A stretch of DNA of 64,000 nucleotides from Scyliorhinus canicula (Eukaryota). The position numbers and the translations under genes were made by a program. The DNA lies in the NCBI RefSeq assembly GCF_902713615.1, contig NC_052166.1, forward strand, positions 66,178,406-66,242,405, given 5' to 3'. Under the pieces are notes generated by a model. It had not been told where the DNA came from, did not search any database, and saw only the letters and a program-made list of their open reading frames with translations. The number at the start of each line of letters is the position of its first letter. Positions within the stretch are counted from its first letter, which is position 1. Shown piece by piece: positions 1-64,000 of this stretch.

Positions 1-1230
1 CTGACAAGATGAAAAGGCAATACCCTCAGATTGACTCCCCTCCCCGGGGAAATTAAAAGGAAAGTAGTCACTCTTCTGCAGGTTCAGTATGTCCCCCGCA
101 AAGGAGCCAACACTCCTCGGTAGCTTCATTATTCCTTTCATAGCGGAGATTGGGTCAGCAGCATGCAGGGGCACCTTGTGCCTCTCTCCTCCCCTGCTTT
201 ATCCCTCTCCATTTTCTCCAAATACCTCAATGCAATGGCCACGGGTTCAATCGCCAGCGTAAGCAGGAGTGGTGACAATGGGCACTCCTGTCTCGTGCCT
301 CTATTCAAGAGAAAGTACCCCAAACTCATCGCGTTAGTGCATACACTTACCTTGGATGATATATACAATAGCTGAACCCATGAAATTAAGTTCTGCTCAA
401 GTCCAAAGAGATACTGCCACTCTACTCTGTCTAAGGCCTTCTCCAAATCCATTGAGATAACCACCTCTGGTTCACAAGAGGGGGAAGAGGACAACTTTTA
501 GCACCTGCCGTTAGATAATTGTTGCCCCTTGACAAAACCTATCTGGTCTGCAATTGCTTCCGGGACACATGCAGCCAGTAGCTTGGTGTCCATGTTCAAA
601 GGGGCTGGTTTAGCACAGGGCTAAAGAGCTGGCTTTTAAAGCAGGCCAGCAGCACTGTTCAATTCCTGTACCAGCCTCCCCAAGCACGTGCCGGAATGTG
701 GCGACTAGGGGCTTTTCACAGTAACTTAATTTGAAACCTACTTGTGACAATAACCAATTTTCATTTCATTTACATTTCAACGGGGAAATGTGCCAATATG
801 ATCCACATTCTGTTGGGTGGTTATCCTTTTTCAAAATAAGGGTGGTGGAGGCCAGCAACAGTGTATCGGACAAAGCTCCCCGAGCCACAGAATCATTGAA
901 TACATCTCCTATCAGCAGTACCAGTTGACCCTCAAACCTCTTGTAAAATTCTACTGGAAACCCATCGGGACCAGGGGCTTTCCCCGACTGCATCAGCCCA
1001 ATGCCCTTCAGCACTTCCCCAGGGCTTAACGGGGTCCCCAATTCCTCCCTTCTCTCTCTCTCACTCTCACAACCTGTCTAGGATCTCTGACATGCTCAAC
1101 CCCTGGGGGGCTCCGACCTATAAAGATCCCTATAAAATATCCCAAATGCTGCATTGACCCTCTTGGGCGGAGTCTAAACTGGTCACGCAAGTCTGATCCG
1201 CACAATCTCCCCGGGAAGCCGCCTGCCGCC
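1..1230 (-). mobile_element. Degenerate L1/Tx1-clade RT fragment, interrupted by a SINE at 601-770
   Basis: Peptides KAPGPDGFPVEFYK, SMDLEKALDRVEW and RGTRQECPLSPLL, with frameshifts. Confidence 0.85.
601..770 (+). mobile_element. Short tRNA-head SINE with GTGGCGACTAGGGGCTTTTCACAG tail and (TTTCA)n end; other copies at 6414-6597(-), 32896-33070(+), 40883-41066(-), 49478-49640(-)
   Basis: Near-identical dispersed copies with A/B-box-like head and simple-repeat tail. Confidence 0.8.
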
Positions 1231-2252
1231 TCAGTTAGTCAGAAAAAGACCTGCCCATATATAACGGGGATTTGGGAGTGTGGGTGACGTTCTCAAAGCC
1301 ACAGCTTTGCCCATCCCTGTGTACTCTTGACGAGATGTTGGTGGGCTGTCCCAGTCCGCCTGATGTACCCTTACAGTGGGGCAATTCCAGAATATTGAGA
1401 CAGTGATGGCAATGCATGTCCAAGCCAGGGTGATGTTCCCTTGACATTGTTGCTCCTGACCTTCCAGGTGGCTCTGTTTGCAGGGAGAGGAAGATGCTGC
1501 CCAGTTATGTTAAATAAATTGTTGCAGTGTGGTGTTGGCGGAAGCATTGCCGACCCTGGTTGGATGTATTCCTCGTGGTGTAATCACATAACCTCCAACC
1601 CCACTCCATTCCCGTCCCCACTTCTGGCTGTCCAACACATACAATCTCACGATGCACAACCTTCCCATGGCCAATTGGAAAGTGAGCAGACTTTTTTTTT
1701 TTCCAATTGGATAATTCTTGGCTATTAGTTAAGGGCCCTATTTTTCCCCACCTCTAAATATTAAGTAGTTAACGAGCGCAAGTGTTTTAAGACATTTTTT
1801 AAAAAACTACTTTTCTAATGTGCCTCTGGTTGGTCTTCCAGGTTGTTCATTGTTGTATCCTGAAAATTAATCTTTAATTTCTTGACGATTCCAAATAATC
1901 CTGGGGGGATGACAACCAGAGTGATGTGTTGGAGGGAATGGATATTGAGTACAGTGGCAGGGTGTTCTAGAATCCCTACAGTGCAGAAGAAGGCTATTCA
2001 GCCCATTGAGTCTGCACCGGCCCTTGGAAAGAGCACCCTACTTAAGACCACGCCTCCATCCTATCCCCGTAACCCAATAACCAAACTGGGTTGATCAAAC
2101 TGCTGGCAAGATTCTACCCTACCAAATTCAAAATGCCCACCTAGACATTTTGAAATGTGGACAATTAGACACACATGATAGAATCTTTCCTCTTGGGAAT
2201 AAGATCGTGCTTCAATTTTCTGCATTCTTTCTTGTGGGGCAAGACTTGACTT

Positions 2253-2477
2253 TTTTTTTAAATTTTAGAGTACCCAATTATTTTTTCCAATTGAGGGGCA
2301 ATTTAGCGTGGCCAATTCACCTAACCTGCACATCTTTTGGGTAGTGGGGGCGAAACCCACGCAGACACGGGGAGAATGTGCAAACTCCGCACGGACAGTG
2401 ACCCAGGGCCGGGATTCGAACCCGGGTCCTCAGCGCCGTAGGCAGCAATGCTAACCACTGTGCCACCGTGCTGCCCT
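2253..2477 (-). mobile_element. Short A-tailed HE1/V-SINE-related element (representative of ~25 copies in the window)
   Basis: tRNA-like head GGGCAGCACGGTGGCACAGTGGTTAGC, V-core GTGTGGAGTTTGCACATTCTCCCCG, tail GGGTACTCTAAATTT(A)n. 15-bp TSD GGCAAGACTTGACTT. Confidence 0.9.
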
Positions 2478-4739
2478 GGCAAGACTTGACTTAACTTGTT
2501 TTATTAAATAGTCATGGTAATCGAAACATTTCAATGTGTGCTTAAAAATAGAAAACAGATTTATCAGGATTTGAAGGGAAGAAGGGTGAAGTTCCAGGTG
2601 TGCAGATCTCATCAAAACAGACTCTGCTTAAAATGTTGACCTTTTCTTATACAGCCACTGTGCGTTTGAGCATTTTCCATTATTTTGTTAAAACCTTTAA
2701 CCAAAGAATATTAAGAAAACCTAAACACATTTTTTAATGGGTTTAGTGGTAATGGCCTGTAATGCTCACAGGGATGCTGGGACTGAAATGTGAAATTGCT
2801 GCACCATCTGTTCACCTCCTTGGCTCCAGGATCAATCCAGCCTGTTTTTGAAGCTTTATCACTCGCTGTTCTGGTAAACCTGTTAAGACCCAGATGCCTT
2901 TATGCAGCTTTCTTTCAGAGAGGTTAATGTCATGGTCCATAAAATAACCAAAGGCCCTTGAGATAATGGAACCACAAAGTGCAGAGGAATTACGGCTTTC
3001 CCTGGTTTGGTTAAGGCTACCTGGCTTCCCTTCAGCAGTGGCTGTTCTACTGCCCTAATCTTGGGCCAGTCACCTCGATGAGTGTCACAGATATTCCCTC
3101 CCCTTCTTGTTGCTTCTCGCTGAGGGCAACTCGAGAAGCTGCCAGCACATTGGGCATGGCCCCAAATGTGATCATTCAATGGCGCTGTGCGCTGGAGCTC
3201 CAACCAGCTGTCATCAAGATTGTTTCTTTGAAATATAACAGTTGCTCTTTTTTAAAAGCTCAGAGGACAGATAACTGCAGTAAAGTTTATTTAAATAGGC
3301 TTAAAAGTCACATACTAGACTAGCAACTCAAATTCCACGATTGTAAAATTAATCCAGTAAATCTGTGGCCTGTATACCAAATACTCAACTGGGGGCCGTC
3401 ACCCCCAATCTGCTCTAAACTGTGTTAGTTGCAGTTGGCTTTCTCCAGGAGGCGAGCTGCTTCTCAGAAAAACAGCCCACTGCCATCACTTGATAGCTAG
3501 TTGCAGGTGGACAATCTCACCTGGTGTCGCCCATATCCCAACAGCAATGACATTTTGGCCAATGTTAAACTTGCCCAACAAGTTTTGGTATTATTGGTTC
3601 AATGAACCCTTCTGCTCGTTTTAAATCGGACCCTTTCGACGTACCTTACTATTCAAGTGTCAAGTCTGCTACCACGGCTGCAAAGCCTGGGTTCTCTCTC
3701 TGCCAGGTTATGGTGCCCTTGGTCAAGGAAGCGTGAACATTCCTGGCAGTGCAGCCTTTAGCAACAGAAAATAAATGGTTTGCGAATGTCAACAGTCAAC
3801 TGAAGTGAAGCCTGTGAACCTAGTTTTGTAATTAAGTCAACCTTCTGCGAGCCACAGTTGCCCTTCAGTTTGACCAAGGATAGTGTTCGCGTGGGGAAAC
3901 GGCACAGCAGTTTGAGGTGCTGTTTCTATGTCTCCCCCATTCCTTCTCCCAGTATTTTGAAGGGCTGGATGGCACACAGTACATAAGTAGGAGCAGGCTG
4001 ATCTCCCACCTCAATTCCACTTTCCTGCCATGTCTCCTCATTCCTTTAGGTCCAAAAATCTGTCAATCTCTGTCTTCAATATACTCAGTGATCGAGAATT
4101 CAGAGACCTCCAAAGTAGAAAGTCGGGGCTGAGCTGGAATCTGGAACATTATATCCTCCTCTCGATGTTCTCAGTTCAGAGTCTCGTCCAATAGAATGTC
4201 GTAACGGTGCTAAGAATGCAATGGCTATCTGAAAGTTTGGAGATCAATATCCTCATTTGATTTGTATGAGTTGACACAAGTAGTGCCAAATAAGGATGGC
4301 TTTATTGTGTGGAACGTGAATCGAAAGCAGCAAAGTTTAGGCCCTGTTAACACTTGACAAACTTAGTTAAAGGATTAGTTTTTTTCCCAGTCAGCCAGCA
4401 CATCTTCATTCTAACCGTCTGGTAGGGATTAAAGCTTGTGAAAAAGAACACAGTGTTTGCCTCATGACAATAAGGGGCGTCCTGCAGTCCAGATAAATCC
4501 TCCAGAAGCCAGAAGAGATATCTGAGCATCTTCTATTCCTGAATTTCACATCACTGCCTCAAATTGGGTTATTTGAGAATCTAGTGTTACTCACTTTTTG
4601 AATTAATGCCATGCACATAATTTCACAGTGCTGTCACCCTGTTGGAGTTGGCTTTGATTGAGAAGAAGAAAAAAAAAGAATCCTTTACACTCCTCTCAAG
4701 CCAGAATCCACAGTGACCAAGAGTTAATAACCTGTGAAC

Positions 4740-4964
4740 GGGCAGCATGGTGGCGCAGTGGGTTAGCCCTGCTGCCTCATGGCGCCGAGGTCCCAGGTTC
4801 GATCCCGGCTCTGGGTCACTGTCCGTGTGGAGTTTGCACATTCTCCCCGTGTTTGCGTGGGTTTCGCCCCCACAAACCAAAGATGTGCAGGGTAGGTGGA
4901 TTGGCCACGCTAAATTGCCCCTTAATTGTAAAAAATTAATTGGGTACTCTAAATTTTTTAAAAA
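4740..4964 (+). mobile_element. Short A-tailed HE1/V-SINE-related element
   Basis: Same family; flanking repeat TAATAACCTGTG. Confidence 0.9.
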
Positions 4965-6804
4965 TAATAACCTGTGGGCCTTTTTTGTTTTATATTCTTC
5001 CCATGCAAGCCATTTAATTCAAACCCAGGTGTCAAGCAGAGGAGATGTGTTCAAGTGAGCCGCCCAGTTCCCCATCAGTTCTTCAACACTCATGTGAGAT
5101 GCGCATACACACACGCCTGTATGCATCCTTGATCGAGCTGATCTGTAAAATGTCACAATAAACGCACCATCAGCAGTTAACTCTCTTCATTCCTTACAAA
5201 TCCTCTAGAAACATGACATTTGGATTGTAGCAAGGGAATATTTTGGATGGACAGTGTTCAATGTATTTAGGATAATGGGGCATTTTAAAGCTACTTTTTT
5301 GAAGATGGATGTCCCTTTTACTGTTGTTTACTTTTTTTAAGTAATTCATGTTGCTGTTTGTGTGTACTGTCATTTTCCCTTATTCTAAATAAAATGCTGT
5401 TCTCAGTGTAGTTTCAGAAACATGCTTGTTTTCAGTTGGTGATTGAATGGCCTGCAGTGAGGTTTCAAAAATAAAGCTTCAGCCACACGGTTTCAAATAA
5501 TTTTTAAATGTATGGTCAGCCTTGTGTTTCTCACTAAAAGGTTTTTGGAAATTCTTCACATTTCTGCACACCCTGACTTGCTGCTTAATTACATCTGCAC
5601 CCAGAACACGAGCTCTGACTATAAGTTAATACCGACCATCAGTTTCAATCGCCACCTCACCTGATGTTTCCATTAGGGTTTCTGCTCGGCAGCTTGAACA
5701 ACCGAAGGTCGACTTGCGTCAAAGGGCCAAAGAACCAAAAGTGACATGAAGGGAAAACATGTTAATCCAGGAAGCTGTGATTGGGAATGCTCTGTCTGAA
5801 AAGGTAGTGGGAGATTTAGCATTTCAAGTTCTCGTTCTCTGTGGGTTGATCTTGTTATTCTAGTCATCACCCTGATTCTATTACCTATTTGCCAACTAGC
5901 GGAAACAATCCGTTAACTAAACTGTTTCAAACTCCTCAAATTTGAAAATACTTTTTGTTTGTAAATTTAGAGTACCCAATTTTTTTCCCAATTGAGGGAC
6001 GATTGTGCGTGGCCAATCCACCCAACCTACACATCTTTGGTTTGTGGGGGTGAAACCCACGCAGACACGGGGAGAATGTGCAAACACTACACGGACAATG
6101 TCCGAGAGCCGGGATCGAACCCGGGTCCTTAGCGTTGTAGTCCCAGTGCTAACCACTGTGCCATGTGCTGCCCCCTTGAAAGTATCTTTTGCTGGAGACC
6201 ATTTTTGGTCTTCCTCTTGAGATATTTCTGCTGACAGTGCAGCAGCTGTAAGTAGATTGCAGTAAGGACTGGAAGCCACTACCGTGTGAATTCATTACAA
6301 GCTCATTCTGGCCGAATCAGAAGGAACATTGCTTTCCATTTGAGCTGCAAGTACCTCTGCAGTTGGTTATGGTCAGCTTCACTCCCATAAAAGCTAGAAC
6401 AATATATAAACATGAATGAAATGAAATGAAAATCGCTTATTGTCACGAGTAGGCTTCAAATGAAGTTACTGTGAAAAGCCCCTAGTCGCCACATTCCGGC
6501 GCCTGTTCGGGGAGGCTGTTACGGGAATTGAACCGTGCTGCTGGCTTTCTTTAGTCTGCTTTCAAAGCCAGCGATTAGCCCTGTGAGCTAAACGCCCCAG
6601 AGACTATGTCGTGAAAATCAGATGCCCAAGTGGTGTTTCAGCTCCATAACAATTGCATATCAAATCCGCTCCAAACTCCATCTGTTTAACATCCAATAAA
6701 ACTGCAACTCAGCAAGTGATTAGTTTACTAGAACTTTGTCAACAGCATATTAAATCAACTGCTCTAAAACAATATGATCTAATAGTCATTTGGTAGTACA
6801 GAAC

Positions 6805-7158
6805 TTGAGTGTTGCTGAAAAAAAACATTTTAGAGCTCCTACAGGAGCTATTTGGCCCATTGAGTTTGCACCGACCCTCTAAAACTAAGCCCACTCCCCC
6901 ACCCTGACCCCGTAACTCCACCTAACCACATCTCTGGACAATAAGGGGCAATTTAGCATAGCCAATCCACCTAACCTGCACATCTTTGGACTGTGGGAGG
7001 AAACCCACACGGGGATAAAGAGCAAATTTCCACACAATCAACCAAGTTTCGAATTGACCACTGTGTCACCATGCTGCCTGCATTGGTATCCTAGAAATTG
7101 TTCTGATGAGTGCAAGATGAAAAGCTTTGACAAAATGTCTTTTTTCAACAAGACTCAA
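6805..7158. mobile_element. Inverted-repeat (Penelope-like) relic with a hammerhead motif; an HE1-type SINE (~6835-7078, -) sits inside
   Basis: Inverted repeats 6805-6831 / 7132-7158; CTGATGA…GAAA core at 7103-7122. Confidence 0.6.
7098..7133 (+). ncRNA. Minimal type-I hammerhead ribozyme motif (possibly decayed)
   Basis: Stem I TTGTT/GACAA; CTGATGA; stem II GT-GCAAG-AT; GAAA; palindromic AGCT; UH = TT. Confidence 0.6.
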
Positions 7159-8075
7159 TGATCAAGTATAATTTACATTCTATAATGAGATGTGTACACC
7201 GTTAGAATGTCATTGCTTGCACATTGCACTTTTTGAACAATTGAAGCTACATTATCGTTTGTACAAATGGTGCATATCGATACTTGTATTTAGGTTGGTT
7301 CTGATCCTTTCACATTGTTCTGTTGCAAAATAACAACACCCACTCTCTGAATTGTTACCTCCCGGAAACAAAACAGCTGCTCAATTCTTATATAATTCAA
7401 GGACAGAGCAATAAATGCTGCAGAGGCAAGTTGGAGAGAAAAACTGGCGCTCAACATCCCAGTTACTGGCAGTGGTAACTTATTGCACGATTCTGTGGGC
7501 ATAACAAATCCGTGGAGGAAAGAAAAGGATTAACTTTAATAGTGTTACAGAAGCAAAATCTTGCACAAGCACATAAGAAATAGAAGTAGACCATATGGCC
7601 CTTTGAGTCTGCTCAACCAATTGATATGATCGTGGGCTTCAAACCCCTCTTGTTGGTCATATCCCTTAGTTACTCGAGAGACCAAAAGTCTGTCTATCCC
7701 AGCCTTAAATGTGTTAGATGTCGGAGCAGCCACAACCCTCTGGTCGAAGAGTCTAAAGATGCAGAACCCTTTGAAGTAATTTCTCCTAACCTCAGTCCTA
7801 AATTATAGGCCCTTTCCCGAGACTGCCCCCTCCCGCCAGCGGAAACAAAATCTCAGTATCAAGCCCCCTCAGAATTTTGCTGGTTTCAATATTATTCATT
7901 GCAGATGCTGAAAATCATAGAATTATTTTAGCACAGGAGGGTTTAATGGTATATTAAGGAGAAGGGTTGCTGCTAAATTATAGATTTTCACAGTAGTTGT
8001 AATTTGTTTCTCCATTTAATTAATTTTAGAAGCAGTGTAAACCATTCATTGAGAAATTTTCAAATCAGGAGCAAG

Positions 8076-9622
8076 CTGTAATTTGCCAGATCACATGGTG
8101 TACAAGACAAACCCATTCCTCTGGCCCCCAAATTTTTTTTTGCTATACTTGCATCTAAACCGACTTCCCTTTTCAGCCGTAACATGCTATGTAGTCGCAT
8201 CAGTACTCAGCCTCAAATTCTCGCTCCACAAATGCATGTTTTATTTACCTCATAACTTGGCACAAGGGTTCGAGCAAGTGATACAGACTGTGCTGTGGAC
8301 ACACGTGGGAGTCTCAGACATGCCTGCACAGAGCAGACCCTAGAATTAGGACACGGGTCTCAAACTGGTCTCAAACTAAAAGTTGCAACATTTGCCAACT
8401 CAGTAAATAACTGCTGCAGCAAGGGAATTCAGTGGAAGTGAAAATCTGGTGTAAGGATGGAAGGTGCAATCTACCGTGAAAAAGATGCATCTTGACGACA
8501 GGGACCAGTCACTGGCCTGATTTTGAGAATCTTTTATTGAAATGGTTACACCGTCACTAGAAATGCAATGCTCACTCAAAAGCCAAATCCAACCCCCAGT
8601 CCAGCAAATATTTCAGAACTACGGTTAGTTGGTGTAGCTAATTTATGGAACCAAAGTTGTTGTGGCAGAAGACCAAAATCGGTCAGACTACCAAAAGACC
8701 TTGGTGCCAAAGTTGCCAGTTCCCAGCGATTCATCATTAGTAGCAAAGAACACAAGTACCCACACCAACAACTTGAATTTCAATAGGCCCAGCAATCGAA
8801 CTGTGGAGTTGAAACGTTTGAAAACAGTTCTAGTGAAATCTGCAGGACACGAGAAGACCAGATTCATGGTGGCGCTAGCCTCCATGGCCAAAGGAATGAA
8901 ATTCAAGCCTATGGTCATTTTCAAACTTAAACCATGCCAAAAAATCAAATTCTCAGTATAGGTTTTGCGCATGTCCATGACAGGTTGGGTGGATAAGGAT
9001 AAAGGGAGGTTATGTATTTATAATGTGTACAATAGGCTGCCCAGTGGCCTGCGTGAAGAGTTTAGTTTATTATTGTTGTGGGACATGTCCAGATCCCACT
9101 GACGAGATCAAGAGTTGCCTGCAGAGAAATAACACCTAAATTGAAGTTCTGCCAATGGGTCTAATATCCATAGCTCAGCCTTCAAATTGTTTTTTATGCA
9201 TGCATCCAAGGGACATGCACACACTGAATGAAGGTGGATGGTTGACAGAATAATTATCTGTCGTCAGATCGTTCAAAAAAATGTGGGACGTCCAATTCAT
9301 TGGATGGCGAGAAGGATGATTCTGATCCAGAGTGGGCTCCGTACAGTCATGTCACAGATAAAGTGACTCAATGAACTCTTGCATCGAACGCTGGAGACTA
9401 TGAATTTGCTAGTTTCTTAAAAAAGCTTTCATTGTTGTTAAAAGTATCTTTGTACATATAATTTATTCAATAAACAGTGCCACATTAATTATGAATGATC
9501 AGAGTTAAATTTTCTTTTCAAATTTCAAAATGGCAATTTCCCACACTGGCGATTTATAATTTAACCCATTTGCACCCGTTTTGGAACACCTTTTGGAGAC
9601 TTACACGCAGACATCTACGGTA
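8076..9622 (+). mobile_element. Degenerate pogo/Tigger-like DNA transposon
   Basis: Peptide FNRPSNRTVELKRLKTVLVKSAGHEKTRFMVALASMAKGMKFKPMVIFK and an LLWDMSRSH-like motif. Right end …GACTTACACGCAGACATCTACGGTA resembles pogo termini. Left boundary is approximate. Confidence 0.8.
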
Positions 9623-10756
9623 AGTAAAACAGGAAAAAACATATTGCAAGATATTTTTCGATTCGGAATGACTTGGGTGTTCTCGATACATATGATTTTT
9701 CAAAGCATTTTCTCAATGATGGATTTTCAATACACACATTGCAACAGGTGACAACAGTCAAACTATGCAACACAGATTTAAATGTAGATTCCAGGACCAG
9801 CAGAAACATTCAGTAAAGACAGAAAACTGGATAAGAGGGTCATTGGATTAATCTCAAGGATCGAGCAGCAGTCTGCAATACCAGATTTCTCTTTGCTACT
9901 GGGTACCTGAATAATGCAGCGATGCCACAGAATCTGGGAATGTTTACACAAGGGGGGGGGGGGGGTTCAGGTGATTATCAGTTAAGATCTTAAAGGGTAT
10001 AAATAAGACAAACAACACATTACAAATTGCATAAAATGACATAAAGCCTTAGAAAAGGGAGGGTTAAAAGAATATTTAGGTTTAAAGTTTTGCACAGATT
10101 TTGGTGAATGAATGGGTGGAATGGTTAGCAGAGGTTCTGATTCTATAATCTTCAAATTCAAGAAGGTTTTGCATTTATTTTGTACCTTTCATGATGATCA
10201 GATGCCCCAAAGCACCTTACAACCAATGAAATACTTTTGAAATGTCGTCACTGGTAGTGGGAATGGAGCTGCGAGTCTGCACATTGCAGACTCCCACAAC
10301 CCCAGTGGTTTTCTGATGCTGACTGAGAGCTAAATATTGGCCAGGTCCCCCTGCTCTTCAGAATTGTGCCCGCTGAACTATGGCTGACGCTGGGAAAATA
10401 AAATATAAACGGTATGGTGGATTCTAAACACTAGGTACCAGTCAAATGAACTACAATGCTCCATAGGACCTAACACTCAATGTTTTAAATTATTTGTATC
10501 CCATTGAAATAAGATTTCTCATATCATGATAGCAACTCACAATTGGAGCACAGCATCTGTCACAAATGAGTTTCCTCTGGAAGGAAACAACAGAAATTCA
10601 ACAGCCAAAACCAATAGAAAGATATTAATAAAGACTGAAGATGTCAGAACTGCAGCTCAGTACAACGATTTAAACTGCCCGGTGTCACAGGAGAATAAAG
10701 TTGCTAGCAATCCTTAAGCAGGACGTGTAAGCTTGATAGAGAAACGATGATCAGAG

Positions 10757-10944
10757 TCAAGTACTGCGGTCCTGGGAATCTGTTGGCGCCGTTGCATCTA
10801 TTTGCTGCTGCCTGAATTCCATCCTCACCTGGCGATTTGACTCTAGCAGTTCATGAAGTTTCGCATTCAGGGTATCGTTCTTCTCCTCAAGGTTGTCCAG
10901 GCAAGAGTTGATTTGGTCAAGCATCAGATTTAGTGCAGCATATT
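10757..10944 (-). CDS. BBLN: Bublin coiled-coil protein (C9orf16), coding exon 2: EYAALNLMLDQINSCLDNLEEKNDTLNAKLHELLESNRQVRMEFRQQQ...*; total 85 aa
   Basis: Polypyrimidine tract + CAG acceptor ending at 10945. The peptide closely matches the conserved EYAAINSMLDQINSCLDHLEEKND core of human BBLN. TGA at 10759-10757. Confidence 0.93.
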
Positions 10945-11377
10945 CTGCCAAGAAGGGGAGGTGTGGGAAGTGAGGTGAAGAATACAAGATTTAACTGTCA
11001 GCAGAATAAGTTACAGAAAAAAAGGAATATATTTGTGGCGACTAAGGTGACAATTTTAGTGTGACCACTTAAGGGGTCTCACCAGTCTCATTGACAACAG
11101 AAATAATCTTAGGACATCCCAAAACAACTTACATCAAATTAAGTCACAGAGCAACTTATGGGACAGAAGGAGACCATTCAACCCATTGAGCCTATGCTAA
11201 CTCCATAGAGCAATCCAGTCAGTCCCACTCCCCGGCTCAATCCCAGTAGCCCTGGAGCAGTGGCGTGCAGAGGTCTGGTGATGCCCGGGGCAAATCTTGA
11301 TTATATGCCCCAAAGACTCAAGTATAAGGCCTAATATACTGAGAAATATTATGAGAAAGGAAAACATTTTGAATATA

Positions 11378-12457
11378 GATTTTTTTTTAAAATAATTTTT
11401 ATTGAAAAATTGAATTTATGCAACAATAACGCACCATAGTAAAATACCAAAAATAACAATAATATTAACAATCATAAACATTCACCTCACCTCCATGAAG
11501 ACAGCATTTTAACAACAACGCAAATTAACACAATATAAAGTTACAGAATAGACCCCACAATAAGGAACACTCCCCCCCCCCCCCCCCCCCCCGGGTTGCT
11601 GCTGCTATTGACCCAGTTACCTATCTCTGAGCCAGGAAGTCCAGAAAAGGCTGCCATCGTTTATAGAACCCTTGTATTGATCCTATCAGGGCAAATATGA
11701 CCCTTTCCAATTTTATAAATCCCGCCATATCACTGATCCAGGTCTCCACACTTGGGGGCCTTGCATCCTTCCACTGTAGCAGAATCCTTCGGCGGGCTAC
11801 TAGGGACGCAAAGGCCAGGACACCGGCCTCTTTCGCCTCCTGCACTCCCGGCTCTACTGCAACTCCAAAAATCGCGAGTCCCCACCCTGGTTTGACCCTG
11901 GATCCAACCACCCTCGATACCGTCCCCGCCACCCCCTTCCAGAATTCTTCCAGTGCTGGGCATGCCCAGAACATATGGGCGTGGTTCGCTGGACTCCCCG
12001 AACATCTGGTGCACCTGTCCTCACCCCCAAAGAACCTACTCATCCTAGTCCCGGACATGTGGGCCCGGTGCAGCACCTTAAATTGGATGAGGCTAAGCCT
12101 CGCACATGAGGAGGAAGAGTTGACTCTCTCCAAGGCATCCGCCCAAGTCCCGTCCTCTATCTGCTCCCCGAGTTCCTCCTCCCATTTAGTCTTCAGCTCC
12201 TCCACTGACGCATCCTCCACCTCCTGCATTACCTTATAGATGTCAGACACCTTCCCCTCTCCGACCCACACCCCCGAAAGCACTCTGTCCATCGTCCCCT
12301 GCGAGGGCAGCATAGGGAATCCCTCTACCTGTCGCCTAGCAAACGCCTTTACCTGCAAGTATCTGAACATGTTCCCTTGGGGAAGGCCAAATTTATCTTC
12401 CAGTTCCCCCAGGCCCGCAAACCTCCCGCCAATAAACAGGTCCCTCAATTTGCTGAT
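11378..12457 (-). mobile_element. 5'-truncated L1-clade LINE nested in the hAT element (ORF2 C-terminus with CCHC finger, G-tract 3'UTR, AATAAA/A-rich tail)
   Basis: 15-bp TSD AACATTTTGAATATA at 11363-11377 and 12458-12472. The open frame to 11621 contains LIQFKVLHR, CTRC…HMFWACP and ILLQWK motifs. Confidence 0.92.
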
Positions 12458-12535
12458 AACATTTTGAATATATAAACACAGATGAAACATGAAATAAACG
12501 CTTTATTCGATTTTAATATAAATCAATCAAATTTA

Positions 12536-15064
12536 TTAAGTTCTTTTCCCCAAATGATACCTCCCGTCACAAAACACCTGAACTACTTCACTTTTTACAT
12601 CAGCTGTGAGAAATTCTTTTTCAATGCTTATTAAAGCCAGGTTGGTCAGTCGCTCCTGTGACATAGAAGACCTCAGATATGTTTTTATTAATTTCAGTTT
12701 TGAAAATGACCTTTCACAGCTTGCGACTGAAAATGCGATTGTAAGCAGTAATCTGTATGAAACACACAGCGTCGGAAAGACATCCCTCCCATACTGTAGT
12801 AAAGACTCCAGAGCATCTTTAGGATCAGGGGGAACTCTATTCCCTCCAGCTCGAAGGAGCATCACAAAATCAATAATTTCGTCATATAACTGAATTGCAA
12901 CCACATCATTGTCATAATAATTTGCAAAGTCTGAACATTCCTTTTTTAATTTCTCTCTTTCTTGTTCATCTTCAATCACTACTGAATTCAAGTTCAGAAG
13001 AAAAGAAAATCGGTCACTGAGTCTTTGAAGGCGGACACTGCGGTCTTCAATTTCAGTTTTTAATCTGTTCACAATCTCTACCATTACTCTATTCATTTCT
13101 TCTTGTGCCGTCAGTCCACTATCTCTTGCTGACTCTCCAGGCATTATTCTTCTTCTCCTTGTTCGTGCAATTGGTATTCCCCAATTTTCACAATATTCAT
13201 TGGCTAAATCTATTGCATTGTGGATAATTTCATCATTCTTCAAATTCAAGATATGAATAAGTCCTCTCAGATCACAAGAAGCTTCATGGAACCCCATTTT
13301 CGGATCCTGCAAACGTTTTGAGACTTCCTCCACTGATGATAAAACTGAGTACCAAAAATTTAATAAAGCTATAAACGGGAACTGTTGAATAGAGTTCAGT
13401 AGGAATCCTGCATCAGATTTAGTTTCCCTTGAAAATTCTCCTTCCAGCAGGTGTTGAAGGCTTGCAATAATGTTGTCACACTCTTCGTGGATTACTTGCA
13501 CAGCATCATGGCTGGAACTCCATCTTGTGTCACACTGTCTTTTCACAGTCCGAGTGACAAATGATTTTAACACTTCCCAACGAGAAGTAGATGAAGAAAA
13601 AAAAGTAAAGAGTTTTTCTAGAATGCCAAAAAATGTAACAACAACAGGTTGCACCTCACTTGCATGGACACAGACCAAATTGAGGCTGTGGTTCTCGCAG
13701 TTCACAAACACAGCTTTTGGGTTAACTTCAAGAATTTTTTGTTGAACACCTCCTCTCACTCCAGCCATAACTGCGGAGTTATCATATGCTTGACCACGAC
13801 AGTCATTCATGGAAATTTTGTCTTCTTCCAATTTTTCCTGAATTTTATTTACCAGGCTGACTGCATCTTCCTTGTTGACTTGAAAAAATCCCAGAAATGT
13901 CTCCTTTATTTCTACTTTTCTGTTTTCATCAATATGAACGTAACGCAGAATTTCAGAAACCTGATCTTCATGGGCAATATCTGGAGTTGAATCCAGCATT
14001 ATGCTAAAATATTTTGCGTCCTTAATTTCGGAAATTATATTTTTCTTGACAGTTTCACCAAGAAGATTGATTATTTTGTTTTGAATTCTGTTGGGCAAGT
14101 AGGTGACACTTTTTGGTTTCTCTTTCCCTCTCTGCAAGTGTTTTGCTAAGATGTCATCATATTTGGCCAAAAGTCTGATTGTTGCTAGAAAGTTTCCTGT
14201 ATTTTCACTGACTGTCTCCCCTGGCTCTGATAACCCAGATATTCCTTCTCCTCGATGTCCACGATAGGCCAGATTCTGTTTTGCCAGAAAGGATATAACC
14301 TCGACAATCCGTTCAGTTATAGCTTTCCATCTTTTCTTTTCAGCAGACATTTGCTGTTGAAGTTCAGCATCTTTCGTAGTTAAATGATGGAGTCGAACTA
14401 CGAGGTTCAGGTATTCCCTCATGTGAGCTCTATGAGAAGGGCTTTTCTCATGGTCAGGTATTCTTGGATTTAATTTTCTCCAAGTGGAGAAACCGTCTTC
14501 CTTTCCAAAGTTTGACACAGACGACAAATGTTCCTTTGAAAACAAAAAGCAAACAAAACAGTAGCATGCTTTCCGATATGGAGAGTATAACAACCATTTT
14601 CTCTCCACAATTTCTCCGTTTGTGGAAACTTTATCAAACCACTGTTTGGAAAATGATCTCCCATCCTTCTCAGCAAATGGACCACTTTTATTCTGATATC
14701 TTTCAGGGCCATGTTGTAATATTGTCATCTTCAAATGATCTGGAATCGGTTTCGTCAAACAGCCAAAATCGCTTCTTTGCAAAAATATGCTAAAATCTTC
14801 TTTATTTTCTTCACATGGATCATCATCCTGACAACGAGACTGAGGAGAGAGAGTATTATGTTCTGACCGAGCTGAATCCGTATCAGAAAAATCCTTCTCT
14901 GCACCCACATCATCTTTTACTTCTCCAGGTTCTCCTACTTCTTCTTTACTTCTTTTTATCCATGCATCTAATGCCCCTCTTTGATGGGACTCTTCTTCGA
15001 CTCTGGCCCTCTTTTTTTTCCTGTTCTGTACTCCACTCGGTTGTACACGAAATACTCGTAACAT
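12536..15064 (-). CDS. hAT transposase, 842 aa (TTF-type Zn finger, DUF4371-like region, DDE core, C-terminal hAT dimerisation domain)
   Basis: Uninterrupted ORF. Basic NLS-like RKKKRAR; WLLYS…CYCFVC…HEKSPSH; YFSIMLDSTPD (D1); GQAYDNS (D2); CENH (CxxH); DTRW; SVASCERSFSKLKLIKTYLRSSMSQERL (E). Confidence 0.95.
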   Translation of the reverse strand: MLRVFRVQPSGVQNRKKKRARVEEESHQRGALDAWIKRSKEEVGEPGEVKDDVGAEKDFSDTDSARSEHNTLSPQSRCQDDDPCEENKEDFSIFLQRSDFGCLTKPIPDHLKMTILQHGPERYQNKSGPFAEKDGRSFSKQWFDKVSTNGEIVERKWLLYSPYRKACYCFVCFLFSKEHLSSVSNFGKEDGFSTWRKLNPRIPDHEKSPSHRAHMREYLNLVVRLHHLTTKDAELQQQMSAEKKRWKAITERIVEVISFLAKQNLAYRGHRGEGISGLSEPGETVSENTGNFLATIRLLAKYDDILAKHLQRGKEKPKSVTYLPNRIQNKIINLLGETVKKNIISEIKDAKYFSIMLDSTPDIAHEDQVSEILRYVHIDENRKVEIKETFLGFFQVNKEDAVSLVNKIQEKLEEDKISMNDCRGQAYDNSAVMAGVRGGVQQKILEVNPKAVFVNCENHSLNLVCVHASEVQPVVVTFFGILEKLFTFFSSSTSRWEVLKSFVTRTVKRQCDTRWSSSHDAVQVIHEECDNIIASLQHLLEGEFSRETKSDAGFLLNSIQQFPFIALLNFWYSVLSSVEEVSKRLQDPKMGFHEASCDLRGLIHILNLKNDEIIHNAIDLANEYCENWGIPIARTRRRRIMPGESARDSGLTAQEEMNRVMVEIVNRLKTEIEDRSVRLQRLSDRFSFLLNLNSVVIEDEQEREKLKKECSDFANYYDNDVVAIQLYDEIIDFVMLLRAGGNRVPPDPKDALESLLQYGRDVFPTLCVSYRLLLTIAFSVASCERSFSKLKLIKTYLRSSMSQERLTNLALISIEKEFLTADVKSEVVQVFCDGRYHLGKRT

Positions 15065-16722
15065 TTCATTTTCTATCTCAAAAAAATGGGAAGAAAATGG
15101 TAAACAATCGGTCAGTTGCAGACGGATAAACCATATTTAATTTCTTTGTTCCTCCTCTGCAACCCCCATGGAGAAGGATAAGAGCAGCAACGTCATGGAA
15201 ATACTGTTATGACCCTTGTGGAAACAAACTACAAACAACCCAACTAAGACCAATATATAAGACTTCACTTTTATATTAGCAATCACACCAAAATCAACGT
15301 AAATTAAACATGAATTAACAAGAAAATTGCAATAATATGACCGATAAATTACACATAGCAGATACAAAGACATATCTCACACATTTCTCAGTCAGCCCAT
15401 TCAGCACGTATCGCATTCATTTCAGCCACAATATCCTTCAAAACGTTGAACTTCTTCAAATCAAATTCCATCTTCATTTCTCTAAAGCTTTAGCACCAAG
15501 TCTCATCAAACACCGGCATTACTTCACCCAATTTCCACAAATATAATTTTCACAATCGACACATTTCCAGATCCCTTTCGCCTCTTCTGGATCCAACCTT
15601 CTTTGTCTACTTTGCCAGCTATGCTATAGCTTCCATCTCTTCTTCTTCACAAAACCCTGGTCATGTGGGGCCTGTTTTTGCACTATGCCAGTGCATAAAG
15701 GGTCCCCAAATCCAGATATAAAAGCTCTGTTCAAGATCCGAGCTCCAGCAGCTTGCAGTCGTCTATGAGAATCTCCCATTTATAGGACCCGGGGCTTTAA
15801 GTATAAAGGGTAAGAGGGCAAAAGTTAAGAGGCCATGATGAATCTTTATAAAATACTGGCTCTGTCCCAAATGGGTGCCCCAAATGTCAAATTCTGGGCA
15901 CGACAGTTTAGTAAGTTGACAGCTATAGAGAGGGTGCAGAGAAGAGTTTTAAAATGGATCTAAAGATAAAGAATAAAGAAAACGCACCCAGGGTGGCATT
16001 GCCGTCGATTCGGGAGAATTCGCGCCCTTTCTGTTCCCGCTCCAGCCGCCGAGTGGAAAGCCGCCTCTTCACCAGCAGCGACCGCGGTGCGCAGGCGCGC
16101 TCCGGCCGTCCGCGGTGCGCAGGCGCGATCCATTCTCTGATTGAATGCCCCCATCCAATGGATGCCCGGGGCCAACGCACTGTCGGCCCCCCCCTCTGCA
16201 CGCCACTGCCCTGGAGGTTTATTGTATTCAAGTGTCCATCTAATTTCCTTTTGAAATTACTGTTTCCACTTGCACCAGGCTCATGGGCAATGGGTTCTAA
16301 ATCATTACCATTCACTCTTCCTCACATTACCCTGCATTACTTGCCCAAAACCTTAAACCTGTGTCGCCTAGTCTTAGTATCATCAGCTAATAGCCAGTTT
16401 ACCCTCGCCTACCTTATCCAACCTGACATAATCTTGTATATCTCTATCAATTCACCCTCCCCCCATCTCCAAAGAGAAGAATCCTAACTTTTCCGCACAA
16501 CTTTGTAACTAAAGTTCCCCCATTCCTGGAAACATCCTGGTAAATCTCTTCTGTAAATCTCGTTTTAAAACACGGTCACCATTGTAATGCAGCAACTTTG
16601 CACCCAGCAAGATCCCACAAATATGTGATGTTAATTATTGACTGGATATTGGGGATAACAGCACAGTTCGTCTTCGATGGCAGGTGGGGTGAAGGTTTAA
16701 ATTTCTCAACTGTAGAATGGCA

Positions 16723-17634
16723 CCTCTGACAGTGCTGCACTCCCTCAGTACTGACCCTCTGACAGTGCTGCACTCCCTCAGTACTGACCCTCTGACAGTG
16801 CTGCACTCCCTCAGTACTGACCCTCTGACAGTGCGGCACTCCCTCAGTACTGTCCCTCTGACAGTGCGGCACTCCCTCAGTACTGACCCTCTGACAGTGC
16901 GGCACTCCCTCAGTACTGACCCTCTGACAGTGCGGCACTCCCTCAGTACTGACCCTCTGACAGTGCGGCACTCCCTCAGTACTGACCTTCTGACAGTGCA
17001 GCACTCCCTCAGTACTGACCTTCTGACAGTGCAGCACTCCCTCAGTACTGACCCTCTGACAGTGCGGCACTCCCTCAGTACTGACCCTCTGACAGTGCAG
17101 CACTCCCTCAGTACTGACCCTCTGACAGTGCAGCACTCCCTCAGTACTGACCCTCTGACAGTGCAGCACTCCCTCAGTACTGACCCTCTGACAGTGCAGC
17201 ACTCCCTCAGTACTGACCCTCTGACAGTGCAGCACTCCCTCAGTACTGACCCTCTGACAGTGCAGCACTCTCTCAGTACTGACCCTCTGACAGTGCAGCA
17301 CTCCCTCAGTACTGACCCTCTGACGGTGCAGCACTCCCTCAGTACTGACCCTCTGACAGTACTGCACTCCCTCAGTACTGACCCTCTGACGGTGCAGCAC
17401 TCCCTCAGTACTGACCCTGTGGCAGTGCAGCACTCCCTCAGTACTGACCCTCTGACAGTGCAGCGCTCCCTCAGTACTGACCCTCTGACAGTGCGGCACT
17501 CCCTCAGTACTGACCCTCTGACAGTGCAGCACTCCCTCAGTACTGACCCTCCACAATGCAGCACTCCCTCAGTACTGACCCTCTGACAGTGCGGCACTCC
17601 CTCAGTACTGACCCTCTGACAGTGCGGCACTCCC
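16723..17634. repeat. 33-bp minisatellite, ~27.5 copies (CCTCTGACAGTGCAGCACTCCCTCAGTACTGAC)
   Basis: Directly visible tandem array; the ORF track shows 11-aa periodicity in several frames. Confidence 0.97.
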
Positions 17635-17734
17635 CCAGCTCCCAAGCCAAATGAAAATCTAATTCTACACTTGCCATCTCAGGGTCTGCTGGAGTAATCT
17701 AATGGAGCCCTGTCAAAGTGTCAAGCTGGACATA

Positions 17735-19612
17735 GGGGGGGGGGGGTCCTGTCAAGGTGTGGGTTTTGGGGGGGGGGGGGCTCTTGCCAAGGTGTTGGGT
17801 TGAGGGGGGTCCTGTCAAGGTGAGTGGTTGGGGGGGGGGGGGGGTCCTGCCATTGGGTTGGGGGGAGGGGGGGAGGTCCTGTCAAGGTGTTGGGATGGGG
17901 GGGGGTCCTGCCAATGTGTTGGATTGGGGGGGGGGATCCTGCCAAGGTGTTGGATTGGGGGGGGGGGGTCCTGCCAAGCTGTTGGGTTGGGGGGGGGGGT
18001 CCTGCCAAGGTGTTGGGTTGAGTGGGGGGGAAGGGCTGCCAAGGTGTTGGGTTGAGTGGGGGGGGGGGGGGCTGCCAAGGTGTTGGGTTGGGGGGGTCCT
18101 GTTAAGGTGTTGGGTTGGGTTGGGTGGGGGGTCCTGCCAAGGTGTTGGGTTGGGGGCGGGTTCCTGCCAAGGTGTTGGGTTGGGGGGGGGGGGGGGGTCC
18201 TGCCAAGGTGTTGGGTTGGGGGGGGCTGTTAAGGTGTTGGGTTGGGGGTGCGATCCTGCCAAGGTGTTGGGTTGGGGGGGTCCTGTTAAGGTGTTGGGTT
18301 GGGTTGGGTGGGGGGTCCTGCCAAGGTGTTGGGCTGGGGGGGGTCCTGTTAAGGTGTTTGGGGGGGGGGGGGGGGGGTTTCCTGCCAAGGTGGGTTGGCG
18401 GGGTCCTGTTAAGGTGTTGGGTTGAGGGGGGATCTTGCCAATGTGTTGGGCTGGGGGTGGGGGTCCTGTTAAGGTGCTGGGTTGGGTTGGGGGGGTCCTG
18501 CCAAGGTGTTAGGTTGGGGGGGGGGGGGGTCCTGCCAAGGTGTTGGGTTGGGGGGGGTCCTGCAGTGTTGGGTTGGGGGGGGGGTCCTGCCAAGGTGTTG
18601 GGTAGGGGGGGGGGGTCCTGCCAAGGTGTTGGGTTGGGGGGGGGGGGTCCTGCCAAGGTGTTGGGTTGGGGGGGGGTCCTGCCAAAGTGTTGAATTGGGT
18701 TGGGGGGGTCCTGCCAAGGTGTTGGGTGGGGGGGGGGGGTCCTGCCAAGGTGTTGAATTGGGTTGGGGGGGTCCTGCCAAGGTGTTGGGTTGGGGGGGGG
18801 GGGGGGTCCTGCCAAGATGTTGGGTTGGGGGGGTCCTGCCAAGATGTTGGGTTGGGGGGGTCCTGCCAAGGTGTTGGGTTGGGGGGGGGGGGGGGTCCTG
18901 CCAATGTGTTGGGTTGGGGGGGGGGTCCTGCCAAGGTGTTGGGTTGGGTTGGGTTGGGGGGGGGGCTCCTGCCAAGGTGTTGGGTTGGGGGGGGGGGTCC
19001 TGCCAAGATGTTGGGTTGGGGGGGGGGGTCCTGCCAAGGTGTTGGGTTGGGGGGGGGGGGGTCCTGCCAAGGTGTTGGGTTGGGTTGGGTTGGGGGGGGC
19101 TCCTGCAAAGGTGTTAGGTTAGGGGGGGTCCTGCAGTGTTGGGTTGGGGGGGGGGTCCTGCCAAGGTGTTGGGTTGGGGAGGGGGGGGGTCCTGCCAAGG
19201 TGTTGGGTTGGGGGGGGGGTCCTGCAGTGTTGGGTTGGGGGGGGTCCTGCCAAGGTGTTGGGTAGGGGGGGGGTCCTGCCAAGGTGTTGGGTTGGGGGGG
19301 GGGGTCCTGCCAAGGTGTTGGGGTGGGGGGGGGGGGGGTCCTGCCAAGGTGTTGGGTTGGGGGGGGGGTCCTGCCAAGGTGTTGGGTTGGGGGGGGGGGG
19401 GTCCTGCCAAGGTGTTGGGTTGGGGGGGGGGTCCTGCCAAGGTGTTGGGTTGGGGGGTCCTGCCAAGGTGTTGGGTTGGGGGGGGGTCCTGCCAAGGTGT
19501 TGGGTTGGGGGGGGGGGGGGGGGGGTCCTGCAGTGTTGGGTTGGGGGGGGGGGGGGGGGTCCTGCAGTGTTGGGTTGGGGAGGGGGGGTCCTGCCAAGGT
19601 GTTGGGTTGGGT
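17735..19612. repeat. G-rich satellite, ~60 units of GTCCTGCCAAGGTGTTGGGTT(G)n
   Basis: Directly visible tandem array with variable G-run length. It ends ~57 bp from the BBLN exon-1 donor. Confidence 0.95.
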
Positions 19613-19669
19613 ATGGAGGGGGTGGGATCTGGAACAGGGGGTCGGCTGGATAGCCTCTGCCGGGTTTAC

Positions 19670-19739
19670 CTTCCTCGGGCATCACCTCCTCTTCCTCCAG
19701 GCCCGCGGTGACACTCGGCTCCCCGTTGGGCCCCGACAT
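19670..19739 (-). CDS. BBLN: Bublin coiled-coil protein (C9orf16), coding exon 1: MSGPNGEPSVTAGLEEEEVMPEE + phase-1 G
   Basis: ATG at 19739-19737 in gccATG context. The MSGPNG N-terminus matches vertebrate BBLN. The GTAAAC donor at 19669 is phase 1, matching exon 2. Confidence 0.9.
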
Positions 19740-19740
19740 G

Positions 19741-19872
19741 GCCGGGCGCTGAGGCCGGGTTGGTAGCTGCCGCCCCCGGGGTGACGCCGGGCTGAGGCCG
19801 GGTTGGTAGCTGCCGCCCCCGGGCTGAGGCCGGGCGCTGAGGCCGGGTTGGTAGCGGCCGCCCCCGGGTTGG
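19741..19872. repeat. Three imperfect GC-rich tandem copies (GCTGAGGCCGGGTTGGTAGCTGCCGCCCCCGGG) in the BBLN 5' leader / CpG island
   Basis: Visible repeats immediately upstream of the BBLN ATG. Confidence 0.8.
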
Positions 19873-22233
19873 TGTCGGCCGGAGTTCGGCTCCTTCACTG
19901 TAGCAAACTCAGTTGTGCGGGGTCCTCGCAGCGGCTGTCCCGGAGCCGCCTGAAAACAAGGGGTGACTCCCCCTCCCCCTCGCCCTCTCCCACCCCCTCC
20001 CCCAGTTCAGGATAACCATTCCCGAGCACAACACCATCATTAATATCACAATTAAAAATACAATGCCAAACTTTTCTTTTTTTTAAATTGGCCGCAGGCA
20101 GAAAGGAAGCTGCCCGGCTGTGAAGCCCCTTGTCTGTAATTTATGGGCAGATTTAAAGGGGTAAATCCTGACCACAAATTGGTTTCCAGAAAATACATCA
20201 GAGTGAAGTGAACTGAATATAACAGATTGAATAACTTACTGGAATTGGTGCAACATTTGTGACAAACCAAACTACAAAAAAAAAGTCTTGCATTTCTGTA
20301 GCACCTTCAATATCCAATAAACAACTGTAGTAACTCATTTTCCGGTCATCAAAATAGTGGCTGTGAAATGTTTTACATCCACCTGAGAAAGTAGGTAGGG
20401 CCTTGGTTTAATGTCCCATCTCAAAGACGGCTCCTCCGACCGTACAGAACTCTCACAGCATTGCACTGTGAGTGTTGGCCTAGATTGTGCGCCTACATGA
20501 AACTTACTCACACAACCTTGTGACATAGATGGCCCACCCTGACCAGATCTATGTGCTGTCTCATATGTCAGTTGCTCATTCTCAATTTCTTGTTTTGCCA
20601 AAATAAATACTGGCCATCTCTCGAAGTTGCTGATGCTGGGGCAGCTCGATGGCGAAGTCGATCCCGGCCCCGGGTCATTGTCCGTGTAGAGATTGCACAT
20701 TCTCCCATGACTGTGTGGGCCTCACCCGCACAACCCAAAGATGAGCAGGGTAGGTGGATTGGCCTTTCTAAATTGCCCCTTAGTTGGGAAAAAAAGAATT
20801 GGGTGTTCTAAATTTATTTTTAAAAAGTTGCTGATGCTGTTCACCTCCAATGCATACACCAATATATAAATTTCCAAGTCAATAATCAGGATACAAAACT
20901 CTTGAGTATGTTCTCAGAACGGCCCACTGTCAAGAGTTCTGAATTCTTACACAGCACGTAACTGCCCTGGAATGGGAAAAGTGGCAGATTTGATACATCC
21001 ATGTATCCATGTCAATGAGGATCATCTCGACAAGGAGGTGGTCACCGTATATGTAGTTTGAATAAGGAGGTGCAGAGTTTCAAGAACACCCATTCACAAT
21101 CAGAGTACTATCACATAATTTTCTCTCCTCTCCAAAAAGTTCAGATATCTCTTCAGATGATCTGACCATTTATCTCATTGTTGTTGGTGAGAACTTGTTG
21201 TCTGCAAAGAAGCTGTGACATTTCCCAACCATGATTCCTCTTCCAGAGACATATCTGGCTGTAAAACCCTTTGGGAAATCCTGAGGTGTGAGAAGGTGTA
21301 AGACAATATAAGTTTCTCACCAGGTTTCTCACTGTAGTGTGCCTCCCCATTGCTCCTACTCGCCCCTGCTCCCCAAGTACTTTTGCCACATTCTACCCAA
21401 CCAGGCACTCCCCCCACCTCCCGAATACAGACACATTTTAGAAAGTTTAATTTAAAGTACCCAATTCTTTTTTCTCAATTAAGGGGCAGATTTAGCGTGG
21501 CCAATCCACCTACCCTGCACATCTTTGGGTTGTGGGGGTGACGCAGACACGGGAAGAATGTGCAAACTCCATGCGGACAGTGACCCGGGGGCAGGATCGA
21601 ACCCGGGTCCTTAGCGCTGTGAGGCAGCAGTGCTAACCACTGCACCGCCGTGCTGCCCCTCCCAATACACACACGTACATGGGCCCCTTCTGCTCTCTCT
21701 AGTTTCTCCCCCCTCCCACACATCTTACTGACAACTGGAAGTAAATCCCTGGTTCTTAAATACATTATAGAAGCATGTTGAAACAGCATTATATAGCATT
21801 TTAACTTAGATGGTGACGGTCTGTGATTATGAATACATTTGAAAATGGATCTTTGAACCAAAACCGTTTGAGAATCACTGCTCCGTGACCTTCAAGGGAT
21901 ATGGCAATGGAGAAGGAAAGTGGAGCTGAGGTAGATTGACTGTGATCTTATCGAATGACAGAGCAGGCCATTGGGCCTACTCCTGCTTCTCTTTCTTATG
22001 TTCACTAAGCAGGTTTTGTGTGGCCATTTCTGTGAGGGAGCATATATTGATGCCAGATTATAATTTAATTCATTTTCTTTCTCATGCACAATTTAGGTTT
22101 TATTCATTGTGGCCCGTCTCAAAAAGGAGGAACTTTAGTCAGGTTTTATGGAGATGATAACACCAGTATATTAAAAGAGGCAAACTTTGGTTTTGAAAGT
22201 TTGGGAAGCAATTGTTGATCTGGAGTTCTGATT

Positions 22234-23035
22234 GGGTGGCACGTTGGCACAGTGTTTAGCAATGTTGCATCACAGCGCCAGGGTCCCAGGTTCGATTCCC
22301 GGCTTGGTCACTGTCTGTGCGGAGTCTCCACATTCTCCCCGTGTCTGCATGGGTTTCCTCCGGGTGCTCCGGTTTCCTCTCACAAGTCCTGAAAGACGTG
22401 CTGTTAGGTGAATTGGACATTCTGAATTCTCCCTCTGTGTACCCGAACAGGCGCCAGAGTGTGGCGACGATGGGATTTTCAGGCAGCACGGTGGCGCAGT
22501 GGGTTAGCACTGCTGCCTCATGGCGCCGAGGTCCCAGGTTCAATCCCGGCTCTGGGTCACTATCTGTGTGGAGTTTGCACATCCTCCCCGTGTGTGCGTG
22601 GGTTTCCTCCGGGTGCTCTGGTTTCCTCCCACAGTCCAAAGATGTGCAGGTTAGGTGGATTGGCCATGATAAATTGCCCTTAGTGTCCAAAATTGCCCTT
22701 AGTGTTGGGTGGGGTTACTGGGTTATGGGGATAGGGTGGAGGTGTTGACCTTGGGCAGGGTGCTATTTTCAAGAGCCGGTGCAGACTCGATGGGCCGAAT
22801 GGCCTCCTTCTGCACTGTAAATTCTATGATAGTCTATGATTCTCCCCGTGTTTGCGAGGGTTTTTCCCCCACAACCCAAAGATGTGCAGGCGGGGTGGAT
22901 TGGCCACGCTAAATTGCCCCTTAATTGGAAAAAAATGAATTGGGTAATCTAAATTTTAAAAAAACTAGGGGATTTTCACAGTAACATCATTGCAGTGTTA
23001 ATGTAAGCCTACTTGTGACAATAATAAAGATTTTT
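22234..23035 (+). mobile_element. Three-layer nested SINE cluster (V-SINE with long tail > short A-tailed SINE > HE1 with CR1-type tail)
   Basis: The outer element is split at GGGATTTTCA (22472-22481 / 22968-22977); internal heads, cores and tails are visible. Confidence 0.7.
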
Positions 23036-23272
23036 AAAAAATTAATTGTGAGCCAAAAATTTACGTTGTACAACCAAAATTAAATTCACCAACGATTTTG
23101 GGAAATTTTGTTTTTTTGAGGGAGGGGGTGAGATTGCAGAAGGTTAAAAACGATGTTTTCAGCTCAGACTGGAAGGCTGTATTTGGAAGGGGGGGGGGGG
23201 GGGGGGTTGCGTTCTGGGTAAATCAGTGCGCCTTTAAGGAGAGCAGGGTGAACCTGGCTGTGCGAGGCGGAG

Positions 23273-23539
23273 ATGGCAGCTCGCTGCGTGGGAGCGGGGA
23301 GGCTGTGTGCCGGCTTGGTGGCTCTGGGCAGGGCTGGCAGCCGGCAGCAGCTGCTGCTGGCACCGCCGCCTGCCAGCAGGCACTACGGGCAGGGCAGAGA
23401 TTGGCGCAGGTTGGCAGGAAGCCAGGGGGTAGCAGCCCTGAGGTTAGCCTGTGTGCTGGGAGGGACCCTGGGTTTATACCAGGCTCTCCAGCACCGTCTC
23501 CAGCGAGAGCAGCACCGTGCCCAGCAGCAGGACACCCAG
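23273..23539 (+). CDS. PTGES2: Prostaglandin E synthase 2, exon 1 (N-terminal targeting/hydrophobic segment)
   Basis: ATG at 23273, 89 codons, GTAAAC donor at 23540. Phase 0 joins exon 2. Hydrophobic LACVLGGTLGLY segment is typical of mPGES-2. Confidence 0.85.
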
Positions 23540-23812
23540 GTAAACGCATGCAAGGTGCTTACAGGCGGCCAGCCAGGGTTTACACTGCTTTGTTACTTTC
23601 TTATGGTTATCCTTATCTTGGGGGGGGGGGCATCAGATGTGTCCAATTTTATCTGTTAAAATGCAATGATGCAGTTTACTTTGAGAGATGCAGCTGGAAG
23701 AGCAGTCAAACATTTTTGTGGGTTTAAAAGTAACCAGTCGTCGATGTCATTCTAACTTTCAATTTCACCTTTACAGTGGATTTCAAACTTGTCCATATGT
23801 GGAACCCTTCAA

Positions 23813-24141
23813 GATAGAACATAGAACAGCACAGTCTTCGGCCCTCGATGTTGTGCCGAGCCATGATCACCCTACTCAAACCCACGTATCCACCCCATAC
23901 CCGTAACCCAACAACCCCCCCCTAACCTTACTTTTTAGGACACTACGGGCAATTTAGCACGGCCAATCCACCTAACCCGCACATCTTTGGACTGTGGGAG
24001 GAAACCGGAGCACCCGGAGGAAACCCACGCACACACGGGGAGGACGTGCAGACTCGGCACAGACAGTGACCCAAGCCGGGAATCGAACCTGGGACCCTGG
24101 AGCTGTGAAGCATTTATGCTAACCACCATGCTACCGTGCTG
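23813..24141 (-). mobile_element. HE1-type V-SINE with CR1/HER1-like (TTCTATG)n tail; similar copies at 26870-27128, 31859-32167, 35077-35403, 50533-50860, 63583-63930 (-) and 46497-46812, 56572-56870 (+)
   Basis: Head, V-core and GGGCCGAAGGGCCTG…TTCTATGTTCTAT tail, a tail shared with CR1 fragments in this window. Confidence 0.85.
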
Positions 24142-25199
24142 CTAAATGTTAGATGTTAAATGCTAGATGTTAAAATACCTTCCCAAAAGAAGCGATGGGC
24201 TTAAATACTTTTTTAAAACTATTGTTAGACAACAACAGGTTTCAAGGTCATTAATTGTATGTCAAGTGTTTGGATAGCACAGGGACTACGGGGCTGAGGA
24301 ATCGGGTTTGATCCTGGCCCTGGGTCACTGTCCAGGTGGAGTTTGCACATTCCCCCCATGTCTGAGTAGGTTTTGCCCCCACAACCCAAAGATGCCAGGT
24401 TAGGTGGGCTGGCCACGTTAAATTGCCCCTTAATTGGAAAAAAACAAATAATTGGGTACTCGATTTTTTTTTTTTTAAATTGTTTGTCAAGTATTATATA
24501 AACACAAGTCTTTTTTTAAATTAATTTACGGGATGTGGCCATTGCTGGTTAGACTAGAATTTATTGCCCAACCCTAATGGTGGTGGTGGGCTTCCTTCTT
24601 GAATCGCTGCAGTCCCTGTGGTGTAGGTACACCCACACTGCTGTTAGGGAGGGATGTTATCCCAACAATAGTGAAGGAACGGCCGATATATTTCCAGGTC
24701 AGGGTGGTGGGTGATCTGGAGGGGAACTTGCAGGTGATGGTGTTCCAATTTACCTGCTGACTTTGTCCTTCTGGATTGTAATAGTTGTGGGTTTGGAAGG
24801 TGCCACCGATGGAATTTCAATATTGTAATGCGAATCTTCATCATTACAAAGTTTTTTTTTAAATGCCCAGTTAAAGGGCAATTTAGCGTGGCCAATCCAC
24901 CGACCCTGCACACCTTTGGGTTGTGGGGGTGAGACCCACACGGACATGGAGAGACTGTGCAAACTCCACACAGACAGTGACTAGGGGCCGGGATCGAAGC
25001 CGGCGCTAACCACTGTGCCACGTTGCCACTCCCATTCCAAACATATCCTATGGGGAACATAGGGACAGGAGGAGGTTTTTGAACCTCTTCCGCCATTCGA
25101 TTGGGTAATGTCTTATCTGCATATTACCCCAAACACTCTTGTCAGTCTTCAAAGTATACGGCGGCACAGTGGTTAGCACTGCTGCCTCACAGCGCCAGC

Positions 25200-25800
25200 T
25201 GCATGTATCACAACTCATTCCCTTTTGGGAGCTGAGGTTTGTCCGTCCATTCCCCCAGGGTCATTAACCTGCCATCTATGCATATGCCCCCTACCGTCAG
25301 CGTCCCTTCATCCTGTCTCCGCCGTTTAAAGGTGGCATCTAGTGTCGCCGGGGGGACTTATGCTGGGGACCACGGCAGACATTGCTCTCAGTCCGAAGTG
25401 ATGCCTGAGCTGGTTCCACGTTCTCAGCGTGGCCACCACCACTGGGCTCATTGAGTATCTGGCTGGGGGGGGATTGGGAATGTGAGTGGGGTCGTGGCCG
25501 CACGCTCGGAGGGATGTGCAGGAACTCTCGTCTGGCTCTGCGACCCAGCCCTGTAATCTCTCTACGGTGGGTGCCCAGCGGTTGAATTGTAGGTTTGAAG
25601 GGCCAGGCCTCCCAACTGTCTCCCTCTTTGCAGTACGCTCTTGCGGATCCTAGCCCCCCCCCCCTCCACTTCAGTGATGAGACTCACCATTCCACCATTA
25701 TTAAGAACATGTGTATAGAACCAATTACACAAAGACCACAGTGGTATTGTAAGGATGAAGGAGATAGCGAGGAGCTGAAATCGAGGAAAAGGCGGGAATT
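25200..25800 (-). mobile_element. Degenerate L1-clade ORF2 fragment
   Basis: Minus-strand GGLALxNL-like and VVATLRTWNQL-like relic peptides. Confidence 0.55.
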
Positions 25801-25804
25801 TGTT

Positions 25805-27440
25805 TGTCTTGTGCAAAAATGCAGAACTTGCCGCCATTAGCTTCGTTGCATCCGTGGAAGTGGCCAGAAGAGGCAGGGCCACGGGTACATGTTGATTACG
25901 CCGGACCGTTGGGAGGGTTCATGTTTCTCATTCTAGTCGATGCTCACTCGAAATGGCCTGAAGTTGCCATCAGGAAGTCAACTTCATCGGAGTAAACAAT
26001 TGAGAGGGATTGAGTGAAATCTTCAGCAGATCCTGTTACCCTGAACAACTAGTGAGCGATAATGGACAGCGGTTTATATCTCAAGAGTTCATTAACTATT
26101 TGAAGGAGAAGGGAATTCAACACATCCAGGCGGCTCTTTAACATCCTGTCACAGATGGGCTGGCAGCACATTTTGTACTGACGATGAAACATTCATTTAA
26201 TGATTAAACATCAACTGTGTACAGCAGGGGCAGCACGGTGGCCTAGTGGTTAGCACAGATGCCTCACGGCGCTGAGGTCCCAGGTTCGATCCCGGCTCTG
26301 CACATTCTCCCCGTGTCTGCGTGGGTTTCGCCCCCACAACCCAAAAATGTGCAGAGTAGGTGGATTGGCCACGCTAAATTGCCCCTTAATTGGAAAAAAT
26401 AATTGGGTACTCTAAATTTAAAAAAAAAAAAGAAAAAAAAAAAACTGTGTACAGCATTCAATTTGCTAAAACAAGACAAAATAAATTGCCGAGGAAAAGC
26501 AGCAAGACCAGGTCGCACCGCGGGAAAACCAGGTGAAACGTGTTTTCTCCAGGATCAAGACGTTCTGGCAAGAAATTGTATCACAAGTGAAAAGTGGGTT
26601 CCTGCTGCCAACTTCACACAGACGGGCCTGATCTCCTGCCCCAAGGTGATGTTTATGGCAAACCTGAGGATCAACGTTGGGCGACAAGAACCAATCCTGC
26701 CAGAGGCAGAACTGGGAGTCCAGCTGTGCCAAGGGGACCATGGACCTTGCCGGCAACCTGACACTGACCCAACCAATTGGGGAAAACAACACTTCATTTG
26801 CAAATCAAACACTGAGCCATCCTCAGATCCCTATCTCGACGCTGGTTAAGATCATCGCTGATGACGCGAACATAGAACATAGAACAGTACAGCACAGAAC
26901 AGGCCCTTCGGCCTTCAATGTTGTGCCGAGCCATGATCACCCTACTCAAACCCACGTATCCACCCTATACCCGTAACCCAACAACCCCCCCCTTAACCTT
27001 ACTTTTTTTTAGGACACTACGGGCAATTTAGCATGGCCAATCCACCTAACCCGCACATCTTTGGACTGTGGGAGGAAACCGGAGCACCCGGAGGAAACCC
27101 ACGCACACAGGGGGAGGACGTGCAGACTTCATCCGCAACCACACCGAGAACGACGACCTCCGGAATGTCTGACGTATTGACCGCTGTTGCTCATTGATTA
27201 TTAATGATCTACTGATCATCAGGGACCTTTGATTTAAGGGGGGGGGGAGGGAAATGTGTAAGTTTAGTGTTTTCACACAGGCAGCCGAGTAGCTGAACAG
27301 GGGCAATTTCAGAGAACGATTGCGTGGCGTCATCAGAGATGGCGTCATTGGCCGATTGCGCGGGCAAAAGGGGCAGTCTAACATCGCAGCCTGTAGCGCT
27401 AACATCTTCTAAATAAAGCTCTGTAATTTGGTTGGAGCTC
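25805..27440 (+). mobile_element. Gypsy LTR-retrotransposon relic (integrase, PPT 27235-27254, start of 3' LTR at 27255), interrupted by two SINEs
   Basis: LHPWKWP…RVHVDYAGPLGGFMFLILVDAHSKWPEV, QLVSDNG, HPVTDGLA, with stops and frameshifts. Purine tract followed by TGT, then AATAAA ~160 bp later. Confidence 0.82.
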
Positions 27441-28410
27441 CCAAGGCTTGCAAACCCAATCTTAAATCCACCACAAATTGCACTTCTGCCTTTTGAGGCT
27501 GGGGGTTGTGGGTTCAAACACCGTGCTGAGGGCTCGAGCACCTGATTCAGGCTGACCATACTGAGAGAGTGCTGTACTGTACGGTAAACCAAGGCCTCTC
27601 TTACCTTTTGTGGTGGATTTCAAAGGTACATTGTGTGGCCACTATTTTGAAAAGCAGGGAGCATTCCCTCAGGTGGCCCGTCCAATATTTATCCTCCGCT
27701 GACATCACTAAAGATCAGTAGATCTGGCAGCATCTATGGAGAGAGGAACAGAGGTAATATTTGGAGTCCATGTGAGTCTGTTCCTCACTTCACAGATGCT
27801 GCCAGACCTACTGTGTGTTTCCAGCACTTTCAGTTTTTATTTCAGATTTCGAGCATCTGCAGTATTTTGCTTTTATATCACTAGAGTTCATCTCATTGTA
27901 TCACATTGCTGTTTGCGGGAGCTTTCTGTGTGCAAATTGGTTGCCAAGTTGCCTACAATACAACAGTAATTACACTTCCAACATAGTACCTCAAAAAGTG
28001 CTCAATTAGTTGAAAAGTACTTTTAAACAGCCTAAGGCCATGAAAGGTCCTGTCTAAATGCCACCTTGTCCTCCCTCCCACCCTGGTCAGATACATGTAG
28101 CTGTGCACTTAAACAAATGATTGCATCAGTTCTGAATGTTAAAAGTGAGAGGGTTCACTGAACTGGAATTGTGAAAGAATGTAAGACCTGAAATCTGTAT
28201 GGCGTCATTTGTAACTTCACGACATGTAAAAGCGCCTTCAACCCAATCAAGAAGTTTCAAAGTATCGTCACTGTTATAATGTAGAGAAATACAGTAGCCA
28301 ATTTGCACAGAGCAAGATTCCGCAAACAGCAAAGTGTTGAGCACTGGATGATACTAGTTTGAGGGATGGGATGGCAGGGTTGGCAGAGGGGATTGTAGTG
28401 TCGTAGTTGA

Positions 28411-28941
<531 letters not shown>

Positions 28942-29455
28942 TAGGCAGCAATGCTAACCACTAGGCCACCATGCTGCCCTTGATGCGGATACTTAAGGTC
29001 ATGTGAAACTCCTCATAGTAGAGCAGGGTGTTTTACCCAAGTCCTTCCCAACATTCAGTGGGATTTTGTAGTGAACAAAAAGTCACTCCTGCCATCTTTA
29101 AATGTCAAATTACTTGGGACATTTGAGACGTGTTTGGCAGGGGCTTGGAGGGCCGAAGGACCCGTACCTGTGCTGTACTTTTCTTTGTTATGTCCATGTG
29201 CTGCTCTCCGTTTTCTCTCTTGCTGCGGATCCGCCCTTTCACCTCCCACCCTTTTCAATCTCCTTTTATCACAATATATTATCTGTCTCTTCCTCTTTCT
29301 TCAACTTCTCCAAGACTCACTGTCGAATTTAGTATAAATTTCTGATTTTTTTGTTCACCTGAAATTTGAGAAATGAATAACGACGTAGAGTTGGATGGTT
29401 GTTCATTAAATGTGGGGTGACCAGCTTTGAACTAATTTGGTTTCCTCTTTTTCAG

Positions 29456-29511
29456 CAAATCAATGATTCCTCAGTTATCATCAGCGCTGTAAAGACATAT
29501 TTACTGTCCAG
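29456..29511 (+). CDS. PTGES2: PTGES2 exon 3 (QINDSSVIISAVKTYLLS)
   Basis: ttttcag acceptor, GTAAAT donor. Conserved NDSSVIIS motif; phases fit the neighbouring exons. Confidence 0.93.
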
Positions 29512-32500
29512 GTAAATCTACTATGGCGACTGGCAATCGATTTTGTTTTCGAACTTTTTTGCTTTGTGGCGTTTAGATTCTCTTTTTAAATAGCGTTTTT
29601 AGTTTCACTGTTTTCCTTTGTCAAAATAATTCCTATTTTCCTCCTCAGTTTATCAATTTTATTCAGATTTTTCACCTTTTGCTTGAGGTCCCCTTATTCT
29701 CTAATTATTTTAAAAATAAATTTAGAGTACCCAATCAATTTTTTCCAATTAAGGAGCAATTTAGCGTGGCCAATCCGCCTACCCTGCACATCTTTGGGTT
29801 GTGGGGGCGAAACCCACGCAAACATGGGGAGAACTTGCAAACTCCACACGGACAGTGGCCCAGAGCCGGGATTGAACTGGGTCCTCGGCACCGCGAGGCA
29901 GTAGTGCTAACCCACTGCGCCACTGTGCTGCCCTATTCTCTAATTATAAATCTTTTTTTGTTATTTATTTGAACTCCAGGGCAGCACGATGACGCAGTGG
30001 GTTAGCCCTGTTGCCTCACGGCGCCGAGGTCCAGGTTCGATCCCGGCTCTGGGTCACTGTCCGTGTGGAGTTTGCACATTCTCCCCGTGTCTGCCTGGGT
30101 TTCATCCCCACGACCCAAAGATGTGCAGGGTAGGTGGATGGGCCACGCTAAACTGCCCCTTAATTGGAAAAAATAAATTGAAATTTTTTTTAAAAATGTA
30201 TTTGAACTCCAAAAATCTTTGTTGATTTTTCCAGAAATATGGATTTTCTACTCCTGTCTTGTGTTCAGTTGTTAATTCACTTACAACGTGTACATTTGCA
30301 TGTTCACACACACCCACACCACACACACACACACACACTTTCTCTCTCTCTGACAGACTTCCCTTATAGTATACTTAGTCTCTTTTTTTTACAAATTTAA
30401 GTACCCAATTCAAAAGTAAGGGACAATTTAGCGTGGCCAATCCACCTACCCTGCACAAGATGTTGTGGGGGTGAGACCCAAGCAGACATGGGGAGAATGT
30501 GCAAACTCCACACAGTCACCCGGGCTGAGATTCAAACTCGGGTCCTCGGCACCGTGATGCCGCAGTGCTAACCACTGCACCACCATGTTGCCCCTTCTTA
30601 GTCACAATCTGATGCCCTCTTAAAACACATTCCCTCCCACTCTCTCAGCCGAACACAGCTTCTTGTCTATTTTATAAAATTCCTCAACTTCCACCATACC
30701 CCTCCATTCTCACCTGCTTTTGAAAAGCCCAAAAGATTCTGCGGGTTATTTTTCTTTTCAAGAATAGGAATGAGAAAATGCAGATTTCTGCTTTTCAAGT
30801 GTAGTGCTTTGTGAACCATTCAGGCCCATGGATTTGGAGGGTAGCATATTATCCTGGCTTTGCCAACACCACTGTGTAATGGTCCTTGGAAATTGTGTGA
30901 AAGAAACCTAAGTTTCTCCCTGCTTGCCCTACCCCTGGTGGGTAAGTGGCTGATTGATTGAACTCCTCATTGCTGGCGCGGTTGAAATGATCAGTTCAGG
31001 TACATGGCCAATCACCGTCACAGTTCCACCTCCCCTCACTTTGTCTTGGAGTTTTCATTTTAGTTACAATCAGCAATCCAGTTGCAAATTGCCTCCATCT
31101 TGAGAATGATCTTTTTCTTCCTCTCAAGTTTGCTAATTGCCGAATGTAAAAATCGGCCATGAGGCAGCACATTTGGGCACCGTTTTGGAATGTAATTTTG
31201 TAATTAAAAAAAGCTTTAAAATTAGAATGGTAATGGTAACCTGGTACAGTTTGAAGTGCGCTGCTGGCGAAACGGAGGATCCCGCCAGTGGAGAATCCAG
31301 CTCTATAATTTTAATTTGACTGTCTGGTTTGCCACTTCTGAGTAACCTCTCTTTGAATTACTGAAAATTACTTTAAAAGAATTTCAATTGGCTATTGAAT
31401 TGGGACACAGAGGTCAGTTACATACTAGATTAAAATGATATTCCAAAAAATTGTCAATAGTGTTCTTGCACCCAGAGGAATTAGCTTAATTTTTACAGCC
31501 TCCACAGAGGTCTGTAAACAAGTGAAGTTAGCATAAACTGTAAATGCTAATTAATTTGAGCAAGAGGTGTGGCCAGTTTTGTAGGTGGGAGCAGCTCCTA
31601 GCCAAATGTTTTTGAAACTAGTGTTAAAGACCTTGGAAACTGGAGTTGTATTCGATGCAGTGTGCTGGTTTGGCCAATTTCAGACAAACTGCCTCAATAT
31701 AAAGTGCAACCCAGGCCCTTGCACCCCCATCGGTGTGTGAGCCTGCTGCTCGGAGATGGGCAGGGGGGATGTGGGGTCCCTCGTGTGTTGTTTCCCCACC
31801 TCTCTGAGAGGTTAGTGTTCTACGCTTGACCTCTTCTTTTCACATCTCTTCCTCTGCCATAGAACATATAGTGGAGAAGGAGGCCATTCGGCCTATCGAG
31901 TCTGCACTGACCCACTTAAGCCCTCACTTCCACCTTATCCCCGTAACCCAATAACCTCTCCTAACCTTTTTGGTCACTAAGGGCAATTTATCATGGCCAA
32001 TCCACCTAACGTGCACGCCTTTGGACTGTGGGAGCACCCGGAGGAAATCCAAGCAGACATGAGAAGAACGTGTAGACTCCACACAGACAGTGCCCCAGCG
32101 GGGAATCTAACCTGGGACCCTGGTGCTGTGAAGCCACAGTGCTAACCACTGTGCTACTGTGCTGCCCATGATATACCTTTTTAAAAATAATTTTAGAGTA
32201 CCCAATTAATTTTTCCAATTGAGGGGCAATTTAGCGTGGCCAAACCACCTACCCTGCATGTCTTTTGGGTTGTGGGAGTGAAATCCATGCAAACATGGAG
32301 AATATGCAAACTCGACACGGACAGTGACCCAGGGCCGGGATCGAACCTGGGACCTCGGCGCCGAGGCAGCAGTGCTAACCACATGCTGCCCGCCATGATA
32401 TATCTTGGGGTGGATGAGCAATTACTAGTGTGAACCAGCCGTGTGAAAGCTCTGACATTGTTTTTTGAAAGTATTGTTGGTTGTGAATGCTAGAACTGTT

Positions 32501-32569
32501 GTCATGTATACGGGTTGCAATTTACAAAACATGAGTTGGCTGTATTGCAAACTATGAGGCGGGTAGTTA

Positions 32570-34300
32570 TAAACTTCAAGAGGGCAGAGCTTGGTGAAAT
32601 GGACGGACTGGTGGCAGATGATATTTAATGCAGTGATGTGATGGTTTTTGGTAGAAAGAATGAGGAGAGGTAATAACATGTAATAAAGGGTGCAATTTTA
32701 AAGGGATATAGGAGCAGAGGAGCCTGGGGGTATATATGCACAAATCATTGAAGGCGGCAGAACAGGTTGAATAAGTGGCTAAAAAGGCATTCAGGATCCT
32801 GGACTTTATAAATAGAGGCATAGAGTACAAGGAATATATAGTGAACCATTATAAAACTGTGTTGCGGCCTCAACTCATGGGCGGCACAGTGGTTAGGGGC
32901 TGGTTTAGCACAGTGGGCTAAACAGTTGGCTTGTAATGCAGAACAAAGCCATCAGCGCGAGTTCAATTCCCTTGCAGCCTCCCCGAACAGGTGCCGGAAT
33001 GTGGCGACTAGGGGCTTTTCACAGTAACTTCATTGAAGCCTACTTGTGACAATAAGCGATTATTATTATTAACACTGCTGCCCCACAGCACCCGGGACCC
33101 GGGTTCAATTCCGGCCTTGGGTCATTGTCTGCGTGGAGTTTGCACATTCTCCCTGTGTCCACGTGGGTTTCCTCCCGGTGCTCTGGTTTCATCCCACAGT
33201 CCAAAGATCTGCAAATTAGGTGGATTGGCCACGCTAAATTGCCCCGCACTGTATAAAGATGCACAGATTAGGTGGGATCACGGGAATAGGGCGGGGGACT
33301 AGGCCAAAGTTGGCCACTCTTTCAGAGGGTACCGGTGCAGGAATTCTATGATTCGATGAACTAGACTATTGTGTCCAATTCTGTGCAGCATACTTCAGGA
33401 GGTATGCTCTCGATGTCTTGTGGAACATCACGCGCAAGGTTCCTAAAGATAAAGCAGTTGAGAATTAGCCTGTTCAGTCGAATGAAGACTCAGGGAAGAA
33501 ACTCGTGACCCTGAGTAGACGTCATCCTCAAATTAATAGGCCTAGGGGCAGCATGGTGGCACAGTGGTTAGCCCTGCAGCCTCACGGCGCTGAGGTCCCA
33601 GGTTCGATTCCCGGCTCTGGCTCACTGTCCGTGTGAAGTTTGCACATTCTCCCCGTGTTTGCGTGGGCTTCGCCCCCACAACCGGGTAGATGGATTGGCC
33701 ACGCTAAATTGCCCCATAATTGGAAAAAAATTAATTAGGTACTCTAAATTTGTGTTTAAAAAATAAATTAAGAGGCCTCTGACGATGTCGACCATTTCAG
33801 GAAGGATGTGAAGGGAGAGTTGCAGATAAAAGATCGATCAAAATGGTTCTAGGGATGAGGATCTTCAATTACGTGGATAGATTGGAGAAGCTGGGACTGT
33901 TCCCTTTAGAGAAGAGAGGTTGAGAGGAGATTCGATGGAGCTGTTGAAAGTTATGAGAGGCCTATACAGATATTTAGAGAGAGGCTTCCCAATGGCAGAG
34001 GGATGGAGAACCAAAGGACATCGATTTAAGGTGGTTGGCAGAAGATCCAGCAGCAACGTGAGGAAAAACTGATTTACACGGCAAATGGGTGAAAACTGGA
34101 ATACACTGTCTGTGAGTGTGGTGGAGACCGATACAATTGTGGATTTCAAAGGGAATCGGATAAGCAGCTGAAGAGAGAAAACTTTCAGGGCCACGGAGAA
34201 TGGTTGGTGGAGTGGGATTAGCTGAGTTGCTCTTGCGGATAGCTATCACAAATACAATGGGCCGAACAGCCTTCTGTGCTGTAATCATTCTGTGATTTTC
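32570..34300 (+). mobile_element. CR1-clade LINE 3' fragment broken by several SINEs
   Basis: Relic WQMIFN / GFINRGIEYK / LEKLGLF motifs and a CR1-type tail. Confidence 0.75.
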
Positions 34301-34358
34301 TACAATGTGCTGGTTTGACTCTCCATGCTCTTCACTTGCTGTTTATTAAATATTTCAG

Positions 34359-34511
34359 GCACAGAAACCTCACCCGGGTGTTATCATACTATCCGCAGAT
34401 GAAATCTAAAGATGAGAAGGGGAAGGATGTGGTTGAATACAACAATAAGTACTGGGTGATGCTGGAGGACCAGGATGAAAATCAATATTACCCCAGCAAG
34501 GAGGCCAGAAA
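34359..34511 (+). CDS. PTGES2: PTGES2 exon 4 (…YYPQMKSKDEKGKDVVEYNNKYWVML…)
   Basis: AG/GT boundaries, 153 nt, phase 2-2. Conserved NKYWxML motif. Confidence 0.93.
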
Positions 34512-35800
34512 GTATGTAAACCTGAAGCATACTTACAATAAATCATATTATTACAAATAAAATCAGGAAAATAGGTTGTTCTAAATTGGCAGATTTCTGT
34601 CATGTCCTCCTGTCCAGTCCTGGTATGTGGGAAGGATATGCCAGTCTCCAGACGTGGCTATTCCATTGCTCCCTGAGCCAGTGTCTCATCTTTTTCCCGC
34701 CATAAGCCTGAGCTCATTCAAAGCTCTGCTCCCCATATCCTAACTTGCACCGTCTCATTCACCCATCCACCCCTCTGCCCATTGACCTGCACTGATAATT
34801 CCCGATCAAGCAATGCTCCATGGCCTTGTCCCTCCCTATCTTTATAACCTCTCCCATCTCTACAACCGTCCTCCGCTATCTGTGCCCCTCCAATTCTGGC
34901 TTCTAGCACGTTCTCCATTTTAATCGCTACATCATTAGCAGCCGTGTCTTCAGCAGCCTGGGCCCTACACTCTGGAATTCCCTCCCTATACCTCTTCACT
35001 CCACCTCTCCTCCTTTAGGATGCTCCCTGTTTTGGCAGCACGGTGGCACAGTGGCTAGCATTGCTGCCTCGTGGTTATAGAATATAGAATATAGAACAGT
35101 ACAGCACAGTACAGTACAGGCCCTTCGGCCCTCGATGTTGTGCCGAGCAATTATCACCCTACTCAAACCCACGTATCCACCCCCCCAACCTTACTTTTTA
35201 GGACACTACGGGCAATTTAGCATGGCCAATCCACCTAACCCGCACATCTTTGGACTGTGGGAGGAAACCGGAGCACCCGGAGGAAACCCACGCACACACG
35301 GGGAGGACGTGCAGACTCCACACAGACAGTGACCCAGCCGGGAATCGAACCTGGGACCCTGGAGCTGTGAAGCATTTATGCTAACCACCATGCTACCGTG
35401 CTGGGTTCTGAGGACCCAGGTTCGATCCAGGCTCTGGGCCACTGTCCGTGTGGAGTTTGCACATTCTCCCCCTGTCTGCGTGGGTTTCGCCCCCACAACC
35501 CAAAGATGTGCAGGGTAGGTGGATTGGCCACGCTAAGTTGCCCCTTAATTGGAAAAAAGGATTGGGTACTCTAAATTTAAAAATAAACGATGCTCCCTGT
35601 TTCGACAAAGGTTTTGGTCACCTTTCCTATTATCACCTTGTGTGCCTTGATGTCACATTTTATTTGATAACACTCCTGTGAAGTATATTGGGATGTTTTT
35701 GCTTCTGTTGAAGGTGCTATCTAAATGTAAGCTGTTGCTGTGTCCAAACTGGTCCCCCACCTGTTTCCACAGGAGAGGGAGGAAGGGAAGACACTGTTGA

Positions 35801-36196
<396 letters not shown>

Positions 36197-36239
36197 TAGG
36201 TGGGAAGTAGGAGATCGCCCATCAAAGATGGAACCAGAA

Positions 36240-36740
36240 CTGGTCAGAAGGATATGAAGGCCATGGAGAGGGTGCAGAGGAGATTTACTAGGACAGTAAC
36301 TGGCACAAGAGATTCCAGTTATTAGGAGAGGCTGGAGAAGCTGGAATTGCTCTCCTTAGAGCAGGAAAGATTAAGGGCCGAAGTGTTCAAAAACATGGAA
36401 GATTTTTGATAGAGAAAATGAGGAAAAATTGTTTCCAACAGTAGAAGAGTCGGTAATCAGAGAAAGGAGATTTAAGATAATTGGCAGAGGTGGGGGGAAG
36501 ATGGCAAGTTCTTTTAATGCAGCGAATTGTTGTGATTGGGAAGGCGCTGCTTGAAAGGGACGTGGAAGCAGATTCAAAAGCAACTTTCAAAAGGGGATTA
36601 GATAAATACTGAGAGAGAAGAGAACGGTAAGGTTATGGGGAAAGAGGAAGGGTGAACAGGACCAGTTGGATAGCTCTTTCAAAGTGCTAGCTCAGTCGTG
36701 ATAGGCTGGGTTGCCTGGGTTGCACTGTAAGATTCCATGA
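36240..36740 (+). mobile_element. CR1-clade LINE 3' fragment
   Basis: Relic AMERVQRRFTR, RLEKLEL motifs and tail. Confidence 0.7.
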
Positions 36741-49949: not shown

Positions 49950-51650
49950 AATGTGTGGGACACCCAACTCTCACTCACTTTTCTCAACTGTTCCACAGTT
50001 GCTGCTTGTCTGCTATGCAGTACTGGGTGAGCAGGAATCTTCTTGAATTTACTATTGAGAAGAGAGAGACCATTGACTTTGTTACCTGCTGCAAACTCTC
50101 TTGCTTAGCTGCCGACTCCAGTCCTCTGCCTGGCAACTGTCTTGAGGCCGAATCATAACTTTTCACTACCTTCATATTTGAACTTCCAGCCAATATGCAC
50201 CATTGCTAAGACCGCATGATTTCTGCTCCTATGACATTATCTGACTTCATCCCTCCTCCATTCCTTTGTTACCTCAGTATTTGACTATTCCAATGCACTC
50301 CTGATCAGCTTCCCACCTTCTACTCTCTAAACTTGAGGTCATCCAAAACTGCTACTCAAGTCCTTGCCTGCGCCAGGTCCTGTTCATCCTTGTGCTCACT
50401 GACCTACATTGTCTCCTGGTTAAGTAAAGCCCTTTAATTTTAAAATTCTAATCTTCGTTTTCAGGTCTCTCCATGGTCTTGACCACCTATTTCTCTGTAA
50501 GCTCTTCCAGTTCCACATTTCTCTGCAAAATCCATAGAACATAGAACATAAAGTGCAGAAGGAGGCCATTCGGCCCATCGAGTCTGCACCGACCCACCTA
50601 AGCCCTCACTTCTACCCTATCCCCGTAACCCAATAACCCCTCCCTAACCTTTTTGGTCACTAAGGGCAATTTAGAATGGCCAATCCACCTAACCTGCATG
50701 TCTTTGGACTGTGGGACGAAACCGGAGCACCCGGAGGAAACCGACGCAGACACGGGGAGAACGCGCAGACTCCGCACAGACAGTGACCCAGCGGGGAATC
50801 GAACCTGGGACCCTGGCGCTGTGAGGCCACAAGCTATCCACTTGTGCTACTGTGCTGCCCATGCTAATCTAATTCTAGCTTCTTGAGCATCCCTGTTTTT
50901 ATTTGCTTCTGTCATTGCCGATTTGTATCTTCAGCTGCCTAGGTCCTAAACTCTGAAATTTACGTCTCCTATATTTCTCTACCTGTCTATCTCCTCCTCC
51001 TCCATGGACAGTAAAGTGGTTTGCATTGCTGTCTCACAGCGCCAGGGACTTTGGTTTGATTCCGACCTTGGGTGACCTTGTCCACGTGGGTTTCCTCCAG
51101 GTACTGTGGGTTCCTCCCACAGTCTAAAGATGTACAGGTTAGGTGGAGTGGCCACGCTAATTTGCCCCTTAGTGTACAAAAGGTGGGGTTACTGGGTTGT
51201 GGGGTTAGGGTTGGGGAATGGACCTAGGCACGGTGCTCTTTCGGAGGGTTGGTGCAGACTCAATGGGCTGAATGGCATCCGCCTGCACTATAGTCATTCT
51301 ACGATTCCTTCAAGATACTCCTGAAAACCTACCTGTTTGACAAAGCTTTTGTCTATTTCCAAAGATGTGCAGGTTAGGTGGATTGGCCATGCTAAATTGC
51401 CCTTAGTGTCCAAAATTGCCCTTAGTGTTAGGTGGGGTTACTGGGTTATGGGGATGGGGTGGAGGTGTGGGCTTGGGTAATGTGCTCTTTCCAAGAGCCG
51501 GTGCAGACTCGATGGGCCGAATGGCCTCCTTCTGCACTGTAAATTCTATGAAATTTGCTCTCGTATCACCTTGAGTGGCTCTGGATCCAATTTTGTTTTA
51601 TATTGTTCCTGTGAAATGCAGAGGGATTTTATTATGTTAAAGGCCAAGGG
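49950..51650 (+). mobile_element. L2-clade LINE 3' relic interleaved with SINEs
   Basis: Relic HxFVTSxFDYSNALL / LEVIQN and LTDLHxL motifs. Confidence 0.6.
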
Positions 51651-51764
51651 GTAGTAATAAATTCAAACATCTGGTAAGTTTTTACCTTTTTCAGACATCA
51701 GGTATGTAGCGGCTGATAATTACTATATATAGATAACTATTGCTGTCATGTTTTTCTATTCCAG

Positions 51765-51938
51765 GGCCCAACTCATCGACTAGATATAACTCCTGTTGAC
51801 ACTGCTGAAAAATTCCATTCAACACTTCACCTGAGTGATCTCTCCACAGATGAAGAGGAGGCTGTACATGGGAAGATGAACGAGTATGAGAAGAAAATTG
51901 ACTGTCTTATGAACCAAGTGGGATCGTTAAAAAATGAA
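51765..51938 (+). CDS. ODF2: ODF2 exon (GPTHRLDITP…LSDLSTDEE…YEKKIDCLMNQVGSLKNE)
   Basis: CAG/GTAAGA boundaries, 174 nt. Conserved LSDLST and KKIDxLM. Confidence 0.93.
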
Positions 51939-52479
51939 GTAAGATTTAGCAACAGCCATGGGAAAATGCTATTTTAAAAGCTGGTAATAAATTGTGTAGT
52001 ATGCCTTCCACTCCATTTATTTGGCTTTTTCTTTTTTGTTATGAATAAGTACCCAATTCATTTTTATTTTTCCCCAGCGTGGCCAATCCACATAACCTGC
52101 ACATCTTTGGGTTGTGGGGTGAGGCCCACGCAGACACTGGGAGAATGTGCAAATTCCACACGGACAGTGACCTGGGGCAAGGGTCAAACCCGGGTCCTTG
52201 GGCGCCATAGGCAGCAGTGATAACCACTGTGTCAACTTGCAGCCCCTTATTTTCCTTTTTTAAAAAAATTTAGAGTAACCAATTATTTTTTTCCAATTAA
52301 GGGGTAATTTAGCATGGCCAATCCGCCTACCATGCACATCTTTGCGTCGTGGGGGTGAAACCCACGCAGAAACGGGGAGAATGTGCAAATTCCACACAGT
52401 GATCCAGAGCCGGGATCGAACCTGGGTCCTCGGTGCAGTAGGCAACAGTGCTAGCCACGGTGCCGCCCTTATTTTTCTT

Positions 52480-52930
52480 TTTTAAAAGATATTTAATTCC
52501 AAATGTAAACAATATTAACAACACATTCCATCAAAACAGAGTTAACAGTTTGTACATTTTTCCTCTTCTAGCCCCCCAACCGACAAACAGCTCCTCAAAT
52601 ATTGTCATGACCAGCGTCCACCGTACCTCAAAGCCCTCTTCGGACCCCCTTCAGATAAATTTTATTTTTTACAACCGGAGAAATCTGTACAGGTCCCCCA
52701 GCCAGGCCGCAACCCCTGATGGTGTATCTGACCTCCGCTTCAAAATAATCCATCGACGGGCAATCAAAGAGGCGAAGGCCATGACATTGGCCACCTTTCC
52801 CTCCAGCGGCTCTGAAACCCCAAAGACCGCCACTATAGGGGTCTGGCTTCACCTCAGCTCCGTCTATCCTTGATAAGGTGGTTCCAAACCGTCTCCCAGA
52901 AGCTTCCCAACCTCTTACAACCCCATACAG
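52480..52930 (-). mobile_element. L1-clade 3'-end relic
   Basis: Similar to the 3' end of the nested L1 at 11378-12457 (AIFG…FASL…WR), degenerate. Confidence 0.6.
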
Positions 52931-53143
52931 ATCTATTTTCAACTATATTTTTTGACTGGTGTTGATTGTGTTTGTTTTTCATCGCCCCATATCTCTTGGG
53001 ATGGGAAGGAAGGCAAATCTCTGATTTTTAACTTTGGTTCTCATTATTGGCAGTAAGCTCAGCCACCTATGTCGTTTTTGTAAGTTGTTATCCCAAAGCC
53101 CCAAATTATCTTCCTCTCTGGTTCTTGTTTTTTTTTTCTTCAG

Positions 53144-53331
53144 ATCGAGCTGAGGAAGAAAAATCACCTGTTGGAACAACGAGAGGAGGAGTTGAATGTG
53201 TCCAAGAGGTTGATTGAAGAGAAAGAGGAGGAATTAGCAGAAGTCACCAAGGAGCTGGTTCTTAGAGAGCACAAGAATGAGCTGCTTCAAAGAGACATTG
53301 AGATGATGAAAGAGGAACCGGATATTTCCTG
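53144..53331 (+). CDS. ODF2: ODF2 exon (coiled coil; IELRKKNHLLEQREEELNVSKRLIEEKEEELAEVTKEL…)
   Basis: Long T tract + CAG acceptor, 188 nt, ends in phase 2 matching the next exon. Confidence 0.88.
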
Positions 53332-54259
53332 GTACAGGATTTGTAACTAATTTTCTCCTTGACTTCTGCTAGGACTAAGATGATGGCACTCTGAGCCATG
53401 AATGTTGCTTTGCAACAGGGGATATATTTGTAGTTGAGCAAAATTGATTGGGTGACTCCCTGGGTGATATAATGAAGTGGACACCCTGGCTAAGAACAGG
53501 TAAAATGTAGATTCAATGGGCTTGCAGAGCCATTGGTGGAATTGAGCCATCCAAAATAAAGATATTGGGGTGAAATTGATTTTTGGCGAAAGCATGAATT
53601 AAAAAAAATTAATTAGATGTCTCCCAAATTTCTTTTAAACAACGGACCCCTCAAATAACAGAAAAAATGGTGCAAAATCGGCACAGACAGAACAAGAGTA
53701 ATTTCCAGCATAAATAGAAGCAAAACTGTACAGAATAGATTCTGAACAGGAAATTTGAGGGACCAGAGCCTCTCGCTTAAATTCTGGATCAATCCGGCAG
53801 CAAGTTAGCACAGTGGGTGGGGGCAGGGAGGGAGCGGGAATCATATTAATGCAGAGGCAAAGTATTGCGATTCAGACTAACAACAAAAGATGAATTGAAT
53901 TGAAATTAGAAGAATTTGCTCATATAAAGCCGAACAGGAGCATGTCAGCCAAAGTGGAACCTATGAATTACCATCTGTTACTGGGCGGAATACGGCCTTT
54001 TGGCCAAGTCATTGGCCATCAGCCAACCAATCAAATCCGAGTCCCATCCCTCCGGTGCCACCGAGCCTGAGCTCTGTTGTCCAAAACTATCACCATATAT
54101 AATAATAATAATGATCCTTATTAGTAATAATCTTTATTGTCACAAGTAGGCTTACATTAACACTGCAATGAAGTTACTGTGAAAAGCCCCTAGTACCCAC
54201 ATTCTGGCACCTGTTCGGGTACATTGAGGGAAAATTCAGAATGTCCAATTCACCTAATT

Positions 54260-54915
54260 TACCCCCTCTAATTCTAAGGCTGTGCCCACGGGTCCTCGTC
54301 TCCTCGCCTAACGGAAACAGTTTCTTTGCGTCCACCCTTTCTAAGCCATGTATTATCTTGTAAGTTTCTATTAGATCTCCCCTACCTTCTAAACTCCAAT
54401 GAATACAATCCCAGGATCCTCAGCCGTTCATCATATGTTAGACCCGCCATTCCAGGGATCATCTGTGTGAATCTCCGCTGGACACGCTCCAGTGCCAGTA
54501 TGTCCTTCCTGAGATGTGGGGCCCAAAACTGGACACAGTACTCCAAATGGGGCCTAACCAGAGCCTTATAAAGGCTCAATAGCACATCGCTGCTTTTATA
54601 TTCCAACCCTCTTGAGATAAATGACAACATTGCATTCGCTTTCTTAATCACAGATTCAACCTGCATGTTTACCTTTAGGGAATCCTCGACTAGCACTCCC
54701 AGATCCCTTTGTACTTTGGCATTATGAATTTTCTCACCGTTTAGAAAGTAGTCTATGCTTGGATTCTTTTTTCCAAAGTGCAAGACCTCACATTTTCTCA
54801 CGTTGAATTGCATCAGCCATTTCCTGCACCACTCTCCCAAACTGTCTAGATCCTTCTGCAGCCTCCCCACTTCCTCAGCACTACCTGCCTGACCACCTAA
54901 CTTCGTATCATCGTT
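54260..54915 (-). mobile_element. Relatively young CR1-clade LINE fragment (RT C-terminus)
   Basis: ORF 54382-54870: LQKDLDSLGEW…WLMQFNVRKCEVLHFG…LYKALVRPHLEYCVQFWAPHLRKD. Confidence 0.9.
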
Positions 54916-54929
54916 TTATAGTTCATCAT

Positions 54930-56140
54930 AGTTCGAAGGGGACGTTCCTCATCAAGACTGAGAACCAATCGGATTAACTCTATGGCCACAATGCCTTTAC
55001 CAACTGGATACCTTCTCCAGAATATAGAAAAGAAAAGAAAGGCCAACAAGGAAATGGGAATCTAATGCACCTTCCGCATTTTACACCCATCCATAAAGAC
55101 CTGTATCCATCAGCAGGACCCCTTCGGCAATGATGCCACTGAGTCCTGCCATGATTAATGTTTGGATGCTAAAAGAAAGATGACGGATAATAAGCACACG
55201 GCATATCTACCATGACTAATATAAGATAATACAATAAGCATCCCCGAAACACTCCAGGAGAAGCAGAAGACATTCAATCAATGCACATATAATAGCAACT
55301 CCCTTTAACAGGACGATTATATCAGACAACACCATGATAGGGCAAGAGTCCAGATTAGAGCTCAAGTTGGTCCGAGTTGCAAGCCATTAATCCAAATCCT
55401 TGCCCCTCATGGATTGAATCAAAGCCAAGGTCAGATTATCGAACGACTTGACAAGAGTTGTCGGATACAATATTCAGGGTCACAGGATAAAGCATAACAT
55501 AGCTCCAGCAGCCTTGAGTTGCCTTCAAACTTAATTGAAGCCTCGTCGCTTGTCCTGGAAGAAGGAAATCCTCACTCCTTCATGGAGCCAGGCCTCGCCT
55601 CCCTTTACCGTCTCCAGGACCTTCTGGTGAGTTTGAAGGTTGTGGAAGCGAATGATTAAGGGCCTGAGATTAAAAACCGTTCCTTGGCCTCAAAAGATCA
55701 GGTACGATGCACCCTTTCTAATTTGAAACGCCCAGCCTTTGCATCAGCTTGAGTTGAACCTAACGGGTGCCTTACCCTCCACAACTTCTGGCAGACCAAC
55801 AATTTGGACATTCTCTCTCCGACCTCTATTCTCCAGGACCTCTGCCATGCCACTTAGCCGGTTTTTCAAGGACTGAATTCTTGCCTCCGCAGAGGCAGCA
55901 GCATGTTCAACTTACAGGAGTCTCTCCTCCATATCATCAAGCCGCTTAATTGTGTTTTGCAACTCGGACTCGTGAGCACATAGAACACACCGGATAACGT
56001 TGGCAGTCAACATTTTCGCCACTTCCAAGAGACCCCTGGAGAGCACTGGGTTGAGAGACCTTCCGAGGATCAGGCTACCATATTAAGAGGACAGCTGAAT
56101 CCGACTAAAATCAATTATAAATTTGGCTGAAGCTAGGAAG
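54930..56140 (-). mobile_element. Degenerate L1-like 5' region (ORF1/endonuclease relic)
   Basis: Relic ERVHRT / IIRFHNLQ (ORF1-like) and WNTRG…KRxKV (EN-like) fragments. Confidence 0.45.
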
Positions 56141-57644
56141 AACAAAGGCTGATTCATTGGGCTAATTAATGTGTAGGTGGATAATACTTGAATGTTTTAG
56201 TTAAGTCCTGAGGCTGTTGCTATTTACAATGTATCAAGTGACTTGAAAGCAGGAAATTAAATCCTAAGTTTGCAATGGGAGGTACTGCAAACGGCAGAAA
56301 ATAAGCTGGTCGGATACAAAAGGACAGGGTGGATTGACTGATAAATGGCAAATATCGTCTGACAACAATAATACTACAAGAACATTATAAAACAAAAAAT
56401 AACACTGGGCTACATTAGGAGGTATTGGGTCAAATAACCAAGATCTTGGGCAAAGGGGTAGGTTTTAGAAATGTTTTACGGGCGGAAAGCAAGGTAGAGA
56501 GGTGGGAGGAGGGAATTCTACAACCTACGCAGGGAAGACACATAATGGATTCAGTCTTTCTATATTTAATTGGATGCAGCACTGTGGTTAACACTGCTGC
56601 ATCATTGTGCCAGGGACATGGTTTCGATTCCGGCCTTGGGTGACTGCATGGGTTTCCTCTGGGTGCTGCGGTTTCCTCCCATGGCCCAAAGATGTGCAGG
56701 TTGGGTAGATTGGCCGTGCAAAATTTGTCCCTTGGTGTCCAAATATGTGCAGGTTGGGTGGGATTATGGGGATAGGGCAAGGGAGTGGGCCTAGGTAGGG
56801 TGCTCTTTCAGAGAGTCAGTGCAGACTCAATGGGCCAAATGGCCTCCTGCGCTGTAGGGTTTCTATGCATTCTACATTTCTGCTCACCCAGTATTGGATG
56901 TTGGATAAGCAGTCTAATAATATACTCTTATTAGTGTCACAAGTAGGCTTATATTAACACTGCAATGAAGTTACTGTGAAAATCCCGTAGTTACAGTCCC
57001 TGGCGCTGTGAAGCAACAGTGCTAACCGCTGCTACCATGCTGCCCTCCGAAAAATTTGATGTCAGAGAGCCAACGCAAATAATGCTTGATGTAAATTGAT
57101 GATATACTGAGGGGATTAAGAAAATACCTGTAAATACCATCACAGTCCCAGAGGACCTTAGCTACACTCCCCTTGAGAGCTGACGTGTGGTCGGGGACAA
57201 TGTATAGAAGGTGGGGCCCTTGTGAATAATATCAGCCGGTATGGGAATTGAACCCACATTGTTGGTATTGCTCCACATCACAAACCAGCCATCCAGCTAA
57301 CTGAGCGAAACAAAAATGCCTGTAGACATCGGATGTTGCTTATTTGCATTTCACAAAGACATAGCAGAAGTGGAGAAATTGAGAGAAGTGGCGGTAAGGT
57401 AGCACTGGGTGTCATGAACATACATGTGCAGACTTAATGCCATGTTTACAGTTGATGTCATTGAGGGGTAGCATGTCGATGAGAAACAGGGGGCCAAGGA
57501 TAGATCCTTGGGGAATACCAGAGGTAACTGTCTAGGAGCAGGAAGATAAGCTATTGAAGTGATACTTTGGCTATGGTAAGATTAGAATTGAACCTTGTGA
57601 GAGAAGTTCCATCTAGGTGGTCAACAGTGGAGAGATGTTGGAGA

Positions 57645-57785
57645 TGGATAAAAGCAAATTACTGAGGATGCTGCAATCTGAAACAAAAACAGAAAATACT
57701 GGACAATTCAGCAGGTCTGACAGCATCTGGAGAGAGAAGGGAGCTAATGTTTATAGTCCAGTTGACACTTTCAGTGTCAAAGACT
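57645..57785. mobile_element. Penelope-like-derived dispersed repeat (GATGCTGGAAATCTGAAATAAAAACAG family); relatives at 27715-27872, 39470-39740, 43320-43410, 61245-61345
   Basis: Multiple dispersed, partly palindromic copies; some retain degenerate CTGANGA/GAAA pieces. Confidence 0.5.
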
Positions 57786-58190
57786 GCAAACCGGTCAAGA
57801 AGAATGAAGAGGGCTAATTTACCTATTTTGCAGTCACATAATGTAAGGAGAAAAATAACAATTTTCAGAATATATAAGCAATAATTAAGCAATATAAAAT
57901 ATATAAGCAATAAACAATCTGAAAATTATTGAGGTTTTTTAAAATTTAAAGTACCCAATTTTTTTCCCAATTAAGGGACAATTTAGCGTGGCCAATCCAC
58001 CTAGCCTGCACATCTTTGGGTTGTGGGGGCGAAACCTTCACAAACATGGGGATAATGTGCAAACTCCACACGGACAGTGACCTGGGCCGATTTGAACCTG
58101 GAACCTTGTTGCCCTGAGACAGCAGTGCTAACCACTGCACCACCAGGCTGTCCTTCCTCTCCTTTGCTTACTTGTCTTCCGAAATCTCAA

Positions 58191-58345
58191 TGGCTGGAAT
58201 TTTCTGGCTGTTTATATTGGCGGTGCACCCCCGCTACAGGTTCCTGGAGGCGAGAGTGCATTCAACGCAAAGCCTGTTTGACAGTGGCGGGAGCAGAAAA
58301 TTCTACCTCTGAAATAAGCAGCAGATTGCGTGGAAAATCCCGCCC
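58191..58345. mobile_element. Short MITE-like element with imperfect TIRs (TGGCTGGAATTTTC / GGAAAATCCCGCCC)
   Basis: GC-richer 155-bp island with imperfect terminal inverted repeats in AT-rich intron; family not determined. Confidence 0.5.
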
Positions 58346-58453
58346 ATAATCTTTGTTTCATTTCTGCTTCATATCCACTTCTGTCTTGCTTTAAAATAAT
58401 ACAATTTAAAATGTCTTGCCACACATATTATCACTTCTGCTTGTTGTTCACAG

Positions 58454-58583
58454 CTTAGAAAAGAAGCCCTGGCGGAAAGATCAGGACACCTTGTTGAAAA
58501 TGCTGGTTGAGGCTGAGTTGGATGGGGCAGCTGCAGCCAAACAGGTTGCAGCCCTGCGCAGTGCCATCAGTAAATTGCGCACG
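58454..58583 (+). CDS. ODF2: ODF2 exon (…LLKMLVEAELDGAAAAKQVAALRSAISKLRT)
   Basis: CAG/GTGAGT boundaries, 130 nt. Diagnostic LVEAExDGAAAAKQV motif. Confidence 0.95.
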
Positions 58584-59559
58584 GTGAGTACAATATTTAT
58601 TTTACCCTTCCAGCTTGCATTTTGATGCCTTTCATCCTGGCACATCCCATATTGCTAATGGGGAACTGCAAATGCTGAACACGTGAAACAAAATTGATTG
58701 TCAGAAAGGTTAAATGTTTTTACATGATCCTTCATGTGATTTGATAAATCTGTCCTTCTCATCACCTGCCAATTTCCATTGTTTTCTTTTTTACTTGGGT
58801 GTTTCTTTAATAGCGTTTTATTGCCAGAACTAAAAAGTTTCTAAAACATGTAGCATTAAGTATGTATAGAGCTCCGAGACAAGGAGGTAAAAGAGAAGAA
58901 TGTCACGGCTATCTTTGTGAACAATTTTGAAGCTAAATCTATTGGTTTAGTGATTACCCATGTGTTTTTGCCTTGTGCTGTCCAAGAGGACTGTATCACC
59001 GATCAGCATCAGTATGGTCCTGCAAAGAATTGGGTTAAAACCAAAACCACTGTTTACCTGGAGAGTACTGTTGGGAGACTGGATCAGGCAATTCAGCATT
59101 AAGATTGTTGAAGTTAGGGCAGCACGGTGGCGCAGTGGGTTAGCACTGTGGCCTCACGGCGCTGAGGTCCCAGGTTCGATCCCGGCTCTGGGTCACTGAC
59201 CGTGTGATGTTTGCACATTCTCCCCGTGTCTGCGTGGGTTTCGCCCCCACAACCCAAAAATGTGCCAGCTAGGTGGATTGGCCACGCTAAATTGCCCCTT
59301 AATTGGAAAAAATGAATTGGGTACTCTAAATTTATAAAAAGAATTTAAAAAAAAAAAAGATTGTTGAAGAACTGGGCGGTACAGTGGCGCAGTGGTTAGC
59401 ACTGCTGCCTCACGGCACTGGGGACCCGGGTTTGATCCTGGCCCCGGGTCACTATCCATATGGAGTTTGCACATTCTCCCCATGTCTGCGTGGGTCTCAC
59501 CCCCACAACCCAAAGGTGTGCAGCGTAGGTGGATTGGCTACCCTCAAATAAAAAAACGA

Positions 59560-59800
59560 TTCTAATCACTATCCGCTTTATATCTTTATTTTACAACTTT
59601 GCACGCCTCTGAAACCTCCCTTGATCAACAACGTTACCCCACCTCCTTTCCCCTTTGGTCTGTTCCGTTGGAAAGTTGAGCACCCATCTTGATCACCCTG
59701 CAACCATGTTTTTGTAATAGCTAATACACCAAACCCCTATGTTGTAATCTGAGCTTTCAACTCCTCTTGTTGAAAATGCTTCAAGCATTCAGATAAAGAA
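59560..59800 (-). mobile_element. CR1 ORF2 endonuclease relic
   Basis: Minus strand reads VLAITKTWLQGDQDG, like the AITETWL motif. Confidence 0.55.
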
Positions 59801-60682
59801 CATATAGCTTTGATTTTTTTTTTTTACAGTTATTTACACCTCTGGATTTACTGTGTTGCATATTGTAGGTTTATGTTACCTGCTCCAGCTTGTCACACTG
59901 TGACCATCAAGTTCTTCTTCGCTATTCTGCACCATGCTCTATCACATACCCCTCATTTTTTAAATCTTCCGTTCTTGGACCCTCTCCTCCCCCTAGTTAG
60001 GTCTCTTCTTTGAGTCCTTGGTGCAATATAATGTTCGTATGATCTGTCGATCTTTTTGAGTGTTGTTGGAGCTGTACTCACCCAGGCAAGGGAAATTATG
60101 ATTGATACATTACCTGTTAATTATGTGGCAGAGCACAAGAGGATGCATTTGCTAGCCTATTAGAGGAGATCACTAAGAAATGGTGGGTGATGTGATGATT
60201 CTGTTAGAAGCGAGGATGAGCAACAATAAATAAGCAATTATGATTTTGTGGGAAGAGTTCCCCAGCAGTTTTGTGGTGACCGTGGAGAATAATTATTTTC
60301 CCCTAGAAAGTTGAATACTGCATTATGAACTTGCTTAATACTGAGTACAGGTATACTGTTCGCCATTGCTCAGAAACAGTTGAAAGCAGACTTGGCTGTG
60401 TGATTTTTCTTAATGCAAATTTCTAACATTGGCTGTGTCATTTTGATTGAGGAAAGGAAGAATTGAGAGGGGATAAAAAGCTTTGCATTTGTAATGTGCC
60501 TTTCAGGATCACTGGACGTCACAGAGTGCTTTACAGCCAATTTTAGCACATTTGAAGTGGGATTACTATTTTGACATAGGAACTGTATAAGAGGATGACT
60601 CAGTGTATTTTTCAGGGTCTTTTCGAATGAGTTGCTCCTCCATATGCATCTGTAGCAACTTCACATTTTTCTATATTTTAAG

Positions 60683-60814
60683 GAGAAGCCAATATCTATG
60701 TCAGAAAGTAATCTGCTATCGCGGCAGAAGGAGTTGTTACTGCAGAAACTGGAAACCTTTGACGCAACAAATCGATCGGTTCGGCAGCTACTTAAGGAAC
60801 ATCATTCTCAGGAG
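60683..60814 (+). CDS. ODF2: ODF2 exon (EKPISMSESNLLSRQKELLLQKLETFDATNRSVRQLLKEHHSQE)
   Basis: AAG/GTGAGG boundaries, 132 nt. Conserved RQKELLLQKL. Confidence 0.93.
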
Positions 60815-61703
60815 GTGAGGTTTTAACAGTCTCGGGGTAATTTTGATTTTGTTCTGTAGCGTATTCAATTGAAAAGCTTTCTGAAGATTTCACTTTATTG
60901 TTTGGATTTCGATTATCGTTTCAGATCATTTGACGTATCTAAGGTGACTTTTTAAAAAACTGTCAACAAAAGCTCAGTGGTAGCGCTCCCGCCTCCAAAT
61001 TCGATGTAGTCATGGGTGGGTTGAAGTCGTACCACAACACTTTTGAGTACAATCCAGGCTCATTGTTCAGTTCAATACTGAAGGAGTGGAAGGCCATCAG
61101 AAGTTCTGTCTTTCAGATCAGACTTAATCCTGCCTACCCTCGGATGGGCACACAAGATTTTGTGGCACCATTTTGAAGAGCAAGGGAGTTCATCCCAGGA
61201 TCCTGACCAATATTTATCCCTCAAAACCCATCACTAAAACTGAATCAAAAGCAGAATGGTACAGATGCTGAAAATCTGAAATAAAACCAGAAAATATTGG
61301 AAATACGTCGCAAGCCTGGTAGTATTTGTGGAGACAGAAAATGGATTATCTAAAAGTGATTATGTAAAATCTAAAACTGAGTATATTATTACATTGCTGT
61401 GTGGGAGCTTGCTGTGTAAATACCGGCTGCTTTGTTTCTTTCATTACAACAGTGACTACATTGCAGACGTACAGGTGTCTTGGGACATCCACGAGTCTTT
61501 TTAAAATTATTTTTAAATGGGCTTTCAAAACCTGAAAGGATTTCTTTTAACTGTTTCCAATGCATGTTTACATCGTATCTTGTTCATATCGTGGTTGCAG
61601 CATATTCATTTCACAGAATGCTGGCAAAGAACCATTTTGTTCAGGTCTTTCAGTGTATTTAGATAGAGCTGCATTGTATAATTTCCCCTTATCTTGTTAA
61701 CAG

Positions 61704-61778
61704 ACTGACGCCTCGAGGCTGCTTGAGCAAAAGGAAGCACTCCTTGAAAAGCTGGCCCAGTCAGAAGCAGAAAATGCA
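61704..61778 (+). CDS. ODF2: ODF2 exon (TDASRLLEQKEALLEKLAQSEAENA)
   Basis: CAG/GTGAGT boundaries, 75 nt, phase 0. Confidence 0.88.
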
Positions 61779-62689
61779 GTGAGTGGAGCTGATTGCACTT
61801 TGGTGATGTTGTATGTGGGTTGGGGAAAGCGAATGACACCTGGGTCCTGCTTATTCAGAGTGATATGGATTGTGCCCTCAGAAATAGCTCGTTAGGTGAA
61901 ACAAAATGTATTTCCCAGCAGCTCCACCATTGGATAATCCCTTGGACACTTGTATGTGCATGTGTGAGAAATAGTTTCAACTGTATTGCCACCCATGTTC
62001 AAGGAGCCTGCCAAGGCACGCACATGAACAATTCTTAGTTGGGTGAGGGAGAGGCTGATTCCTGTAGAGAAATCAAGGTATAACTATTATCAAGGATAAT
62101 AAAATGCCTATGATCACACTAGAGGTATACTGCAATAGCTTTCATTTATCTAGCACCTCAAATATAGCAAAATAACCCAAGGCATAATCGCACTAAAATG
62201 GTCAACTGGACTAAGGAAGAGGACAGTGGTAACAGTGACTAAAATCTTGGTCAGAAACATTTTTTAAAATATATTTTATTCCAACCCCCCCACAAACATG
62301 TCAACGTAGCACAAAATAAACAAAGTACATACAGATTCCAATCTGGGGAAGAAACAGTCACCTTCCACTCTCCTCACACTTTATCCATCAAAGTCCCCCA
62401 TTAATTGGATAAAAAGATCCAAAACTGGCACCTCAAGGCAGGAACCACCTTGTGTGCGACCGATCAAATCATGGTCACCACCGGAAGTCCCTTGGTCAGA
62501 CACACAAAAGAGTAATTTACATGCATAGCAATATATCTATATTTAAATGGTACCACTGTAAATATGTAATGTAAGGACCTGAAAACTGGCAGTCAGGAGA
62601 TTAATGCATCACATACACAGGTATACAGAAAACATGGATATTCTGAAACCTCATAAGTTGTATTTAATTTTTTTCATGCCACTGTTCAG

Positions 62690-62761
62690 CGCTTGTCAAT
62701 GAAACTGCAGGAGATTGAAAATCAGATTGACCAACTCCATATTCAGTATCAAACAGAAAAG
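62690..62761 (+). CDS. ODF2: ODF2 exon (RLSMKLQEIENQIDQLHIQYQTEK); gene continues beyond the window
   Basis: CAG/GTGAGT boundaries, 72 nt, phase 0, coiled-coil composition. Confidence 0.87.
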
Positions 62762-62864
62762 GTGAGTGTGCAGTGGTGAGGGGAGGGGTTGAAGTAGCAT
62801 CACTGAAGTGAGCTGACTGTTTTCTCTTTATAATGTATTGTATTCGATCCCATGTCCTATTTTA

Positions 62865-63220
62865 GGGTCTATCCTATGAAGAGAGATTGAGCAGTTTAGG
62901 CCTATACTCTCTCGAGTTTAGAAGAATGAGAGGAGATCTAATTGAGGTGTATAAGATGATGGGTGTTGACAAAGTTGATGTGCATTGGCTGTTGCCTCCT
63001 TTGGGGCAATCTGGAACAAGAGGTTATTGTTTTAGGATGAGGGGTAGCAAATTTAGAACATGAGAAGGAAATACTTCTCAAAAGAGTCTCAAATCTGTGG
63101 AATTCAGTACCCCAGAGTGCAGTGGATGCCAGGACAGATTTTTAAATTAGAAATGGCTTGAAGGGTTATGGAGAATGGGCAACAAAGTGGGGTGAATGAC
63201 CTCCTTCTGCTCCTAGTTTT
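62865..63220 (+). mobile_element. CR1-clade LINE 3' end
   Basis: LSYEERLSSLGLYSLEFRRMRGDLIEVYKMM and tail. Confidence 0.8.
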
Positions 63221-64000
63221 ATGAATGATTTCTTGTGGCTAATAATTGCGAGAGCAGTGGCCTCTTTGCTTTAACACAATTTATTTTATGCAAAAGCTCG
63301 CACACAATGTTCAAGCACATTTTCTTTCCATATTGTGCCATTCGGTTAGCTTTACACTCTTCCCTTGTGGGTTGGAGAATCTTTGTCCTCTCTCAATGAG
63401 CAAGACTTTCCACCAGGAGCAAAGGATAACTGATTTTACCCTATATTGCCATATCATCACTGTCTTCAGAAAAGAGTGAGTAGGGCGGCAGGGTAGCACA
63501 AGTGGTTAGCACAGTTGCTTCACAGCGTCAGGGTTCCGGGTTCGATTCCCGGCTTGGGTCAGTGTCTGCGGAGTCTGCACGTTAGAAACATAGACAGAGA
63601 ACAGTACAGCACAGAACAGGCCCTTCGGCCCTCGATGTTGTGCCGAGCAATGATCACCCTACTCAATCCCACGTATCCACCCTATACCAGTAACCCAACA
63701 ACCCCCATTAACCTTATATTTTTTAGGACACTAAGGGCAATTTAGCCTGGCCAATCCACCTAACCCGCACATCTTTGGACTGTGGGAGGAAACCGGAGCA
63801 CCCGGAGGAAACCCACGCACACATGGGGAGGACGTGCAGACTCCGCACAGACAGTGACCCAGCCGGGAATCGAACCTGGGACCCTGGAGCTGTGAAGCAT
63901 TTATGCTAACCACCATGCTACCGTGCTGCCCAAGTTCTCCCTGTGTCTGCGTGGGTTTCCTCCGGGTGCTCCAGTTTCCTCCCACAAGTCCCGAAGGACG

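What the first reader, a model, noticed from the sequence alone, without database searches (positions are those of the whole stretch)
11250..16216. Structurally complete, young hAT transposon with an intact 842-aa transposase inside the BBLN intron
Seen: perfect 16-bp TIRs, a perfect 8-bp TSD (CCCTGGAG), an uninterrupted ORF with D-D-E, CxxH, TTF zinc finger and dimerisation motif, a polyA signal after the stop (12502-12507), and an undecayed CpG-rich 5' end. All other DNA/LTR transposons here are badly decayed. Known: 8-bp TSDs and these motifs define hAT elements of the Tip100/ZMYM1-like group. Inference: a recent insertion, possibly from an active or horizontally acquired family and possibly polymorphic. 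A few residues look off-consensus (YLPNRIQNK, RWSSS), so this copy may have begun to drift.
Basis: partly seen in the sequence, partly recalled or inferred. Interest (0 to 1): 0.72.

Follow-up and report, generated by a model that had tools for sequence, protein, structure and literature searches.

The report
Ageing hAT copy, likely transferred family
This is one damaged copy of a cut-and-paste jumping gene with over 1,200 ends in this genome, lying in an intron of the BBLN gene; a longer version about 99% identical occurs in other, unnamed organisms, so the family likely arrived by horizontal transfer.

Summary
The hAT anatomy is real: 16-bp TIRs, 8-bp TSD, an open 842-aa frame with a Hermes-like fold, inside the BBLN intron. 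It is not structurally complete or special. It holds a nested 1,080-bp LINE fragment with a 15-bp TSD and lacks 431 bp that 29 of 29 other copies have. It also carries 9 amino-acid changes seen in none of them. The family has at least 1,234 exact 3' ends in G000, and private changes are neutral (omega 1.07), so it is mobile, not domesticated.

New: 561 copies share a junction at codon 7. Contigs from coded organisms C and D, 99% identical in the ORF, carry other sequence there; in D it is a splice acceptor and a start like that of close homologs. Two motifs from that sequence have 0 matches in G000. Named close relatives are invertebrates (Limulus 72%). Horizontal transfer is likely (about 0.55), but C and D are unidentified and polymorphism was not tested.

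The parts
11250..11257 (.). target-site duplication, left copy (8 bp)
   Evidence: the flanks are two halves of an older repeat, adjacent in 11 of 14 other copies of that repeat
11258..11273 (-). 3' terminal inverted repeat (16 bp)
   Evidence: the 28-mer starting here has 1,234 exact matches in G000, control 0
11363..11377 (.). 15-bp TSD of the nested LINE, left copy
   Evidence: joint skipping 1,095 bases with 15 letters fitting either side
11378..12457 (-). nested 5'-truncated non-LTR retrotransposon: 3' end of its RT-type frame, 3' UTR and A-tail
   Evidence: 289-aa frame 12490->11621; zf-RVT E 0.003, below the cut-off; 4,924 candidates, the 39 other scored ones 96-97% identical; 15 of 837 letters differ from the majority of 5 copies
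12458..12472 (.). 15-bp TSD of the nested LINE, right copy
12502..12507 (-). AATAAA polyadenylation signal after the transposase stop
   Evidence: sequence; its use is not shown
12536..15064 (-). 842-aa hAT transposase frame; candidate D358, D428, E784, C456-x-x-H459, W515, zinc finger C169/C172/H205/H211; changes seen in no other copy include S324P and A430S
   Evidence: model matches Hermes, E 3e-9; residue roles assigned from recalled Hermes motifs
15044..15046 (-). junction shared by the genome's copies; the elements of organisms C and D have other sequence here (acceptor and start in D)
   Evidence: 561 exact matches; loose ends in X11 and X15; their motifs 0 matches in G000
15153..15154 (.). 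site of a 431-bp deletion private to this copy
15154..16132 (-). subfamily-B 5' region, unrelated to the subfamily-A 5' region; includes the 28-bp GC-rich repeat at 16079-16131
   Evidence: 597 candidates in G000
16193..16208 (-). 5' terminal inverted repeat (16 bp)
16209..16216 (.). target-site duplication, right copy
10757..10944 (-). BBLN coding exon 2 (host gene)
   Evidence: PF03670 match E 5.5e-20, the only match in G000
19670..19739 (-). BBLN coding exon 1 (host gene); GT donor at 19669
   Evidence: the two exons give one open 85-aa product

Best explanation
This is one ageing copy of a cut-and-paste hAT transposon family with at least 1,234 ends in genome G000; it lies in the BBLN intron, carries a nested LINE fragment and a 431-bp deletion, is likely no longer a source of jumps, and its family likely entered this lineage by horizontal transfer. 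Steps. (1) Inferred from Hermes: a transposase binds the TIRs and subterminal DNA, cuts through a hairpin and inserts with an 8-bp stagger. (2) Shown: insertion here split an older repeat and left the 8-bp TSD. (3) Inferred: the founder had lost the end of the first intron and the native start by a deletion that kept an intronic ATG in frame; this form spread (561 exact junctions, shown). (4) Shown: two 5' types arose. A carries a host interspersed repeat; B has an unrelated 5' region. Copies with stops were moved later, likely in trans. (5) Shown: this copy took a LINE, lost 431 bp and drifted neutrally. (6) Inferred: BBLN still splices over it.
For: Copy number. Separate TSDs in 21 of 24 copies. 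Private changes 62 synonymous, 167 nonsynonymous, 19 stops, omega 1.07, the pattern reported for DNA transposons within a genome (PMC7070016, passages). Only 8 of 30 frames are intact; pairs 3-5 letters apart carry stops and have different TSDs. Fold matches Hermes in the top 10 rows. Transfer: a contig of organism C has 20 other letters in 2,531, and one of organism D has 23 in 2,536. All 16 listed ORF places are places where the window departs from the G000 majority, and X11 has the other letter at 15 of 16. C and D have other sequence at the junction, and C also at 16133; two motifs from it have 0 matches in G000 at one mismatch. Unnamed P0121 differs from the G000 majority at 7 of 836 residues. 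Named nearest relatives are Limulus (72%), Physella and Styela; the clade holding them has 100% SH-aLRT, and grouping with Mobula is rejected, p-AU 6e-99.
Against: Organisms C and D are coded and may be close relatives, in which case vertical descent with separate amplifications fits. Each rests on one study. Logan contigs of a repeat behave like a family consensus, which stays alike across descendants of one burst. Organism A, 8 letters in 497 from the window at BBLN exon 2, also holds the family, including subfamily B. The Mobula protein is a 282-aa piece of another hAT lineage, so the tree test says nothing about whether rays lack this one; one search is the quick tree without bootstrap. 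The frame is open with all candidate catalytic residues, so residual activity is not excluded. The 30 copies were chosen by likeness to this one (40 of 1,627 candidates scored, 30 fetched), which biases divergence low. A zero in G000 does not show absence from the species.
Confidence: 0.6

Rival explanations
1. Same decaying copy, but the family was inherited vertically among closely related sharks; C and D are relatives in which the longer ancestral form amplified separately.
For: Organism A shares the family and differs little at BBLN. Sharks mutate slowly, 7e-10 per base per generation in one species (PMC10587355, passages), so high identity can persist. X15 has short matches to the repeat around the insertion.
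Against: G000 has 0 matches to either motif of the longer form. All 22 A-type copies carry a host repeat that the X11 contig end lacks. No named shark or ray protein above 47% identity among the rows listed (120 of 174 and 120 of 395). Even here an older transfer from invertebrates stays likely.
Confidence: 0.3
2. This copy is a complete, very recent, autonomous and probably polymorphic element.
For: Perfect TIRs and TSD, open frame; it is one of 8 intact frames among 30. In one catshark species two assemblies are only 98.3% identical (PMC11979771, section 6), so an insertion with 0.55% private change could still segregate in a shark of such diversity.
Against: Nested LINE near the 3' end; in the related AnBuster, ends cut to 58-64 bp were nearly inactive while 126 bp worked (PMC12637253, passages), and 105 bp remain here before the insert. 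Also a 431-bp 5' deletion, 14 private substitutions, nearest copy 33 letters away, and S324P and A430S in nearly invariant columns.
Confidence: 0.07
3. The frame is a domesticated ZMYM1- or THAP12-like host gene kept by selection.
For: Open frame; homologs are often annotated 'zinc finger MYM-type protein 1-like'.
Against: More than 1,200 ends, separate TSDs, 16 nonsynonymous against 4 synonymous codon changes in this copy.
Confidence: 0.02

Closest known systems
Hermes transposase (hAT; PDB 4d1q, 2bw3, 8sjd, 8edg, 6dww)
   Same: Predicted fold matches, Foldseek E 3e-9 to 1e-7, top 10 rows; C-terminal hAT dimerisation family.
   Different: 15-17% identity, TM 0.31-0.33 by query, rmsd 9-12; no sequence hit in PDB at E 1, and only ribosomal-protein chance hits near E 1 with the profile; 842 aa.
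hAT Tip group (Tip100, BuT2; PMC3942097, passages)
   Same: 8-bp TSD, short TIRs, 2.5-5 kb size; relatives in plants, cnidarians and insects; internally deleted derivatives of 1.6-1.8 kb.
   Different: No named Tip reference was in hand, so placement in Tip rather than Ac or Buster is untested; linking DUF4371 to Tip is recalled.
'ZMYM1-like' proteins of Limulus polyphemus (P0023), Physella acuta (P0167), Styela clava (P0006, P0135)
   Same: 72%, 64% and 53-54% identity; one clade with the window protein.
   Different: Invertebrate hosts; the Limulus and Physella records are partial; the closest homologs start M-K-K/R-x-Q, the G000 copies do not.
Horizontally transferred vertebrate DNA transposons (975 events in 307 genomes; PMC7070016, passages)
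   Same: Neutral decay within the genome, high identity between hosts.
   Different: 93.7% of those events involve ray-finned fishes; the words shark, cartilaginous and Chondrichth- occur 0 times in its main text; supplements not read.

Membership tests
hAT superfamily | 8-bp target-site duplication | tested here: met
   21 of 24 other copies perfect
hAT superfamily | short TIRs (10-25 bp), element 2.5-5 kb (PMC3942097) | tested here: met
   16 bp; copies with both ends 3.6-4.3 kb, this one 4,951 bp with its LINE
hAT superfamily | C-terminal hAT dimerisation domain | tested here: met
   PF05699 44.8 bits against cut-off 21.4
hAT superfamily | RNase H-like DDE core with large helical insertion, CxxH and W | tested here: met
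   Hermes top fold hits; conserved D358, D428, C456/H459, W515, E784; residue-level match to Hermes recalled, and the loops are low-confidence in the model
hAT Tip group | clade with Tip100/BuT2 in a transposase tree | not tested
   no named reference sequence among fetched proteins
hAT Tip group | target-site preference distinct from Ac and Buster | not tested
   target-site composition was not computed
autonomous active element | intact subterminal regions | tested here: not met
   nested LINE and 431-bp deletion
autonomous active element | excision and integration activity | not testable with these tools
   needs a cell assay
domesticated hAT gene | single copy without TIRs, under purifying selection | tested here: not met
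horizontally transferred transposon | element divergence far below host-gene divergence | tested here: inconclusive
   element 99% alike in C and D; host-gene divergence of C and D not obtained
horizontally transferred transposon | patchy distribution or tree discordant with hosts | tested here: inconclusive
   nested among invertebrate-named proteins, but shark genomes could not be screened

The most novel reading that the evidence does not exclude
An almost unchanged hAT element moved recently between a shark lineage and unrelated animals (C, D and the sources of the 17-member P0121 cluster). In this lineage it multiplied past a thousand copies from a founder that had lost its native splice acceptor and start and used an intronic ATG, while the longer form stayed intact elsewhere and could be a working transposase.
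Probability: 0.3. Interest if true: 0.62.

Novelty: new member of a known kind. Interest (0 to 1): 0.37.

Why it matters
The copy itself is ordinary. The family is the useful part. If C or D is not a close relative, this is a very recent vertebrate transfer involving a cartilaginous fish, a group not named in the main text of the large survey read here. Natural intact proteins such as P0121 offer a candidate active hAT outside the groups mostly used as tools. The shared junction gives a natural test of whether an N-terminally altered transposase drove the amplification.

Tried and rejected
Parts without cover (no evidence either way): X11 (organism C) had depth 0 over BBLN exon 2 and almost none over the nested LINE, and X15 (organism D) had none over either; the tool warns that a filter drops records. 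No host-marker comparison for C, no raw RNA reads and no empty-site test in another individual were obtained.

No relative in viral contigs (9 pattern matches, 0 confirmed) or prokaryote genomes (46, 0 confirmed). Metagenome contigs gave 5 loci from 66 matches, all partial at 55-82%. PDB sequence searches gave nothing. Rfam gave 0 matches in L002 and L003. The source of the subfamily-B 5' region was not found: 1 weak match for the window's 5' part, none for L002's. The protein atlas only returned DUF4371/hAT clusters.

Rejected: RWSSS as drift (family-wide); the CpG-rich end as proof of youth (subfamily trait); the junction as a spliced intron (the known ends do not read as a GT-AG intron; sequence). 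Absolute dating was dropped: 14 of 2,529 at 7e-10 per generation gives about 8 million generations, with a tenfold interval and a rate from another species. Paper searches listed no title or abstract start describing this family; Repbase and Dfam could not be searched, so it may be catalogued there. Earlier scan notes: none on this DNA; one unrelated moss note.

Full report
Observation. The window has an identical 8-bp duplication at 11250-11257 and 16209-16216 around perfect 16-bp inverted repeats, an 842-aa frame on the minus strand with DUF4371 and the hAT dimerisation family, and AATAAA at 12502-12507. BBLN exon 2 is the only PF03670 match in G000. Exon 1 lies at 19670-19739, and the two give one 85-aa product with GT-AG ends. 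The element is therefore in the intron, in the sense direction, about 305 bases from the acceptor. The AlphaFold model (mean pLDDT 72.7) matches Hermes in the top 10 rows.

Bases 11378-12457 are a 5'-truncated LINE flanked by a 15-bp duplication. None of 29 other copies has it, and contigs of X1, X3 and X11 join across it. It belongs to a large family (4,924 candidates) and differs from the majority of 5 fetched copies at 15 of 837 letters, an upper bound on its own age. The copy also lacks 431 bp of the 5' region whose marker is in 29 of 29 other copies. Against the majority of those 29, the frame differs at 22 letters (0.87%): 16 nonsynonymous and 4 synonymous codons, with 9 residue changes in no other copy, among them S324P and A430S beside D428. 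Both columns are nearly invariant in 18 aligned proteins. RWSSS is shared by the family.

The family in G000. The 28-base 3' end has 1,234 exact matches, control 0. The DNA search had 1,627 candidates and scored 40; the 39 other than this copy matched the ORF at 98%. Thirty were fetched, the window's own included. Of 24 other copies with both ends in view, 21 have a perfect TSD of their own. Eight of 30 frames are intact. Private changes are neutral, omega 1.07. Twenty-two copies are type A, with a host interspersed repeat in the 5' region (74 matches to flanking DNA). Eight are type B, with an unrelated 5' region and a 28-bp repeat in 2-10 copies. Five pairs of type-A copies differ by only 3-5 letters, carry stops and have different TSDs, so movement went on after this copy landed, likely in trans. 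Internally deleted copies of 1.6-1.8 kb occur (3 of 11 loci had both ends in view, 2 with identical TSDs). These samples favour copies close to the query.

Outside G000. Nineteen runs from four coded organisms hold 0.75-0.79 of the ORF's words (A one study, B six, C one, D one). Four were laid. X3 (B) matches BBLN exon 2 with 2 differences in 296, and X1 (A) with 8 in 497; both contigs stop at the acceptor and run on, as splicing to exon 1 would give, though the letters were not shown. X11 (C) and X15 (D) have single contigs across the ORF with 20 and 23 other letters. In the listed places these are mostly the G000 majority letters. Both break from the window at 15045-15046. The X15 loose end reads as an acceptor followed by the start seen in P0121 and P0125. 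X11 continues from the other side with at least 88 further letters, and at 16133 it lacks the repeat that type A carries. Two motifs from this longer form have 0 matches in G000 at one mismatch, while the window-type junction has 561 exact matches and is seen in 30 of 30 fetched copies. Homologs at 53-83% start like the longer form, so the G000 form is likely the derived one, and the window's ATG likely comes from the old intron. P0121 differs from the G000 majority at 7 of 836 residues; its cluster has 17 members, 0 named.

Named relatives. The closest are Limulus (72%), Physella (64%) and Styela (53-54%); the best named cartilaginous fish is Mobula at 47%. In a quick tree of 36 chosen proteins the window protein lies inside a clade with the three invertebrates. 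Holding it with Mobula is rejected in an 18-protein tree. The rows were picked by me, named ones first, from the 281 proteins held, and distinct hAT lineages within a genome weaken the test.

Weighing. Mobile, neutrally decaying and not domesticated: about 0.95. This copy not a current source: about 0.85. Transfer of the near-identical element: about 0.55, because C and D are unnamed, their host genes could not be compared, and repeat contigs act as consensus sequences. Polymorphism and any effect on BBLN are open.

Literature seen. PMC3942097, PMC7070016, PMC10587355 and PMC12637253: passages. PMC11979771: passages and section 6; it reports DNA transposons as 6% of a catshark genome and declining in activity, and its supplementary repeat table, not read, may list this family. 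All other papers: search listings only. The Hermes mechanism and motif roles, the LINE label beyond the weak zf-RVT hit, and the DUF4371-Tip link are recalled.

Verdict. A real but damaged member of a known superfamily; a new family member with a plausible, unproven recent transfer. Interest 0.37.

Noticed in passing
window 16723-17638 and 17736-19611: Two long tandem arrays (33-bp unit, 27.8 copies; about 31-bp G-rich unit, 60 copies) fill much of the rest of the BBLN intron.
   Followed up: no
window 28411-28941 (+): A 177-codon open stretch resembling an exon of PTGES2 (name recalled), head to head with BBLN.
   Followed up: no
L003 element positions about 100-342 and 21 other type-A copies: A host SINE-like repeat inside the 5' region travels with the whole type-A subfamily.
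   Followed up: partly
window 15154-16132; L002 element positions 64-1228: The type-B 5' region may be captured host DNA; its source was not found.
   Followed up: partly
L009/L018, L003/L004, L019/L026/L027: Near-identical stop-bearing copies at different sites: the latest movement seen in the sample.
   Followed up: partly
L013: Flanks of this copy do not match as a TSD; possibly a rearrangement between copies.
   Followed up: no
window 8638-9017: A broken frame resembling a pogo-type DDE transposase (label recalled).
   Followed up: no
P0244: An hAT protein is deposited under a bacterial MAG name (Aquifex sp.), likely contamination.
   Followed up: no
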